Positions 1 through 64,000 of a DNA stretch of 64,000 nucleotides are shown here, in pieces. The notes under the pieces are model-generated. The model had not been told where the DNA came from. It made no database searches and saw only the letters and a program-made list of their open reading frames with translations. Source of the stretch: an uncultured Candidatus Binatia bacterium. GTDB taxonomy: Bacteria > Desulfobacterota > Binatia > UBA9968 > JAJDTQ01. The position numbers and the translations under genes are program-made. Numbering within the stretch: position 1 is the stretch's first letter; each line of letters starts with the position of its first letter. The DNA is taken from the NCBI GenBank assembly GCA_965242525.1, contig OZ251459.1, positions 1,536,001 to 1,600,000 on the forward strand. The letters are read 5' to 3'.

Positions 1-59
1 GGACCCACCATGAAGAAGTAGCGTCACGCCATCGGAGTCAACCACACGGACGTCCGGAG

Positions 60-205
60 ACGGATTCCAGGGAAAGGGGTGAAACGCCCCTGCTGCCCCG
101 CAACTGTAACGGCCACGAAAGCTGCCACGGAGAGCCACTGCCCCTGCGGGGGCGGGAAGGCGCAGCGATTAGGATGAAGCCGGAGCCAGGAGACCTGTCC
201 GTCTG
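60..205 (+). ncRNA. Cobalamin (B12) riboswitch
   Basis: Conserved elements GGGAAAGGGGTGAAACGCCCC, CTGCCCCGCAACTGTAA, GCCACTG...GGGAAGGC and AGCCAGGAGACCTG, directly upstream of a BtuB-like receptor; ends approximate. Confidence 0.9.
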
Positions 206-243
206 CCGCCAACAATCCGCCTTCGCGGGAAAGGAAGATTGCC

Positions 244-2235
244 ATGAAGTTTTCGACCCACGGTTTCGTCACCACCCACGGTTTCACCACTCTCCTGGTT
301 TTCGTCGCCCTCCTGGTCCTGTGGACCTTTCCACCCGGGGCCGCGGCGGAAGCGCCGCAAAGCGCCGCTTCCCCGCCCGCCGCGGACGAGGCCGCGGAAC
401 GGCTTCCGGAGATCGTGGTCTCGGCAAGCCGGACGCCCCTGGAAGCCCGGGCCGCGGGCAGCGCCGTCACCGTCATCACCGCGGAAGAGCTGGAGCGCAA
501 GCAGGTGCGCGTGCTCTCCGACGTGCTGCGGGAGGTGCCCGGGCTGGCGGTGAGCCGCTCGGGCACGGTGGGCGCCTATACCCAGGTGCGGATCCGCGGC
601 GCCGAGGCCAACCACACCCTGGTCCTCATCGACGGGGTGGAAGTCAACGACCCCAGCGGCAACTCGGAATTCGACTTCGCCGACCTGCTCGCCGCGGACG
701 TGGAACGGGTCGAGGTCCTGCGCGGGCCCCAGAGCGCGCTGTACGGCAGCGACGCCATCGGCGGCGTCATCAACGTCATCACCCGGAAGGGGCGCGGCCC
801 CGCGGCCGCAAGCCTTCGACTGGAAGGCGGTTCCTTCGGCTCCGGCGAGGTCTCCGCGGGCGTCCGCGGCGCGGGCGAGCGCTACCACTTTTCGTTGGGC
901 GGGACGGGCTTCCGGACGTCCGGCGTGTCCATCGGGTCCCCGTCCGGGGGGAAGCCGGAGAAAGACGGCTACCGGAGCCACGGTTGGCGCGCCCGGCTCG
1001 GCGCCGACCTGCTCGAAGACCTGGAAGTCGAGTTGCTGGGGCGCTACGTCCGCTCGAAAGTGGAGACGGACCCGGGAGGCCTCGTCGGCGACTTCCGCAT
1101 ACCGGTGGACGGGGACGACGAGACCCGGGGGACCCGGTGGAGCGGACGCGCCCGGCTCGCCTACAGCCTGTTCGACGGAGCGTGGGAGCACAGGCTCGGA
1201 GCCGGAACCAGCCGGAAGAAGCGGGGCTACTTCAGCGCGGGAAGCCGGACCTACGAAGCCGAAGGCGCGAGGTCGCGCTTCGACTACCAGACCAGCGTCT
1301 TCTTCGACACCGAGGCCCTCGCGGACGCGGCCCATTCGTTCACCTTGCTGGCCGAGCGCGAGAAGGACTCCCAGACCGCCGGCGGCGCGCAGTCCGACGT
1401 GACCGGCTACGGCTACACCGGAGAGTACCGGGTGGGCGTGTGGGAGCGGCTCTTCCTGTCGGGCAGCGTCCGCTTCGACGACAACGACCTCTTCCGGGAC
1501 GCCGTCACCTTCCGGGCCACCGCGGCCTACCTGGTCGAAGGGAGCGGGACGCGGCTGCACGGCAGCTACGGCGCCGGGGTCAAGAACCCCACCCTGTTCG
1601 AGTTGTTCGGCTTCGCCCCGGGCTTCACCCCCAACCCCCGCCTCACCCCCGAGAAGAGCAACGGCTGGGACGCGGGAATCGAGCAGCGCTTCTTCGACCA
1701 ACGCCTGACCGTGGACGTCACCTACTTCGACAACCGGATCCGGGACCACATCCAGGGGTCCTTCGACACCTCCGTCAACCTGGACGGCGTCTCCGAAATC
1801 CGGGGCGTGGAGACCACCCTGAAGGCGCGCGTCACGCCGGCCCTGACCCTCACCGGACAGTACACCTGGACCGACGCCAAAGACCCCATGGGCATGGAGC
1901 TGACGCGGCGGGCGCGGCACGTGGCCAGCGCCCATCTCGCATGGGAGGTCCTCGACGGCCGGGCCGAGCTGGGGCTCGGCGTCCGCTACAACGGCCGACA
2001 GCAGGACCTCCGCTTCCACGGCGACTACAGCACGAGCCGCGTGACCCTGGACGACTTCGTCCTGGTCAACCTCACGGCCTCCTATGAAACGGCCCCGGGG
2101 GTCGAACTCTTCGGCCGCGTGGAAAACCTGCTGGACCAGGACTACCAGGAGGTCTTCGGTTTCCGCAGCACCGGCATCGGCGGTTTTTTGGGCATTCGAT
2201 GGACCCTGGAGCCGCTCACGGTCCCGTCCGGATAG
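244..2235 (+). CDS. btuB: TonB-dependent receptor, vitamin B12 transporter BtuB-like
   Basis: Signal peptide, TonB box (EIVVSASR), plug motifs (LVLIDGV; VERVEVLRGPQSALYGSDAIGGVINVIT), C-terminal barrel motif (VENLLDQDY); B12 riboswitch upstream. Confidence 0.85.
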   Translation: MKFSTHGFVTTHGFTTLLVFVALLVLWTFPPGAAAEAPQSAASPPAADEAAERLPEIVVSASRTPLEARAAGSAVTVITAEELERKQVRVLSDVLREVPGLAVSRSGTVGAYTQVRIRGAEANHTLVLIDGVEVNDPSGNSEFDFADLLAADVERVEVLRGPQSALYGSDAIGGVINVITRKGRGPAAASLRLEGGSFGSGEVSAGVRGAGERYHFSLGGTGFRTSGVSIGSPSGGKPEKDGYRSHGWRARLGADLLEDLEVELLGRYVRSKVETDPGGLVGDFRIPVDGDDETRGTRWSGRARLAYSLFDGAWEHRLGAGTSRKKRGYFSAGSRTYEAEGARSRFDYQTSVFFDTEALADAAHSFTLLAEREKDSQTAGGAQSDVTGYGYTGEYRVGVWERLFLSGSVRFDDNDLFRDAVTFRATAAYLVEGSGTRLHGSYGAGVKNPTLFELFGFAPGFTPNPRLTPEKSNGWDAGIEQRFFDQRLTVDVTYFDNRIRDHIQGSFDTSVNLDGVSEIRGVETTLKARVTPALTLTGQYTWTDAKDPMGMELTRRARHVASAHLAWEVLDGRAELGLGVRYNGRQQDLRFHGDYSTSRVTLDDFVLVNLTASYETAPGVELFGRVENLLDQDYQEVFGFRSTGIGGFLGIRWTLEPLTVPSG

Positions 2236-2310
2236 GCGGACCCTTCTCGCCGCTCACGGCTCTACCATCCTTCCCGGCTGGAGCCGTTCACGGTCCCGTC
2301 CGGGCAGGCG
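2208..2310 (+). repeat. Imperfect direct duplication of the btuB 3' end (~31 bp, 72 bp period)
   Basis: GGAGCCGCTCACGGTCCCGTCCGGATAGGCGG at ~2208 and GGAGCCGTTCACGGTCCCGTCCGGGCAGGCGG at ~2280. Confidence 0.75.
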
Positions 2311-2343
2311 GCCCCGCGGGACCCCTGCCCACGGGGCCGCGGT

Positions 2344-4107
2344 TCACTCCGCCAGCAGCGGCACCACCCGGCGCTCCTTGGCGCGCACGAGGCCGCGGCC
2401 CGTGATGCGGAGCTCCGGGAGGGTGACGAAGGTGAGGAAGCATAGGGCGTAGAGGGGCTTGGGGAAGGCGGAACCGCGTTCCCTCAGGGTCCGCTGCACC
2501 GCGGCGAGCCGCTCGCCCACGAGGCGCCAGGGCTCCGGCGAGAACAGGCCCCCGATGGGGAAAGGGAGGTGTTCGAGGACCCGGCCCCGGTCCACCACCG
2601 CGACGCCGCCGCCGGACTCCAGCAGGAGGTTGGCGCAGCGGGCCATGTCGTAGTCGCTGGAGCCCGCCACCAGCAGGGCGTACTCGTCCAGGTTGACGGT
2701 GGTCCCCACCGCGCCCACGTCCGCGCCGAGACCCCGGACGAAGCCGAAGGCGGGACGGAAGCCCTCCCCCCGGTCGAACACCGCGACCTTGAGCAAGTCC
2801 CGGTCCGGGTCCGCGGGAAGGACCCCGCCGGGGGCGGCCGACTCCACCACCCGCTCCCGGGTGATGGTCTGGTTGGCGAGGTCCATCACCCGCACCCGCG
2901 CACGCGGGCGGTCGCACCCTATCCTCAGGTCGTCCGCGGTGACCGGCTGGCGGAAGGCGGTCCTGATCCCCATGTCCGCGGGAAAGGGAGGCGGCGCGGC
3001 GTCCACCTTCGACTCGCCGCCTTCGGCCACCGGCTCGCCGCCGATGAACACCGCGCCCACCCGCACGGTCTCCAGGTCTTCGAGCAGCGCGAAGTCGGCG
3101 AACCGCCCGGGCGCCACCCCGCCCATGTCCTGCTCCAGGCCGGAGTACATGGCGGGATGGAGGGTGGCGGCCTGGATGGCGCGCACCGAACCCAGGCCGC
3201 ACTCCACCGCGCGGCGCACCACGAAGTCCATGTGGCCGGACGCGGCCACGTCGTCCGGGGCCATGCCGTCGGTGACCAGTATCAGCCGCCCGGTATCGAT
3301 TCCGCTCGCCAACAGCGGCTTGAGCGTGGCCTCCAGGTCCTGCCGGAAGGAGCCCTCCCGCAGCATGGTCCAGTAGCCGAGCCGCAGGCGCGCCAGCGCC
3401 TCCGCGCCGCTGATGGGCTCGTGGCACGACGACACCGAAGCCGCGGCAATGGCGTTCAGCCGGCGGTCCCGTGCCCCCGCGGTGTGTCCGTGCACGATCT
3501 TGCCCCGGTCCAGGGCCATGTGGATGCGCGCCAGCAGGTCCGGGTCTCCCTGCACCAGCCGGAGCCACGAGACCACCTCCCCCAGGCCAAGGACTCGGGG
3601 GTCATCCAGGACGTCCGCCACCTCCCGGTCCGACAGGGTCTCGGTCCGGCACAGCAGCGGGTCCTGGGGCGCGGCCATGGACACCAGTGTATGGACCCGG
3701 ATCGGGTGGCTCGCAGCCTCCTCCAGGAACAGCTTCATGCCGGCGAGGCCGAAGGCCACCGTGTGCTCGTCGCACGAAGCCACGACCCCGGTGGTCCCGT
3801 GGGGCAGGTACGCCTGCAGGAACTCGAAGGGGCGGCAGAAGTGGCCGATGTGGGTGTGGGCGTCGATGAACCCGGGGACGATCCAGCGGTCCCGGGCGTC
3901 GATGACCCGGGTCTCCTCCCCGCGGGTGTGGGCCGCGCTGGGACCCACGTAGCAGACCCGTCCCCGGCTGAAGGCCACCTCCATGCCCTCCAGCACCTCG
4001 CCCGTATAGACGTTGACCAGGCGCCCGCCGGTGACCACCCCGTCGGCCTTGACCTCGCCCATGCTGGCGCGCATCAGGCGGCGGATGCTCTCCCCGGTCT
4101 TCCGCAT
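2344..4107 (-). CDS. ade: Adenine deaminase family amidohydrolase
   Basis: PGFIDAHTH metal motif, HGH, CHEP, MLREGS, LVTDG, GGVAPGRFAD; 587 aa with Ade-like C-terminal domain. Confidence 0.8.
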   Translation of the reverse strand: MRKTGESIRRLMRASMGEVKADGVVTGGRLVNVYTGEVLEGMEVAFSRGRVCYVGPSAAHTRGEETRVIDARDRWIVPGFIDAHTHIGHFCRPFEFLQAYLPHGTTGVVASCDEHTVAFGLAGMKLFLEEAASHPIRVHTLVSMAAPQDPLLCRTETLSDREVADVLDDPRVLGLGEVVSWLRLVQGDPDLLARIHMALDRGKIVHGHTAGARDRRLNAIAAASVSSCHEPISGAEALARLRLGYWTMLREGSFRQDLEATLKPLLASGIDTGRLILVTDGMAPDDVAASGHMDFVVRRAVECGLGSVRAIQAATLHPAMYSGLEQDMGGVAPGRFADFALLEDLETVRVGAVFIGGEPVAEGGESKVDAAPPPFPADMGIRTAFRQPVTADDLRIGCDRPRARVRVMDLANQTITRERVVESAAPGGVLPADPDRDLLKVAVFDRGEGFRPAFGFVRGLGADVGAVGTTVNLDEYALLVAGSSDYDMARCANLLLESGGGVAVVDRGRVLEHLPFPIGGLFSPEPWRLVGERLAAVQRTLRERGSAFPKPLYALCFLTFVTLPELRITGRGLVRAKERRVVPLLAE

Positions 4108-4154
4108 GGGTCCGGCCTCGGGCGCCGCCCTGCCGGCGGCGGCCTTCCGCGGCG

Positions 4155-5144
4155 TCAGATCTTGAACCCTTCGCGGGTGTTGGGCGCGTACAGGCCCGCC
4201 ACGTCCACCGGGTTCCGGATCACCCCCTGCTCCAGCAGGTAGGAGTGGAAGGTCTCCAGGGTCTTGCGGTTGCCCTCAAAGCCGTAGGGCCAGAAGTCCT
4301 CGCCCATGAGATCCACGGTCTCCTCGTACTCGAACAACTGCCAGAGCTGGCTCGTGCGCAGCACGTTGGTGTCGTAGAGCTGGGCCGCGCACAGGTCCTT
4401 GGCTTGGCAGAACGCCTTGTAGAGGTTTTGGGTGATCCACGGGTGGGCCTCGTAGATCTCCCGGCGCACCACCACGCAGTGCATGATGGGGAACAGCCCC
4501 GTGCGGCGGAAGTAGTCCATCTCCGCGGCCCGGCAGTCCTCGAACAGGCGGGTGATCCCGGAAGCGCGCCGGACGAAACAGGCGGGCATCCGGGCCGACA
4601 CCAGGGCGTCGATGTCGCCCGACTCCAGCATGTCGTTCAGGGTCCGGCGTTCCTCGGTCTCCATGGACACGCCGTCCGGAGGGTCGAAGGGCACCCGGTC
4701 CTTGCGCCCCGGCTGCTCCACCCCGCCCTGCACCCAATGGACGTCCCCGGGCTCCACCCCGAAGTCGTGCTGGAGCATGCCGCGCACCCACACGGACGCG
4801 GTCATGGTGTACTCGGGCACCCCCACCCGCCGGCCCTTCAGGTCCTCGGGCCTGCGCACCCCCGAAGCGGCGTTGACGAATATGCAGCGGTGGCGGAACA
4901 TGCGGGAGGGAAAGACCGGTATGGCGATGAAGGGCCGGTGGCCCCGGGACGCGTCCACGTGGTACGCCCCCATGGACATCTCCGCGGCGTCGAACTCCCG
5001 GAAATGGAGCATGCGCCAGAAGATCTCCTCCACGGGCAGCACCACGTAGTGGAGGTCGATGCCTTCGGGCTTCACCAGCCCGTCCTTCAGGGCCCGGGTG
5101 CGGTCGTAGTCCTCGCAGGCCAGCGTCAACTCGATGTTGCCCAT
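4155..5144 (-). CDS. 4,5-dihydroxyphthalate decarboxylase-like (periplasmic-binding-fold) protein
   Basis: LTLACEDYDRT, EEIFWRM...FDAAEMS, PVFPSRMFRH, FPIMHCVV, DFWPYG motifs typical of this family. Confidence 0.75.
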   Translation of the reverse strand: MGNIELTLACEDYDRTRALKDGLVKPEGIDLHYVVLPVEEIFWRMLHFREFDAAEMSMGAYHVDASRGHRPFIAIPVFPSRMFRHRCIFVNAASGVRRPEDLKGRRVGVPEYTMTASVWVRGMLQHDFGVEPGDVHWVQGGVEQPGRKDRVPFDPPDGVSMETEERRTLNDMLESGDIDALVSARMPACFVRRASGITRLFEDCRAAEMDYFRRTGLFPIMHCVVVRREIYEAHPWITQNLYKAFCQAKDLCAAQLYDTNVLRTSQLWQLFEYEETVDLMGEDFWPYGFEGNRKTLETFHSYLLEQGVIRNPVDVAGLYAPNTREGFKI

Positions 5145-5166
5145 GACTCCCTCCGGCGCCCTGCCC

Positions 5167-5347
5167 TGCCCCTACGCACCGGGGCGGGGCGCAGCCAACG
5201 CATCGTTGAGTCGGTCGAGCGGTAGGTTGGCGGCCTTCCGCTTCCCCCAGGCGCCGGGGCGGGCGGCCAATGCATCGGCGCTTCGGAGTAGCTGCGGCAT
5301 TGGGCCGCGCTTCCCCTACGCGCCGGGGCCGGGCGCGGCCAACGCCC
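5167..5347. repeat. Three degenerate direct repeats (~70 bp period), the last overlapping the eda stop codon
   Basis: Variants of TTCCCCTACGCGCCGGGGCCGGGCGCGGCCAACGC at ~5167, ~5242 and ~5311. Confidence 0.65.
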
Positions 5348-5972
5348 GCTCCACCAGCCCCACGAACTCCCTTGCCGCGGCCACGAGGCCGTCACGGCCT
5401 TCGCGGGCCAGGACGTCCGCCAGGAAGGTGCTGCCCAGCACGATGCCCGTGACCCCCAGAGCCGCGTACTCCGACACGTTGGTCCGATCGACCCCGCCCG
5501 AGACCATGAACCGCGCGTCGGGAAAGGGACCCAGCATCTGGCGGACGAAGCGCGGTCCGCCCACGCAGTCCGCGGGGAAGATCTTCACCAGGTCGGCGCC
5601 GCCGCGGAGCGCCCGGACCACTTCCGTCGGGGTCGCCCCCGCGGGGATGAAGGCCGCCCCGGCCTCGCGGCACACCGGCGCCAAGTCCAACTCCAGGCTG
5701 GGCGAGACGATGAAGCGCGCTCCGGCCTCGATGCCCGCGCGCGCCTGCTCCTCGGACAGCACCGTGCCCGCGCCCACGCAGGCCCCGCCCTCCGCAGCCA
5801 GGGTCCGGATAACCTCCGGGGCCCCGGGCACGGAAAAGGTCACCTCCACGAACCGCACCCCCGCCTCGGCCACCGCCCGGGCAGTGGCCAGCGCCTCATC
5901 CGCGGTCCTCGAACGGATCACCGCCACCAATCGATGGGCCTGCATGGCGGCCATCAGCTCAGCCTTGGTCAT
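5316..5972 (-). CDS. eda: KDPG/KHG aldolase
   Basis: Start at MTKAEL; VAVIR, VEVTF, VGAGTV, FIVSP, GATPTE, VKIFPA, SGGV motifs. Confidence 0.85.
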   Translation of the reverse strand: MTKAELMAAMQAHRLVAVIRSRTADEALATARAVAEAGVRFVEVTFSVPGAPEVIRTLAAEGGACVGAGTVLSEEQARAGIEAGARFIVSPSLELDLAPVCREAGAAFIPAGATPTEVVRALRGGADLVKIFPADCVGGPRFVRQMLGPFPDARFMVSGGVDRTNVSEYAALGVTGIVLGSTFLADVLAREGRDGLVAAAREFVGLVERALAAPGPGA

Positions 5973-6066
5973 CCGGGACTCCTCTTCTCCGCCGGGGACC
6001 TGCCGCCCTGCCTCCGCCCTCCCGACCAGGGCAGACGCCGGAGACCGCGAACCTGACCTTCCCATC

Positions 6067-6107
6067 CCCGTTCGCCCTGAGCGTAGCGCAGCGAAATCGA
6101 AGGGCGC
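6067..6107. repeat. REP-like element, family A
   Basis: CCGTTCGCCCTGAGCGTAGCGCAGCGAAATCGAAGGGCG; near-identical intergenic copies elsewhere in the window. Confidence 0.8.
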
Positions 6108-6142
6108 GCTCATGCCCCCTGTCTCGCTTGTTCGGAGTTTCC

Positions 6143-6910
6143 TCAACTCAGCGTAAGGCCGCCGTCCACCAGCAGGGTCTGGCCGGTCACGAAGTCTCCG
6201 CCGGTGACGAGACCCAGGACGGCCCCGGCCACGTCTTCCGGCTGCGCCACCCGTTTCAGCGGATAGTTGGCGGAGGCGCGCTCGATGACGTCCGCGTAGT
6301 CCGCGCCGAAATGGTCGCGCATCCACTGGGTATCCGTGAACGCCGGCGCCACCGCGTTGACGCGGACCTTCGGTCCCAGGGCCACGGCCAGGCCCCGGGT
6401 CAGGTAGATGAGTCCAGCCTTGGCGGTGCCGTAGGCCAGGGACGACAGGGTGGATGGGGCGATGACGCCCGAGATGGACGACACGTTGACGATCATGCCC
6501 CCGACGGCGGCAAGGTGGGGAGCCGCGGCCCGGGCGCACCGGAACGCGCCCTTGACGTTCACCTCCAGGGTCGCGTCCCACACCTCGTCGGTCAGCGCCT
6601 CCAGGTCCGAGATGGGCACCCAACGGGTCACGCCGGCGTTGTTCACCAGGACGTCCAGGCGTCCGAACCGCTCCACGGTCCGCTCCACCATCTCCCTTGC
6701 GTCGGCGTCCCGGCGCACGTCGCCGTGCACGCACAGGGCCTCCGCCCCCAGCCCCTGCACCTCGGCCGCCAGGCTCTCGGCCTGGTCCCGGGCCGAGCGG
6801 TAGTTGACGGCCACGCCCGCGGCACCGGCCCGGGCGAGCTCCAGCGCCGTGGCCCGGCCGATTCCGGTGGCCGCGCCGGTGACCAGCGCCACCCGCTCCC
6901 GCAGGTTCAT
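6143..6910 (-). CDS. SDR family NAD(P)-dependent oxidoreductase
   Basis: Start MNLRER; TGAATGIG, NNAG, YGTAK catalytic motif, TGQTLLVDGG. Confidence 0.9.
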   Translation of the reverse strand: MNLRERVALVTGAATGIGRATALELARAGAAGVAVNYRSARDQAESLAAEVQGLGAEALCVHGDVRRDADAREMVERTVERFGRLDVLVNNAGVTRWVPISDLEALTDEVWDATLEVNVKGAFRCARAAAPHLAAVGGMIVNVSSISGVIAPSTLSSLAYGTAKAGLIYLTRGLAVALGPKVRVNAVAPAFTDTQWMRDHFGADYADVIERASANYPLKRVAQPEDVAGAVLGLVTGGDFVTGQTLLVDGGLTLS

Positions 6911-8628
6911 GCGCCCCGGACCTCCCTGGTGGCGGCTTCGTCCACCACCCACTGCTCGGGCAGGCGGACCTTCTCGTCTTCGCCGCCGGTGAACCGCACC
7001 ACCACGCCGTAGTCCCTGGCCGCGGCCTCGGGGGTGACGTAGCCGAGGACCACGTCCATGCGGACCCGGTCCGGGTCGCGCTGGAAGGGCTCGCCGTAGC
7101 CGCCGCCCCCGGGATGGTTGAGATGCACGCTGCGGGGACCCTCCAGCCGGGTCTGCGCCTTGGGGTTGGGACGCTCGCCGCCGTCGAGGACGAACTCCCC
7201 GGGCAGGCCCGGACGGCCTCCCAGGATCCCCGGGGCCGGGTAACGGGTGCGGTCGAGTATGCCGTTGACGCTCCAGCCGCTCCGGGTGCGGTTGGTGAAC
7301 TCGGTGAACTGGCCCAGGCCGCCGCGCCAGACGCCCGCGCCGCCGGAGTCCACCCGCAGCTCGCGCCGGCGCATGACCAGCGGGGACAGGCTCTCGATGA
7401 CCTCCGCGGGCACGCCGGCCACGCCGCTCGGGAAACCCACCGCGCTGAGGCCGTCCTTGGTGGGCCGGGCGCCGGTGCCGCCCACCTGGAACACCGTCAG
7501 GTTGAAGGCAGGGTCCTCGCCCCGCCACACGCTGAGCCAGATGGGGTCCGCGCTCGGGGCCATGAGCTTGCCCGGAAGGGCCTGGGCCAGCGCGGTGAAG
7601 ACCGCGGTGGGCACGAAATGGCCCACGGTCTGCCGCGCCGCCACCGGAGCGGGGTCGTCGGCGTTCAGGATGCAGCCCGCGGGCGCGCTCACGTGCACCG
7701 GCCGGAAACTCCCCTCGTTGTGGGGCACGTCGGGGTAGATGGCGGCCTTGGCCGCGAAGCTGGCGTAGGCGTGGGTGTAGTTCATCACCACGTTGATGCC
7801 CCGGCGGCTCTGGGGCGAGGAGCCGGCGAAGTCGATGAAGATCTCGTCCCCCCGGACTTCGAGCCGGGTCTTGATGAGGATGGGCTCCTCGAAGCCGTCG
7901 CTCCAGGTCTCGCCTTCCCAGGCGCCGTCCTCCAGCTCGGCGATGGCCGCGCGCACGGCCTTCTCGGAGCGGTCGATGATCTCCTCCGCCACCGGGTCGA
8001 AGCTATCGAGGCCGAACTCGTCCATGGTCTCCACCAGGGCGCGGCCGCCGGCGTCGTTGCACGCGGCCTGGGCGTAGAAGTCGCTCACCACCTCGTGGGG
8101 CAGGCGCACGTTGGCGCGGACCAGTTGCAACAGGACGGGGTCAGGCTCGCCCGCGTGGAACAGCTTCAGGATGGGGATGCGGAGACCTTCCTCGAACACT
8201 TCCCGGGCTTCGGCCGAGAGGATGCGGCCGCCGATGTCCGCGGCGTGGCAGGTGTTGGCGAAGAACGCCGTCAGCCGCCCGGCCCGGAAGACGGGCGTGG
8301 TGATGGTGACGTCGTTCACGTGCCCCGCGGTCTGCCACGGGTCGTTGGTGATGAGCACGTCCCCGGGAGCCAGCGTCTCCGGGGGGAACTCCCGCAGGAA
8401 ATGGCCCATGGACGTGGCCATGGCGTTGATGTGGCCCGGGGTGCCGCTCACCGACTGGGCCACCATGCGGCCCCGGGTGTCGAACAGCCCGCAGGCCAGG
8501 TCCTGGCTCTCGCGCACGATGGTGCTGAAGGCCGTGCGCATGAGCGCGTCCTGTTGCTCGTTGGCCACCGACAGGAGCCGGTTCCAGATGACCTCCAGGG
8601 TCACCGGGTCGATGACGGCGCTACTCAT
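6907..8628 (-). CDS. Hydantoinase B / 5-oxoprolinase subunit B family
   Basis: Start MSSAVIDPVTLEVIWNRL; RTAFSTIVRE, NDPW..GHVND, DSGGAG..RGGLG, PGGGGYG. Confidence 0.9.
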   Translation of the reverse strand: MSSAVIDPVTLEVIWNRLLSVANEQQDALMRTAFSTIVRESQDLACGLFDTRGRMVAQSVSGTPGHINAMATSMGHFLREFPPETLAPGDVLITNDPWQTAGHVNDVTITTPVFRAGRLTAFFANTCHAADIGGRILSAEAREVFEEGLRIPILKLFHAGEPDPVLLQLVRANVRLPHEVVSDFYAQAACNDAGGRALVETMDEFGLDSFDPVAEEIIDRSEKAVRAAIAELEDGAWEGETWSDGFEEPILIKTRLEVRGDEIFIDFAGSSPQSRRGINVVMNYTHAYASFAAKAAIYPDVPHNEGSFRPVHVSAPAGCILNADDPAPVAARQTVGHFVPTAVFTALAQALPGKLMAPSADPIWLSVWRGEDPAFNLTVFQVGGTGARPTKDGLSAVGFPSGVAGVPAEVIESLSPLVMRRRELRVDSGGAGVWRGGLGQFTEFTNRTRSGWSVNGILDRTRYPAPGILGGRPGLPGEFVLDGGERPNPKAQTRLEGPRSVHLNHPGGGGYGEPFQRDPDRVRMDVVLGYVTPEAAARDYGVVVRFTGGEDEKVRLPEQWVVDEAATREVRGA

Positions 8629-8668
8629 GGCAACCCTCCACGGAGGCGCCGCGCCCGCTCCTCTTATT

Positions 8669-8709
8669 TCCGTTCGTCCTGAGCGTAGCGAAGCGAAGTC
8701 GAAGGACGC
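8669..8709. repeat. REP-like element, family A
   Basis: CCGTTCGTCCTGAGCGTAGCGAAGCGAAGTCGAAGGACG between hydantoinase A and B. Confidence 0.85.
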
Positions 8710-8747
8710 GCCTTCCCACAGGAAGGGGGAGGTCGAGCCGGATTCGA

Positions 8748-10829
8748 TCACACGTTCCCATAGTCGAACTCTACGATCACGTTCCGATGCTCGTCAACCC
8801 GGGCGCGCCCGCGGGCGCTCACCACCAGGGTGGACTCCCGCTCCTCCACTACCGCGGGCCCCGGGAAGGTCATGCCCGGGGCCAGGGCGTAGCGGTCCAG
8901 CACCGGGGTCTCCACGAACTCCCCCCGGGCCGGCGAGAACACCGGGCGCGCGCCCTTCTCCGCCGGGGTCCCGGTCTCCTTCCCGCTCCGGGCGGAGAAG
9001 TCCAGCCGCGGCTCCGGCCCCCGGGCCACCACGCGCCAGTTGACGACCTCCACCGCCACGTCCGGGACCGTGCGCCCGTACATGCGCTCGTAGGTGCGCT
9101 CGAAGGCCCGGGCGATGGCGCCGCGGTGGCCCGCGCCGAGCACGCCGTCGGGTATGGGCACCGACACTTCGTGCCCCTGCCCGGTGTAGCGCATGTCCGC
9201 GGTGCGCTCGTACGCGATATCGTCCGGCGCCAGCCCCGACCGCTCCAGGATGGCGCGCCCCTCGCCGCACATGTCGTCGAACAGGCCGTTGACGAAACCC
9301 CAGTCCAGATCGTCCAGGCGGCTGTAGGCGCTGCGCACGAAGTCGAAGGCCAGGGGCGCGGCCAACAGTCCGAAGGTGGATCCCACGCCCGCGCCCATGG
9401 GGGAGACCAGGGTGGGCAGGCGCAGCAACTCCGCCACGTGGCACCCGTGCACCGGCCCGGCGCCGCCGAAGGCGTACAGGGGCAGTTCCCGTGGGTCCTT
9501 GCCCCGCTCCCCCAGGTGGGCGCGGGCGGCGTTGGCCATGTTCTCGTTGACGATCTGGTGCATGCCCCAAGCCACTTCCTCCACGCGCATGCCGAGTTGC
9601 GCGGCCACGCTGGCAAGGGCCTGCCGCGCCGCGTCCACGTGGAGCTTCATCTCGCCGCCCAGGAAGTAGTCGGGGTCGAAGTAGCCGAGGACCAGGTTGG
9701 CGTCGGTGACCGTGGGGCGCACGCCGCCGCGGCCGTAGCAGGCCGGACCCGGCTCGGCCCCGGCGCTCTCGGGTCCCACCTTGAGCAGGCCCAGGGAGTC
9801 CACCCGGGCGATGCTGCCGCCGCCGGCGCCGATCTCGATCATGTCGATGACCGGGACCTTGATGGGCAGGCCGCTGCCCTTGCGGAAGCGATATACCCGG
9901 TCCACCTCGAACTCCCGGGCCCTGAGCGGAGAGCCGTTCTCCACCGCGCACAGCTTGGCGGTGGTGCCGCCCATGTCGAAGGAGAGCAGGTCCGGGTAGC
10001 CCGCGCGCCGTCCCAGCGCGGCCGCGGCCAGGGCCCCCGCGGCCGGCCCCGATTCGAGCATGCGCACGGGGAACCGGGCCGCGGTCTCGGGAGTGCCGAT
10101 GCCGCCGCTGGACAGCATCACGAAGAAGCTGCCGGTGAACCGCAAGCCGTCCAGCCGCTGCCGCAGCTCGTGGAGGTAGGCGGCCACGCGCTCCTGCACA
10201 TAGACGTTGGCCGCGGTGGTGCTGGTGCGCTGGAACTCCCGGATCTCGGGCACCACGTCCGCGCTCACCGACACGCGGATCTCCGGGGCCACATCAGTGA
10301 TGATCTCCCGGGTGCGGCGTTCGTGGGCCGGGTTGCGGAAGCTGTTGAGGTAGCACACCGCCACCGCCCGCACCCCCTTGTCCCGGAGCTCGGCCGCCAG
10401 GGTCCGCACGAAGTCTTCGTCCAGGGGTTCGATCACGGCGCCGTCCGCGGCCATCCGCTCGGGCACGTCGAAGCGGAGGTAGCGCGGCACCAGCGGCTTG
10501 GGGAACTCCAGGTCCAGGTCGTAGAGCTCGTAGCGGTGCTCGCGGCCGATCTCCAGCGCGTCCCGGAACCCCTCGGTGGTGAGCAGCGCGGTGAGCGCTC
10601 CCTTGCGCTCGATCAGGGCGTTGGTAACCAGGGTGGTGCCGTGCACCACCGTCCCCTGCCCGGCCCGGTCCACGATGCCGGTCTCCAGCCCCTGCTTCAT
10701 GGCCGTCTCCACCGCCACGCTGGGGTCCTCGTGGGTGGTGAGGGTCTTGCCGATGAAGGATGCGCCGTCCTCGGCCACCAGGAGCAGGTCCGTGAAGGTC
10801 CCGCCGATGTCAACGCCAACGCGGTACAT
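8748..10829 (-). CDS. Hydantoinase A / oxoprolinase subunit A family
   Basis: Start MYRVGVDIGGTFTD; HGTTLVTN, ESGPAAG, DMGGTT, IGAGGGS, PTVTDANL, AFGGAGP. Confidence 0.9.
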   Translation of the reverse strand: MYRVGVDIGGTFTDLLLVAEDGASFIGKTLTTHEDPSVAVETAMKQGLETGIVDRAGQGTVVHGTTLVTNALIERKGALTALLTTEGFRDALEIGREHRYELYDLDLEFPKPLVPRYLRFDVPERMAADGAVIEPLDEDFVRTLAAELRDKGVRAVAVCYLNSFRNPAHERRTREIITDVAPEIRVSVSADVVPEIREFQRTSTTAANVYVQERVAAYLHELRQRLDGLRFTGSFFVMLSSGGIGTPETAARFPVRMLESGPAAGALAAAALGRRAGYPDLLSFDMGGTTAKLCAVENGSPLRAREFEVDRVYRFRKGSGLPIKVPVIDMIEIGAGGGSIARVDSLGLLKVGPESAGAEPGPACYGRGGVRPTVTDANLVLGYFDPDYFLGGEMKLHVDAARQALASVAAQLGMRVEEVAWGMHQIVNENMANAARAHLGERGKDPRELPLYAFGGAGPVHGCHVAELLRLPTLVSPMGAGVGSTFGLLAAPLAFDFVRSAYSRLDDLDWGFVNGLFDDMCGEGRAILERSGLAPDDIAYERTADMRYTGQGHEVSVPIPDGVLGAGHRGAIARAFERTYERMYGRTVPDVAVEVVNWRVVARGPEPRLDFSARSGKETGTPAEKGARPVFSPARGEFVETPVLDRYALAPGMTFPGPAVVEERESTLVVSARGRARVDEHRNVIVEFDYGNV

Positions 10830-10906
10830 GGGAATCTTTCGGAGACGAAGAACCGCCGACGGCCGGCGCGGTGCGTGGGCCGGGCGCGGCCGCGGACCTG
10901 CGTCGG

Positions 10907-11911
10907 CTACTGGGCGAACAGGTCCATCAGGGCGTCGGTCTGGTCCGCCGCGGCCGGGCGGAGCAGGGGGATCTTGACGCCCGCGTCGCGGTACTGCTGC
11001 ACCCGCGCCTTGACCTCGTCCGGGGTGCCGCTGGCGGTCATGCCCTCCACGTAGGAGTCGGGGACGGCCTCGATGAGCGCCTCCATGCCGCCCTTGGCGT
11101 GGGCCTCCTCGAACCGGGGGATGTCTTCCTCGTGGATGTAGGGCTCGCCCACGCGCATCTTGGGGCGGGCGATGAACGGAAGCTGCACGGGGTCGAGCTT
11201 GGTGGCCACTTCCCAGCGGATGGCGTCCAGGGCCTTGGCGTGGTCGTCGGCGATGGAGCAGTTGATCAACTGGGCCACCTCGAACTTGGAGAAGTCGCGC
11301 CCCGCTTCCTCCGCGGCTTCCCGGATGATCTTGAGGGCGTTGGCGGTGTACTCCGGCGAGCACACCGCGTTGAGCACCACGCCGTCGCCGATCTGGCCCG
11401 CGAGCTTCAGGCCGGGCCTCGCGGTGGCCGGGAGGTAGAGAGGGATGCTGGTGCGCAGGGGCTTCCAGCCGATGCCCACGTTGTCGAACTTGACGAACTG
11501 TCCCTGGTAGCTCACCTTCTCGCCGCTGAACAGCAGGCGCATGGACTCGATGTATTCCCTGAGCACCTGCACCGGGTCCTGGTGCTCCATGGCGTGGACC
11601 CTGGCGTGGCTGCGGGTGCAGGCGCCCGGAGCGAGGGTCAGGCGCCCCCCGGTCAACTCGTCCAGGGTCATCAGCGACTGGGCCATGCAGATGGGCGTGC
11701 GCAGGCGCACGATCTGGGTGGCCCCCAGCGTGACCCTGGAAGTGGCCAGGCCCATGGCCGCCAAGGCCGAGACCGAGTCGCGCATGAGCTCGATGGTCTC
11801 GGAGAAGAACCCCATCTCGAAACCCCGCTCCTCCGCGCGCCGCATGAGATCGGCGATCTCCCGGACGTTGGTGAACTTTCCGTAACCCAGTGCGAAACCG
11901 ACCCTGGCCAT
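10907..11911 (-). CDS. LLM class flavin-dependent oxidoreductase
   Basis: Luciferase-like signatures (AEERGF, TSRVTLG, LDELTGGRL, LAGQIGDGVVL, GTPDEVKARV); RBS CAGGAGG. Confidence 0.8.
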   Translation of the reverse strand: MARVGFALGYGKFTNVREIADLMRRAEERGFEMGFFSETIELMRDSVSALAAMGLATSRVTLGATQIVRLRTPICMAQSLMTLDELTGGRLTLAPGACTRSHARVHAMEHQDPVQVLREYIESMRLLFSGEKVSYQGQFVKFDNVGIGWKPLRTSIPLYLPATARPGLKLAGQIGDGVVLNAVCSPEYTANALKIIREAAEEAGRDFSKFEVAQLINCSIADDHAKALDAIRWEVATKLDPVQLPFIARPKMRVGEPYIHEEDIPRFEEAHAKGGMEALIEAVPDSYVEGMTASGTPDEVKARVQQYRDAGVKIPLLRPAAADQTDALMDLFAQ

Positions 11912-12182
11912 GAGCCCTCCTGACTCCGTGAGCGCATCCCCGGCCCGCGTCCTTCAGGATCTCCCGGTGCGAGCCCCGAACCGGAAGGGAGCGTCGGTCA
12001 TGTCCTTCACGGGAGGGTCCCGCCCTGCGCCTTGCAGACTCGGCGCGTTTCGGAGGACGGCGGCGGGTGTTGCGGTGTCCTTGAAGAAAAAGCCTTTCTA
12101 TACCATGCGTTGCCGCCCGTCAAGGAACCGGGGGCCAAGGCCCGTTGCCACGCGCCCCTCGATTGCCTAAGCTGGCGGGAAG

Positions 12183-12788
12183 ATGCTGGGCCTCGACATC
12201 GACGGCGTGGTCGCCGACTTCCTCTCCCCCTTCCTCGTCCTGCTGGAGAAGAGGACCGGCAAGGGGCCCATCCCTGCCGACTCCCTCGTCAGCATCGATT
12301 TCACCGCCCACCCCGCGTTGACCGAGGAGGCGGTGGAGGCCTGCGCCGACGCGGTGAAGCGGGACCCCGGGTTCTGGACCGGCCTGGACTCCCTGTTGAG
12401 CCGGGAACAGTGGCGGCGCCTGGAGGCGCTGAACCGGCGAAAGCGGCTGTCGTTCATCACCCACCGGTCCGGCGGCGACGGCTGCGACATCCGCGCGGTG
12501 ACCGCGGAGTGGCTGCGGCGCCACGGCATCACCCAACCCGCGGTCTTCTTCACGGACGAACCCAAGTCCGGCTTCGTCGAGGAGCTAGGGGTGGCGCTCT
12601 TCGTGGACGACAACTACGAGAACTGCCGGGACGTGGCCGAGAAGACCGGCGCCCGGGTGATGATGCCGCACCATCCCTACAACCGGACCTTCTCGCATCC
12701 CGGGGTGAGGCGCATCACGCATTTCGACGAGGTGTTCGCACAGTTCGAGGGCGGTCGGGCGTTGGCCAAGGAGGCCGGCGGCGTTTGA
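12183..12788 (+). CDS. HAD-superfamily 5'(3')-nucleotidase (NT5C-like)
   Basis: LDIDGVVADF motif I, FITHR, FVDD, HPYN. Confidence 0.7.
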   Translation: MLGLDIDGVVADFLSPFLVLLEKRTGKGPIPADSLVSIDFTAHPALTEEAVEACADAVKRDPGFWTGLDSLLSREQWRRLEALNRRKRLSFITHRSGGDGCDIRAVTAEWLRRHGITQPAVFFTDEPKSGFVEELGVALFVDDNYENCRDVAEKTGARVMMPHHPYNRTFSHPGVRRITHFDEVFAQFEGGRALAKEAGGV

Positions 12789-12870
12789 CCATCGGGGTCC
12801 ATGCCCGGCGCCCGGCCTGCTCGCGGGCGGTTCCGGTCCGTCCGTGCCACCGGGGTCCGCGCCACCGGAA

Positions 12871-14034
12871 CTACCGGCCGAAGCTCCCCTCCCACATCAT
12901 CTCGACGGCCTTCGCATAGGGGAGCACGGTGACGCCGCCCGCCTTGAGGACCCGGTCGCCCCGATAGACGCCGTAGGCGTGCTGGATGTCGCCGGACTGC
13001 ATCAGGACGTTCAACCCCTTGTGGAAGGTCCCCTTCCAGGCAACGGACGACTTGATCTCGAAGCCCACCGCCTGCTTTCCCCTCTTCCAGACCAGGTCCA
13101 CCTCGTTGCCTGACTCCGTGCGCCAGTAGAAGAACTGTCCACCGTGGGACCGCCAAGCATTGAGGGCGCGGAACTCGTTGAGGACGAAGGTTTCGAACAG
13201 GGCGCCGGTTTCGGCCGCGGAAGGCTTCTCCCGGTGCAGACCCGCCAGGGCGCGCTGCACCCCGCAGTCGAACAGGTAGAACTTGGGATGGGCGGTCTCC
13301 TTGACCTTGGCCCGGTTGCGGTAGGCCGGCAGGCGCCAGCCCAGCAACGTGTCTTCCAGTATGCCGAAGTACCCCTGGACCGTGGACCGGGCCACGCCCA
13401 CGTCCCGGGCGATGTTGGCGATGTTCAGCACCTGTCCGTTCATGAGGCCGGCCACCGCCAGGAACCGATAGAAACCGTCCAGGTTCCTGACCAGGGCCTC
13501 CTGCTGGATCTCCTCCTTCAGGTAGGTCTCGACGTAGGCGTCGAGGAAGTCGATCTTCTCGGCCCGGGTAGCCGACGTGACGCTCAAGGGCAGTTGCCCG
13601 AAACGCAGCGCATCCTGCAAGCGGAAATCCTCGCCCAACTCCAGCAGGCTCAGGGGAAACATCCTCCTCAGGAGGGCGCGTCCGGCCAGCATGTTGGCCT
13701 GGGACCGCTTGAGCTTTCGGGCGCTGGAACCGGACAGCGCAAACCGGCAGGCGTACCGCTCGTCGAACAACAGGGCGTGAACCTCGTCCAGGAGTTCCGG
13801 GAGTTTCTGCACCTCGTCGATGACGACCCAGGCCGGCCGGTTTCCCAGCGCCGCCACTTCCTGCGCGAGAAGGGACGGGTCCCGTCTGTACCGCAGGTAT
13901 TCGCCGGACTTGAGAAGGTCGATGCTCAAGTCCGCATGGCCGAGGCGCTGGGCCAGCCACACGGATTTTCCCGTGCCTCGGGGACCGAACAGGAAGAAAC
14001 TCTTGTGGGGGAGGTCGAGCCTTCGGGGATACAT
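12871..14034 (-). CDS. AAA+ ATPase with C-terminal DUF4143/nuclease-like domain (COG1373)
   Basis: Start MYPRRL; GPRGTGKS, IDEVQK, SGSS, LAGR, PKFYLFDCG, YWRT..EVD..EIK. Confidence 0.85.
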   Translation of the reverse strand: MYPRRLDLPHKSFFLFGPRGTGKSVWLAQRLGHADLSIDLLKSGEYLRYRRDPSLLAQEVAALGNRPAWVVIDEVQKLPELLDEVHALLFDERYACRFALSGSSARKLKRSQANMLAGRALLRRMFPLSLLELGEDFRLQDALRFGQLPLSVTSATRAEKIDFLDAYVETYLKEEIQQEALVRNLDGFYRFLAVAGLMNGQVLNIANIARDVGVARSTVQGYFGILEDTLLGWRLPAYRNRAKVKETAHPKFYLFDCGVQRALAGLHREKPSAAETGALFETFVLNEFRALNAWRSHGGQFFYWRTESGNEVDLVWKRGKQAVGFEIKSSVAWKGTFHKGLNVLMQSGDIQHAYGVYRGDRVLKAGGVTVLPYAKAVEMMWEGSFGR

Positions 14035-14266
14035 GTCGGCGGTTCCGTCGAATTTACCGTAAAAATGACGGAACCACCGACGGCTGTCAACCACCCGGAC
14101 GCGTCGGCCCGGGGCTACCGGGACGCCGCGCCGTTGCGGCGCGTCCCTCGTTTGCGTAAGCTGGACCCAGGAGAACGGGTTTTCAACGGGTTTTCAACGT
14201 GGACGCCGTGGCGGCCGGGCTTCCCTCTCGCTTCCGCCGCCGGCGTCGGCTTGGCGGAGGATCACC

Positions 14267-14992
14267 ATGTACGGCTGGCGCGCGCGTGTGGGCCATGTGG
14301 CCCCGTCCCGCGGGGACACCCTAGTTTACGAGTTCTACCGCATGTTGCCCGAGGGGTTCCAGTTGCTCAACAGCACCGGGACCATACGGCAACTGGTGGA
14401 CACGGACTTCGAGCGGCAGCTCGGGCGCATCGAGGAAGCGGCCCTGGATTTGGTGGACAACGGCTGCGACGTGGTGGTCCTCGGAGGCTCCCCGCTCTTC
14501 ACCAAGCTGGGGCACGGCAGCGACGTGGAGATGGGCCGGCGGCTCACCGAGAAGACCGGCGTCCCCGTCACCGCGGGGATTACCGGCGAGGTGCAGGCCC
14601 TCAAGGCCATGGGGCTCCGCCGCCTGGTGGTGGCCACCCCCCACGAGGACGAACTGAACGCCCGGATGAAGGCGTTCCTGGAGGCTTCCGGCTTCGAGGT
14701 TCTGCGGGTCGAGGGCTACGGGCTCCGCAAGAACTCCGCCATCTCCGACCTGCCCGTTCACGCCTCCTACAAGATCGCCAAGCGCCTGTACGAAAAGGCC
14801 CCGGAAGCCGACGGCATCTTCATCCCCTGCCCGCGCTGGCCCACCATCGAGGACGTGGAACTCCTGGAGCACGAGATCGGCAAGCCGGTGGTGACCAGTT
14901 GCCAAGCCTACATCTGGCACGCCCTGAACCTGATCCGCATCCGGCAGGAGGTCAGCGGCTACGGGCGGTTGATGGGGAGCTTGGCGGCGTGA
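14267..14992 (+). CDS. Maleate cis-trans isomerase / Asp-Glu racemase family protein
   Basis: YGWRARVGHVAPS, VATPH, DGIFIPC, LEHEIGKPVVTS, GYGRL; RBS GGAGG. Confidence 0.8.
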   Translation: MYGWRARVGHVAPSRGDTLVYEFYRMLPEGFQLLNSTGTIRQLVDTDFERQLGRIEEAALDLVDNGCDVVVLGGSPLFTKLGHGSDVEMGRRLTEKTGVPVTAGITGEVQALKAMGLRRLVVATPHEDELNARMKAFLEASGFEVLRVEGYGLRKNSAISDLPVHASYKIAKRLYEKAPEADGIFIPCPRWPTIEDVELLEHEIGKPVVTSCQAYIWHALNLIRIRQEVSGYGRLMGSLAA

Positions 14993-15082
14993 GCGGACGG
15001 AGGCGATGGAGCGGAGTGTCCTCGATACGTTGGAAACCTCGTCTCGCGCAAAATCGAGGGTGTCCCAGAGGAAGAAGAAACG

Positions 15083-15349
15083 ATGATGAATCGGCCGATG
15101 GAAGTGGAAGCGCGCGACGGCTATCGCATCTGGCTGCGCTACTCGGACGGGACCGCGGGTGAAGTCGATTTGTCGCACCCGGCCGGACGAGGCGTGTTCG
15201 CGGCCTGGAACGACCGCGCTTGCTTCGAGGCGGTCCGTGTAACGGCCGACGGTGGAATCGCCTGGGGAGAGGACCTCGATCTTTGCCCCGACACGATCTA
15301 TATGCAGCTCACCGGGAAACCCAACCGGGAAGTGGCGGATAGGCGATGA
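15083..15349 (+). CDS. DUF2442 domain protein (antitoxin-like)
   Basis: GYRIWLRYSDG..GEVDL..GVF..F..V..GGIAW..DLDLCPD.IY pattern. Confidence 0.75.
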   Translation: MMNRPMEVEARDGYRIWLRYSDGTAGEVDLSHPAGRGVFAAWNDRACFEAVRVTADGGIAWGEDLDLCPDTIYMQLTGKPNREVADRR

Positions 15350-15603
15350 GCCTCAACATCAAAGACGCCGAGGCCTGTCGACTCGCCGGCGAGCTCGCGC
15401 GGCTGACTGGCGAGAGCATGAGCGGCGCGATTACCATCGCGCTGCGCGAACGCCTGGAGCCTGAAAAGCGCCGCCGCGGCGCAGACGCCCTGGCTCGAGA
15501 ACTTCACGTCATCGAACAGCGCTGCGCCAGTCTCCTGGGGCCGGGACCATCGGCCGCGGAGCATGGCGATCTGCTTTACGATGAGCGAGGACTGCCCAAG
15601 TGA
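15346..15603 (+). CDS. vapB: VapB antitoxin (Rv0623-like)
   Basis: MSLNIKD.EA.RLA.ELARLTGES..AITIALRERL...LLYDERGLP. Confidence 0.85.
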   Translation: MSLNIKDAEACRLAGELARLTGESMSGAITIALRERLEPEKRRRGADALARELHVIEQRCASLLGPGPSAAEHGDLLYDERGLPK

Positions 15604-15790
15604 TCGTTGATACTTCGGCAGTCCTTGCCGTTTTGCTTGACGAGCCAGACGCGGGACGCTACGAAGATGCGCGCGGCGGCTTGGCCTCGTCGCATCGCGG
15701 TGGTTGGGTTGCTCGAAGCTGCGATGGTCGTCGAAAGCAGAGGCCGAGCGGGGACGGGACAGGAACTCGACGTGTTGCCAGAAAATTTTG
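15600..15790 (+). pseudogene. vapC: VapC PIN toxin, frameshifted and truncated
   Basis: MIVDTSAVLAVLLDEPDAGRYEDA in one frame continues as AAWPRRIAVVGLLEAAMVVESRG..GQELD in another; C-terminal half absent. Confidence 0.8.
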
Positions 15791-15799
15791 GAGACCGAG

Positions 15800-16246
15800 A
15801 TGGAAATCTCTGATGCAACCGTATGGCAGGTGGCCGCAGGAGACAGGAAGAGATCCTACCAGGATGTGTTTCTGGATTGGGACGTGGTTTGTATTGGTCC
15901 AGGCGCCAGAGGGGAATGGCCGAAGTGCAAGGAGCAATTGATTAAGGATGGCTTCAGTCTTAAGGGACTCAACAAAATCGAAAGATTACACAATGAGATG
16001 AAGGAGGGAGACGTAGTCGTCTTGCGCATCGACACAGGAAAGGTCTACGGAGTAGGTCGAGTCGTCGGCGACTGCTGCTGGAACGACCACTTCGGAGATA
16101 TTGACGGCTGGGACCTTCAATTCGTCCGACGTGTAGTTTGGCTTTGGGATTATCGAAAAGATAATGATGGCAAGCCAAAGGGCTTCGAAGCCGGCGAAAT
16201 GAGAGGGGTGCCGCGGTTCTACAACTTAAGGAAGATGGACCCGTGA
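15800..16246 (+). CDS. Putative EVE/PUA-like modified-DNA reader domain (possibly N-terminal half of a split restriction endonuclease)
   Basis: W..AAG...GPG..EMKEGDVVVL..VYGVGRVVGD..W..RRVVW pattern resembling Mrr/McrB-type N-terminal domains; lower GC. Confidence 0.5.
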   Translation: MEISDATVWQVAAGDRKRSYQDVFLDWDVVCIGPGARGEWPKCKEQLIKDGFSLKGLNKIERLHNEMKEGDVVVLRIDTGKVYGVGRVVGDCCWNDHFGDIDGWDLQFVRRVVWLWDYRKDNDGKPKGFEAGEMRGVPRFYNLRKMDP

Positions 16247-16905
16247 GAAATTGGATCGGTCATCCCGATTTTCCACCAAGGGAGTTACGGTGTGACCTTG
16301 TTCCACTTCCAGATGGCGAGCCAAAATCCATTGAGGTCTCGGAGGTGGCCGACTACCTGTTCGATCAAGGGGTCGCCGCAGACTCGATCAATGCCCTCAT
16401 CAAAGACTTGGGAGAGCTGCAGCGCATCGCTTCCTGGTACTATCGGAGCGGCACAAGGCCATCCGAATACGAAACAGTGGCTTACCTGGGGGTTCCGTTA
16501 CTTCGGGCTTTGGGTTGGACACCACAACAAATGGCGGTTGAATGGGACAAGATTGATATTGCTCTGTTCAGTCGACTCCCCAGAGGCGATAAAAACCTGG
16601 CGGTGGTGGTCGAGGCCAAAAAACGTGATGACGCTGTCATGTCTTATGAGGTCCTGTTACAAGCCGTAGGTTACGCGACCCAGCCCGGACGTGACGAATG
16701 CCACCGGATCATATGCACGGATGGGATCCGATACGCTGTGTATGTCAAGGGCAACAACGGCCATTTTCCTGATTCTCCTTATACTCCGACAGCCTACCTC
16801 AACATAAACAGGATGATGGATGGCTATCCTGTTTTGAAGTGCCCCGGCGCGGCTGAGGCGCTGCGACTGATTTCCTCCGATTGGACGGGCGAAGCACCCG
16901 AATAG
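16243..16905 (+). CDS. PD-(D/E)xK restriction endonuclease domain (HsdR_N-like)
   Basis: SEYETV..L.VPLLRALGW..EW..IDIALF..VVVEAKK..QAVGYA..TDGIRY. Confidence 0.65.
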   Translation: MRNWIGHPDFPPRELRCDLVPLPDGEPKSIEVSEVADYLFDQGVAADSINALIKDLGELQRIASWYYRSGTRPSEYETVAYLGVPLLRALGWTPQQMAVEWDKIDIALFSRLPRGDKNLAVVVEAKKRDDAVMSYEVLLQAVGYATQPGRDECHRIICTDGIRYAVYVKGNNGHFPDSPYTPTAYLNINRMMDGYPVLKCPGAAEALRLISSDWTGEAPE

Positions 16906-17032
16906 CCCGGCCGGGAGTGACCCAGCAGTTGTCCGCTGAGTTGATGAACCCACCTTCGACTTGACCCATCGGACAGGACCGTTTCAATGGGGGAAGTCCT
17001 TGGTCCAATTACCGGGCATTTCGCCTGTTCCC

Positions 17033-18748
17033 TTACGACGCATGCATTTCCGAGATAAGCGAACGAGTATCTTCCAACAAGTCCGTGAGTTCCCGGAAGA
17101 GGTTGCTGCGCGAACGCCGCATGTCCCGGAGCTCATCCAGTTGCCCATCCACCTCTGCAAGACGCGTATCCAGGGATTCGGCCACATAGGTGTTGGTCGC
17201 TTCGTCGAAATGGAGTTCGATGGCATGGGCTGCTTCACCGAACCCCGCCCGCACGGCCGTTCGGCCTTCGCGCAGTTCCCGTTCCAGCTTGGCCGCATCG
17301 GCGTCTTCCTTGACCTGGAGCGCAACAGTCAAGACGACCCCCGCTACGCTCAAGACCCGACCGGCGTTCGTGATCGTGCGCGCCCATTTGACCGCTTCCC
17401 AGGGCTTGAAGGACTTTCCGAAGAGGTGTCCCAGGTCTTTTGCGAGACCGTGGGTCGCCGTACCCGAATACTGGCCGAGATTGAACAGACTCGCCCTGTC
17501 CGCGGGATTGAACGAGTGCTTGAGGAGGAACTGCCCGAGTTTGTGAGTCACGTCCGCACCCTGCCTTGCCATGGACAGTGTCTTCGGGTCGATATCGATA
17601 GCCTGGACCCTTTGGGTCAGCCTCGGCATCAGTTCCTTGACGAACTCGCCTTCGAGTATCCGATCTACACGTGCGGCAAGGTCGTTGACCTGCTCCGCCA
17701 TCGTCTCTTGAAGGGCGCCGGACAGAGCGTCCACGTGTTCCTGAACGCGCTCCTGGGCGGCCGCCAGTTCCCGGTTGACGGCCTCGGAGTCCGCCCCCTC
17801 ACGGATCAGCTCGGCCGCGTTGCGGCCTTCCTCCCGAATCCTGGCGGTCGTCTGATGGACCCTGCTTTCCACTGATCGCGAAAGCCGTGTCTTGCTGTCC
17901 AGCAACGCGCGCCTCTGCTGGATCAGCAACTCTTGCAGGGCGTCCACGTCAGGATCATCGCCGGTCTCGGCCGCGAGGGCCTCTTGGAGCGCCTGTTCGA
18001 GGGTGTAGAGCGCCGTCGTATAGCGCCCAGCCAGCCCCTTTTCCCGCACGAACGCATCGAGGTTGTCGATGAAGGCGTCGAAACCGCTCCTCTGCCGGTA
18101 TATCCTGCAAACATCTTCGTCTTCCTCTGCACGGGCCTCCAGCGCGGCCTCGGCGTCCACGAAAGAGAGGCGAAGTTGTTCCGGGGTGAAGGGGACGAGG
18201 ACTCTTCGGAGATCTTGCCGGATCACTTCCTGCGCTTCCGGTGTGTTGCCCTCGGCGCACCTCTGCATCTTGTTGACCACCAACAGCATTTCGTGGGCTT
18301 TTTCCCGTTCGACTGCGAGTTTCCTGAAGTGCTCCGCCATATGGGAGTCGAACAACTCGTTGGTGACGACGAAAACCAACAGGTCGGCCTTGCCGATGGC
18401 CTCGTAGGTGGTTTCGTCGTGGTCGGGCCGCAACTCCGTATGGACACCGGGAGTGTCCACCACCTTGATCCCGTTCCAGTCGAGTTGCCGGCCCTGCTCG
18501 GTGGTGATGCCGCCCCCGATCTCGATGTCTTCTCGACCGGTCATGGCCTTGAGGATGGAAGACTTGCCGGCACTGTATTGACCGGCGAAGACCACCTGCA
18601 CCGATTCTTCGAGAGGCGCCGCTTCTCCCGGAATGCGCTGCGCGAACTCCCGCACCTTGTCGAAAGGCGCATCCTCGAGGACTTCCCTGGCTCTGTCGAG
18701 CAGGGCTTGTCCTCTTTCGAGCCATTGTCCAAGCGCCAGATCCTTCAT
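17033..18748 (-). CDS. Dynamin-like GTPase (LeoA/CrfC-like)
   Basis: G1 AGQYSAGKSS, G2 ITT, G3 DTPG, G4 NKMQ; long helical region and a hydrophobic segment near the C-terminus. Confidence 0.75.
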   Translation of the reverse strand: MKDLALGQWLERGQALLDRAREVLEDAPFDKVREFAQRIPGEAAPLEESVQVVFAGQYSAGKSSILKAMTGREDIEIGGGITTEQGRQLDWNGIKVVDTPGVHTELRPDHDETTYEAIGKADLLVFVVTNELFDSHMAEHFRKLAVEREKAHEMLLVVNKMQRCAEGNTPEAQEVIRQDLRRVLVPFTPEQLRLSFVDAEAALEARAEEDEDVCRIYRQRSGFDAFIDNLDAFVREKGLAGRYTTALYTLEQALQEALAAETGDDPDVDALQELLIQQRRALLDSKTRLSRSVESRVHQTTARIREEGRNAAELIREGADSEAVNRELAAAQERVQEHVDALSGALQETMAEQVNDLAARVDRILEGEFVKELMPRLTQRVQAIDIDPKTLSMARQGADVTHKLGQFLLKHSFNPADRASLFNLGQYSGTATHGLAKDLGHLFGKSFKPWEAVKWARTITNAGRVLSVAGVVLTVALQVKEDADAAKLERELREGRTAVRAGFGEAAHAIELHFDEATNTYVAESLDTRLAEVDGQLDELRDMRRSRSNLFRELTDLLEDTRSLISEMHAS

Positions 18749-18766
18749 TGCTCACAGCCTCCATCT

Positions 18767-20872
18767 TCACTTCATCACGTATAGTTCGGTCAACTGCTGC
18801 GCGAGGCGAATACGAGAGACGGTAGCCGCATCGAGGTCATCTACCGAAACGTGGGCCACCTGAATGTCCGGCTCGATACGGATTTGGCTTCGTTTGCAGC
18901 CGCGCCCGATGACCTGGACGAGGATCGAGACCTTGTTGGGCGTGTTGACCGCATACAGTATATCTTCCCCAAGCAGCTTCTCCAGTCCCCGGTGTACGTC
19001 CTCGGGCATTTTCGCCCCAAGCTCCATCAGCAGCAACATCACTTGTCCGGGCACTCGCGCCACGTCTCGAACCAGACTCTCGCAGTCCTCGCGCCCAAGG
19101 CGTCGAAGCGCCTCATCGAGCAACGCGCGATGCAGGTTCTTCTGCCGCCGGTCGAGTCTCCACGCCAGTCTTCTTTGTGCGTCCGCCAATGCTGAGACAT
19201 CCGAAACGATCGTCGAGAGTTCGCCAAGACAGGCATGAACCTGGTTTTCCAGGATCTCATCGAAAAAGCAGTTGTGGAGTTCCTCTTTGAGCTTGTCTTC
19301 TATCCTTTCGACGTCGGCCTCGAGTTTGTCCTTGAGTTCAACGCGTTGCTTTTGCGCCTTCTCTCTTCGGCTCTCGAAAAGCTGCGAAACGAGCCAACCT
19401 GCCAATCCGACTGCGACTGCAGCCGCGGCCCAGACGAGCGGAACGCCACCAAGGATGAGGGAAGCAATGACGAGTCCTCCCGTAAGGCTGTTGGTGAACC
19501 AGTCCCAGGCGCGTCTCGAATCGAAAATGGCATCCATGCTGATCCGTTTGTCGCCAGCGAACCTGCCGACGAAATCCAACTCGGCCTTCAGTTGGCGTGT
19601 GCTGTCCGATAGCTCATCTCGGCATTCTTCCTGGATCTGCTCGACGAGTTTCTGGGCCTTTTGGCCTAACTGCTGCCTCTCGACCAATGCCTCCCAGCGC
19701 TCTCCTGCATCGCGCCGATCATAGTTGTTCTCCGCAAACGCCGGAATTTCCGCGCGAAGCGCGTTCATTTCCCTTTCGATAAACGTGGCGATGCGTTCTT
19801 CTCCGTCTTTGCGGAACTGGTGGGACCACGTTTCGACCTGTCGCCTCTTGTTGAGGAAAACGCGGCCACTGGAGGAATTCTCATAGCTGAATTTCAGGAG
19901 TTTCTCGCTGAGCTCCATCATTGGACATACGGCGGCGTCGATGAAGCTCTTCCATCGCAGGAAGGCGCCGCGGCCGATCATCTCCGAAACGATTTCTTCT
20001 TCCACACGGTGGAAACGGCTCGCAGATTCCAGGTCTTTCTTTTGCAGCTCGTAGTCGGGCTGCTGGGAGAGGAACTTGGCTCTCAGATGGGTGCTGAAGA
20101 AAGGGATGCGGGCGCCCGGGCCGTATCTGTCCGCAAACTCGTGGAACTGTTCCACGATGGCGCCGAGCCGTTCAGGTTCGAACTTCCTTCTCAAGAGAGG
20201 TAGTTCGTCAGCATTGTGGAGGGCTGCCTTGACGTTGAGGAGGCCCAGGACCGGCTTGCCCAGCGCCCGAACGCGGGCGAGACACTTGGCTTCTTCGTCT
20301 TGCGGCGCGTCGTCGGTGATGAGAAAGAGCACCAGGTCCGCTTGCTTCGCGGCCTCGAACGCGACTTCCTCGTCCTCGCGCCCCTCGAACGCGGCCACGC
20401 CGGGCACATCGGTAACCGCAAGCCCCTTCCACTCGTAGCTCCGCACGTCCCGGGTCGTGCGCTGAGACCCCTTGCCGATGGATGATCCGTCGCCGTTGGT
20501 CAGGATCTCCATCAACGTGGACTTGCCCGCCATCGTTCGACCGAAGAGGGCGATGGAGAACTTGTCGAGGCGCGCGTATTGCTCTGCCAGGGAAGCACGC
20601 AACTGCCTGGGCAACAGATCGAACTGGGATACCGCTTCTTGGAGTTGTCTTCGGAGTTGAGCGCTGAACTCGTTGGTGTTGACCTGTCTGTTGTCCAGCT
20701 TCGAAAGGTTCCGTTTCAGGTCAGCCAAAACCGCATCGGAGTCGACCTGGATCCCCTTGAGCGTCTCGCTTGCGATCCGGTATCCCTCGCGAGCCGTTCG
20801 CCGGCAATCGGCAAGGGCCTGTTCCAATTCGCTCTTTTCCTGCCCTTTGCCAAACCCGAGAAACACGTTCAT
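18767..20872 (-). CDS. Dynamin-like GTPase with TM hairpin and C-terminal NusA-KH-like module
   Basis: G1 GRTMAGKST, G2 RTT, G3 DVPG; hydrophobic hairpin GGLVIASLILGGVPLVWAAAAVAVGLAGWLV; C-terminus VARVPG...IRLAQQLT. Confidence 0.7.
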   Translation of the reverse strand: MNVFLGFGKGQEKSELEQALADCRRTAREGYRIASETLKGIQVDSDAVLADLKRNLSKLDNRQVNTNEFSAQLRRQLQEAVSQFDLLPRQLRASLAEQYARLDKFSIALFGRTMAGKSTLMEILTNGDGSSIGKGSQRTTRDVRSYEWKGLAVTDVPGVAAFEGREDEEVAFEAAKQADLVLFLITDDAPQDEEAKCLARVRALGKPVLGLLNVKAALHNADELPLLRRKFEPERLGAIVEQFHEFADRYGPGARIPFFSTHLRAKFLSQQPDYELQKKDLESASRFHRVEEEIVSEMIGRGAFLRWKSFIDAAVCPMMELSEKLLKFSYENSSSGRVFLNKRRQVETWSHQFRKDGEERIATFIEREMNALRAEIPAFAENNYDRRDAGERWEALVERQQLGQKAQKLVEQIQEECRDELSDSTRQLKAELDFVGRFAGDKRISMDAIFDSRRAWDWFTNSLTGGLVIASLILGGVPLVWAAAAVAVGLAGWLVSQLFESRREKAQKQRVELKDKLEADVERIEDKLKEELHNCFFDEILENQVHACLGELSTIVSDVSALADAQRRLAWRLDRRQKNLHRALLDEALRRLGREDCESLVRDVARVPGQVMLLLMELGAKMPEDVHRGLEKLLGEDILYAVNTPNKVSILVQVIGRGCKRSQIRIEPDIQVAHVSVDDLDAATVSRIRLAQQLTELYVMK

Positions 20873-20942
20873 AGGGACACAACCCGGAAACGGCCGGTCG
20901 CCTCCGACTCGCTGACCGTGGACGGGAACTCCGGTCGCGGAG

Positions 20943-22004
20943 CTATCCGTTGTCGGCGGCGGTCATGCGGTTCTTGAGGTCCGCGGCCAGGGACGCGCTG
21001 GCGTGGGACAAGTAGCTGGCGAGCTTCTTCAAGTCCTCCGCGAGACCCTCCACGCCCTTCTTCTCCGCCTTCTTCGCCAAGGCGCTGGCGGTCATTCCCG
21101 CCACCATGCCCGCGGCCAGCGCCAACCCGGCCGGGCCGCCGAGGGCCACTACCGCCGGCACCACCGCCATGGGGGCGGCGGCCACCGCGGTCCCCTTGGC
21201 AAGGCCTTTCAGCCCCTCCTCATAGCTGCCGGTCTTGCGGGCTTCCGTGAACGCCTTTGCCAACGCCACCAGGGTCACGACTCCCAGGATCGGGTTGGCG
21301 GACACGATTGCGGCAAGCCCCGTCCCTCCCACGATTGCTCCAAAATCCCGCGCCTCTCCGTCCGACCAACGAAACACCAGCGCGACGCTCCCCAGCAACC
21401 CGCCCAGGACCTCGGCCGAATCGTAGGCAGCCAAGTCCGCAAACCACTGCTTGGGGACCCCGAAGGTCTGGTCCAGCGTGTCCGCGACCTTGTGGTACGT
21501 CTCCGGGTCCCAGGTAAAGAACGGAAGCCCCGCTGGCGTGCTGGCATCCCGGAAGAGCCCAAGGGTCATTCCCATGGCGCGCGCTATGAGACCGTCTTCT
21601 CCCGGAGCGTCCTTGGCGGCCTCGAACGCGCCCCATAGCGTGTGTCCTCCGTCGAACAACCGGTGGAGCCCGCCGCCCACGTGAGTTTCCAGGTACTGCG
21701 CGTCCATCATCCTGTCGTAGATGGTGGGCGCGCCCTTGGCTAACTGGGCGAGCATGTCGTTCAGGTTGTTCGCCAGTTCGGTGGCCAGAAGCCCCTGCCC
21801 CAACGCATTCAGGCGCTTGACCGCGGCGGTTGCGGCCTTTGCCGTCTGCTCACCCCCCGACTTGCTCTTGCCGTAGCTCCACGCCACCGCTTCTGCGACC
21901 GCGCCGGCGCCACGAGTCCCGTATTCGCCTACTGCGGAAGCGGCCCTGCCCACGGTCTCCACCGTCGTGTCCTTGACCTTCTTCACGCCTTCGCTCGGAT
22001 CCAT
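20943..22004 (-). CDS. Hypothetical membrane-associated protein, first gene of the GTPase operon
   Basis: 353 aa ORF; HRLFDGGH motif; glycine-rich hydrophobic C-terminal helices. Confidence 0.65.
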   Translation of the reverse strand: MDPSEGVKKVKDTTVETVGRAASAVGEYGTRGAGAVAEAVAWSYGKSKSGGEQTAKAATAAVKRLNALGQGLLATELANNLNDMLAQLAKGAPTIYDRMMDAQYLETHVGGGLHRLFDGGHTLWGAFEAAKDAPGEDGLIARAMGMTLGLFRDASTPAGLPFFTWDPETYHKVADTLDQTFGVPKQWFADLAAYDSAEVLGGLLGSVALVFRWSDGEARDFGAIVGGTGLAAIVSANPILGVVTLVALAKAFTEARKTGSYEEGLKGLAKGTAVAAAPMAVVPAVVALGGPAGLALAAGMVAGMTASALAKKAEKKGVEGLAEDLKKLASYLSHASASLAADLKNRMTAADNG

Positions 22005-22273
22005 CTCAGGGTTCTCCCATCATGCCGGCACCTTGCGCTGACCTTCCATCCATGAACGCTACATGAAGATCCGTATCCGTGAGGCGAAAGATCGGATCGC
22101 CGCCATGACTTCTTTCACCTTCACCCGATCCGCCCCCGGTCTGCGCTCCGGATCCGCGGCTTGGCCTTCGCCAGCCATGTTCGACCCCCGGCAGAGCCGG
22201 CGGTCCCGGAGAACTTCGGACCCGCGGAGCGATCACCCCGACCGCGCCTGCGGCAACGGGCCGCGGCAAAGCC

Positions 22274-22531
22274 TCAGCCGCCGTATTTCTCCCACTGCTC
22301 GGGGGTGAAGGTCTTCAGCGAGAGTGCGTGGATGCGTTCGTCGCCGAGCTCGTCCTTGAGCGCGTCATAGACCATCTTGTGCTGGTCGATGAGGCCCTTG
22401 CCGGCAAAGGAGTCGTGCACGACCACCACCTGGTAGTGGTCTCCCCCGCCCGTCAGGTCCTTGATGACGGGGACCGAGCAGCCCGGAAAGACCTTCCCCA
22501 ACGTGCCTTCGATTTCTTCTGGCTGGATCAT
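22274..22531 (-). CDS. bolA: BolA/IbaG family protein
   Basis: GGDHYQVVVV..F.GK.LIDQHKMVY..L..IHALSLKT. Confidence 0.9.
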   Translation of the reverse strand: MIQPEEIEGTLGKVFPGCSVPVIKDLTGGGDHYQVVVVHDSFAGKGLIDQHKMVYDALKDELGDERIHALSLKTFTPEQWEKYGG

Positions 22532-22633
22532 GGGTTTGGATTAGCACACGTGCAGGCCGCCGAACAAGCGGAGGGCGGCGGGCCGCCCGCGGTTTCCTGC
22601 GCCCGGCCCGCCGCCTCCCCTGCCCCTCGCGGT

Positions 22634-23140
22634 TCAGGCCTGGGGGTCGTAGTCGTCCCGGCACTGCCGGATCATGGCCCGCATGTCGGCCCGCAGCTCC
22701 TCGTTGGTGGGCCGGCCCACGTAGTACCAGCCGTTGTAGATCCGGTGGACGGTAAGGTCCGGCAGCAGCGAGAAGGCATAGGGGATCGCCAGGGTCCCGT
22801 GCTTCTTGTCCGTGGTATCCACGATTTCCAGGGCTTCGATGGCCTTGAACTCGCGGTCGCTGAGGAACGGGAACGCGGCCCCGAGGCCGGCCCTGAGCGC
22901 CGCGTTGACCTTGGGCGGGTCCACGCTGACCACCGCCAGCTTGCAGTAGCTGACCGGAAGCTCTTCCTGCAGGGTCACCAGGTGGCGCAACTGCACCACG
23001 CACTTGCCTCACCAGTAGCCGCGGTAGAAGACCAGGACGAGGGGGAACTTCCCCGCGGCCAACTGCGACAACGGCGCCTGCTCGCCGAGATGGTCCTCCA
23101 GCGACAGGTCCGGAAACTTCATGCCGACTGTCTGGTTCAT
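22634..23140 (-). CDS. AhpC/TSA peroxiredoxin-like selenoprotein (UxxC, in-frame UGA)
   Basis: ATG at 23140 after RBS AAGGAGG reads MNQTVGMKFPDLSLEDHLG...LVLVFYRGYW-TGA-GKCVVQLR..; TGA (23009-23011) sits at the first Cys of the CxxC motif; frame continues to 22634. Confidence 0.8.
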
Positions 23141-23323
23141 GATGCCCTCCTTTCGTCTGTTGCTCGTTGCCCGCATGGCGCCGGGGGTTTTGCGCCGGCC
23201 TTCGGTGGGGTATTATAGTACAGGTTTGAAAACCATGACGAATGCAAGAAAGCCCAACTCGGTGAACTCCAGGCTTTGACGGCAACGGCAACCAGGTTGC
23301 CAGCCTGACCCCAGATCCCACCC

Positions 23324-23360
23324 GAAGACGCCATCCCGGAAAATCCGGGATGGCGTCTTC
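23324..23360. terminator. Perfect 17-bp hairpin, probable terminator
   Basis: GAAGACGCCATCCCGGA-AAA-TCCGGGATGGCGTCTTC followed by a pyrimidine run. Confidence 0.55.
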
Positions 23361-23368
23361 TCTCTTCC

Positions 23369-23398
23369 TTGACAGGATATGCCGGGGTCTCGTATAGT
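23369..23398 (+). promoter_or_regulatory. Sigma70-type promoter
   Basis: TTGACA-N18-TATAGT upstream of the NHLP precursor. Confidence 0.6.
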
Positions 23399-23553
23399 CA
23401 GGGCGCCCCGTGGTTGTAGTGGGCTGCGGGCTTGGCGGCGTGCAGTCTCCACTACCAGGGACAGGTTATCCTCGTTACCTTCTTTGCTGCACGCCGCCAC
23501 CTTGAAGGCAGTAAGGCTTGGGGAGCCTGACTAACCAGAGGAAGGAGGAAGCA

Positions 23554-23832
23554 ATGGAAACGGTAAGTGAAATGCGGGAAAGGATCGTGGTCAAGGCGAG
23601 AACGGATGCGGACTTCCGCGCACGGTTGCTTAGCGACCCGAAGGGAACCATTGGGCAGGAGTTGGGCGTCACTATTCCGGAGTCCATTTCCATCGATGTC
23701 CACGAGGAGAGCGCTACATCCGCGCATCTGGTTCTGCCCCCCGAGAGCAAGTTGAGCGAGGAAGATTTGAAAGCGGTTGCTGGTGGAACGAGCCTGTGGG
23801 AGGCTATTAAGCAGACCGCAAGGGATTGGTAA
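23554..23832 (+). CDS. NHLP (nitrile hydratase-like leader peptide) RiPP precursor
   Basis: RBS AAGGAGG; KARTDADFRARLLSDPK...HLVLPP...LSEEDLKAVAGG double-glycine leader; core TSLWEAIKQTARDW. Confidence 0.85.
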   Translation: METVSEMRERIVVKARTDADFRARLLSDPKGTIGQELGVTIPESISIDVHEESATSAHLVLPPESKLSEEDLKAVAGGTSLWEAIKQTARDW

Positions 23833-24148
23833 TCCTGCCGGCCGCTTTGGTTGTAGCCCTTGACCCAACCGGAAACGCCGCCCACGCCGTCCCCACGGCG
23901 CCCAGGGCGGCGTTTCCTCTCTCTCCCTTCCCTTTCCCTACTGGCAGGCTCAACGGGCTTCCTGGGCGCCCAGAGCCTGACCCCGGACGGACGTCCTCGA
24001 CAGCGCCCGCGAGGTCCCCGGAACCTTCCCCGGGGACCCGATTTTCCCACCTTCCGCCCTTGACTTTCGGGAAAGCCCGATGTATGAAAATCCTTAAGTA
24101 TTTCAAGGTCTTGGAGTTAATCTATTAGTCGGGAAAAGGATATCCGTC

Positions 24149-24370
24149 ATGCCTCTGTATGAATTCCAGTGCAAGGGTTGCGGCCACGAGTTCGAGGACC
24201 TCGTGCTGGGGTCCTCCTGCCCCGTCTGTCCGAGTTGCAACGGCCAACGGCTCGAGCGGCTGCTCTCGGTGTTCGCGGTCAACGGCGCCGCGGACGATCC
24301 GATGCCGGCTCCGGGCGGCTGTGGAAGCTGCGGCGACCCAAGGGGGCCGGGGGCGTGCTCGATGGATTAG
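24149..24370 (+). CDS. FmdB family zinc-ribbon protein
   Basis: MPLYEFQCKGCGHEFE..CPSC..LERLLS..CGSC..C. Confidence 0.85.
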   Translation: MPLYEFQCKGCGHEFEDLVLGSSCPVCPSCNGQRLERLLSVFAVNGAADDPMPAPGGCGSCGDPRGPGACSMD

Positions 24371-24388
24371 CGGTTGGGCGGCGGGGGG

Positions 24389-24418
24389 ATGGATTCCCGC
24401 TTTCGCGGGAATGACGGA
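24389..24418. repeat. REP-like palindrome, family B
   Basis: ATGGATTCCCGCTTTCGCGGGAATGACGG; same element at ~35690. Confidence 0.8.
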
Positions 24419-24546
24419 GATGTAGGTCGCCGCGGGGCCTGCTTCCCGGGAGCGGGGCAGGGAATCTCGACGGAAAATTTCTGCGGGGTGTGACTTTCCC
24501 GAAGAATTGGGGTAAACAGTAGGGTAGCGCTCAAGGAGCTGGACAC

Positions 24547-24646
24547 CTTATCCAGAGTGGTGGAGGGACAGGCCCGTCGAAGCCACAGCAACCGCGTTCC
24601 CCAGGGGACGCAGGTGCTAATTCCGGCCCGCAAGGGACAGATAAGG
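24547..24646 (+). ncRNA. SAM-I (S-box) riboswitch
   Basis: CTTATCCAGAG..GGAGGGACAGGCCC..GAAGCC..AGCAACC..GGTGCTAATTCC..AGATAAG. Confidence 0.92.
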
Positions 24647-24656
24647 TGAGGAGAGG

Positions 24657-24688
24657 ACCTCTTCTCATCCCGGAAGAGGTTTTTTTTT
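24657..24688 (+). terminator. Riboswitch-coupled intrinsic terminator
   Basis: ACCTCTTC..GAAGAGGT stem followed by a T-run, just before moeB. Confidence 0.8.
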
Positions 24689-24706
24689 GCCCGGAGCATA
24701 CGGTTC

Positions 24707-25486
24707 ATGCGCCTGACACCGGAACAGATCGAGCGGTACAGCCGCCAGATCATGATCCCCGAAGTGGGTGGCGGCGGGCAGACGCGGCTGCGCCAGGCCG
24801 GCGTGCTGGTGGTCGGGGCCGGCGGCCTGGGGAGTCCCGCGGCCTTGTACCTCGCGGCCGCGGGGGTCGGGCGGCTCGGCATCGTGGACGGGGACACGGT
24901 GGACCTCTCCAACCTGCACCGGCAGATCCTCCACGCCACCGCGGACCGGGGCCGCCCCAAGGTGGAGTCGGCCAGGTCCCGGCTGCTGGAGATCAACCCG
25001 GAGGTGGAGGTGGAGGTCCACGGGGTGCGCCTGACCGGGGAGAACGCAGCGGAACTGATGGAGCCCTACGACTTCGTCATCGACGGGAGCGACAACTTCG
25101 ACACCAAGTTCCTGGTCAACGACGTGGCCGTGTCGTTGGGCAAACCCTTCTCCCACGCGGGGATCGTCCGCCTCCAGGGGCAGACCATGACGGTGCTGCC
25201 CCCGGACAGCGCCTGCTACCGCTGCCTGTTCCAGGAACCGCCGGCCCCGGGCGAGGTGCCGGGGTGCCAGCAGGCCGGCATCCTGGGCGCGGTGGCCGGG
25301 ACCCTCGGCTCCCTCCAGGCCACGGAGGCCATCAAGTACGCGGTCGGCATGGAGGAGCACCTGCTGGTGAACCGCCTGCTGACCTACGACGCCAAGACCA
25401 TGCAGGTACGGAACGTGCCCGTGCCGCGGAACCCCGGCTGCAAGGCATGCAACCCGTCCGCGGCCTTCCCGAGGAGTCAACCATGA
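24707..25486 (+). CDS. moeB: MoeB/ThiF/HesA adenylyltransferase
   Basis: RYSRQI, GAGGLG, SNLHRQ, GSDNF, CYRC, CKAC; no rhodanese domain. Confidence 0.85.
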   Translation: MRLTPEQIERYSRQIMIPEVGGGGQTRLRQAGVLVVGAGGLGSPAALYLAAAGVGRLGIVDGDTVDLSNLHRQILHATADRGRPKVESARSRLLEINPEVEVEVHGVRLTGENAAELMEPYDFVIDGSDNFDTKFLVNDVAVSLGKPFSHAGIVRLQGQTMTVLPPDSACYRCLFQEPPAPGEVPGCQQAGILGAVAGTLGSLQATEAIKYAVGMEEHLLVNRLLTYDAKTMQVRNVPVPRNPGCKACNPSAAFPRSQP

Positions 25487-26760
25487 GCTTTGTCCAGGGA
25501 CTGAGATGCCGCGAGTGCAGACGGGAGTACCCCGTCGATCCCCTCCACGTGTGCGAGGACTGCTTCGGCCCGTTGGAGGTGGAGTACGACTACGACGCCA
25601 TTCGGCGGAGCCTGAGCCGCGAGAAGATCGCCTCCCGCCCGCGCAACCTGTGGCGCTACCGGGAGCTCCTGCCCATCGACGGAGAGCCCAGGGTGGGCCT
25701 CTACTCGGGCTTCACCCCGCTGGTACGCGCCCGGCGCCTGGGGGAGGCCCTGGGGGTGGAGGAACTCTACCTCAAGGACGACTCGGTGAACCACCCGACC
25801 TTCTCCTACAAGGACAGGGTGGTGTCCGTGGCCATATCCAAGGCGGTGGAGTTCGGTTACCGGACGGTCTCGTGCGCCTCCACCGGGAACCTGGCCAACT
25901 CGGTCTCGGCCCACGCGGCGAGCGCCGGGCTGGACTGCTACGTGTTCATCCCCGAAGGCCTGGAGGAAGGGAAGATCATCGGCTCGGCCATCTACGGCCC
26001 GCGCACCATCGCCATCAAGGGCACCTACGACGACGTGAACCGGCTGTGCAGCGAGATCGGCGACAAGTACCAATGGGCGTTCGTCAACGTGAACCTGAGG
26101 CCCTACTATTCCGAGGGCGCCAAGACCCACGCCTTCGAGGTCGCCGAGCAACTGGGCTGGAAGCTGCCGCAGCACATGGTGGTGGGGTCCGCGGGGGGGA
26201 CCATCCTTCCCAAGCTGGGAAAGGGGTTCGGGGAGCTCCGCAAGGTCGGGCTGGTGGACGCGGACCAACGGTGCCGGATCTACTCGGCCCAGGCCGCGGG
26301 CTGCTCCCCCATCATCAACGCCCTGAAGAAGGGCACGGACGTGGTGGACCCGGTCAAGCCCGACACCATCGCCACCTCCATCGCCATCGGCAACCCGGCC
26401 GACGGGTACTACGTGCTGCAGACCATCAGGGACTCCGGCGGGTGGGGCGAATGCGTCACCGACGAGGAGATCCTCGACGGAATCCGGCTGCTGGCGTCCA
26501 CCGAGGGCATATTCACAGAGCCGGCCGGCGGCACGGAAGTGGCGGTCACGAAGAAGCTCGTCGAACAGGGCCGGATCCCCCGGGACGAGTCCATCGTGGT
26601 CTCCATCACCGGCAACGGCTACAAGACCGTGGAGGCGGTGGCGCACGTCATCGAGCGGCCCTACAGCATCGACGCCGCCATCGGCGCCTTCGAAGATCTC
26701 TACGGCGAGCTGTCCCGGGAACCGCAGGAAAAGGCCCGGGCGGGGGCCGGGGCGGGCTGA
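25483..26760 (+). CDS. Threonine synthase-like PLP enzyme (possible O-phosphohomoserine sulfhydrylase)
   Basis: Start MSFVQGLRCREC; PTFSYKDR, CASTGNLANS, RPYYSEGAKT, SIAIGNP, TGNGYKT. Confidence 0.8.
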   Translation: MSFVQGLRCRECRREYPVDPLHVCEDCFGPLEVEYDYDAIRRSLSREKIASRPRNLWRYRELLPIDGEPRVGLYSGFTPLVRARRLGEALGVEELYLKDDSVNHPTFSYKDRVVSVAISKAVEFGYRTVSCASTGNLANSVSAHAASAGLDCYVFIPEGLEEGKIIGSAIYGPRTIAIKGTYDDVNRLCSEIGDKYQWAFVNVNLRPYYSEGAKTHAFEVAEQLGWKLPQHMVVGSAGGTILPKLGKGFGELRKVGLVDADQRCRIYSAQAAGCSPIINALKKGTDVVDPVKPDTIATSIAIGNPADGYYVLQTIRDSGGWGECVTDEEILDGIRLLASTEGIFTEPAGGTEVAVTKKLVEQGRIPRDESIVVSITGNGYKTVEAVAHVIERPYSIDAAIGAFEDLYGELSREPQEKARAGAGAG

Positions 26761-26871
26761 CGCCGGGGGGCCGCGGCCCCGGGGAGCGGCCCGGAGACGC
26801 CCGGCGCCGGCGCCCCGTGTTGCAAAGGCCGGGCACGGGTTCTATCCTGACGCAGAGGAGGTCCTTCCATC

Positions 26872-27150
26872 ATGAGTGTTCGCGTACGCGTGCCCACGCC
26901 GCTGAGGAAATTCACCCAGGGGTCGGACGAGGTGGACGCCAACGGCGCTACCGTCGCCGCGATGTTCGACGACCTGGAGCAGAACCACCCCGGCATCAAG
27001 GAGCGCATCATGGACGAAGGCGGCAAGGTCCGCCGGTTCGTGAACGTTTACGTCAACGGGGACGACATCCGGTTCCTGAAGAACGTGGATACCGCGCTGA
27101 AGGACGGGGACAACATCTCCATCGTGCCGGCCATCGCCGGAGGAGCCTAG
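26872..27150 (+). CDS. MoaD/ThiS/CysO-type ubiquitin-like sulfur carrier
   Basis: VRVPTPLRKFT..RRFVNVYVNGDDIRF..SIVPAIAGGA; RBS GAGGAGG. Confidence 0.9.
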   Translation: MSVRVRVPTPLRKFTQGSDEVDANGATVAAMFDDLEQNHPGIKERIMDEGGKVRRFVNVYVNGDDIRFLKNVDTALKDGDNISIVPAIAGGA

Positions 27151-27163
27151 CCTGCTCGTCGCG

Positions 27164-28147
27164 TTGCGGAAGAGCGCGCCCCCGCCCCGCCGGGAGCTCC
27201 GCAAGGCGGAGGCCGTTACCGACCTGGTGGGCGACACCCCGCTGGTGGAGCTCCGCAAGGTCGCCCGCGGCCTTTCGCCCCAAGTGCGGGTCCTGGCCAA
27301 GCTCGAAGGGTTCAATCCCGGCGGCTCGGTGAAGGACCGGCCCGCCCTCAGGATGGTCCGGGAGGCCATCTACAGGGGCCAACTGACCCCGGGCCGGACC
27401 ATCATCGACTCGACCTCCGGGAACACCGGCATCGCCCTCGCCATGATCGGCGCGGCCCTGGGCTACCGGGTGCGTCTGGTGACGCCGTCCAACGTCAGCG
27501 AGGAGCGCAAGGGCATCATCCGGTTCTTCGGCGCCGAATTGGTGTACAGCGACCCCCTCGAAGGCTCGGACGGGGCCATTCGGCTCTGCCGCAAGATCGT
27601 GGACGAAGACCCGGAGGCGTATTTCAAGCCCGACCAGTACTTCAACCCCATGAACAGCCAAGCCCACTACGAGACCACGGGGCCGGAGATCCACCGGCAG
27701 ACCGAGGGCCGCGTCACCCATTTCGTCGCGGGCATCGGCACCGGCGGCACCGTCATGGGCACGGGGCGTTTCCTCAAGGAGCGGGACCCGCGCGTCCGCG
27801 TCGTCGCGGTGGAGCCGGACGACGCGCTGCACGGGCTGGAAGGGCTGAAGCACATGGCCAGCTCCATCGTCCCCGGCATCTACCGGGAGGAAGAGCTGGA
27901 CCTCAAGGTCCCGGTATCGACCGAGGACGCCTATGACATGGTCTATCGCCTGAGCCGGGAAGAGGGCCTCCTGGTGGGCCAGTCGTCCGGCGCCGCCATG
28001 GTCGCGGCGCTGGAGGTCGCGCGCCAGCTTTCCCACGGCACGGTGGTGACCGTGTTTCCCGACTTCGGCAGCCGGTACATGACCACGAACCTCTGGACCG
28101 CCCGGAAGGAAAGCCTGGACGTGGGCAACGCGGGCTTCTCCATCTGA
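27164..28147 (+). CDS. cysM: Cysteine synthase (CysM-like)
   Basis: KLEGFNPGGSVKDR, STSGNTG, GIGTGGT, GQSSGA, PDFGSRY; start approximate. Confidence 0.85.
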   Translation: MRKSAPPPRRELRKAEAVTDLVGDTPLVELRKVARGLSPQVRVLAKLEGFNPGGSVKDRPALRMVREAIYRGQLTPGRTIIDSTSGNTGIALAMIGAALGYRVRLVTPSNVSEERKGIIRFFGAELVYSDPLEGSDGAIRLCRKIVDEDPEAYFKPDQYFNPMNSQAHYETTGPEIHRQTEGRVTHFVAGIGTGGTVMGTGRFLKERDPRVRVVAVEPDDALHGLEGLKHMASSIVPGIYREEELDLKVPVSTEDAYDMVYRLSREEGLLVGQSSGAAMVAALEVARQLSHGTVVTVFPDFGSRYMTTNLWTARKESLDVGNAGFSI

Positions 28148-28153
28148 ACCGTC

Positions 28154-29467
28154 ATGATCATCCGCTGTCCCAATTGCTCCACCACCTACAAGATCGACGG
28201 CGCGTCCTTCGACGCGCCCCAACCCACTTTCCGCTGCTCCCGATGCAAGCACGTGTTCGCCGTCCAGATACGGTTGCGGTTGCGCGACGAGGACGCGGCT
28301 GCGGCCGAGACCGCGGCGCCCCCGACCCCGGAGGGACCTCCCACGGTGGACCCCGGCCCGGAACCGGAAGACCGGTCGGACGCCCACGAACCCGCGGACA
28401 CGGCCGGCCCCGCCGACGCGGAGACCTTGGAGCCCGAGCCGGCGCCGCAGGCTCCCGAGCCGGAGACCCCGGAGACCGGAGCGGCGGCGCGCAGCGCGGA
28501 CCCGCCCGAACCGGAACCTGAACCCGAACCGGAGCCGGCGCCCTATCTTGAACCGGCACCCGAGCCCGAGATCGAACCGGAACCCGAGCCGGCGCCTGAA
28601 CCGGAGCGGGAGACCGAACCGGAGACCCTCACCCCGATCGCCGCGACCGCCCGAACCGTCGCCGACCCGGTCCGCATCACCGACCTCGGCGAGGCCGATT
28701 TCCCGCACCCGGACTTCGATCCCCCCGCGGCCAGGACGGCGCCCACGGACGCGCGGCAACCGGACTTGCCCGAACCGGCCCCGGTCATCGAGACCATCGA
28801 CTTGCCCCGCCGCAGCGCCCGCGCGCCCGACTTCCGAATCGACGACGATCGAATCGACGACGATCTCGTGATCCCCCCGAGGGAAACGAGGCCCGCCCCG
28901 CCCAAGGCCGCGGACGGCAGCGGCTCCATCGTGCCCTTCGTGAGCCTCGTGGGCCTGGCGGTCTTCGCCTTCGTGCTGGTGAGCGTGATCTACCAGATGA
29001 GCCCGCAGGCGCTGGACTCGCTGATACGGCGGATCCCGTGGTACGGCGAGGCGGTATTCGAGAACCGCCATTTCAAGAGGACCCTGGCGTTCGAATCGCT
29101 GGTGTCGGGGGTGCAGCCGGCGCTGAACCGGACGGAAGTGTTCGTGGTCTCGGGCAAGCTGGTCAACGGCAACGACCGTGGCATCCACCGGGTGCGAGTG
29201 GAGGCCCAGCTCTTCGACGCGGAGGGAAAGCCCTTGGCCCGGCAGGCCATATTCCTGGGAAACGCCATCTCCGCCAAGATCATCGAGGAGATGTCGCTCC
29301 GGGAGATCGCGTTGCTGCAGAGCCTGAAGCCCCAGAACCCCTACCCGATCCCGCCCAACGAGTCGGTGAACTTCACCATCGTCTTCCCCAAGCCCGGGGC
29401 CGCAGTGGAGTCCTTCAGTTGCCGGGTCCTTTCCGCGGAAGTCACGTCCTCTCCCGGTCCCGCCTGA
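28154..29467 (+). CDS. MJ0042-type zinc-ribbon + DUF3426 membrane protein
   Basis: CPNC..CSRC N-terminus, Pro/Glu-rich linker, one TM helix, beta-rich C-terminal domain. Confidence 0.75.
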
Positions 29468-29609
29468 CCCCGCCGCGGCCGCGGGAAGGCCCCCCTCTAT
29501 TCGAGACCGTGCGCCGAGGACGCACCGACGCCGCGGGCGAACCCTGCCACCGCGGAGGAGCGTCCACCCGCGCCAAGCCCTCGGGCGGAGAGCGGGACCC
29601 AAGGCGGGG

Positions 29610-29801
29610 TCAGTCCTTGGATGACTTGTCCTCGCCCTTGTCGGTGGCCGTCACGTCGATCTCGTCCGGCTCCCGGAGGGACTTGCGGAAGCCGTGGATC
29701 CCCTTGCCGAGACCCTGGCCGATCTCCGGAAGCCTCCGGCTGAAGAGCACGAGGACGATCACCATGATGATCAGCAGTTCCCAGATACCCAGTCCAAACA
29801 T
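29610..29801 (-). CDS. tatA: Twin-arginine translocase TatA/E
   Basis: MFGLGIWELLIIMVIVLVLF..RLPEIGQGLGKGIHGFRK. Confidence 0.9.
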   Translation of the reverse strand: MFGLGIWELLIIMVIVLVLFSRRLPEIGQGLGKGIHGFRKSLREPDEIDVTATDKGEDKSSKD

Positions 29802-29885
29802 GATGCCGCCATCCTAACCCAAAAAACCGCGGATTGACAGGAGGAACGTCTGATCGATCCCGGCATGGATTCCCTCTTCTCCCTG

Positions 29886-29959
29886 CGTCCTTCGACTCCG
29901 CTTCGCTACGCTCAGGATGAACGGGGGACTTCGCTACGCTACGCTCGGAACGAACGGGG
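29886..29959. repeat. REP-like family A (one full and one partial copy)
   Basis: CCTTCGACTCCGCTTCGCTACGCTCAGGATGAACGG plus CTTCGCTACGCTACGCTCGGAACGAACGG. Confidence 0.8.
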
Positions 29960-29985
29960 GTAATCGTCCAGGGTTTCCGGGAGCA

Positions 29986-32873
<2,888 letters not shown>

Positions 32874-32877
<4 letters not shown>

Positions 32878-33272
32878 TCGTCGTCGTCCTGGCCTTCACA
32901 GTACGCCGCGTACTCTTCCGCGGTCATGAGGTCGTCGAGCTCTCCCGGGTCGGACATGGCCACCTTGATGATCCAGCCTTCGCCGTAGGGGTCGTCGTTG
33001 ATGAGCTCGGGCGTGTCCGGCAGCGCGTCGTTGACCTCGGTGACCTCGCCGCTGACGGGCGCGTAGAGGTCCGAGACCGCCTTCACCGACTCCACCGCGC
33101 CGAAGGGGTCGTCCTTGCTGACCTTCTCCCCCAACTCCGGCGCCTCCACATAGACCACGTCGCCCAGCTCGCTCTGGGCGAAATCCGATATTCCGATGAC
33201 GGCGCCGTTGTCGTTCTCCACCAGCACCCACTCGTGCTCCGTCGAATACTTCAAACCCTTCGGGAACTCCAT
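32874..33272 (-). CDS. gcvH: Glycine cleavage system H protein
   Basis: [28 protein letters not shown] lipoyl motif, DPYGEGW. Confidence 0.97.
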
Positions 33273-33385
33273 CGGATCCTCCTTGGCGGCGCGCCTCGCT
33301 ACGAGCGCGGGGAACTACGGATCGAGAAACATGAGCGTCTGAACCGTTCCGGCTCGGGTTTCCTCTCCCTGCCTGTGGGAAAGCG

Positions 33386-33426
33386 CGCCCTTCGACTTCG
33401 CTTCGCTACGCTCAAGGCGAACGGGG
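33386..33426. repeat. REP-like family A
   Basis: CGCCCTTCGACTTCGCTTCGCTACGCTCAAGGCGAACGG between gcvT and gcvH. Confidence 0.8.
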
Positions 33427-33502
33427 TTCGTCGTTCCGCGCTTCCGGGGCCATGTTCTTCCGCGGCCGTGTGCCTCCGGGGCGCCCCGCGGACACGCCGC
33501 GT

Positions 33503-34618
33503 CTATGGGACGAAGGGCACGCGGACGACCCGGGCGCGGATTCGCCGGCCGCGGACATCCACCCGGAGCTCGGCGCCCCGGGCCGAGAGGTCCGCGGACA
33601 CGTAGGCCAGGGCGATGGCCTTGCCCAGGGTCGGGGACATCGTGCCGCTGGTCACCCGCCCCACCTCGTCGTCGCCGTGGAACACCCGGTGGCCTTCCCG
33701 GGCGATGCCGGGATCCTCCATCTCCAGGCCCACCAGGCGGCGCGGGGGCGGCTCCTGTTGCGACAGGGCCTCCGAACCCACGAAGGGACCCTTGTCCGGC
33801 TTGGCGACCCAACCGAGCCGGGCCTCCCGCGGGGTGGTGGTCTCGTCGATCTCGCGCCCGTAGAGCGGGAACCCTTTCTCCAGGCGGAGGGTGTCCCTGG
33901 CCCCCAAACCGGCAGGCTCCACTTCGCCCCCGCCCATCAGCACGTCCCACAGCCGCACCCCGTCCTCCGCGGCGCAGTAGAGCTCGAAACCGTCCTCGCC
34001 GGTGTAACCGGTGCGCGACACCATGCAGCGAACCCCGCCCACCTCCCCCGGGCCGAAGTCGAAGGCCCTGAGCGCGGGCAGGTGGACGTCGGTCAACGGC
34101 CCCAGCACCCCCTCGGACGCCGGCCCCTGGAGCGCCAGCAGGGCATAGGAGTCGCCCACGTCCCGCACGGCCACGTCGCCGCCCGCGTGACTCGCCAGCC
34201 ACTCGAAATCCGCCCGGCTCCTGGCCGCGTTGACGCACAACAGGTAGCGCTCGGGCTCCAGCCGAAAGAGCACGAGGTCGTCGATGACCCCGGCATCCTC
34301 GTTCAACAACAAGGTGTATTGGGACTGCAACGGCTTCAGTCGCTCCACGTCGTTGGCGGTGAGCCGCTGACAGAACCCGGAAGCCCCCGGACCGGCCACC
34401 TCGATCTCCCCCATGTGGCTCACGTCGAACAGTCCCGCCCGGGACCGCACCGCGGCGTGCTCCACCTGGATGCCCCGGTAGCGGATGGGCATCTCCCACC
34501 CTGCGAACTCCCCCATGCGGGCGCCGAGGGCCTGGTGGCGCGGGTGGAGCGGAGTCCTCCTGAGCGTTTCCCGCGGCGCGCCGCCCCGGTCCCTGGCGCT
34601 GGCCCCCGCCGCGGTCAT
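33503..34618 (-). CDS. gcvT: Aminomethyltransferase (glycine cleavage T protein)
   Basis: [41 protein letters not shown]. Confidence 0.95.
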
Positions 34619-35466
34619 GGTTGGCCCAGGGACCGCCGGGCCGACAGGAGGGTGTTGGACAACAACATGCAGATGGTCATGGGACCCACGCCCCCGGGCA
34701 CCGGCGAGATCCACGAGGCGCGCTCCCGGGCCGCGTCGAACTCCACGTCGCCCGCCAGCTTTCCGGTGGACCCGCGGTTGATGCCCACGTCGATGACCAC
34801 CGCGCCCGGCTTGATCCATCCTCCCGGGATGGCTCCGGCCTTGCCCACCGCGGCCACCAGCACGTCGGCCCGCCCCACCTCCCGGGACAGGTCCGCGGTC
34901 CGGGAGTGGCACAGGGTGACGGTGGCGTGGCGGGCGAGCAGCATGAGCGCCACCGGCTTGCCCACGATGTTGCTGCGCCCCACCACCACCGCGGCCTTGC
35001 CCCGGAGCTCGCAGCCCACGGAATCCAGCAACTCCATGATCCCCAGGGGGGTGCAGGGCCGGAACCCCTCGCCGCCGGAGAGCAGCAGCCCCTGGTTCAC
35101 CGGATGGAACCCGTCCACGTCCTTGTCCGGGGACACCGCCCGGAGCACCCGGTCCGACCCGATGGAGTCGGGCAGGGGCAGTTGCACGAGGATGCCGTGG
35201 ATGGCCGGGTCCCGGTTGAGCCGGTCGATCAGGGCCAGGATCTCCTGCTCGGACACCGTGGCGGGAAGCAGGTGCTCCACCGAACGGATGCCCACCTCCG
35301 CGCACGCCTTCTCCTTGTTCCGGACGTAGATGCGCGAGGCCGGGTCGTCGCCCACCAGCACCACCCCGAGCCCGGGCGTCACCCCGTGGCCGCTGCGCAG
35401 CCTCTCCACCCCGACCCGCACCTCTTCGCGCACCCGTTGCGCCACCGCCTTGCCGTCGATGATCAT
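34615..35466 (-). CDS. folD: Methylene-THF dehydrogenase/cyclohydrolase
   Basis: [46 protein letters not shown]. Confidence 0.97.
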
Positions 35467-35574
35467 GCTCTCCCCGCCCCCGATACGCGCATGGAAACCC
35501 GGTTAACACGCCCGTGGGCACAGGTCAACGAAACCGGCTCTTCAGGAATTCGTGTGGATTGCGACACCCCCCAT

Positions 35575-35952
35575 CCGTCATTTCCGCGAAAGCATGTCCT
35601 CGCGGAAGCGGGGGCGGGAATCCAGACCCTGCGAGCAAACCCCATGCACCCTGCATGAGAGGTTCGTACAACGAGAGTGAGGAAACCGGATGGATTCCCG
35701 CTTTCGCGGGAATGACGGGGGGCAGGCGTCCGCGGGAATGACGGGGGGATGGAGGATGACCTCCCCACCCTGCCCCCCTGTCCCCGTTCATCCTGAGCAC
35801 AGGCGGTCAGGACCCGATGACGGCCCACAAACTCCACGGCCCCAAGGGGGGTGGTCCCCGTTCGTCCTGAGCGTAGCCGGTCAGGACCCGGACGGACGCC
35901 GGCGCTCCCATCCCCGTTCGTCCTGAGCGTAGCGAAGCGGAGTCGAAGGACG
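35575..35952. repeat. Mixed REP-like cluster (families A and B) between folD and ald
   Basis: Family B copies at ~35576 (with internal insertion), ~35690 and ~35730; family A copies at ~35782 (partial), ~35857 and ~35912. Confidence 0.8.
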
Positions 35953-36022
35953 GGATCATGTCCCCTGTCCCGACCGGCCCTCGCCTTGACACTCCGGAGG
36001 CGCTCGCGTACCAATTGGAAGA

Positions 36023-37141
36023 ATGGTCGTAGGCGTGCCCAAGGAGCTGAAGACCGAGGAGAACCGCATCGCGCTCACGCCCGCGGGGGCCGCGGCCTTC
36101 GTGGCCCGCGGGCACCAGGTGCTGGTGGAGCGCAACGCCGGTCGGGGCAGCCGCTTCCCCAACCGCGCCTACACCGCCGCGGGGGCTACGGTGCTGGACC
36201 GGGCGCGGGAGGTGTGGAGCCGCTCGGACTTGGTGATGAAGGTCAAGGAGCCGGTGCCCGAGGAGTTCGCCTGCCTGAGGCCGGACCTGACCCTGTTCAC
36301 CTACCTCCACCTCGCCGCCAACCCCGAGCTCACGGACACCCTGCGCGAGAAGCGGGTCGCCGCGGTGGGCTATGAGACCATCGAGCTGGACGACGGCTCG
36401 TTGCCCTTGCTGACGCCCATGAGCGAGATCGCCGGACGCCTGTCGCTGCAGGTGGGGGCGTGGTGCCTGCAGGCGGAGAACGGCGGTCGGGGAGTGCTGC
36501 TGGGAGGCGCCTCGGGGGTGCGGCCGGGCAAGGTGGTGGTCATCGGCGCCGGCGCCGTGGGCGCCTCCGCGTGCCAGGTGGCCGCGGGCATGGGCGCGGA
36601 CGTGAGCGTGCTGGACGTGAACCCCGCCCGGCTGCGCTACCTCCGGGACATCCTCGGCGGACGGCTCACCACCCTGGCATCCAACCAGGCCAACCTGGAG
36701 GAAGAGATCGTGGACGCGGACCTGGTGGTGGGCTCCGTGCTGATCATCGGGGACCGGACTCCCCTGTTGCTGCGGCGGGACCGGGTGCGGAAGATGAAGC
36801 GGGGCGCGGCCATCGTCGACGTCTCCATCGACCAGGGAGGGTTCGCCGAGACGTCCCGGCCCACCACCCACCGGGACCCCACCTACGTGGAGGAGCGGGT
36901 GGTGCACTACTGCGTCTCCAACATGCCGTCCCTGGTGCCCCACACATCCACCTACGCCCTGACCAACGCCACCCTGTCCTACGGCCTGGAGATCGCGGAC
37001 AAGGGTCTGCAACGGGCCATGCGGGAGAGCCGCCCGCTGGCGCGGGGGCTCAACGTCCACGACGGCAGGGTGACCCATGCAGGGGTCGCCAGCGCCCTGG
37101 AGGCGCCCCTGACGCCGGTGGAGGAGGCGCTTGGCGCATGA
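36023..37141 (+). CDS. ald: Alanine dehydrogenase
   Basis: GVPKE..ENRIALTP, KVKEP, FTYLHLA, PMSEIAGR, DQGG..ETS..PTTH, HYCVSNMP. Confidence 0.95.
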   Translation: MVVGVPKELKTEENRIALTPAGAAAFVARGHQVLVERNAGRGSRFPNRAYTAAGATVLDRAREVWSRSDLVMKVKEPVPEEFACLRPDLTLFTYLHLAANPELTDTLREKRVAAVGYETIELDDGSLPLLTPMSEIAGRLSLQVGAWCLQAENGGRGVLLGGASGVRPGKVVVIGAGAVGASACQVAAGMGADVSVLDVNPARLRYLRDILGGRLTTLASNQANLEEEIVDADLVVGSVLIIGDRTPLLLRRDRVRKMKRGAAIVDVSIDQGGFAETSRPTTHRDPTYVEERVVHYCVSNMPSLVPHTSTYALTNATLSYGLEIADKGLQRAMRESRPLARGLNVHDGRVTHAGVASALEAPLTPVEEALGA

Positions 37142-38079
37142 GGCTGGTGACCCGACCCGACTTCGACGGCATCGTGTGCGGCGCCCTGATTACCGCGCTG
37201 GAGGACATCGACTCCTACCTGTTCGTGGAGCCCAAGTTCATGCAGGACGGCGCGGTGGAAATCCGCGCCGGCGACGTCATCGCCAACCTGCCCTACCACC
37301 CGGCCTGCACCCTGTGGTTCGACCACCATTTCACCAACGGCGCCTCGGGTTTCGACCGTCCCGTGGTCCCGGGCCGCGGCGCCTTCCGGCTGGCGCCGAG
37401 CGCGGCCCGGGTGGTCTTCGAGTACTACTCGGAGGTTCCCGGGGCCTCGGAGGCGCGCTACCGTTCCGGCCTGCGCATGATGCGCTCCGAGCGGGTGACC
37501 GCGCTGCTCGAGGACACGGACAAGATCGACGGCGGGACCCTGACCCGGGAGGACGTGCTGCGGCCGTCGGGCTACGTGCTCGTCTCCATGACCATCTACG
37601 GGAAGGACGAGGCCGAGGAGCCCTACTGGCGCCGCCTGATCCGCCTGGTCCGGGACCGCACCCTGGACGAGGTGCTGGACGACGCGGAAGTCCGCGTGCG
37701 CTGCCAACGCATCCTGGACATGCAGGAACGGCTGCGGCAACAGTTGCTGGCGCGCGCGGAGGCGAGGGGGAACGTCATATTCCTCGACCTCCGGGACACC
37801 GAGGACCTGACCGACGCCAACCGTTTCCTGCTCTACACCCTGTTCCCGGACGGGAACGTCTCCATGAAGGTCTCCCGGGACCCCCAGAGGCCGGACACCA
37901 CCGCCATCTCCGTGGGCTACAACATCTTCAACCCCACCTCCTCGGTCAACGTGGGCGAGCTGCTCAGCCATTACGGCGGCGGCGGCCACCGGGTGGTGGG
38001 GTCGTGCAGGGTGCCGGACGCGGACGCCGGGCGCGCCGTCCGCGAGATCCTGGGCCGCATCTCGGAACCGGCCGCGTAA
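37138..38079 (+). CDS. DHH family phosphoesterase
   Basis: MRLVTRPDFDG, NLPY..FDHH, PSAARVV, YGGGGH. Confidence 0.8.
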   Translation: MRLVTRPDFDGIVCGALITALEDIDSYLFVEPKFMQDGAVEIRAGDVIANLPYHPACTLWFDHHFTNGASGFDRPVVPGRGAFRLAPSAARVVFEYYSEVPGASEARYRSGLRMMRSERVTALLEDTDKIDGGTLTREDVLRPSGYVLVSMTIYGKDEAEEPYWRRLIRLVRDRTLDEVLDDAEVRVRCQRILDMQERLRQQLLARAEARGNVIFLDLRDTEDLTDANRFLLYTLFPDGNVSMKVSRDPQRPDTTAISVGYNIFNPTSSVNVGELLSHYGGGGHRVVGSCRVPDADAGRAVREILGRISEPAA

Positions 38080-38091
38080 GCAGGGATCCCC

Positions 38092-38448
38092 GTGTCCAAC
38101 CGTCCGCCGTCCGGTCCGATGACCGTGAGCATCGACGAAGCCCTGGCCGAGCTCGCCGAGGTCAACTCGGAGATCCGCCACAAGAGCTGCATCGAAGGGG
38201 ACGGCTTCCGCGTGGGCCTGGTCTCCTTCCGCCCCGGGGCGGCGTCCGACCCGAAACAGGTCGTCCACGACGACAAGGACGTGGTGTGCCACGTGCTGCG
38301 CGGCCGCGGCCGGCTGCGCGCCGCAGGGGAGGTGACGGAGCTCGCGCCGGGGATGCTCTGCCACGTCCCGAGAGGCGTGCCCCACGACTTCGCGGCCCGA
38401 GGGGGCGAACTGGTACTGTGCTATTCGCTCATCACCGCAAGGTCCTGA
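38092..38448 (+). CDS. Cupin domain protein
   Basis: HDDKDVVCHVLRGRG..L.PG..HVPRGVPH. Confidence 0.75.
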   Translation: MSNRPPSGPMTVSIDEALAELAEVNSEIRHKSCIEGDGFRVGLVSFRPGAASDPKQVVHDDKDVVCHVLRGRGRLRAAGEVTELAPGMLCHVPRGVPHDFAARGGELVLCYSLITARS

Positions 38449-39356
38449 CGACCCGGGCGCTGCCGTGGGCGGCAGCGCTCCTCCTGGCGGCCGGCTGCGC
38501 CGGACCCGCGGCCCGGGCGCCGGCGCCGGACCCGCGTTACGCGCAGCCGGCGAACCTGCTGGAGATCGTCGGCGAGTTCCAGCGGCTTTCGCGGGAGGAC
38601 ACCTACCGTTTCCACGTGCCCAAGGACGTGACCGGCGCCAGCATCCTGAAGGCCACCCTGCTGCGGCTGGACGACTACGAGCGCAAGCACGGGAACGGCT
38701 ACCGCGACATCGTGGAGTTCACCCGGGCCACCGCGTACGAGCGTCTCAGGGACTACTCCCGCGCCATCCGCCACTACCGCGCCGCGGCCCGGGGAGGAGG
38801 CGAACTGGCGGAACCGGCGAAGCGCCGACTCGACGCCCTGGAGGCGTTCCGGCGCATCGCCGGAGCGGCGCTTCCCACCGACGACCCCTTCAAGCACATC
38901 GAGGCGCTGGACGAGAGGGTGCTGGCCTGGGACGCGCTGGGCCGGCAGCACGCGGGGACCCCGCTGGAGCACCTGGCCCGGGTGGAGGCGGAACGCATCG
39001 ACCGGGCCAAGGTGGCTTTCGTGGAGCTCAACCGGCATCGCCTGAACCAGGGCAACGAGCTCGTGGTCCTGGGTTACGGCGAACTCCTCTCCCGGCACGT
39101 GCAGAGCAAGAACTACCACCGCCACCTGCTGGACTTCGGCGACTACTACGTGAGCCTGGCCAGGGAGTACTCCATCCGCCGCGACCCGGAGGGCCTGGAC
39201 TTCGACATGGAGACCTTCGAGGGGTTCGCGAGTTCCGCCATGAGGCTCTATGCGGAAGTGGCCCAACAGGACGGCGCGCCCGAGAAGGTGGAGGCCAACG
39301 GCAAGCTCGCCAGCCTGAAAGGTCTCATGGAGCAGATGAGGAGACGCAACCGATGA
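38445..39356 (+). CDS. Hypothetical TPR-like lipoprotein
   Basis: Lipobox-like LLAAGC after a probable CTG start overlapping the cupin stop codon; helical TPR-like segment AYERLRDYSRAIRHY; start uncertain. Confidence 0.6.
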   Translation: MTTRALPWAAALLLAAGCAGPAARAPAPDPRYAQPANLLEIVGEFQRLSREDTYRFHVPKDVTGASILKATLLRLDDYERKHGNGYRDIVEFTRATAYERLRDYSRAIRHYRAAARGGGELAEPAKRRLDALEAFRRIAGAALPTDDPFKHIEALDERVLAWDALGRQHAGTPLEHLARVEAERIDRAKVAFVELNRHRLNQGNELVVLGYGELLSRHVQSKNYHRHLLDFGDYYVSLAREYSIRRDPEGLDFDMETFEGFASSAMRLYAEVAQQDGAPEKVEANGKLASLKGLMEQMRRRNR

Positions 39357-41827
39357 AGACCTGCGCGCTGGCCCTGTGCCTGGCGCTCCTGCTCCCGGCT
39401 TCCGCCTGGGCGCGGGGGGCCGGGGGCGCCATGGAGCGGCTGCGGGACCCCCTGTCCGGCTTCGACCCCTTCGAGCAGCCAGTGACGGCCGAAAGGTACT
39501 TTCCCGACGAGACCGAGAAGCGCGTGCGCCGGGTCCTCATCGACGCCCTCACCCGCCGCACCGAAGGGTTCCGCGAACACGTCCGCTATTTCGAGGAGCA
39601 GGAGGAGAACGCGGACGGCGGACTCGCCCACCTCGTGAGGGACCTCCACGACGGCAACCTCACGGACCGGGAAGCTTACCGGGACGCGCAACGAAGGGCG
39701 CTGGCCGAAGCCCCCTCCGACGTGCGGCAACGGGCGGTCCGCGCCCGGCTGCGCCGGGACGAGCTGGAAAGGGCCGACTCGCTGATGGCCGAGAGCCGGG
39801 TCGGGCGCTGGAACGCGCTCCTGAACCGCTTGCTGGGGCCGGTGGACCTGGTGAAGCTCGCGTCGGGATCCTACGTCACCGCGGCGGTGGATACCGCCTT
39901 CGCGGAGTTGCGGCGGGCCCGGGCGCCGCACATGCCCGCGGCCAAGCGCAAGGCCCTGGTGCTCTACAAACGCTTCCTGGAGCGTTTCCCGGACGACCCC
40001 CGGCGCGCGGAAGTGGAGCGGAAGATCGCCGACCTGGAAGCGGACCGGAAGGGCGCCTGGGTCCACGGCCGCCTGGCCCGTGCGGGCGAGGCGCTGGAGC
40101 GCGGGAAGGTCGGGGAGGCGGAGTTCCATGCCTACCTGGCCGCGGTGGCGGACCCGGAGGCCGAAGACGTGGAGCAGCGGTTCGAGGAGATCGACGCGGC
40201 CCGGGAGGCCCGGGACCAAGCCCGGCGCCGGAACCTTTCCGTGGCCGACGCCGACAGCTTGGCCGACGCCACCCCCGAGCAAAAGAGGGACCTGCGGGGG
40301 TTGCTGTACGCCCTGGCCAGGGGGGACGCCGCAGGGGCCGGGGAGCGGGCCCGGGACATGGGACGCCGCTACGCCCACGAGACCCTGGGGACCCTGGCCA
40401 AGGACGCCGAGGCCGTGGCCCTGGATCTCCGCGGACGCCGCGAAGCGGCCAAGGAGGTCCTGAACGAGATCGCCAACGCCGCCCCGTCCCCGAGACTGCG
40501 GCAACGGGCCCGGACGCTGCTGGACAGCCCGGAATACAACCTGCTGGGAGCGCTGGACCGGGCCCGCACCGGCTACCACCTGAAGCAGTTGCGGTTCGTG
40601 CTGCTGGGGGAGGACTTCCTCGAGAAGAACGCCATGGTCGGCGCGGCGCCGGTGATCACCCACGGCGTGGCCGGGGCCGCCACCCTGGGCGCGGCGAACG
40701 TCCTGATGGTGAGCGCCAACGTGCTGGAGATGCTCAGCGGGAACCCGGTGTCCAACCAGGCCGTCATCGACGCCGCGGCCCGGTACGTCCGCGTCCGGCC
40801 GGACTCCGGGAAGTCCGGCGACGTTTACCGGGTGCTGGGCGAGGCCTACGAGAGCAGAGGCCACCTGCACAAGGCGCTGTACTACTACAGGCTCTCCGGC
40901 AAGGTTCCGTCCGAAGAGACCCGGGCGCTGGAGGAGAGGGCCGGGCGAGCCCTGCTGGACGCGGCCGAAGGGACCGGCTCCCGGGAGCGGCAGCGGACCC
41001 TGTACCGGGCGCTCCTGGAGCATTACCCCGACACCGCGGCGGGCGAGCAGGCCAAGGGCCTGCTCGCCCGGCTGGTCTCCGCCAAGGGCCGCGGCTTCCG
41101 GTTGAGCAAACGCTTCCTCACCGACCACCCGCGCCTGCATGGACCGCAGGGGCTCGGCCTCAAGGCCGCCCTCTTCGACGGCAGCCTCGACAACCTGGAA
41201 TTGGCCGACACCGGCCTCAACGTCCTCGGACGCCACACGGTGATGCTGCACTACGACACCCCGTGGGGGCCGCAAAGCCGCGCCTATCCCATCGCCCGGA
41301 CCCGGGTGGAGGGGCTGGAAGCGCTGTTGCGCGAACGGCACTACGAGCGCGCGGCCATGGACGTGGACGAAAGGGACGAGGACAGCGTCGGCGGGTTCCC
41401 CGAATTCCCGGCCCGGTTGATGCGGCCGGAAGCCGCGGAGCGCGGCCGGGACGCCGCGGACCGGGAGTTCATACGCCGGACCGGGCGCGCCGCGGAGCCG
41501 CGCCCGCGCATACTCGACTACCAACTGCTGAGCGAGAAGGAATCGGACCCCCAGCGAGCCTACGGCCTGCCCACGCTCCAAGGCGGCGTGACCGCGTCCG
41601 GAGGGGTCAACGTGCGCGCAGACGCGCCCGGGTCCTTCCTGGCCGACGAACTGGTGATGGGCAACGACGCCGCCAGCCCCTACGCGGGCGCCCGGCTGCC
41701 GATACCCTTCCTCAAGGGTTTCGTCCCGGTGGACTTCATGGTCCGCGTGCGCCCCGGACTGCCGTCCGTCACGCCCCAGATCCGCAAACCGAAGACCACC
41801 GTGGACGATCCCCACCTATACGAGTGA
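39353..41827 (+). CDS. Large exported TPR-like hypothetical protein
   Basis: Signal peptide MKTCALALCLALLLPASAWA; TPR-like motifs (YKRFLERFPDDP, LGEAYESRGHLHKALYYY, LLEHYPDT); ATGA overlap with previous gene. Confidence 0.7.
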   Translation: MKTCALALCLALLLPASAWARGAGGAMERLRDPLSGFDPFEQPVTAERYFPDETEKRVRRVLIDALTRRTEGFREHVRYFEEQEENADGGLAHLVRDLHDGNLTDREAYRDAQRRALAEAPSDVRQRAVRARLRRDELERADSLMAESRVGRWNALLNRLLGPVDLVKLASGSYVTAAVDTAFAELRRARAPHMPAAKRKALVLYKRFLERFPDDPRRAEVERKIADLEADRKGAWVHGRLARAGEALERGKVGEAEFHAYLAAVADPEAEDVEQRFEEIDAAREARDQARRRNLSVADADSLADATPEQKRDLRGLLYALARGDAAGAGERARDMGRRYAHETLGTLAKDAEAVALDLRGRREAAKEVLNEIANAAPSPRLRQRARTLLDSPEYNLLGALDRARTGYHLKQLRFVLLGEDFLEKNAMVGAAPVITHGVAGAATLGAANVLMVSANVLEMLSGNPVSNQAVIDAAARYVRVRPDSGKSGDVYRVLGEAYESRGHLHKALYYYRLSGKVPSEETRALEERAGRALLDAAEGTGSRERQRTLYRALLEHYPDTAAGEQAKGLLARLVSAKGRGFRLSKRFLTDHPRLHGPQGLGLKAALFDGSLDNLELADTGLNVLGRHTVMLHYDTPWGPQSRAYPIARTRVEGLEALLRERHYERAAMDVDERDEDSVGGFPEFPARLMRPEAAERGRDAADREFIRRTGRAAEPRPRILDYQLLSEKESDPQRAYGLPTLQGGVTASGGVNVRADAPGSFLADELVMGNDAASPYAGARLPIPFLKGFVPVDFMVRVRPGLPSVTPQIRKPKTTVDDPHLYE

Positions 41828-41871
41828 CCGGCCTCCGCCGGACTCGCGTCATCCGGCAAGCGCGCCGCCGG

Positions 41872-42852
41872 TCAATTGCGTTCCCGGCTCCCTCGACGTT
41901 TCCCGGTCCATTCGAGCGCCAGCCGTTCCGCCTCCGCGACCTCCTCCGAGGTCATTTTCTCCTGCAGCGCCTTGCGCGTCTTGGTCCACTCCGCTTCTCC
42001 CTCGCCCGAGTTCAGGACAGCCAGATGAGCCCACATGTGCGCAAGCACGAGGTCCCGGCCGACGCCGTGGCCCGTGAGGTACCGGATGCCCAGGTGGGCC
42101 TGCGCCCCGGGCAACCCCCGCTCGGCCGCCAGACGGCACCAGCGCACGGCTTCCACCTGGTCCTGCGGAACCCCGTGGCCCCGGGAATACATCACTGCAA
42201 GGTTGTACACCGCGCCCACGTGTCCCTGTCCGTCCGCCGCAGCCAGGCGGTACCAATGCACCGCCTTCTCGTAGTCCCGGGCCACCCCCTGCCCCTTTTC
42301 GTGCATGACGCCCATGTTGTATTGCGCACGGCGCTCCCCCTGTTCCGCGGCCAAGCGGAGCCAACGCAACGCCTCCACGTAGTCCTGGTCCACCCCGTGC
42401 CCCAGGTAATACATGGCGCCGAGTTGCGACTGGGCCAGGGAAAAACCCTGCTCCGCGGCCAAGCGGAACCAGCGCACCGCCTCCAGGTGGTCTTTGGGAA
42501 CCCCCCGTCCCTGCCCATACGCGACCCCGGTATCGTATTGCGCCGGCGGGAACCCCTGTTCGGCGGCAGCGCGATACCAGCGCACCGCCGCAACGTCGTC
42601 TTCAGACACTCCGTGACCCATGTCATGGATGACGCCAAGGACGTGCTGCGCTTCGGCGTTGCCCTGTTCCGCCGCGGCTCGGCACCCGACGACCCTCTCG
42701 GCCCAATCCCTGTCCTTGTCGAGACACGTCTCGACGGAGGCCCGCTGCGTCGGCGTCTCGGCCAGGGCGCGCGCGAACCCAACCCCCAACGCAACCCAGA
42801 CCAGGCTCGACGCGAGAAGCACGGAAACCGTTGCTCGAATCTGTTCAGTCAT
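41872..42852 (-). CDS. Exported Sel1-like repeat protein
   Basis: Start MTEQIR with signal-like N-terminus; about six AAEQG..AQY.LG.MY..G.GV..D..EAVRW repeats. Confidence 0.9.
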   Translation of the reverse strand: MTEQIRATVSVLLASSLVWVALGVGFARALAETPTQRASVETCLDKDRDWAERVVGCRAAAEQGNAEAQHVLGVIHDMGHGVSEDDVAAVRWYRAAAEQGFPPAQYDTGVAYGQGRGVPKDHLEAVRWFRLAAEQGFSLAQSQLGAMYYLGHGVDQDYVEALRWLRLAAEQGERRAQYNMGVMHEKGQGVARDYEKAVHWYRLAAADGQGHVGAVYNLAVMYSRGHGVPQDQVEAVRWCRLAAERGLPGAQAHLGIRYLTGHGVGRDLVLAHMWAHLAVLNSGEGEAEWTKTRKALQEKMTSEEVAEAERLALEWTGKRRGSRERN

Positions 42853-42931
42853 GGCGTTTCCTCCCGTTTTTCCTTCCTGCCCGCCGGTAACGCGGCGATG
42901 GCTATCGATCCCGGTTGCTTTCCGACCGATC

Positions 42932-43504
42932 CTAGTCGAGGCTCGTGTTATAGAAAAGATCACGGGTGCTGTTCGGCTGCTCCTGGTCGCTGTCGGACGA
43001 CCCGAAGAAGTAGTCGAAGACCGCACGCGCGGCGTTGGCAACCGCCTCTTGACACTCAGGATCCGTGATAAGCGAGTGTACGAGACTGATGCCCCCCGCG
43101 ATGTCGATGGGTGAACCCATCTCCCCCATCCCCCGCGTTCCGGTGACGAAGAAACTCTCGTCCCCGTTGGGGTCATAGAGCTCTCCGGTCGCAGCGGCAA
43201 TGGGATCGAACCCCATCGAGGACATTGCCGCAGACGCCCCACATGCCCCGGTCGGCACGGGCGCGGGTCCGGACGAGGATTCGGACGACGCTTCCGCAAC
43301 CCCTTCGTCCGCGTCCGCTGCGCAACTGCAATCGCACTCGCAACCGCAGCCACAACCGCACCCGCAGCCACAACCGCAGTCACAGCCGCATCCGCAACCA
43401 CACCCGCACCCGTGGGTCTCCAGGTCGAGGTCTTCGTCACGGGCATCGAGCAGCCATGTGGTCGTCACGGCGCCTGCCTGGGCGGAACCTTCCATCGTTT
43501 GCAT
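42932..43504 (-). CDS. Cys-X repeat protein with 15 alternating Cys (RiPP precursor- or metallothionein-like)
   Basis: RBS GGAAGGAG 8 nt before ATG at 43504; acidic leader, then (CG)4CD(CG)6CECDCSC encoded with mixed synonymous codons. Confidence 0.65.
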   Translation of the reverse strand: MQTMEGSAQAGAVTTTWLLDARDEDLDLETHGCGCGCGCGCDCGCGCGCGCGCGCECDCSCAADADEGVAEASSESSSGPAPVPTGACGASAAMSSMGFDPIAAATGELYDPNGDESFFVTGTRGMGEMGSPIDIAGGISLVHSLITDPECQEAVANAARAVFDYFFGSSDSDQEQPNSTRDLFYNTSLD

Positions 43505-43625
43505 GCCATGTTCTCCTTCCGTGTTGTGTTTATCGCCCACACAGAAGCAGATCGACCCGTCGGCATGGAACTTTAGGAAACCCCGGACAATTCCGGCTCG
43601 AACTCCGTCTCCCTATGGAAAGCGC

Positions 43626-43746
43626 ATCCTTCGACTTCGCTTCGCTACGCTCAGGATGAACGGAGGACTTCGCTGTACTCGGGACGAACGGGGAACTTCA
43701 CTGCGCCATGCTTCCTTCGACTTCGCTATGCTCAGGAGGAACGGGG
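43626..43746. repeat. REP-like family A tandem cluster
   Basis: CCTTCGACTTCGCTTCGCTACGCTCAGGATGAACGG plus two degenerate copies. Confidence 0.8.
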
Positions 43747-43879
43747 TGGCTGTCCGGGGTTTCCTTTGTCCGAAGCGGGGAAGTCCTGGCAATGGCGGAT
43801 GAGATTCTCTATGCTTGGCGCACGTCCGAGAGGACGTCGTTCCGATCCATGGCAACGTAGTCGATCCCCGGAGGACAAC

Positions 43880-44272
43880 ATGAGAAAACCGCTTCAACCC
43901 CAGACCATTCCCGACCCCCGGCCGCGTTACTCCCAAGGCATACTCGCCGAAGGGAAACGCCTGCTCTTCATCGCCGGCCAGACCGCGGTGGACGCCGACG
44001 GCAACGTGGTGGGCAAGGGCGACGCCGGGGCCCAGGCCGAGCAGGTCCTGAAGAACATGAAGTCGGTCCTGGACGAGGCGGGCGCCTCCTTCGCCGACGT
44101 GGTCAAGATCACCACCTACGTCACCGACCCGCGGCATCGGGACGCCTTGGGCCCGGCGCGGCTCAAGTACTTCGGCGCCGACCCGCCCGCGAGCACCCTG
44201 GTGGTGGTCAGCGGCCTAGCCAACCCCCACTACCTGGTGGAGATCGAGGCCATCGCCGTGCTGCAGGACTGA
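43880..44272 (+). CDS. RidA/YjgF family protein
   Basis: YSQG, LFIAGQ, VVKITTYV, PPASTLVVVSGL..LVEIEAIA. Confidence 0.85.
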   Translation: MRKPLQPQTIPDPRPRYSQGILAEGKRLLFIAGQTAVDADGNVVGKGDAGAQAEQVLKNMKSVLDEAGASFADVVKITTYVTDPRHRDALGPARLKYFGADPPASTLVVVSGLANPHYLVEIEAIAVLQD

Positions 44273-44429
44273 CGGACCCGGGGAAGTCCCGTAGAAATTC
44301 CGGGCCATTCCGGCCGCCCGGCCATCCGCGTGGACCGCGCCCCCGCCCTCGGACGCATGCGGCTACTGCTCCTTGGCGCTGCCCCTTGTGGCGCTCTACG
44401 CGCGCCCCCGCGCTCGGACGCGGGCGGCG

Positions 44430-45599
44430 TTACGGCTTGATGACGAGGGACGGCTCTCCTTCGACCGCTTCCCCCTCCTCGTCCTTGTAAACGCCCAGGC
44501 TCCGAACCACCAGGGCTTCCAGCAACGGCGCGCCCAGGCTTCCCAGGTCGCCGCGGCGGATGGCCAGGGCCAGCGCGAGGACCGCCCTCGCCTGCTCTTC
44601 CCGGCCCGCGGCATGCATGTGGAGCGCGGCGTCCTCCAGGCGCTGCTCGAACACGAGGGCCAGGTCCGGGTCGAGGAAGATACCCTCCACCGCCTCCCGG
44701 ACGATGCCGCGGAACCGTTCTCGTCGTTGCGCCGGGTTGAGCACGATGCGGCTCCGTTCGGTATCCTCGACCCGCGCAACCCAGGGGTCCATCAGGTCCT
44801 TGTCCACGAACCAGGTGCGGAGTTCCGGATCCTCCAGGAGCTTCTCCGAAACCTCGGAAGGCGTCGGGAAACCGATGGCGTCCGCGTCCATCCGGTCGAA
44901 GACCGGGTGCGCCGGGAGCGAGGCTCTGACGGGGCTCAGGCGGCTCCGCAGCATGGGGTAGTTCGCCACCCCCTCTCCCGACATGTCTCCGGTCCTGTGG
45001 TATGCGTCGTGCATCAACCAGTCCGCGTACTCCCACGGCACGGGAGTGACGGAGGCTTGATTCCGGGCCTTCACGCTCTCCATCATGCGCCGGAAACCCT
45101 TGCGGAGGACCACGACGTCCTCCAGGTATTGGAGACCCAGACGGTCGTTCAAGGCCGCGTCCAGCACCAGCAGGCCGCCGCCGGGTTCCGGGCGCGCCAG
45201 GACTACCAACCGGTCGCCGGCGTTGACGACGGACGAAAGGTAGCCTTCGATCTCCGGCGCCAAGCTGAAGTTCGGCCCGGTCCCGCGGGCTTCGGACTCC
45301 CGCGGCTCCGCGGACACGACCCCTCCCTGGGCCAGCCGGAACAGGGAGCGGCGGATCTCGCGCCGGACCTCCTTGCTGCCCGCCCGCTCTTCCAGGCCCC
45401 CCAGGGCGGCCGCCGAGGCGGCGTCCCGGATGCGGCCCAGGACGTGGACCACCGCCAGGGAGACCTCGGGGTCGGACCCGAACCGCTGGAGCAGCGGATC
45501 CACCAGGGCCGCATCCGGCGATTCCGTCTCCAGACCGTCCTTCCGCAACGTGTCCAGACCGCTCCGGAGGCTCTTCTGCCGCTTGTCCTGCTTGGCCAT
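44430..45599 (-). CDS. Hypothetical protein with HEAT-like N-terminal segment
   Basis: Start MAKQDK; long ORF with host-like codon usage; LGRIRD..VRREIRRSLFRL. Confidence 0.6.
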   Translation of the reverse strand: MAKQDKRQKSLRSGLDTLRKDGLETESPDAALVDPLLQRFGSDPEVSLAVVHVLGRIRDAASAAALGGLEERAGSKEVRREIRRSLFRLAQGGVVSAEPRESEARGTGPNFSLAPEIEGYLSSVVNAGDRLVVLARPEPGGGLLVLDAALNDRLGLQYLEDVVVLRKGFRRMMESVKARNQASVTPVPWEYADWLMHDAYHRTGDMSGEGVANYPMLRSRLSPVRASLPAHPVFDRMDADAIGFPTPSEVSEKLLEDPELRTWFVDKDLMDPWVARVEDTERSRIVLNPAQRRERFRGIVREAVEGIFLDPDLALVFEQRLEDAALHMHAAGREEQARAVLALALAIRRGDLGSLGAPLLEALVVRSLGVYKDEEGEAVEGEPSLVIKP

Positions 45600-45637
45600 G
45601 GTGTCTCTCTTGCCATACGACCGCGGGTTTTCCAATA

Positions 45638-45677
45638 CGTCCTTCGACTCCGCTTCGCTACGCTCAGGACGAACGGG
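45638..45677. repeat. REP-like family A
   Basis: CGTCCTTCGACTCCGCTTCGCTACGCTCAGGACGAACGGG. Confidence 0.85.
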
Positions 45678-45988
45678 AAGAGGATGGCCAGGTGAGGGAA
45701 ATACCCCCATCCACCGGGCGGCGACCACGTGGCGTCACTCCCGAGGGCGGCAGGAAGGCCGCGTGAGGGAATACCCCCCATCCACGACTCGATCGAACGG
45801 CGCGAAGGCCGGACGGTTGACTTGTCCGGCCCTGCCGGTTAATCAAGTGGAGCGACGAACGGGAAGCGCCCTCCCCTTCCAGCATCCCGGGCTGAAACCA
45901 GTTGACGAACCTGCCGGTCCTTCGCATGCGCGGCCGATACGGAGGGCGCGGCTCGCGATCTCGGGGAACGTTACTTCAGGAGGAACAA

Positions 45989-46777
45989 ATGGCGGACGGC
46001 ACCATCGACCAGACGACCGCGGACGGCATCTCCCTCATCGAGTTGAACCACCCGCCGGTCAACTCCTACACCCACGAAATGCTGCGGGAGCTCGACGACG
46101 CGCTGCTGAAGGCGCGCTTCGACGACGGCGCCCACGTGGTCGTGGTCACCGGCAAGGGGGAGAAGTTCTTCTCGGCCGGGGCGGACATCAACATGCTCGG
46201 GACCCAGACCCTCTCCTACAAGTCCAACTTCGCGCTCCACGGCCACGAGGTGCTGATGCGCATGGAGAACACACCCAAACTGGTCATCGCCGCGGTCAAC
46301 GGCCACGCCATCGGCGGCGGGCTCGAGATCGCCATGGCCGCGGACATCCGCATCGCCAGGAAGGACGGCGGCCGGGTGGGCCTGGCCGAGGTGAACATCG
46401 GCGTGATGCCGGGCATGGGCGGCACCCAGCGCCTGCCCCGCCTCGTGGGCCGGGCCAAGGCCCTGGAGCTCTGCGCCACCGGCAAGCAGGTGGCCTTCGA
46501 GGAGGCCCTGGACATGGGGCTGTTCCACTACGTCTATGAACGGGAGAGCTTCATGCAGGACGTCATGGACTACGCCAGGCAGTTCGTGCCGCCCAACAAG
46601 GCCAGCCTGGCCGTGGGCAAGATCAAGCGCGCGGTCCAGTCGGGGGTCGAGACCTCCCTGCCCGAGGGCCTCGCCTTCGAGCGCGAGGTGTTGTCCCAGA
46701 CCTTCGCCAGCGACGACGGCAACGAAGGAGTGAAGGCGTACCTGGAGAAACGGACTGCCAGGTTCAAGGGCCAGTAG
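45989..46777 (+). CDS. Enoyl-CoA hydratase/isomerase family
   Basis: RBS AGGAGG; FSAGADI, AAVNGHAIGGGLE, AEVNIG.MPG.GGTQRLPRLVG. Confidence 0.9.
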   Translation: MADGTIDQTTADGISLIELNHPPVNSYTHEMLRELDDALLKARFDDGAHVVVVTGKGEKFFSAGADINMLGTQTLSYKSNFALHGHEVLMRMENTPKLVIAAVNGHAIGGGLEIAMAADIRIARKDGGRVGLAEVNIGVMPGMGGTQRLPRLVGRAKALELCATGKQVAFEEALDMGLFHYVYERESFMQDVMDYARQFVPPNKASLAVGKIKRAVQSGVETSLPEGLAFEREVLSQTFASDDGNEGVKAYLEKRTARFKGQ

Positions 46778-46872
46778 CCGGGAAGACTTCGGGCCGCGGC
46801 GCCGAACCGGCGCCCGGCGCGGCGGCGACCCATCCAGGCAACCCATCGAATGACACAACCCGGAGGTAACGA

Positions 46873-48330
46873 ATGGCCAAGCTCGTGATCGGCGGTGAGC
46901 TCGTGGACGGCGCGAAGCGGGAGACCTATGAAGTGCGGAACCCGGCGAACGGACAGGTGGTGGACCACGCCGTCAAAGGGTCCGAAGAGGACGTCCGACA
47001 GGCGGTGGACGCCGCGGCCGCGGCCTTCGGGGAATGGTCCGACACCACCCCCGAGGACCGGGGCAAGGTGCTGGAGAGCGCCTGCGGCCTCATCAAGCAG
47101 CGCAGCAAGGACATCGCCCAACTCCTGACCCAGGAACAGGGGAAGACCCTGTTCGAGGCCGGCCTGGAGATCCACCACCTGATCCACGGCCTGGAGTTCT
47201 ACGCCGGCCTGGCCTCGAAGGTGCGGGGCTCGCACGTGCCGTTGCCGCAGAAGAACGCCTACGGCATGGTGGTGCGCCAGCCCATCGGCGTGTGCGGCGC
47301 CATCGTGCCGTGGAACTTCCCGCTGACGCTCATGGGGACCAAGCTGGGTCCCGCCCTGGCCGCGGGCAACACCATCATCGTCAAGCCCGCCTCCACCACC
47401 CCGCTGGCCACCGCCCTGTGCCTGGAACTGATCCAGCAGGCCACCTACGCCGACGGCAAGAAGACCCTGCCCAAGGGGGCGGTGAACTTCGTGAGCGGCC
47501 CGGGGGGCAGCGTGGGCGAGGAGTTGTTGAGCAACCCGCGCATCCGGCGCATCGCGTTCACCGGCTCCACGCCCGTGGGCCGCCACGTCATGGAGGTGGC
47601 CGGGAGGGAGATCAAGCGCGTGACCCTGGAGTTGGGGGGCAGCGACCCCATGATCGTCATGGAGGACGCCAACGTGGACGCGGCCGTGAAGATGGCGGAC
47701 ATCGGGCGCTACTTCAACTGCGGGCAGATGTGCCTGGGGGTGAAGCGCCTGTTCGTGCACGAGTCCATCGCCGAGGAGTTCGTGGGCAAGCTGGCGGCCG
47801 GTCTCGCCAAGAAGGCGGTGGGCGACGGCATGAAGAAGGAAAGCCGCATGGGGCCGCTCCACGTGGACTACCAGCGCACGGAGGTGGAGGAGCAGGTGGA
47901 GGACGCCAAGGCCCGGGGGGGCAAGGCGGTGGCGGGCGGGGCCCGGCCCGAAGGCGCAGAGTTCCAGGACGGCTTCTTCTACCTGCCGACGCTGCTCACG
48001 GACGTGCCCGACGACGCCCGCATCGCCCGGGAGGAATGTTTCGGCCCGGCCCTGCCGGTGTTCACCTTCAAGGACCTGGACGAGGCCATCCAACGGGCCA
48101 ACAGCTCCGAGTTCGGCCTGGGTTCGTCCATCTGGACCGGCAACATGGCCTATGCCAACAAGGCCATCGACAAGCTGGAGGCGGGCAACGTGTGGGTGAA
48201 CTCGCTGCACTACGGCTACGACGAACTGCCCTTCGGCGGCGTCAAGTCCAGCGGCGTGGGGCGGGAGCACGGACCCGAGGCGCTGGACTACTACCTGGAG
48301 CCCAAGGGCGTGGTGGTGGTCAACGTCTAG
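46873..48330 (+). CDS. Aldehyde dehydrogenase
   Basis: [40 protein letters not shown]. Confidence 0.92.
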
Positions 48331-48352
48331 CCACGCGCCTCCGGAGCCGCGG

Positions 48353-48386
48353 ACGGGCGCCGCCGCAGGCCGGTGGCGCCCGTTTT
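48353..48386 (+). terminator. Intrinsic terminator-like hairpin
   Basis: ACGGGCGCCGCCG-CAGGC-CGGTGGCGCCCGT followed by TTT. Confidence 0.5.
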
Positions 48387-48452
48387 CGCGTTGACCCGCG
48401 GTACCCGGAAACCCGGCGCGCCGCAGGCTCCGTCCACAGGACCCGCGTCCCC

Positions 48453-50237
48453 ATGCAGGCGCCAGCCACCCCCCCCTATTCCAGGCCCGCGGGCAAGGAC
48501 GTGCGTCCCCTGAAGCGCCTGGTCCGGTACCTCGGCCCCTACCCGCTGCTGCTGACCCTCGCGGTCCTGTCCCTCCTTGCCGCGGCCGGGGCCACGCTCG
48601 TGCTCCCGGTGGCCGCCCGGCAGATACTGGAGACCGGCTTCGCGGAAGAAAACCGCGCTCTCATGGGCCAACGCTTCCGGTTGCTGCTGGGGGTCATCGC
48701 GGTCCTGGCCGCGGCGTCGGCCAGCCGTTTCTATTTCGTCGCCAAGGTCGGCGAACGGGTGGCCGCGGACATCCGCAAGCAGGTCCACGGGCACCTGCTG
48801 GGCATGGACCCCACGTTCTTCGAAATCACCCCCACCGGCGAGATCCTCTCACGCCTCACCACCGACACCACGCTGATCCAGACGGTGATCGGCTCCGGCG
48901 CTTCCATGGCCTTGCGGAACCTGCTGATCCTCGTGGGCGGGTCCTCCATGCTCCTGGTGACCAGTCCGCGGCTCATGGGCGCGGTCATGGTGCTGATCCC
49001 GCTGGTGCTGCTGCCCATACTCGTGCTGGGCCGGTGGGTGCGCCGCCTGTCCCGGGTGAGCCAGGACCGGGTGGCGGACACCAGCGACGTGGCCGGCGAG
49101 AACCTCGACGCGGTGGCCACGGTCCAGGCGTTCACCCAGGAACGCAGCGAGCAGGAGCGCTTCGGCGCCGCGGTGGAGGCGGCCTACGCCGCGGCCCTGG
49201 CGCGGGTACGCACCCGGGCGCTGCTCGTCTTCCTGGTCATCGCACTCATGTTCGGCGGCGTCGTGGGGGTGCTCTGGATGGGCGCGGAAGCGGTCCTGGG
49301 CGGCCGCATGTCCCCGGGGGTCCTGATCCAGTTCGTCTTCTATGCGGTCTTCGTGGCCGGCGCGGCAGCCGCCCTGAGCCAGGTGTGGGGCGAGGTGCAG
49401 CGGGCCGCGGGGGCCACCGAGCGGTTGATGGAGTTGCTCGACACCCCCCCCGCCATCACCGCGCCCCCGGAGCCCCGGCCCCTGCCCGCGCCCGCCCGGG
49501 GCAAGGTGGAGATCGAGACCGTGGGGTTCCGATACCCTTCCCGCCCCCGCGAACACGCGCTGCAAGGGTTCTCCCTCGCCGTCGAACCCGGCGAGACCGT
49601 GGCCCTCGTGGGCCCTTCCGGGGCCGGCAAGAGCACCGTGTTCAAGCTGCTGCTGCGGCTCTACGACCCCGGCAGCGGACGCATACGGCTGGACGGAGTG
49701 GACCTTCGGGACGCAGACCCCCGGGCCGTGCGCAGCCGCATCGGGCTGGTGCCCCAGGAGACCGTGGTGTTCTCCGCCAACGCCAGGGAGAACATCCGCT
49801 ACGGGCGGCCTGAAGCCACCGACGCCGAAGTGGCCGCGGCCGCCCGGGCCGCGTTTGCGGACGACTTCATCCAGGACCTGCCCGAGCGCTACGACACCTT
49901 CCTGGGCGCGCGGGGCCTGCGCCTCTCCCTGGGCCAGCGCCAACGCATCGCCATCGCCCGGGCCATACTCAAGGACCCGGCGGTGATGCTGCTGGACGAG
50001 GCCACCAGCTCGCTGGACGCGGAAAGCGAACACCTGGTCCACCAGGCCCTGGAGCGCCTGATGGCCAACCGCACCACCCTCATCATCGCCCACCGCCTCG
50101 CCACCGTGCTCCGGGCCCACCGCATCGTGGTCATGGACCGGGGCCGCATCGTGGCCGCGGGCGCCCACGACGAACTCGTGCAGCGGGGCGGACTCTACGC
50201 CCGCCTGGCTTCGTTGCAGTTCGCGCCGGAGGGGTGA
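48453..50237 (+). CDS. ABC exporter, fused permease/ATPase (MsbA-related)
   Basis: TM domain, [17 protein letters not shown] (variant signature), [14 protein letters not shown]. Confidence 0.9.
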
Positions 50238-50339
50238 GCAAGCCCGCATGATCCTCGACTGACGGGATGATGGGAGGAGACGTCTTGCCTGCGACTTGTA
50301 TCTTGCAGGCCACTGATATACGGATAGGCAACGACGCCG

Positions 50340-53300
50340 ATGGCCAGCCACAAGAGTATCCTCGACAACCAGACTGCTACGCTTGCGGATCATCTGCACC
50401 GGAACCTGCGCGCCGCTCGCCAGTTCGATTTCGTATCGGCCTACTTCAGCATCTACGGCTACGGACTGCTGGAGGACGCGCTGCAGAACGTGGAGCAGGT
50501 GCGCTTCTTGTTCGGCGACCCCGCCTCGGTGGACGACATGGACCCGGGCGCACGGGAGTCCAAGTCCTTCGACCTCAGCGAGAGCGGCCTGAAGCCCAAC
50601 CACTCGCTGCAACAGAAATACTTGGCGAAGCGTTGCGCCGAATGGTTCTCGCGCAAGAGTTTGGCCGTGCGCTCCATCAGCCGCTCCAACTTCCTGCACG
50701 GCAAGCTGTACCTGGCTGGCGCCGCGGGAGTGGTGGGCAGCTCCAACTTCACGCGCCGCGGGCTGGGCGGCAGCGACCAGGCCAACCTGGAGATCAACCT
50801 CGCCGTCACCGACCAGGACACGCTGACCGAACTGCGGGAGTGGTTCGAAGGGCTGTGGAACGACGAGCAGCGCACGGAAGACGTCAAAGAGCGGGTGTTG
50901 GAGGCGCTTGCGCGCATCGGACGCGACTACGCGCCGGAGAAAGTCTATTTCAAGACGCTGTACGAGTTGTTCCGCAAGGACATCGAAGCGCGCATGGCGG
51001 GCGAAGACTCGATCGAGGCCACGGGGTTCACGTCCAGCCGCATCTGGAACGCGCTCTACGAGTTCCAGAAGGACGGAACCAGGAGCGTCATCGCCAAGCT
51101 GCTCCAGCATAATGGCTGCATCCTCGCCGACAGCGTGGGCCTGGGCAAGACCTACACAGCGCTCGCGGTCATCAAGTACTTCGAGTTGCGAACCGAGCGG
51201 GTGCTGGTGCTGTGCCCGAGGAAGCTGCACGAGAACTGGGCGCTCTACCCCGCCAGCAACAACCACAGGCAAAACCCCTTCCTGGAGGACCGCTTCGGCT
51301 ACACGCTGCTGGCGCACACGGACTTGTCCCGGGACTCCGGCATGTCAGGCGGCGTCAACCTGGAGAGCGTCAACTGGCGCAACTACAACTTGGTGGTCAT
51401 CGACGAGTCGCACAACTTCCGCAACGACCATGGACAGCGCTACAAGCGTCTGCTGGAGGATCTCGTCCGCGGCGGCGAGGAGACGAAAGTGTTGATGCTC
51501 TCGGCGACACCGGTCAACACCTCGCTGGTCGATCTCCGCAACCAGATCTACCTGATGACAGAGGGGCGGGAGGACGCCTTCCGCGAAAGCCTTGGCGTGG
51601 AAAACATCCGCAGTCTGATGGGGGAGGCGCAGAAGCAGTTCAAGGAGTGGGAGACGGCGCAGAGCGGGCAGGCGAAACGGGACAAGGGGCAGCTTCTCGA
51701 AAGCCTGGGCGCGGACTTCCAACGGCTGCTAGGGGGCGTTTCCATATCGCGTTCCCGCCGCCAGGTAGAGCAGTTCTACGCTGCCGAGATGGATCGGGTG
51801 GGACGATTCCCCGAGCACGCACGGCCTGACAACCATCATCCGCCGACCGACGTGGAGGGCAAGCTGTCGTACAAGGAGCTTGCCGACCGCATCGAGGGGT
51901 TCACGCTCTCCATCTATCAGCCGTCCTCCTACCTGACCGACCGGCAGAGGTTGGATGAACTGGAGAAGGAACGCAAGGAGTACAACTTCGATCAGCGGGA
52001 CAGGGAACGCTTCCTCGTCCACATGATGCGGACGAACTTCCTCAAGCGGCTCGAGAGTTCGGCGCATGCGTTGACGCTGACCCTGGGGCGTAGTGTCGGC
52101 AAGATCGACGCCATGTTGGAGAGGATCGACCGTTACGAAAACGGCAGACTCGCCGCGGACGACCTGGACGCCGCCAACGTGACGCCCGATGATGACGAGG
52201 AGGACGAGGATTTCTTCGTCAACCGGCGCGCGCACTCCTATCACTTGTCGGAGCTGGACCTGAAGCGCTGGCGGAAGGATCTGCAACAGGACAGGGAGAC
52301 GCTGGGCGCGGCATGGAGGCAGGTGCAGGCCATCACGCCGGAGCGGGACGGCAAGCTGCAGGAAATCGAGCGGGCGGTGCGAGCCAGGGTGGAGAAGCCG
52401 ACGCTGGACCGTGACGGCAATCCCAACCGCAAGTTGCTGGTGTTCACCACGTTCAAGGACACGGCGAAATACCTGTACGAACAGCTTTCCGGGTTGACGG
52501 ACGAACTCGGGGTCCACATGGCGATGGTGTCCGGCGACGAGACCCATGCAGGCGCAGGGCCCAACGATTTCAACTCCATCCTCACGAATTTCGCGCCCGT
52601 CGCACGCAATCGCGGCGCCGCGGACGCGGACATCGACCTGCTCATCGCCACGGACTGCATCTCGGAGGGGCAGAACCTCCAGGACTGCGATACGGTGCTG
52701 AACTACGACATCCACTGGAACCCGGTGCGGCTGATACAGCGCTTCGGGCGCATCGACCGCATCGGCAGCCGAAGCTCCAGCGTGCGGATGATGAACTACT
52801 GGCCCACCGAGAAGATGGAAGAGTACCTGCGCCTGAAGACTCGGGTGCAGGCGCGGATGGCGCTGGCGGACGTGGCGGCCAGCGGCGACGACGACCCCTT
52901 CTCGGAGGACGACGCCCAATTGGAGTTGAACTTCCGGGACCAGCAACTACGGCGGCTGCTGGAGGAAATCCCCAGCCTGGAAGACCTGGACGACAGCCCG
53001 TCCATGAGCGATTTCACGTTGGACTACTTCATCACACAGCTACTGCGCTATCTGGAGAGCAACAAGGAGGAACTGGAAGCGATGCCCTTGGGCGTGTACG
53101 CGGTGGCTGAGGGCGCGCCCTCCGGCGTGGTCTTCTTCCTGCGGCAGCGCAACGCCGGCGCTGCGGACGCGCGGCGGCGGGTGGCCAGTCCGGTGCATCC
53201 CTTCTACCTGGTCCATGTACAGGACGACGGGTTCATCCGCTATGGCTGCGCGAACGCGCGGCAGACGTTGGGTGTGTTCGAGGCCGCCACTCAGGGCAAG

Positions 53301-53555
53301 ACAGAGCCTGTCAGGGAATTGTGCGACCGCTTCGACAGGGAAACGGAGCAAGGCAGGAACATGGCCCGCTACGACGGGCTGTTGCAAAAGGCTGCCGCAC
53401 ACGTCATGCAGGCGCACGACAGCGCGCAGCTTGCAGGCATGGGCATCTCCGGCCACCGGGGATTCAAGTTGGTCCCGGCGTCGAAGTCGCCGCGGGGCAT
53501 GGAGGACTTCGAGCTGGTAACGTGGCTGGTAATGATGGGCGGGGAACAGGCATGA
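50340..53555 (+). CDS. PLD-domain + SNF2-family helicase
   Basis: LHGKLY..VGSSNFT PLD motif; ADSVGLGKT, DESH, SATP, SEGQNLQ, QRFGRIDRIG. Confidence 0.88.
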   Translation: MASHKSILDNQTATLADHLHRNLRAARQFDFVSAYFSIYGYGLLEDALQNVEQVRFLFGDPASVDDMDPGARESKSFDLSESGLKPNHSLQQKYLAKRCAEWFSRKSLAVRSISRSNFLHGKLYLAGAAGVVGSSNFTRRGLGGSDQANLEINLAVTDQDTLTELREWFEGLWNDEQRTEDVKERVLEALARIGRDYAPEKVYFKTLYELFRKDIEARMAGEDSIEATGFTSSRIWNALYEFQKDGTRSVIAKLLQHNGCILADSVGLGKTYTALAVIKYFELRTERVLVLCPRKLHENWALYPASNNHRQNPFLEDRFGYTLLAHTDLSRDSGMSGGVNLESVNWRNYNLVVIDESHNFRNDHGQRYKRLLEDLVRGGEETKVLMLSATPVNTSLVDLRNQIYLMTEGREDAFRESLGVENIRSLMGEAQKQFKEWETAQSGQAKRDKGQLLESLGADFQRLLGGVSISRSRRQVEQFYAAEMDRVGRFPEHARPDNHHPPTDVEGKLSYKELADRIEGFTLSIYQPSSYLTDRQRLDELEKERKEYNFDQRDRERFLVHMMRTNFLKRLESSAHALTLTLGRSVGKIDAMLERIDRYENGRLAADDLDAANVTPDDDEEDEDFFVNRRAHSYHLSELDLKRWRKDLQQDRETLGAAWRQVQAITPERDGKLQEIERAVRARVEKPTLDRDGNPNRKLLVFTTFKDTAKYLYEQLSGLTDELGVHMAMVSGDETHAGAGPNDFNSILTNFAPVARNRGAADADIDLLIATDCISEGQNLQDCDTVLNYDIHWNPVRLIQRFGRIDRIGSRSSSVRMMNYWPTEKMEEYLRLKTRVQARMALADVAASGDDDPFSEDDAQLELNFRDQQLRRLLEEIPSLEDLDDSPSMSDFTLDYFITQLLRYLESNKEELEAMPLGVYAVAEGAPSGVVFFLRQRNAGAADARRRVASPVHPFYLVHVQDDGFIRYGCANARQTLGVFEAATQGKTEPVRELCDRFDRETEQGRNMARYDGLLQKAAAHVMQAHDSAQLAGMGISGHRGFKLVPASKSPRGMEDFELVTWLVMMGGEQA

Positions 53556-56500
53556 TTGCGCAAGGTAACGTGAAGGAAGAAGTACGCGCCGCGCTGTCCG
53601 GGCTGGAGGGCAGAGAACTCGCAACCGCGGCAGAGGGTCTGCTGGGCGCACTGGGCTACCATAGCGAGCGTACCCCACGTCAGTCCGGCCGCGTGGACGA
53701 CTTCATTTCACGACTACCCGCGCCGAAGCGCGGCACGAGCTCGGAGCAAGAGTTCCGCAAGGAAGCCACCGCCGTCCACGTCGTCTTCCAATTCACGGAC
53801 ACGGAAATCGCGGCCTCCGCACAGGCCAGCCTGCTGGACGACGCCCCGTCGTTCGACGAGGGCAACGCCAAGAGCTTCTTGTTCACAGCCGTGGATCTGC
53901 AAGGCAAGAGCTACCCGCGCGGGAAGTATGCAGCTTTCACACGGGAGGTCAACAAACGCATCAGCGCGCCGGTGGTCGTCCTGTTCCGTAACGGGACAGG
54001 CAAGGTCACGCTGGCGTTCGCGCATCGACGGCAGAATCGGCGTAACCCGGAGCGGGACGTGTTAGGCAACGTCTTGCTCATCCGAGAGATGGACGCTGCG
54101 GATCCGCACCGCGCCCATCTGGACATCCTCGCCGAGCTATCGCTCCCCCAACGGCTGAAGTGGATGGCGTCCCATGACAAGCAGCGCAACTTCGACGGAC
54201 TGCTTACAGCATGGCTGGACGCCCTGGACACGGAGGAGCTCAACCGCCGCTTCTACCGCGAGTTGTTCGGGTGGTTCGAGCGGGCGGTGGAACAGGCGCG
54301 CTTCCCGCAGGGCGAGGCAAAGTCCATCTCCCGAGAGGAACACGTCATACGCCTCATCACACGGCTGCTGTTCGTGTGGTTCATCAAGGAGAAAGGCTTG
54401 GTAGCGGAGGATTTGTTCGTCGAGGAGAGGGTGGAGAAACTGCTGAAGGACTACGACCGCGACGCTGGCGATTCCTACTACCGGGCCGTGCTGCAGAACC
54501 TGTTCTTCGCCACGCTGAACACGGAGATCGGGCGGCGGCGCTTCAGCGGCAAAGGCAACCCCACCCACCGTGACTTCTCGCTCTACCGCTACAGGGAGGA
54601 AATAGCGGACGAGAAAGGGCTACTGGAATTGTTCGGGCGAACGCCGTTCATCAACGGCGGGCTGTTCGACTGCCTGGATAGCGAGGCGGCCACGGGGCAT
54701 GGCGGCTACCGCATCGACTGCTTCTCGGACGTGCACTATCACAGGCTGAGCATCCCCAACCGGCTGTTCTTCGGCGAGGACGGCCTCATCGACCTGTTCG
54801 AGCGCTACAAGTTCACCGTGGAGGAGAACACGCCTGCGGAACAGGAAGTTGCGCTGGACCCGGAGCTTCTGGGCAAGGTGTTCGAGAATCTGCTGGCGGC
54901 GAACACGCCGGAGACCTCGGAGAAGGTGCGGAAGCAGACAGGTTCCTACTACACGCCCCGTGCGGTGGTGGAGTACATGGTGGACGAGGCACTGGTTGGC
55001 GCGCTCGCCCGGAAAGCGCCTCCGCCGGACGGAGACGAGGACTTCTACCAAGAGCGTCTCCGCTATCTGCTCGACTACGAGGACGCCTTCAGCGATGCGG
55101 ATACGCTGTTCACGCCGGAGGAACGCGAAGGCGTCGTGTGCGCCATCGCTGAGCTTCGAGTTCTGGACCCGGCGGTGGGTTCCGGCGCATTTCCCATGGG
55201 CATCCTGCACAAGCTAACCTTGGCCTTGCGCCGCCTGGATTCGGACAACCACTTGTGGGAGAAGCTTCAGAGAGAGAAGGCGGAAGTGCGCGCGAAGGAT
55301 GCCTTCCGGACCAAGGATCAGAAGGCGCGAAGGGAAGAACTTACGGGGATAAGCGATACATTCGAGCGGTACCGCGATTCGGACTTCGGGCGGAAGCTAT
55401 ACCTCATCCAGAACAGCATCTACGGCGTGGACATCCAACCCATTGCCTGCCAGATAGCCAAGCTGCGCTTCTTCATCTCGCTGGCCATTGAACAGCGGCC
55501 TAACGAGGACGATGAGGACAACTACGGCATCAAGCCACTGCCTAACTTGGAGACTCGGTTCGTGGCGGCGAATACCCTGTTGGGGCTGGACACTGGCACC
55601 CAGATGACCCTGGGACAGACCGGCGAGGTACCGCGGCTTCAGAGGGAATTGCGGGCCAATCGGGAACGTCACTTCCACGCCACGACGCGGAGACGAAAAC
55701 TGGACTGCCGCCGACGGGACGCCAACCTGCGCCGACGATTGGCGGACGCGCTACGCGGAGCGGGCTTCTCTGCCGAGTCCGCGGAGCAGCTAGCGGCGTG
55801 GGACGCCTTCGACCAGAATGCGACAGAAGCGAAGTGGTTCGACGCGGAATACATGTTCGGGGTGTCGGACGGATTCGAGGTGGTGATCACAAATCCTCCC
55901 TATGTGCAACTTCAGAAGGACGGCGGCCGTCTAGCGCAGCTATACAAAGACGCGGACTTCGAGACGTTCGCGCGGACAGGAGACATATACCAGTTGTTCT
56001 ACGAGAAAGGGATGAACCTGTCTACCGAGGGGAGTGGATTACTGGCATACGTGACGTCCAACAGTTGGCTGAAGGCGGAGTACGGCAGATCGACACGGCG
56101 ATGGTTCACGGAGAAGCATACGCCGCTGCGCTTATTGGAGATAGGAAAGGATGTATTCGAGAACGCCATCGTCGATGCCAGCATCCTCATCGTACGCAAT
56201 GGCAAGAGCAACGCCACGAGCCTAGGTGTTGACATGGACCGCCTAGCGGACAAGAGCTTTCCACCGGAGGAAAGCTTCTATGGGGACTTCCGGCCCAATG
56301 GCGAGAGACCTTGGATCGCGCTTTCCAGCATAGAACGGACAGTGATGGACAAGATAGAAGCCGCTGGGACGCCCTTGAAAGAATGGGAGGTGAGCATCTA
56401 TCGTGGGGTTACCACGGGGTTGAATAGCGCCTTCATCATCAATGAGGACACAAAGCAAGCACTTCTCAAGGTAGACCCGAAGTCCGCGGAGATCATCAAG

Positions 56501-57130
56501 CCGGTGCTGCGCGGGCGGGACATCCAGCGATACCGGGCAGAGTATGCCGGCCGGTGGCTGATCGATACCCACAATGGGTATGGGGGCGTTCCTGCCGTTG
56601 ACGTTGACGCTTACCCTTCAGTCAAAGCCCACCTGAATGGCTTCTACTCATGTTTGGAAAAGCGGCAAGACAAGGGCAAGACACCCTATAATCTCCGAAA
56701 CTGCACCTACCACGAGGAGTTTGCCAAGGAGAAGTTGGTTTGGCTTGACCTGACCGAGCGAGGAAGATTTGCATATGACACTGACAAAATGTTCTGCGTG
56801 AACACGGCTTTCATCATGTCAGGGGAAGCAATCAAATATCTGTGCGCGGTGCTCAACTCCAAATTGGCAACTTGGTTTATGAGCAACACCGCGCTCAATT
56901 CCGGCATGGGAATATCTCGATGGATTCCCGTATGGATCGAACGAATTCCGGTGCCTCGTATTGACGCAGGTGGTCAGCGTCCGTTCGTGGAACTAGTGGA
57001 TCGGATACTGTCCGCGAAGCAAAAAGATGCCTCTGCGGACACATCGGGGTACGAGCGAGAAATAGACGCATTGGTGTACACGCTGTACGGGCTGATAGGG
57101 GATGAGATGACGGTGGTGGAAGGGGAGTAG
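53552..57130 (+). CDS. Eco57I-like type IIG restriction-modification enzyme / amino-methyltransferase
   Basis: PFINGGLF, LGKVFE, GSYYTP, LDPAVGSGAF, YGVDI, NPPY, C-terminal TaqI-like TRD. Confidence 0.88.
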   Translation: MIAQGNVKEEVRAALSGLEGRELATAAEGLLGALGYHSERTPRQSGRVDDFISRLPAPKRGTSSEQEFRKEATAVHVVFQFTDTEIAASAQASLLDDAPSFDEGNAKSFLFTAVDLQGKSYPRGKYAAFTREVNKRISAPVVVLFRNGTGKVTLAFAHRRQNRRNPERDVLGNVLLIREMDAADPHRAHLDILAELSLPQRLKWMASHDKQRNFDGLLTAWLDALDTEELNRRFYRELFGWFERAVEQARFPQGEAKSISREEHVIRLITRLLFVWFIKEKGLVAEDLFVEERVEKLLKDYDRDAGDSYYRAVLQNLFFATLNTEIGRRRFSGKGNPTHRDFSLYRYREEIADEKGLLELFGRTPFINGGLFDCLDSEAATGHGGYRIDCFSDVHYHRLSIPNRLFFGEDGLIDLFERYKFTVEENTPAEQEVALDPELLGKVFENLLAANTPETSEKVRKQTGSYYTPRAVVEYMVDEALVGALARKAPPPDGDEDFYQERLRYLLDYEDAFSDADTLFTPEEREGVVCAIAELRVLDPAVGSGAFPMGILHKLTLALRRLDSDNHLWEKLQREKAEVRAKDAFRTKDQKARREELTGISDTFERYRDSDFGRKLYLIQNSIYGVDIQPIACQIAKLRFFISLAIEQRPNEDDEDNYGIKPLPNLETRFVAANTLLGLDTGTQMTLGQTGEVPRLQRELRANRERHFHATTRRRKLDCRRRDANLRRRLADALRGAGFSAESAEQLAAWDAFDQNATEAKWFDAEYMFGVSDGFEVVITNPPYVQLQKDGGRLAQLYKDADFETFARTGDIYQLFYEKGMNLSTEGSGLLAYVTSNSWLKAEYGRSTRRWFTEKHTPLRLLEIGKDVFENAIVDASILIVRNGKSNATSLGVDMDRLADKSFPPEESFYGDFRPNGERPWIALSSIERTVMDKIEAAGTPLKEWEVSIYRGVTTGLNSAFIINEDTKQALLKVDPKSAEIIKPVLRGRDIQRYRAEYAGRWLIDTHNGYGGVPAVDVDAYPSVKAHLNGFYSCLEKRQDKGKTPYNLRNCTYHEEFAKEKLVWLDLTERGRFAYDTDKMFCVNTAFIMSGEAIKYLCAVLNSKLATWFMSNTALNSGMGISRWIPVWIERIPVPRIDAGGQRPFVELVDRILSAKQKDASADTSGYEREIDALVYTLYGLIGDEMTVVEGE

Positions 57131-57221
57131 GTGTTGGATGGAAATGCCCATGAAGTCACGCGCCGGTGCGCCCGGTCGCGCTTGCGAAACATACCATCGG
57201 TCATTAGGAGCTGAAACCAGA

Positions 57222-57647
57222 ATGACCGCCCTCCCTCACCCCATCCCCACGAGCGCAACGGCGACGAAGAAAATGCGTGCGAACCGCCGATTAGATACGA
57301 AGCCCGAAATCAGGCTCAGATCCGCACTGCATCGAGCCGGATTGCGATTCAGGAAAGACCAACTTATCCGCCTGCCCAATGGCAAAACAACGCATCCCGA
57401 CGTCGTGTTCCCTCGAAAGAGAGTCGCTGTCTTCGTAGATGGCTGCTTCTGGCATTCATGCCCGCAACACGGCACTACTCCAAAGTCCAACGTGGACTAT
57501 TGGATCCCCAAGCTGAAAGAAAACGTCGAGAGAGACAGAGCCACGGATTCGGAGTTGGAGGCAGGCGGGTGGCAGGTCGTCAGGGTCTGGGCGCACGTGC
57601 ATGAGGACGAAGCAGCGGCTACAATCATATTAAGGTTCTCAGAATAG
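57222..57647 (+). CDS. vsr: Very short patch repair endonuclease
   Basis: M.ANRRLDTKPE..LR..LH..G.RFR, PDVVF, FVDGCFWH.CP, YWIPK..N.ERD. Confidence 0.9.
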   Translation: MTALPHPIPTSATATKKMRANRRLDTKPEIRLRSALHRAGLRFRKDQLIRLPNGKTTHPDVVFPRKRVAVFVDGCFWHSCPQHGTTPKSNVDYWIPKLKENVERDRATDSELEAGGWQVVRVWAHVHEDEAAATIILRFSE

Positions 57648-58707
57648 AAACCATTACAAGTTCGTATAACAAGTAGTGGGAGCATGGAAGAAGCTCCGTA
57701 TCAAAGCAGGCAGTTGTTGCATCCGACGCAGGTGAGACATGGTCATGGCTCGCAAGGTTTCCCGGGATGTGATCCGCTTGCGCCCCAACGCCTGGTTCTT
57801 CAAGTTGTTCCACACCAGTTCGTCCGGGTTGAGTTCCGGCGAGTACGGCGGCAGGTAATGCAACTCGAGCATCCCTTCCTGTTCCTCCACGAAACGCCGC
57901 ACCGACTTGGCCCGATGGACCGGGTGGCCGTCCACAATCAGGAAAATGGGAGAGGTCGCATTCACCATCAGGCGTCTGAGAAACCCGATGAACACCGGCG
58001 CCGTCACTCGCCCCGGAGTCACCATGAAGCGAAGATGCCCACGGGCGCTGATGGCAGAGATGAGGTTCGCCCCGAACCGCGCCCCCGTGCCCGACACCAC
58101 CGGAGTATGCCCCCGAAGCCCCCAGGTCGTGCCCCAATGACTGTCCGAACGAACCCCCGCCTCGTCTCCGAAGAAGATCTGCGCCCCCACACGCTTCGCC
58201 CGGTCATGCAGCTTCGGGTATTCCTCCTCCCGCCAATGACGGGCCGCCTCCGGATCCTGTTGATAGGCACGCCAAACAGGACGCTGCACGCTCAATCCCA
58301 TCTGCCCCAGCAACCGGCACACCGTACTGTGACTCAGCCGCACACCCCATCGCCTGTCGATCAGCTCCTGCACCATCTTCGCCGTCCACAGCGCAAACGG
58401 AAACCGCAACTGCAACGGGTTCTTCTCCACCACCGTGTCATAAACCCATTTCAGCGCCCTCGCATCCAGCTTCGGAGGCCGCCCTCCTCGCTTGCGGGCG
58501 TCCAGCTTCCCCCATCCCCCGCTGCGGTACAACGCCAACCAACGGAACACCGTGCGCAGGTTCACTCCCATGGCCGCCGCCACTTCTGTCGGCTTCGACC
58601 CCGCTTGCAGGCTCGCAATCCCGCGCCGGCGCAATTCCGTCAAGGTCCGATGATCCAGTTTTCGTCCGTCCGTGTTCATACCCGTTATCATACTATACTT
58701 CTGGTTC
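57647..58707 (-). mobile_element. IS630-family insertion sequence flanked by TA
   Basis: TA at 57645-57646 and 58708-58709; imperfect terminal inverted repeats GAAACCA / GAACCA; contains the transposase. Confidence 0.75.
57654..58691 (-). CDS. IS630 family transposase
   Basis: HTH N-terminus, FGDEAG, IVDGHPVH, LPPYSPELNPDE.VW. Confidence 0.93.
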   Translation of the reverse strand: MITGMNTDGRKLDHRTLTELRRRGIASLQAGSKPTEVAAAMGVNLRTVFRWLALYRSGGWGKLDARKRGGRPPKLDARALKWVYDTVVEKNPLQLRFPFALWTAKMVQELIDRRWGVRLSHSTVCRLLGQMGLSVQRPVWRAYQQDPEAARHWREEEYPKLHDRAKRVGAQIFFGDEAGVRSDSHWGTTWGLRGHTPVVSGTGARFGANLISAISARGHLRFMVTPGRVTAPVFIGFLRRLMVNATSPIFLIVDGHPVHRAKSVRRFVEEQEGMLELHYLPPYSPELNPDELVWNNLKNQALGRKRITSRETLRAMTMSHLRRMQQLPALIRSFFHAPTTCYTNL

Positions 58708-58760
58708 TATGGCAACTAAAATCGGACCCTTAATAACTCGATTGGAGTCACTGCAAAGCC

Positions 58761-60779
58761 CTAGCGGAGTTCCGGGCTGATAGCCTTCACGTCTTCTATC
58801 TCAATGCTCTTGATGAGATGATACACTCTACCTGCTTGATCCGCACGATCAACGTAATCTTGGTATGCCTCCATCGCGTTCTGGATGAGTTCGTCGTACA
58901 TTACTACACGCGCATTCCAATCTTCCAGATTAGCACGTGATCTCTGTTCAATGTCAGAAGTATCCCAATCTTGCGGTCGTTTCCCAACAACACACACGAA
59001 CTCGAATGGGTCATTTCCCTTACCATTTGTTTGCAGGACTTTCTGGACAGATTTGAAGTACCGTCGTATCTGTCCCTGTAGCTCCATGCTATCCAGTCTC
59101 CGAGAAGCCTTCTTGAGCTCGATTATCACATGCTTGCCCGCTGTGGTAGTGTAGTGGATATCCACTCGTCTCCTCTGCTGTTCCTTGGGCAGAGATTTGA
59201 AGACCGCACCCAAAGCTGTGTAGATCCGCTTTTCCATATGCTTTGTATGTGTTGCCCGTTCCCATGAGGGGTCCAACAGCCAGAGGTGCTTGAATAGATG
59301 TTCTTGGAACGCTCTTTCTTTAGCATCATCATCGACGAGATTCGTCAGTTTCCGGATAACTTCAAGCCTGTCCCTAGCAATCTGGTAATATGCGCTGGCC
59401 TCAAGATCGTCCAACTGGATGAACACTTCCTCAAGGATGTTCAGATTGTCGGCTGATACCTTGTCGAGGCGATAGAGTAGATTGCGCAATTTAAGACTTT
59501 CGAAGGCAAGGATGCCGCTTACGTATAGTTGACGCTTCTCCGTCAAGTCATCTATAGGCAAACGATTGATTCGACCAAAAAGGTTGTTAGCGACCTTCCT
59601 GTGATCCGAATTGAGTTGTGCTTCCCATTCCTTGATTTGAGGAATCTTCAGTGCATCTTCTCTGCCCTTCCGATTCCGTAAAGTTGTCCATTTGTTCTGG
59701 ATGAAATGCAGTTCATCTTGAAGTTTGGACTTCAAGGCCTGGTACCTGGGGTTTTCCTCAATGATGCACTGTCTGCTGGTTGTAGCGATGTCTTCTTCGT
59801 CGTCCAAATCCAAGAAGTCTGCGTGTATCTCCCCAATGATGTACTTTGTATAGAGTCCCCCTTCGGCAAACTCCTCCAAGATGTCCTCTTGCGCCAGTTT
59901 GCCGCGCACCATCAGGAGTATCCTGTTTATGCTTTCGTTGGTATCAGAATCCTTCAATTGACCAGATACTTCGACTGTGCCAATCCATCCGTCGATTTGG
60001 AAATTGCTTCCATCCGTCGCTGTTACTGCGCCCGATCTGATTTCAGCGTGCTGCAGTTTCTTGGCCGCCGCTTTTGCCTCCTGTCCAGTTTCGCCAAATA
60101 CCCAAATATACTGGAGCTTATCATGGTAGTCCCGGTCTTCGATGAGGATTGGATCGTCATTCAAGGTTATCTCGAAGTTGTGACTCCCTCCGATAACGCT
60201 GAACCTGCGAGCGAGCCTTTTCTTCAAGGCTTCACTGCTCCGATGCAGTCGCCGCTTCATATTGGTGAGAATTATCTTCGTTCCCTTGCTTAGCGTGATC
60301 TCCGCAGCGTCAACCGGGTGGGGATTGTAGTCGCTCTCCTGATTCCCATGGATAGCTTCTTCAATCGCGTCAAGGTTCATCCTGAACCCATGAGATTCAT
60401 TATCTTTCACGCTATGGACTTCGACTGTACGGGCTATCGAGAAGAGGGACAGCTTGCCAATACCCTTCCGTCCCATGACGGACCGGCGGAATCGTGGTGT
60501 CTTGGCGCCATCGGGCGCCTTGCGACGCTCGTAGCCCACGCACAGGTAACGCTGATTGGCGTCATCTACGCTCATGCCATGGCCATCATCTTGGATGATG
60601 ATCTTGCCATCATTCGGGTCTATGTCGATGGAAACATGCTCGGCATCGGCGTCCCACGCATTGGCCACTGCTTCGGAGAGAACCGCAGGAACGTTGCTGT
60701 AGAGACCAATACCTAAGTGGTTCAGGACATTCAGACTCAGCGTCATCTTGTACTTACTGCTTTCGCTAGAGGCCATCAT
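58761..60779 (-). CDS. GHKL (MORC-like) ATPase fused to a C-terminal PD-(D/E)xK nuclease
   Basis: LSEAVANAWDADA, DDGHGM, GRKGIGKLS; C-terminal ERAFQEHL..WLL..RVDI..VIIELKK; low GC. Confidence 0.8.
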   Translation of the reverse strand: MMASSESSKYKMTLSLNVLNHLGIGLYSNVPAVLSEAVANAWDADAEHVSIDIDPNDGKIIIQDDGHGMSVDDANQRYLCVGYERRKAPDGAKTPRFRRSVMGRKGIGKLSLFSIARTVEVHSVKDNESHGFRMNLDAIEEAIHGNQESDYNPHPVDAAEITLSKGTKIILTNMKRRLHRSSEALKKRLARRFSVIGGSHNFEITLNDDPILIEDRDYHDKLQYIWVFGETGQEAKAAAKKLQHAEIRSGAVTATDGSNFQIDGWIGTVEVSGQLKDSDTNESINRILLMVRGKLAQEDILEEFAEGGLYTKYIIGEIHADFLDLDDEEDIATTSRQCIIEENPRYQALKSKLQDELHFIQNKWTTLRNRKGREDALKIPQIKEWEAQLNSDHRKVANNLFGRINRLPIDDLTEKRQLYVSGILAFESLKLRNLLYRLDKVSADNLNILEEVFIQLDDLEASAYYQIARDRLEVIRKLTNLVDDDAKERAFQEHLFKHLWLLDPSWERATHTKHMEKRIYTALGAVFKSLPKEQQRRRVDIHYTTTAGKHVIIELKKASRRLDSMELQGQIRRYFKSVQKVLQTNGKGNDPFEFVCVVGKRPQDWDTSDIEQRSRANLEDWNARVVMYDELIQNAMEAYQDYVDRADQAGRVYHLIKSIEIEDVKAISPELR

Positions 60780-61818
60780 GCTTCTCCAAATGTGTCAGGA
60801 TGGAGCAGCCGATGGCCTCGCCAAGCCTGACCGGAACTGCGTTTCCTATCAATCGCGCGACCTGGGTTATCCCAACGGACTCCTCTTCCGAGACGAACGA
60901 ATAGTCCTTGGGGAACGTCTGCAGGAGAGCGCCCTCGCGCAACGAGATTGCGCGATCCTGGACGGGGTGCCCAAACCTGCCATTGCCAAACCCGATGAAT
61001 TGGGTGGTGATGGTTGGAGCCAAGTCCTCCCATCGCATCCGGCCATAGACGCCCGGATAGGTCTGTCCGGTCTCCCTGGCATGACATTCCGCAACGAGAC
61101 CCTGGCTCCAATCACGCCACGTTCCGCCGGGTTTGGAGTTGCGGATGCGTTCGAGATTCCGGGTCGAGAGAACACTCGACATGTGCAACGGGTCGGACGC
61201 CGACGCTTCACCTGCTCCGATCTCATCCAGGTGTCGGATCGAGTCCCCTACGGTGATGAATTCGCTCCTGGCATGAGTCGGAGGCGTCAACTCGATGTGG
61301 CCGAGCCTCGACGCAAACAGCACGAGACGCCTCCTGGTTTGTGGAACTCCATAGCTGGCGCATCTCGCAACCTGGTAATGGACGTTATACGCCTTGCTTT
61401 CGAGAACACTCAGGAAGTCGCCGAAGACGGTGTGTTTTTCGAGGCGCGGCACGTTTTCCATCGTGACGACTTCAGGGAGCGTCCTTTCGACCACTTCCCC
61501 GAACTTGGAAAGCAGTTGCCACTCTCCCTTCCGTACACGGCCCGTGCTGGCATAAGACGAAAACGGCTGGCATGGCGTGCATCCGGCCAGGACCCGGATG
61601 GAATTCGGGGGGAAGAGAGAGGCTATGAACCCTGGCGATAGATCGGCCAAGTCCTCTTCGTAGAACTTCGCCCCGACGTTCGCCTCGAACGGATGCCGGC
61701 AAGCCGGATCGATGTCGATCCCGGCAACTACGTCCACGCCCGCCTGCTTCATTCCATAGGAAAGCCCGCCCGCGCCGCAGAACAGGTCGATGGCGGTTGG
61801 CGCTGAGGTAGCGGTCAT
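60766..61818 (-). CDS. dcm: DNA (cytosine-5) methyltransferase
   Basis: DLFCGAGG, PCQPFS, MENVP, VPQTRRR, REGALLQTFP, GNAVP. Confidence 0.92.
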   Translation of the reverse strand: MTATSAPTAIDLFCGAGGLSYGMKQAGVDVVAGIDIDPACRHPFEANVGAKFYEEDLADLSPGFIASLFPPNSIRVLAGCTPCQPFSSYASTGRVRKGEWQLLSKFGEVVERTLPEVVTMENVPRLEKHTVFGDFLSVLESKAYNVHYQVARCASYGVPQTRRRLVLFASRLGHIELTPPTHARSEFITVGDSIRHLDEIGAGEASASDPLHMSSVLSTRNLERIRNSKPGGTWRDWSQGLVAECHARETGQTYPGVYGRMRWEDLAPTITTQFIGFGNGRFGHPVQDRAISLREGALLQTFPKDYSFVSEEESVGITQVARLIGNAVPVRLGEAIGCSILTHLEKHDGL

Positions 61819-61934
61819 ACCCCTGTCCCCTCTGTCCGCCAATGACGGAATCGGATCAGGATAGGCAAACGGCACGCTGCCATGTCACCTGCACCCTTTC
61901 GCTTGGAGACGAAAGCCTCACCTGGACATCCTTT

Positions 61935-63308
<1,374 letters not shown>

Positions 63309-63397
63309 GTCTCGCCTCTACCTTCAACGGAACGCCGATACAAACCCCTTGGGCGGTTCCGGCCGGCCCCGGCGGCCCGTCCGGGCGCGGAGGGCCG

Positions 63398-64000
63398 CTA
63401 TTGTCGAATCGCCGCGTTCTGCTCCGCGACGGGGAAGACGAGGGATTTGATGACCACCGGGACGGCGCCCGAGGAAGGGATGAGGGCGCCCACATCGATG
63501 TAGTCGAACTCCTGCAGCACGATGCCGTCCACGGAGATGATGGGCCGGTCGAACTTCATTTCCTCTTTGAAATGGAGACCCAGGATGCCGCCGATGTCGC
63601 CGTCGTTGACCAGGATCAACGGATGCCCCTTGTCGAGCAGGATCCGGAGACCGTCCGCCACCGCGCCGCAGAACGCCTGCAGGCGGTGGAACGTGGCGGA
63701 TCCCTGCCAGTGGAAGGCCAGGGCCACCGGCTGGCGGCCGGACTGGAGGTCCAGCCGCCGGAGCGCCGCGTCGATGGCGGCCATGACCTTTTCCCGGTCC
63801 ACATGGTCGTCCCACTGGAAGTCCACGCTCACCACCGGCACGTTCCGGACCGGGACGGCTTCCGGCGGCGCGATGAAGATGGTGCTGCCGCTCACCTGGA
63901 TGGTGTACTGGGAGGCCCCGATGACGGTAGCGCGGATGCGCGCCGAAGGCTCCAGTATGGGTATGTCCAGACCCTCCACCCGCCGGCGGATCTCCCGGCC
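63398..64000 (-). CDS. eutA: EutA-family reactivating factor (5' end outside the window)
   Basis: IRATVIGASQYTIQVSGSTI..DYIDVG..VPVVIKSL.F. Confidence 0.7.
   Translation of the reverse strand, partial: GREIRRRVEGLDIPILEPSARIRATVIGASQYTIQVSGSTIFIAPPEAVPVRNVPVVSVDFQWDDHVDREKVMAAIDAALRRLDLQSGRQPVALAFHWQGSATFHRLQAFCGAVADGLRILLDKGHPLILVNDGDIGGILGLHFKEEMKFDRPIISVDGIVLQEFDYIDVGALIPSSGAVPVVIKSLVFPVAEQNAAIRQ

Follow-up and report, generated by a model that had tools for sequence, protein, structure and literature searches.

A probable NusA-derived KH tandem lacking GXXG loops in the C-terminal region of LeoBC, a dynamin-like GTPase of the Eleos anti-phage pair

Results and discussion

The LeoBC-LeoA gene pair

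The window analysed here, a 64,000-nucleotide stretch of contig OZ251459.1 from an uncultured Candidatus Binatia bacterium, carries two adjoining dynamin-like GTPase genes on the reverse strand. The first (18767..20872, -), identified from its open reading frame and translation together with PADLOC and Pfam, encodes a LeoBC-type protein of 701 residues (P0001) that matches the PADLOC LeoBC model (PDLC03841) at 7.6e-100, with residues 15-636 falling on profile positions 6-593 of 601, and Pfam MMR_HSR1 at 2.6e-12. The second (17033..18748, -) encodes its LeoA-type partner of 571 residues (P0002; PADLOC LeoA, 1.7e-114; Pfam DLP_helical and Dynamin_N). The two proteins are paralogous across LeoBC residues 75-538 (hhalign probability 99.1%), and LeoA lacks the KH-like module described below. 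The LeoBC stop codon (TGA) and the LeoA ATG are separated by an 18-nt spacer (18749..18766, -) in which a GGAGG ribosome-binding site can be read, and the surroundings of the pair are low in GC and resemble a defence island. Because a PADLOC LeoBC is followed 18 nt downstream on the same strand by LeoA, the two genes (18767..20872 and 17033..18748) are assigned on sequence grounds as an Eleos anti-phage pair, LeoBC then LeoA. LeoA lies directly 3' of LeoBC in 73 of 80 related loci; six of the other seven are ended by contig edges and the last (L068) is a truncated gene. The same order is found in all six IMG/VR contigs, and the module-bearing LeoBC clade belongs to an Eleos (dynamin-like) anti-phage system that is mobile and consists of two genes. 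The upstream gene P0003 (353 aa) was considered as a third component and rejected, as it matches no family and has homologues in one Binatia genome only, away from LeoBC.

Domain layout ahead of the module

The G domain core, delimited by Pfam MMR_HSR1 at residues 107-213 (20234..20554, -) with its P-loop at G111-S118, is the best-conserved region of LeoBC (mean pairwise identity 0.61). G111, G116, K117, S118, D155 and G158 are invariant among 53 LeoBC sequences, the LeoA P-loop residues G56, G61, K62 and S63 are likewise invariant, and the P-loop is intact in both GTPases of the window. A Kyte-Doolittle scan found a single hydrophobic stretch in LeoBC, at residues 462-499 (19376..19489, -), which would form a hairpin acting as a membrane 'paddle'. 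A Gly-Gly-Val-Pro break in the middle of this hairpin suggests that both termini lie on the same side, which should be cytoplasmic given the BDLP/LeoA architecture (PMC4159319). From there a long return helix region (residues 500-594; 19091..19375, -) is modelled as running back in the direction of the neck and G domain. The AlphaFold model places helices at residues 576-591 and 595-600, such that the KH1-like unit opens with a helix made of the last turns of the return helix; the VIA alignments begin at model residue 6 (protein residue 580). Coming after this return helix, the module should, by analogy with the BDLP/LeoA architecture, be cytoplasmic and lie close to the neck and GTPase domain.

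A tandem of two KH-like units

Residues ~588-701 and the stop codon are encoded by 18767..19110 (-). The last ~105 residues very probably form a compact module that descends from a KH1-KH2 tandem of the NusA type, as judged from profile comparisons and a predicted structure. Its boundaries were drawn from AlphaFold and hhalign. The KH1-like unit (residues 595-643; 18944..19090, -) consists of a helix, two strands, a loop, a helix and a strand; it is without NusA's first KH helix and without a GXXG loop, and bears invariant A-R-x-P-G and G-E motifs, with R606 and E636 invariant in 67 of 67 sequences. The KH2-like unit (residues 644-701; 18770..18943, -) comprises a helix, two strands, a helix and a strand; its GXXG loop is deleted, and both its R-I-R-L-A-Q-Q-L-T helix and the end of the protein are conserved. 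A691, Q692 and Q693 are each kept in at least 90% of sequences, and the protein ends exactly at the K701 column in 40 of 67 members and no more than one residue away in 53. These counts refer to an alignment of 67 LeoBC C-termini (A2), which omits 7 of the 73 module-matching loci owing to long tails (L006, L037 and L059) or partial or weak matches (L036, L069, L071 and L077).

When the A2 profile was compared with one built from 29 NusA sequences (A3), hhalign returned a single match, of modest support, joining module columns 25-126 to NusA 220-336, the KH1-KH2 region (score 29.57 over 101 columns, P 9.3e-4, probability 22.5%). Large gaps occur in it only where NusA has its two GXXG regions. 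It pairs six positions that both families conserve (LeoBC/NusA: R606/R228, P608/P230, G609/G231, E636/E269, L690/L327 and A691/A328). None of 100 column shuffles attained the observed score (mean 14.1, sd 2.4, maximum 22.0), and reversed-profile controls scored 17.0 and 17.1. Other controls were also weaker, with LeoA against NusA scoring 17.8 over 13 columns, the LeoBC core against NusA 20.4 over 13 columns and the module against LeoA 15.0, while the module matched Era over 30 columns only, in the Era G domain, leaving the Era KH unmatched. The KH1-like half alone aligned to NusA 221-273 (score 21.4; shuffle maximum 17.5) and the KH2-like half alone to NusA 324-335 (score 20.1), the latter match being marginal as its shuffle maximum, 19.2, is close to its score. 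With full-length alignments, KH1-KH2 was still the top match, weakly (P 0.045).

Searches with single sequences and standard models gave little. BLASTP of the module against the genome's own NusA gave no match, the window's module alone matched no Pfam family at E<=10, and none of the 67 members exceeded the Pfam KH cut-offs; one (L058) matched Pfam KH_5, 'NusA-like KH', at E 0.0011 with 19.5 bits against a cut-off of 27. Six of the 67 members matched DUF6383, at E 0.003 for the best of them, which was taken as noise. Phmmer of the module against PDB sequences gave 0 matches, and the A2 profile gave six at E<=10, none of them significant, including Lem3, a GGDEF protein and M. tuberculosis NusA (E 0.39 and 1.4). 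Among all six-frame ORFs of the genome the module HMM found LeoBC alone, with NusA absent at E<=50, and Pfam KH_5 found only NusA. The genome's one TIGR01953 (NusA) match lies elsewhere, at C1:2446335-2447345, and no NusA model was among the NCBIfam matches of LeoBC. The ESM Atlas returned no usable match for the module and GTPase-labelled clusters only for the whole protein.

The AlphaFold model of the module, built from the 67 sequences, has a pLDDT of 95.4 and a pTM of 0.87; it is one predicted model, from a method whose training included NusA structures. Foldseek, which the sequence-only reading had proposed as a check against NusA, placed NusA at every one of ranks 1-17 (best E 3.1e-6, TMq 0.70), with 15-19% identity in the structural alignments. 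Overall fold and tandem packing of the predicted model match NusA KH1-KH2, and it has one helix where a KH domain has two. Each unit is thus modelled as a KH domain without its first helix and GXXG clamp, giving two helix-strand-strand-helix-strand units packed as in NusA. That element order also occurs in ring-building and BON motifs, and the module could in principle be a generic pair of small alpha/beta sandwiches that AlphaFold and hhalign placed on NusA by chance. Such an origin outside the KH family is already disfavoured and appears very unlikely.

The sequence-only reading had proposed, by eye, that a membrane-anchored dynamin-like GTPase ends in a degenerate NusA-like KH tandem, and the profile-profile alignment and the predicted fold agree with this. 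The motifs it quoted are present at residues 601, 630, 650, 664 and 688, the five anchors it chose are each paired as proposed in the A2-A3 alignment, and the absence of GXXG loops that it noted corresponds to the alignment gaps at both NusA GXXG regions.

Loss of the GXXG loops and nucleic-acid binding

The GXXG loop between alpha1 and alpha2 is the nucleic-acid clamp of KH domains (PMC11261784). Any GxxG occurs in the module of only 2 of 67 members, at differing and unconserved positions. Since both loops and their preceding helices are deleted, the module fails the Pfam KH models and is best described as KH-derived rather than as a canonical KH domain. Most likely, it would no longer act as a canonical single-strand RNA binder.

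The module might nevertheless remain a nucleic-acid sensor, as the sequence-only reading had suggested, with phage or host RNA or ssDNA on a remodelled surface triggering or localising the dynamin pair. The parent tandem binds RNA, the two KH domains of NusA forming one continuous RNA surface, and contacts to rRNA are retained by the KH-like domains of Der and RbfA, which have no true GXXG (PMC11261784). Within the module, basic residues are conserved at the start of the last helix, the site of the former KH2 clamp (R687, K/R in 93%; R689, K/R in 88%), R606 is invariant and the mean net charge is slightly positive at +2.5; the placement of R687 and R689 together with this mean charge makes residual phosphate or nucleic-acid binding conceivable. 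However, net charge ranges from -7 to +8 among members and is 0 in the window's protein, and R606 and E636 pair with the invariant NusA R228 and with E269, suggesting structural rather than ligand roles. Tested GXXG-less di-KH domains, moreover, bound no RNA (PMC11997328). With both clamps and the helix before each gone in essentially all members, a sensing role is considered unlikely.

Distribution and conservation of the module

Profile matches indicate that the module is near-universal in the clade of ~700-aa LeoBC proteins, across many phyla. A search using the N-terminal part only recovered 61 proteins reaching core residue 560, and the module was present in 56; the five without it were four truncations and one LeoBC-LeoA fusion. 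Mean pairwise identity in the module is 0.37-0.40, compared with 0.38 in the stalk and 0.41 in the membrane hairpin, and N-terminal extensions differ (ankyrin repeats and others) while the module persists. The PADLOC LeoBC model stops around position 570-593 of 601, at the module start or shortly ahead of it, and PADLOC assigned the module alone to 0 families. Plasmids and phages gave no tblastn match to the module. Six small stand-alone forms were checked and found to be singletons on contigs of 1.1-2.9 kb, and are therefore probably fragments, while P0143 (1266 aa, seven matched stretches) was rejected as a TPR-repeat false positive.

Conservation comparable to that of the stalk is unlike the usual fast-evolving phage-contact surfaces. 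This bears on the second function raised by the sequence-only reading, a NusA decoy for phage antitermination proteins, in which the module mimics NusA and phage proteins that normally grip the KH region of host NusA would bind it instead, setting off the GTPase. The superposition of the tandem on NusA, inter-domain packing included (rmsd 2.7 Å over 118 residues), is what such a decoy would offer, and Eleos is an anti-phage system (10.1101/2022.05.11.491447). However, the low identity to NusA noted above is accompanied by the loss of its most conserved surface loops, and conservation of the module resembles that of a core part, not that of a diversifying one. Literature on NusA, decoys and anti-phage defence yielded only a review from 2012 of how phages and their proteins are applied, and the viral structures of BFVD gave no convincing partner or look-alike (best TMq 0.28-0.37). 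The jumbo phages AR9 and PBS1 transcribe using their own RNA polymerases. These are the only phages reported as blocked by an Eleos pair (10.1101/2022.05.11.491447), and a decoy role is judged extremely unlikely. The structural part of the sequence-only reading is thus upheld by profiles and predicted fold, while its functional part, whether sensor or decoy, gained no support.

Proposed role and relation to known systems

The preferred explanation, to which we give a probability of roughly 55%, is that the module is a NusA-derived tandem, fixed in the LeoBC clade and cytoplasmic, that serves as a protein-docking or regulatory part of the dynamin pair. The docking or regulatory role taken by itself, which is drawn by analogy with GXXG-less KH modules and dynamin accessory domains, has an even chance of being correct. 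The module may aid assembly of LeoBC with LeoA, as the 'assembly domain' of Campylobacter DLP1 does for its own pair, or may link the nucleotide state of the G domain with assembly, a coupling performed in Der/EngA by the KH-like domain.

In Campylobacter jejuni, the DLP1 assembly domain, a globular unit of ~120 residues next to the neck and G domain, is indispensable for DLP1 and DLP2 to oligomerise (PMC6104087). Like the LeoBC module, it is an accessory domain carried by one partner of two paired bacterial dynamins; the assembly domain is N-terminal, whereas the module is C-terminal, and the likeness is a functional one with no homology claimed. Era and Der/EngA also have a GTPase followed by C-terminal KH sequence, but theirs is a single type II KH or KH-like unit rather than a NusA-type tandem, and in LeoBC a dynamin stalk and membrane hairpin separate the G domain from the module. 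Relative to the KH1-KH2 of NusA (KH_5 PF13184 and KH_2 PF07650), the module lacks the GXXG loops and the helix before each; LeoBC also lacks NusA's N-terminal RNA-polymerase-binding domain and S1, and carries the tandem on a membrane GTPase instead of a transcription factor. The eukaryotic antiviral proteins KHNYN and PARP9/DTX3L/PARP14 also possess KH-derived tandems without a functional GXXG. The GXXG-less former di-KH of KHNYN does not bind RNA and has been proposed as a protein site (PMC11997328), and the KH-like domains of PARP9/DTX3L/PARP14 make protein contacts (PMC11080071). Their units are type I KH in unrelated proteins, so the likeness to the LeoBC module is one of principle only; LeoBC adds a bacterial case to the degenerate KH tandems of immune proteins.

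An experimentally studied counterpart is the tested Eleos pair ('Dynamins') of Bacillus vietnamensis NBRC 101237, comprising LeoBC and LeoA, in which both GTPases and an intact P-loop are required for defence (10.1101/2022.05.11.491447); the name Eleos is from 10.1101/2022.12.12.520048. The window shares its two adjoining dynamin-like GTPase genes, LeoBC then LeoA. A C-terminal KH-like domain is not mentioned in the text consulted of either source (10.1101/2022.05.11.491447, 10.1101/2022.12.12.520048). The LeoC/LeoB/LeoA proteins of ETEC H10407, which founded the family name, are likewise paired dynamin-like paralogues bearing a membrane hairpin, although two genes, LeoC and LeoB, take the place of a single first gene (PMC4159319). 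ETEC LeoB (566-579 aa) has only ~85 residues past its hairpin, and the module profile found no match at E<=10 in the H10407 chromosome, so the ETEC Leo lineage is without the module. Its presence distinguishes two Leo lineages, one with it and an ETEC type without it.

Eleos is validated against phage, and a conserved and, by prediction, separately folding domain of LeoBC offers a handle for its mechanism. A more specific proposal, distinctly improbable, is that the module is the trigger sensor of Eleos, by which a phage-made ligand would set off GTP-dependent assembly of LeoBC with LeoA on the membrane; that ligand may be a transcription-complex component, RNA or a protein targeting the NusA KH region. 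If true, an immune receptor would have been made from part of the host's transcription apparatus. No description of the LeoBC KH-like module was found in the literature searched, the scope of which lay outside subscription journals and bioRxiv supplements. Public labels of LeoBC proteins read just 'GTPase' or 'hypothetical'.

The Eleos pair of the window

Two adjacent genes encode LeoBC (P0001, 701 aa; 18767..20872, minus strand) and, as the next ORF, LeoA (P0002, 571 aa; 17033..18748, minus strand), which were matched by the PADLOC models LeoBC (7.6e-100, residues 15-636) and LeoA (1.7e-114), respectively. The 18-nt spacer between them contains a GGAGG site. In Pfam, LeoBC shows the GTPase domain alone (MMR_HSR1, residues 107-213) and LeoA shows MMR_HSR1, Dynamin_N and DLP_helical. 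The sole hydrophobic stretch of LeoBC, broken by Gly-Gly-Val-Pro, forms its membrane hairpin (residues 462-499). LeoBC 75-538 and LeoA 15-524 are paralogous (hhalign probability 99.1%), and beyond this region LeoA continues for ~47 residues to its end versus 163 residues in LeoBC. Given the PADLOC assignments, adjacency and paralogy, these two genes represent the anti-phage system Eleos (‘Dynamins’), which consists of two genes and whose name is taken from 10.1101/2022.12.12.520048. In the one Eleos case tested (10.1101/2022.05.11.491447), the P-loops of both proteins were required and the jumbo phages AR9 and PBS1 were the only phages blocked.

Eleos is known, but a KH-like domain on LeoBC appears to be undescribed. 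Passages of 10.1101/2022.12.12.520048, which names LeoBC, mention no KH domain, and literature searches combining KH domains with dynamin-like proteins or bacterial dynamins, covering sources other than subscription journals and preprint supplements, returned unrelated work only. Among that work is a report that DynA uses its first 57 residues to bind RNase Y (PMC3460841). For LeoBC relatives, the names in the source records and the labels of Atlas clusters read only ‘GTPase’ or ‘hypothetical’.

Homology of the LeoBC C-terminus to NusA

The sequence-only reading had aligned the last ~110 residues of LeoBC (of which the final ~105 are hereafter the module, encoded by the 3′ end of ORF 18767..20872, minus strand) by eye with NusA KH1-KH2, at motifs that map to residues 601, 630, 650, 664 and 688. 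Every anchor was correct, and all five pairings recur in an hhalign comparison of LeoBC C-termini (67 sequences drawn from many phyla) with 29 NusA proteins of the window’s phylum (the genome’s own NusA was also retrieved). This comparison gave a single match, in which module columns 25-126 correspond to NusA 220-336, the KH1-KH2 region (101 columns, score 29.57, P 9.3e-4, probability 22.5%), and the two large gaps of the alignment coincide with the GXXG-bearing stretches of NusA. Such a score lies clearly above chance level: reversed profiles (17.0 and 17.1), 100 column shuffles (mean 14.1, s.d. 2.4, maximum 22.0) and other-family comparisons (LeoA versus NusA, 17.8, and LeoBC core versus NusA, 20.4, 13 columns each; module versus LeoA, 15.0) were all lower. 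Against 30 Era sequences, the match of the module was confined to 30 G-domain columns and did not involve the Era KH domain. When the halves were compared separately, the KH1-like half aligned with NusA 221-273 (21.4 versus a shuffle maximum of 17.5) and the KH2-like half, marginally, with NusA 324-335 (20.1 versus 19.2). When the profiles covered the full-length proteins, LeoBC 581-700 with NusA 200-336 was once more the top local alignment, though weak (score 25.2, P 0.045).

Simpler sequence searches mostly failed: BLASTP of the module against NusA and Pfam on the window’s module gave no match, a module HMM did not recover NusA from the source genome, and the alignment profile found six matches among PDB sequences, none significant, with NusA at E 0.39 and 1.4. 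One of the 67 members (L058) gave a correctly registered match to Pfam KH_5 (‘NusA-like KH domain’; E 0.0011), its 19.5 bits falling below the cut-off of 27.

A KH-like fold without its clamps

An AlphaFold2 model built from the LeoBC alignment (pLDDT 95.4, pTM 0.87, every residue at least 70) shows the end of a long return helix followed by two helix-strand-strand-helix-strand units. By protein numbering, the first unit comprises strands 601-607, 611-616 and 637-642 with helix 624-634, and the second comprises helices 647-655 and 682-695 with strands 664-667, 672-675 and 698-700. Type II KH domains have two helices linked by a GXXG loop where each module unit has only one (PMC11261784). Residues identical at positions conserved in both families (LeoBC/NusA) are R606/R228, P608/P230, G609/G231, E636/E269, L690/L327 and A691/A328. 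All residues invariant in NusA within its two clamps (by the numbering of the genome’s own NusA, D246-R258 and A317-N324) are gapped or replaced. The absence of GxxG loops noted by eye extends across the family, any GxxG occurring in only 2 of 67 members, at different and unconserved positions. These analyses show the fold, the NusA-type origin and the loss of both clamps. The module is KH-derived yet lacks the defining KH feature and fails the Pfam KH models; it is classed as a NusA-type KH-like tandem outside the KH family.

Distribution and conservation of the module

Searching the last 132 residues against 1.84 billion representatives gave 93 matches at E<=1e-3, of which full-length proteins (~690-740 aa, longer where fused) align at their C-terminal ends and most others are short. 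Six short matches that were inspected are fragments on short contigs, and the match to P0143 is a TPR false positive. Among 65 proteins gathered by the N-terminal 470 residues alone, 61 extend as far as residue 560 of the core. The module is present in 56 of the 61, and the other five are four truncations and a LeoBC-LeoA fusion (P0200). Likewise, the module was detected in 73/80 genome loci; the remaining seven comprise four contig-end cuts, one fusion, one truncation and one sequence too diverged for the single-sequence search. LeoA follows LeoBC in 73/80 loci and on 6/6 IMG/VR contigs (L141-L146), and because these viral-labelled contigs hold a complete module-bearing LeoBC with LeoA, phages or prophages must sometimes carry both genes. 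The fusion (829 aa; locus L029 of a Binatia genome) runs in frame from the LeoBC core into LeoA without the module, its LeoA part breaks off and a further fragment lies downstream, probably marking a decaying locus.

Hosts include Bacillota, Pseudomonadota, Chloroflexota, Latescibacterota, Binatota, Myxococcota, Nitrospirota and others, and phyla are intermixed in the tree (19 label changes versus a minimum of 10), where the window’s LeoBC is sister to a Binatota sequence. The founding member, LeoB of ETEC H10407, has no module: the LeoB model finds the gene at 7.2e-226, only ~85 residues follow its hairpin and the module profile finds nothing on that chromosome at E<=10. The PADLOC LeoBC model stops just before or at the module start.

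The module is a C-terminal fixture of one paralogue of the dynamin pair. Mean pairwise identity in its two units (0.37 and 0.40) is the same as in the stalk (0.38) and the hairpin (0.41), compared with 0.61 in the G domain and 0.28 at the N-terminus, and the protein ends exactly at the K701 column in 40/67 members. Its constancy holds in proteins with extra tails and with variable N-termini, which bear ankyrin repeats (P0072, P0079), 120-313 added residues (P0012, P0062, P0074) or a second partial LeoBC-like core (P0155) and may be sensor-like variable parts of the family. The proposal that the module is a decoy of NusA is very improbable: the two share only 15-19% identity, the module has none of the conserved loops of NusA and its evolution resembles that of a core part. 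Phages that Eleos is known to block use their own RNA polymerases.

Proposed role

The best Pfam match of the LeoBC G domain is a family of the Era/Der group, and GTPases of this group end in a C-terminal KH or KH-like domain. In EngA, ribosome binding is regulated by G-domain nucleotide states (PMC2673443). In BDLP- and LeoA-type dynamins, post-hairpin helices return to the neck, which adjoins the G domain (PMC4159319, PMC6104087), so the module would lie close to that domain, on the cytoplasmic face. Studied KH tandems without GXXG act as protein-binding sites: the di-KH of KHNYN does not bind RNA (PMC11997328), and PARP9/DTX3L/PARP14 contact proteins through their KH-like domains (PMC11080071). 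Nevertheless, a residual nucleic-acid sensor is a live, if rather unlikely, rival, because the conserved basic residues R687 and R689 occupy the former KH2 clamp position, the mean net charge is +2.5, and KH-like domains without GXXG in Der and RbfA can still touch RNA (PMC11261784). In a Campylobacter dynamin pair, a ~120-residue accessory domain of one member is essential for hetero-oligomerisation (PMC6104087). Together with the GXXG-less precedents and Era/Der C-terminal domains, this favours a module that would dock or regulate inside the LeoBC-LeoA machine, a role to which we assign a probability of about 0.5.

Island setting and neighbouring genes

GC content is 0.58 at 16-20 kb versus ~0.70 in the flanks, and among 301 sampled genomes of the window’s phylum the module profile was present only in the source genome. 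A candidate defence ATPase (AAA_14 and DUF4143; PADLOC PDC-S01, 2.5e-60; 12871..14094) supports a defence-island setting. Because of these three features, the LeoBC-LeoA region fits a horizontally acquired island. Immediately upstream of LeoBC, a 353-aa Gly/Ala-rich protein (P0003; 20943..22004) has hydrophobic segments at residues 224-310 and no family in Pfam, PADLOC or NCBIfam; it is probably not an Eleos component, because its homologues, seen in one Binatia genome only (L001, L009), do not adjoin LeoBC. At 15346..15941, a gene for an Rv0623-like antitoxin (Pfam PSK_trans_fac, 8.6e-23) is followed by an ORF at 15600 that shows a weak similarity to the start of a PIN domain over residues 1-27 (E 0.067, positions 1-24 of the 120 in the profile) and no PIN match beyond them, so that the toxin gene may be broken at the very edge of the low-GC island. 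Between this remnant and LeoA, two plus-strand ORFs of 180 and 220 aa with a 4-nt overlap (15704..16905) match no Pfam family; the first gives weak PADLOC PDC-S02 matches (best 0.0023), and the two are a possible further defence-island pair.

Follow-up and report, generated by a model that had tools for sequence, protein, structure and literature searches.

A contiguous Cys-Gly repeat protein of sponge-associated Binatia as a probable in-trans substrate of an MNIO operon

MNIOs form a large, recently recognized family of peptide-modifying oxidases, and the known products of their Cys-directed members, the methanobactins, bufferins, oxazolin and fontiphorin, are copper ligands with 2-7 modified sites. 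In the captophorins (bufferins, oxazolin/HvfA and fontiphorin), an MNIO and a DUF2063-RRE partner turn Cys into Cu-binding 5-thiooxazoles, as described in three reports (PMC12668002; PMC11252979; 10.1101/2025.01.10.632315). The first attributes the installation of 5-thiooxazoles to MNIO-PME1 gene clusters and places 3BWW among the MNIOs that co-occur with the PME1 partner (Gadgil et al., PMC12668002). The same paper describes FonBC as preferring Cys-Gly dyads and rejecting a charged residue after Cys, and another states that HvfBC modifies six Cys, all of them in KCG motifs (PMC11252979). A literature search found no description of a Cys-Gly-repeat MNIO precursor, of an MNIO in Binatia, or of an MNIO tied to type I-secreted bacteriocins. 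Antoine et al. (10.1101/2025.01.10.632315) mention precursors that lack a signal peptide and have 7-21 Cys, their 'cluster #I', which is a possible overlap with the family described here.

The window, a stretch of 64,000 nt from an uncultured Candidatus Binatia bacterium, carries on its minus strand an ORF of 190 aa (ATG 43504-43502, TAG 42934-42932; protein P0001) with four parts: a leader of 32 aa comes first, then 15 Cys in strict alternation, then an acidic linker, and last a ~100-aa C-terminal domain. The features of the locus are as follows.

43513..43520, minus strand: ribosome-binding site GGAAGGAG, 8 nt 5' of the ATG (direct sequence reading)
42932..43504, minus strand: putative precursor CDS (190 aa, P0001), stop included (77% identity to the ortholog in G023; family in 23 of 24 sister genomes; dN/dS below 1)
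43409..43504, minus strand: leader, residues 1-32, MQTMEGSAQAGAVTTTWLLDARDEDLDLETHG, presumed to be what the MNIO partner protein recognizes (fixed length, invariant residues, low dN)
43322..43408, minus strand: core, residues 33-61, 15 alternating Cys, mostly in Cys-Gly dyads, presumed MNIO modification sites (codon and family comparison)
43244..43321, minus strand: acidic linker containing Ser and Pro, residues 62-87 (length and sequence vary among members)
42935..43243, minus strand: type-a C-terminal domain, residues 88-190, with invariant C88/C151 and the motif GFDP..TGE.YDP..DE..TG.RG.GEM.SP (alignment)
41872..42852, minus strand: Sel1-repeat gene, 79 nt after the precursor stop, candidate cognate partner of the type-a domain (Pfam Sel1, same-strand pairing)

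An earlier note on this DNA had pointed to a good ribosome-binding site, a ~30-aa leader ending DEDLDLETHG and 15 strictly alternating Cys, and all three hold, with GGAAGGAG seen at 43520-43513, the leader at residues 1-32, and Cys at every second position of residues 33-61, CGCGCGCGCDCGCGCGCGCGCGCECDCSC. Its acidic, Gly/Ser-rich tail is indeed acidic, as is P0001 as a whole (31 D+E vs 4 K+R), but the tail also includes a conserved ~100-aa domain between the invariant C88 and C151. The six-frame translation of the genome (8.46 million residues) contains only three alternating-Cys runs of at least five, which are the window gene, a paralog at G000:C1:3804045-3804134 and a 5-unit CRCRC run, and the alternation of 15 Cys is far beyond chance. 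Selection on the protein, which the note had read from its varied codons, is borne out, since Cys is encoded by a mix of TGC and TGT and Gly by all four GGN codons, and dN/dS is low. Relative to the G023 ortholog it is 0.042/0.321 (ratio 0.13) in the leader and 0.099/1.047 (ratio 0.09) in the Cys core, and it reaches 0.61 in the C-terminal domain.

That there is no gene here but a repeat of GC-rich hexanucleotides, or that QPHPQP on the plus strand is the real frame, might be argued from the GC3 of the ORF, which at 0.73 is below the about 0.8-0.95 of neighboring genes. However, the Cys/Gly alternation has been kept despite saturated synonymous changes, and the plus frame, which the note had offered as a possible conserved frame, shows no codon-position signal, its GC being flat at 0.62/0.62/0.63. 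The search for homologs that keep the frame, also proposed in the note, returned a family with a conserved start and leader in more than 20 genomes. The minus-strand Cys-repeat frame is the selected frame, under purifying selection, and the not-a-gene reading, already refuted, retains virtually no probability. Rfam gave no match in or near the precursor gene, and a promoter scan near it found none.

The leader has exactly 32 residues from Met to HG in 21 of the 24 unique members first collected, and M1, W17, L19, L28, E29 and G32 are invariant across 22 leader sequences. The leader ends His-Gly, and the window copy departs from consensus at two positions, Thr16 (usually Pro) and Thr30 (usually Ile/Val). 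P0001 has no hydrophobic N-terminal segment and no Sec signal, and there is no Lys in its core. Of 375 core Cys in 37 members, 71% precede Gly, 21% Ser, 3% Asp and 2% Ala, such that Gly, Ser or Ala follows 94% of core Cys family-wide. In the window protein, Asp or Glu comes after three of the core Cys, a position at which FonBC refuses such residues, and this speaks against an MNIO reading, as does the absence from the family of both the Sec signal peptide and the Lys beside Cys that characterize the known thiooxazole-forming systems.

The family pattern is the fixed 32-aa leader followed by (Cys-Gly)n(Cys-Ser)n, with cores of up to 17 Cys. Within one Candidatus Binatia genus, 23 of the 24 sister genomes carry it, with 1-5 copies each, and none of 16 genomes from the order's other genera has it. 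A leader+core profile found matches in 19 of 20 genomes of the genus and in 0 of 280 sampled genomes from 118 other genera of the class Binatia, and a search of 1.84 billion proteins with this profile returned only 31 representatives, 4 of them spurious. It is a rare precursor family, and to date a single genus of uncultured, sponge-associated bacteria is its only known source. The habitat is that of sponge metagenomes, and the 12 sequencing runs listed for the gene include no RNA run. The FN3-repeat giants P0042, P0045 and P0050, as well as P0052, were considered as kin and rejected; they match only positions 7-32 or 3-24 of the leader profile, and were judged to bear a chance likeness to a beta-strand motif, not homology. 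Some members consist of leader and core only (66-80 aa), and in the 97-aa paralog of the window genome leader and core persist next to a decayed C-terminal domain.

The C-terminal domains are a separate, polymorphic module that co-varies with the next gene. The type-a domain of P0001 belongs to no Pfam or NCBIfam family, residues 84-190 gave no usable match in the ESM Atlas, and an AlphaFold2 model of P0001 from a 9-sequence alignment has a mean pLDDT of 37. Compared with a strain contig, this domain has 18 non-synonymous and 4 synonymous codon changes. The protein encoded downstream matches Pfam Sel1 (E 1.1e-60, 6 repeats) and has a hydrophobic signal or anchor segment at residues 5-31 and two invariant Cys in its mature N-terminus. 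A Sel1 gene follows the type-a member on the same strand in 6/6 cases, there is no terminator-like site between the precursor and Sel1 genes, and Sel1 is found at only 2 places in the genome, the second of which (C1:3415433-3416176) has no family member before it. The best NCBIfam model for the Sel1 protein, MerG, was rejected as an identification (152 bits vs a cut-off of 350), and the match is read as shared Sel1 repeats, not mercury function.

Of 15 members with a Gly/Ala-rich, Cys-bracketed type-b domain, 13 have the gene of a conserved four-segment membrane protein next downstream, and a 68-aa member that lacks a C-terminal domain has HlyD directly downstream and no partner-type gene. The third domain type (P0013, P0030 and P0022) is a probable LAS/M15-type peptidoglycan hydrolase, with a phmmer match (E 0.2) to Hedgehog-N across the metal motif and Atlas scores of 0.94-0.95 to phage clusters and one Peptidase_M15_3 cluster. 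In a fold search with the P0013 model the best Z was 7.2 (PilO-like), and the assignment stays at probable because ShhN (Z 6.7) and T5 endolysin (Z 5.7) were tied with unrelated alpha/beta folds. Polymorphic domains with co-varying neighbors resemble toxin-immunity pairs and, by this analogy, the most likely roles of the type-a domain and the Sel1 protein are those of effector and of immunity or binding protein, respectively.

A candidate maturation system was provided by sister genomes. The precursor gene is followed on the same strand by an MNIO gene 104 nt downstream in G014 (L033) and 19 nt downstream in G019 (L034), and in G006 (L035) the order on one strand is precursor, S9 peptidase, MNIO. 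In all three loci the MNIO is followed by a DUF2063-like partner, an HlyB-type ABC exporter, HlyD and a TauD-family oxygenase. Of the 37 unique members, 3 are thus genetically linked to an MNIO-partner operon as its direct upstream neighbor, and in G004 one member has an MNIO fragment of 23 aa 0.5 kb past it. Seven of the 37 have a paralog of the operon's HlyD within 6 kb downstream, with TauD next in six, the flank of the seventh being too short to tell. The window genome has a single MNIO, found when the genome was searched for DUF692 enzymes as the note had suggested, in an intact operon (MNIO, partner, ABC, HlyD, TauD) at G000:C1:376929-382759, with MNIO and partner at G000:C1:381067-382759, 1.2 Mb from the window, and upstream of this operon there are REP-like repeats only and no precursor.

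The precursor family and this MNIO subtype share one distribution, limited to the genus. Of 20 sampled genomes of the genus, 19 have the enzyme at 78% identity or more, and it is at most 40% identical among the matches listed elsewhere in the class, counts that include four unpublished genomes (G232, G120, G227 and G203), all outside the genus. Both family and MNIO subtype are present in 25 of the 27 genus genomes tested for both, which are kin and not independent, such that the co-occurrence is essentially one evolutionary observation. The two exceptions are G013 (98% complete), with neither, and G018 (76% complete), with the family and no MNIO match. The statement in the note that no maturase gene is adjacent is correct for the window, and because of this the in-trans link for the window copy rests on the sister-genome comparison. 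A RiPP precursor of MNIO type modified in trans, one of the options given in the note, is best supported as a reading by the adjacency in sister genomes, the orphan operon and the co-distribution.

Other RiPP chemistry, in the form of YcaO azolines or azoles as in microcin B17, radical-SAM thioethers, or lanthionines from Cys-Ser pairs, appears very unlikely. The Gly/Cys/Ser-rich core does recall linear azole peptides, and the search for radical SAM enzymes that the note had called for gave one SPASM-domain protein in the genome (C1:410532), but none of these enzymes adjoins any of the 37 members examined. YcaO, also to be searched for according to the note, had 0 matches in the genome, which is 98.96% complete, while control genomes were matched, and its absence from a 99%-complete genome disfavors the azole option raised earlier. 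LanC (PF05147) was likewise unmatched in the genome, which is a weak point as the controls were silent too.

The best NCBIfam models for the MNIO are BufB at 204 bits (cut-off 310) and HvfB at 178 bits (cut-off 360), and the MbnB model gives 41.6 bits (cut-off 325), with E 5e-6 to the solved MbnB. The MNIO is thus below the curated cut-offs of every named MNIO equivalog, and its reaction is therefore not assignable by homology. Its best solved relative is 3BWW (E 1e-35). In the partner proteins, DUF2063 matches where it should, near the N-terminus at residues 7-90, in 7/7 with E of 3e-4 to 5e-3, below the 27.2-bit Pfam cut-off, and comparison with solved structures, both by single sequence and by profile, gave no meaningful relative. 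The best model for the ABC exporter is the HlyB-type of type I secretion (aligned over 4-693 of 694), and Peptidase_C39 had no match at E up to 0.01 in the exporters of 761 and 773 aa. The exporter of the window genome is without a ~157-aa N-terminal segment that is present in sister genomes, and export by this short form could be impaired or work differently.

Taken from these comparisons, the probable reading is that P0001 is an MNIO-matured, type I-exported precursor with a separate type-a cargo and a Sel1 partner. The leader would be bound by the DUF2063-like partner of the MNIO/DUF692 enzyme, with the operon at G000:C1:376929-382759 acting in trans, and the MNIO would oxidize many or all of the 15 core Cys to thiooxazole-type (or oxazolone/thioamide-type) heterocycles, on the model of related MNIOs that act at Cys-Gly dyads. 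This would yield a long string of ligands for soft metals (Cu), which would leave the cell via the type I secretion pair (ABC/HlyD); P0001 carries no Sec signal. The type-a domain would be the cargo module, with the periplasmic Sel1-repeat protein, whose gene begins 79 nt past the precursor stop, as its cognate partner. The chemistry, the export and any toxicity are deduced from sequence.

A simpler proposal, that P0001 is an unmodified metallothionein- or phytochelatin-like protein whose CxCxC free thiolates bind Cu, Zn or Cd and whose N-terminus is a folding or targeting element, is considered quite improbable. Its CxC spacing and the small residues between Cys resemble those of eukaryotic copper thioneins, the sponge metagenome habitat and the lack of an adjacent maturase in the window would suit it, and unmodified HvfA already binds 2-3 Cu(I), as stated in PMC11252979. 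It leaves unexplained, however, why the leader is exactly 32 aa long with invariant residues, why members lie next to MNIO operons and are paired with type I secretion genes, and why the C-terminal domains are polymorphic, and no Pfam metallothionein family matched at E up to 1, the sole NCBIfam match (12 bits) being noise.

On a further reading, P0001 would be a polymorphic toxin secreted by the type I route, its Cys tract serving just as a spacer of structural or metal-clasp kind, and the MNIO would act on another substrate, or on adjacent copies only, leaving the window copy unmodified. The co-variation of the C-terminal domains with the downstream gene, the probable LAS/M15-type peptidoglycan hydrolase in some members, the two off-consensus positions in the window leader and the N-terminally shorter exporter are all in line with it. 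But conservation within the family is highest in leader and core (dN/dS 0.13 and 0.09), members of leader and core only exist (66-80 aa), the paralog in the window genome has kept just these two parts beside a decayed C-terminal domain, and the same genome maintains an intact MNIO operon with no adjacent substrate, all of which makes a mere spacer distinctly unlikely.

The preferred reading of an MNIO-matured, exported precursor can be taken further, to 'Trojan-horse' bacteriocins in which an MNIO-made, chalkophore-like Cu-binding polyheterocycle, formed from the N-terminal Cys tract, would carry interchangeable C-terminal toxins into competing Binatia via a metallophore receptor. The Sel1 and membrane proteins would then confer immunity, and the leader-plus-core-only members would represent the ancestral metallophore. 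The toxins so envisaged are of a membrane-active Gly-zipper type, a peptidoglycan-hydrolase type and the type a of the window. This extension is doubtful and is put forward tentatively; if true, siderophore-microcins would have a ribosomal counterpart, and MNIO chemistry would for the first time be linked with type I-secreted polymorphic toxins.

Several questions follow from the family itself. Up to 17 contiguous Cys-Gly/Cys-Ser dyads offer a test of MNIO processivity, a near-continuous thiooxazole or oxazolone chain raises the question of its metal behavior, and the family poses the problem of how a partner protein recognizes a leader in the absence of a signal peptide. Type I secretion and interchangeable domains with immunity-like neighbors suggest a new combination of ribosomal metallophore and protein effector, in an uncultured sponge-associated Binatia lineage from which almost no natural products are known. 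One maturation operon would serve several dispersed precursor genes, and such cases are missed by adjacency-based genome mining.

Of the known systems, the captophorins are similar to this family in that an MNIO and a DUF2063-like partner are encoded after a Cys-rich precursor, in their enzymes, which provide the nearest models (BufB/HvfB) and the nearest solved structure (3BWW), and in having a small residue after the target Cys (presumed targets here), many such sites per chain and a protein-sized substrate. The family differs from them by its fixed 32-aa N-terminal leader and lack of a Sec signal peptide, by the absence of Lys beside Cys and of DUF2282, DoxX or sigma-factor genes, and by its contiguous dyads with up to 17 Cys, where captophorins have spaced 5-mers. 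It also has HlyB/HlyD type I export, a TauD-family oxygenase and often an S9 peptidase, its C-terminal domains are polymorphic with co-varying downstream genes, most of its precursor genes are dispersed away from the enzyme, and this enzyme is below all equivalog cut-offs. Methanobactin (MbnA/MbnBC) shares the N-terminal leader without a signal peptide and, on the reading preferred here, would also share the modification of Cys before Gly/Ser by an MNIO and its partner and a secreted copper chelator as product. In contrast, MbnA has ~30 aa and two modified Cys, whereas the window precursor has 190 aa, the family's MNIO is only remotely like MbnB, and no MbnC/T/N-type genes were seen. A search of the window genome for pmoA (PF02461) gave no match, with the control genomes silent too.

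Metallothioneins have the same dense CxC, small intervening residues and likely soft-metal affinity, but are without a leader, export genes or a dedicated oxidase. Bacteriocins with double-glycine leaders differ in that the exporters here are without a C39 peptidase domain and the leader ends His-Gly, not GG/GA. The Cdz glycine-zipper bacteriocins of Caulobacter (PMC5380434) and the class II microcins are small, Gly-rich, hydrophobic and type I-exported, and they resemble both the type-b domains and the small membrane protein whose gene lies beside type-b members. They are not known to have a Cys-repeat module or an MNIO, and the window's own domain is of type a, with a periplasmic Sel1 protein. 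Polymorphic toxin/immunity systems have, like this family, a conserved N-terminal module, variable C-terminal domains and a co-varying gene immediately downstream.

Siderophore-microcins such as MccE492 combine an antibacterial protein module with a metallophore module, are exported by an ABC/membrane-fusion pair and have the immunity gene beside the toxin gene. Here too, by analogy, a protein module would be joined to a metallophore, exported by an ABC/fusion pair and accompanied by a neighboring immunity gene. The metallophore of the MccE492 type, however, is a non-ribosomal catecholate attached post-translationally at the C-terminus, while the presumed metallophore of this family would come from the protein's own N-terminal Cys tract.

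The protein P0001, 190 residues long, is encoded on the minus strand of the window at 43504-42932, with the ribosome-binding site GGAAGGAG 8 nt 5′ of its ATG, and both the good ribosome-binding site and the 15 strictly alternating cysteines after a leader that the earlier note had described are confirmed. Its parts are given here with substitution rates relative to the ortholog in the sister genome G023 (77% identical).

Residues 1-32: leader, MQTMEGSAQAGAVTTTWLLDARDEDLDLETHG; dN 0.042, dS 0.321
Residues 33-61: core with 15 Cys, one at every second position, CGCGCGCGCDCGCGCGCGCGCGCECDCSC; dN 0.099, dS 1.047
Residues 62-87: acidic linker; dN 0.186, dS 0.774
Residues 88-190: C-terminal domain, bracketed by C88 and C151; dN 0.162, dS 0.265

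The whole protein contains 31 Asp and Glu versus 4 Lys and Arg and no hydrophobic segment, its predicted structure has a pLDDT of 37, and it matches no Pfam family at E values up to 1 and only noise in NCBIfam. GC content around the gene is 64% (versus about 70%), and the GC3 of the ORF (0.73) is lower than that of neighboring genes. The repeat uses both TGC and TGT for Cys and all four GGN codons for Gly. Judged from the rates in the core, selection on the protein maintains the Cys/Gly alternation while codons drift, as had been proposed from the mixed codons, and therefore two other readings of the locus, as a DNA repeat or as a gene conserved in another frame, are ruled out. Among the 8.46 million six-frame residues of the source genome (G000, 4.23 Mb), runs of at least five alternating Cys occur only here, in one paralog, and as a five-unit CRCRC run.

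This paralog (C1:3803853-3804230; L002:1300-1878, minus strand) is a 97-residue ORF that shares the leader of P0001 and has 15 Cys-Gly units; two TGA codons in frame break up its C-terminal domain, which is of the P0001 type, and it is not followed by a Sel1-repeat gene. Because leader and core are retained where the C-terminal domain is broken, the leader-plus-core module outlives the cargo module. The search for homologs gave family matches in 23 of 24 sister genomes of the genus (1-5 each) and no matches in 16 genomes that represent nine further genera of the order, and a 40-residue profile of the leader and first dyads (A1, built from 22 sequences) matches 19 of 20 genus genomes versus 0 of 280 genomes from 118 other genera of the class. 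In 1.84 billion clustered proteins A1 found 31 representatives, four of them rejected as chance matches (FN3-like or other repeat proteins). The giant FN3-repeat proteins P0042, P0045, and P0050 match leader-profile positions 7-32 six to eight times each (..TLTW......Y[DE]V[DE]VDG), a likeness that is probably due to chance and that hints at a leader forming a beta hairpin. A search with the whole of P0001 returned 35 proteins, the sole name being "hypothetical protein," from MAGs labelled Deltaproteobacteria; related loci are labelled Candidatus Binatia MAGs, with a few Thermodesulfobacteriota, Deltaproteobacteria, or Syntrophobacterales, and five of the sequencing runs containing the stretch are labelled sponge metagenome.

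In 21 of the first 24 unique members gathered, the stretch that begins with Met and ends with the His-Gly preceding the first Cys is exactly 32 residues long; the positions that do not vary in the 22 sequences of A1 are M1, W17, L19, L28, E29, and G32, together with the first three Cys-Gly units. Across 37 unique members the core contains 3-17 Cys (median 12), each followed mostly by Gly (71%) or Ser (21%) and less often by Asp (3%) or Ala (2%; n = 375). Members in L008, L010, L011, L015, L016, L021, L025, L026, and L073 have the conserved motif D-[DNS]-T-G-A-[NH] directly after the core and before the acidic linker; it is absent from P0001 and may serve as a site of processing or hydroxylation.

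It had been proposed that P0001 is a RiPP precursor modified in trans, by azole or MNIO (multinuclear non-heme iron oxidase, DUF692) chemistry among others. The azole option is disfavored, since no YcaO was found in the genome (98.96% complete); LanC gave no match there, control genomes being silent as well. One SPASM protein and exactly one MNIO gene were found, the latter in the following operon.

C1:381884-382759: MNIO, first gene
Partner protein (DUF2063-like), 276 aa
C1:379260-381074 (L032:3260-5074), minus strand: HlyB-type ABC exporter, 604 aa
HlyD
C1:376929-377879: TauD-family oxygenase

The sequence 5′ of this MNIO consists of REP-like repeats alone and includes no small ORF rich in Cys. 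When used as the query, it was found in 25 of 27 other genus genomes, missing only from G013 (98% complete) and G018 (76% complete), and G013 is the sole near-complete genus genome without the Cys-repeat family. Identity is at least 78% within the genus, and the best among the matches listed for 280 other class genomes is 40% (the comparison takes in G232, G120, G227, and G203, unpublished genomes that do not belong to the genus). On these searches the family and this MNIO subtype have the same narrow distribution; since the genomes are related, this amounts to a single observation. Five genus genomes have a second or third MNIO copy, and in three of these a family member is directly upstream on the same strand.

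G014 (L033): precursor, 104 nt, MNIO-partner-ABC-HlyD
G019 (L034): precursor, 19 nt, MNIO-partner-ABC-HlyD, with TauD
G006 (L035): precursor, S9 peptidase, MNIO-partner-ABC-HlyD-TauD

Furthermore, an HlyD paralog (about 70% identical to that of the operon) lies within 6 kb downstream of 7 of the 37 unique members, followed by a TauD paralog in six, the flank of the seventh (L023) being too short to judge. In G004 (L070:7042-7110), 23 residues that match the N-terminus of the MNIO (91% identical) are encoded roughly 0.5 kb after a family member and are apparently the relic of a lost operon. With this adjacency and shared distribution the MNIO part of the proposal is supported, and comparative genomics makes modification of P0001 by MNIO in trans likely.

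Among NCBIfam models the G000 MNIO scores best with BufB, the maturase of bufferins (204 bits against a cut-off of 310), and next with HvfB (178 bits against 360), ApyH, ChrH, and MbnB being far lower, and the closest solved structures are 3BWW (E 1e-35), TglH (4e-18), and MbnB (5e-6). As reported by Gadgil et al. (PMC12668002), 3BWW belongs to the MNIOs found together with a PME1 partner, gene clusters of the MNIO-PME1 kind install 5-thiooxazoles, and FonBC prefers a Cys-Gly dyad, accepting small and rejecting charged residues after Cys. HvfA is reported to be modified at six Cys within KCG motifs, with a mass change of −4 Da at each, and, once modified, to bind copper (Manley et al., PMC11252979). 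All seven aligned partner proteins match DUF2063 weakly, below threshold (E 3e-4 to 5e-3), at the expected N-terminal position, which fits the "PME-type 2" partners described as accompanying precursors that lack a signal peptide (Antoine et al., 10.1101/2025.01.10.632315). The 758-773-aa ABC exporters encoded in sister genomes give end-to-end alignments to the HlyB model for type I secretion, and these long forms have no C39 peptidase domain at E values up to 0.01; the G000 exporter is without their N-terminal segment of about 157 aa, the part that corresponds to the beginning of the HlyB model.

The C-terminal domains vary among members and co-vary with the next same-strand gene.

Type a (P0001): GFDP..TGE.YDP..DE..TG.RG.GEM.SP between two Cys; next gene Sel1-repeat, 6 of 6
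Type b: Gly/Ala-rich, hydrophobic, between two Cys; next gene of about 150 aa with four hydrophobic segments, 13 of 15
No domain: 68-aa member of leader and core alone (L051); HlyD directly next, one case

The Sel1-repeat proteins after type a have a signal or anchor segment and two invariant Cys, and of the two Sel1 places in G000 the second does not adjoin a family member; the conserved four-segment protein after type b matches no Pfam family. A third domain type (P0013, P0030, and P0022; TSGTDG.H..S.HYSGDAIDL...H.H) aligns weakly with the Hedgehog-N metal site (E 0.2) and in the ESM Atlas resembles phage protein clusters and one Peptidase_M15_3 cluster (score 0.94-0.95). Its model (C-terminal pLDDT 64-88) resembles ShhN (Z 6.7, 20% identity) and the T5 L-Ala-D-Glu peptidase (Z 5.7, 16% identity), unrelated folds tying with both, and together these comparisons suggest a probable cell-wall hydrolase. 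By its dN/dS of 0.61 (P0001 versus the G023 ortholog) the type-a domain is fast-evolving. A strain contig (run X9) differs from the P0001 gene by 18 non-synonymous versus 4 synonymous codon changes, nearly all in residues 94-146, and, judged from record coordinates, by 6 extra bases in the repeat-linker region. Taken together, these features suggest that the C-terminal domain may be a polymorphic effector and the product of the next gene its cognate immunity or binding protein.

Elsewhere in the window the following were observed.

45-216: cobalamin riboswitch, 94.9 bits
24545-24647: SAM (S-box) riboswitch, 83.1 bits
39707-41827 (+): large secreted protein, convergent with the Sel1 gene, syntenic in G023, no Pfam family
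43575-43765, just upstream of the P0001 gene: repeat element with perfect 15-nt inverted repeats AGGAAACCCCGGACA / TGTCCGGGGTTTCCT enclosing three copies of a 28-nt unit
56001-62000: GC 0.53-0.57 versus about 0.70 elsewhere; may be acquired DNA

The core motif of the 28-nt unit, CGCTCAGGA[CT]GAACGG, occurs 640 times in G000 and also occupies the region 5′ of the MNIO operon, and the element looks like a REP- or MITE-like family.

In the proposed mechanism the 32-residue leader would dock on the partner protein and MNIO would oxidize core Cys to rings of the thiooxazole type (or the oxazolone/thioamide type), using the carbonyl of the Gly or Ser residue before each Cys. The TauD-family enzyme would carry out one more oxidation at some site, possibly within the Asp-rich linker, the HlyB/HlyD pair would export the product, and in many loci a secreted S9 peptidase would process it. 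The single G000 operon, 1.2 Mb away, would serve both P0001 and the truncated paralog in trans. That the family is a ribosomal "metallophore-tagged bacteriocin" is the most far-reaching reading and an unlikely one.

The literature search found no description of such a system, the one possible overlap being "cluster #I" of Antoine et al. (10.1101/2025.01.10.632315), for which signal-peptide-less precursors with 7-21 Cys are described. By analogy, the system would work like the captophorin/methanobactin group, in which MNIO and a partner act on Cys before a small residue, although the MNIO of the family falls below all equivalog cut-offs. Other features that mark one or another of the named MNIO families are missing as well, for the P0001 family has no Sec signal, DUF2282, or Lys-Cys motif, and its system no DoxX gene. 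Features not described for MNIO systems in the papers cited here are the contiguous dyad run, the fixed-length leader, predicted type I secretion, the TauD-family oxygenase, the dispersed precursor genes, and the interchangeable C-terminal domains with co-varying neighbors.
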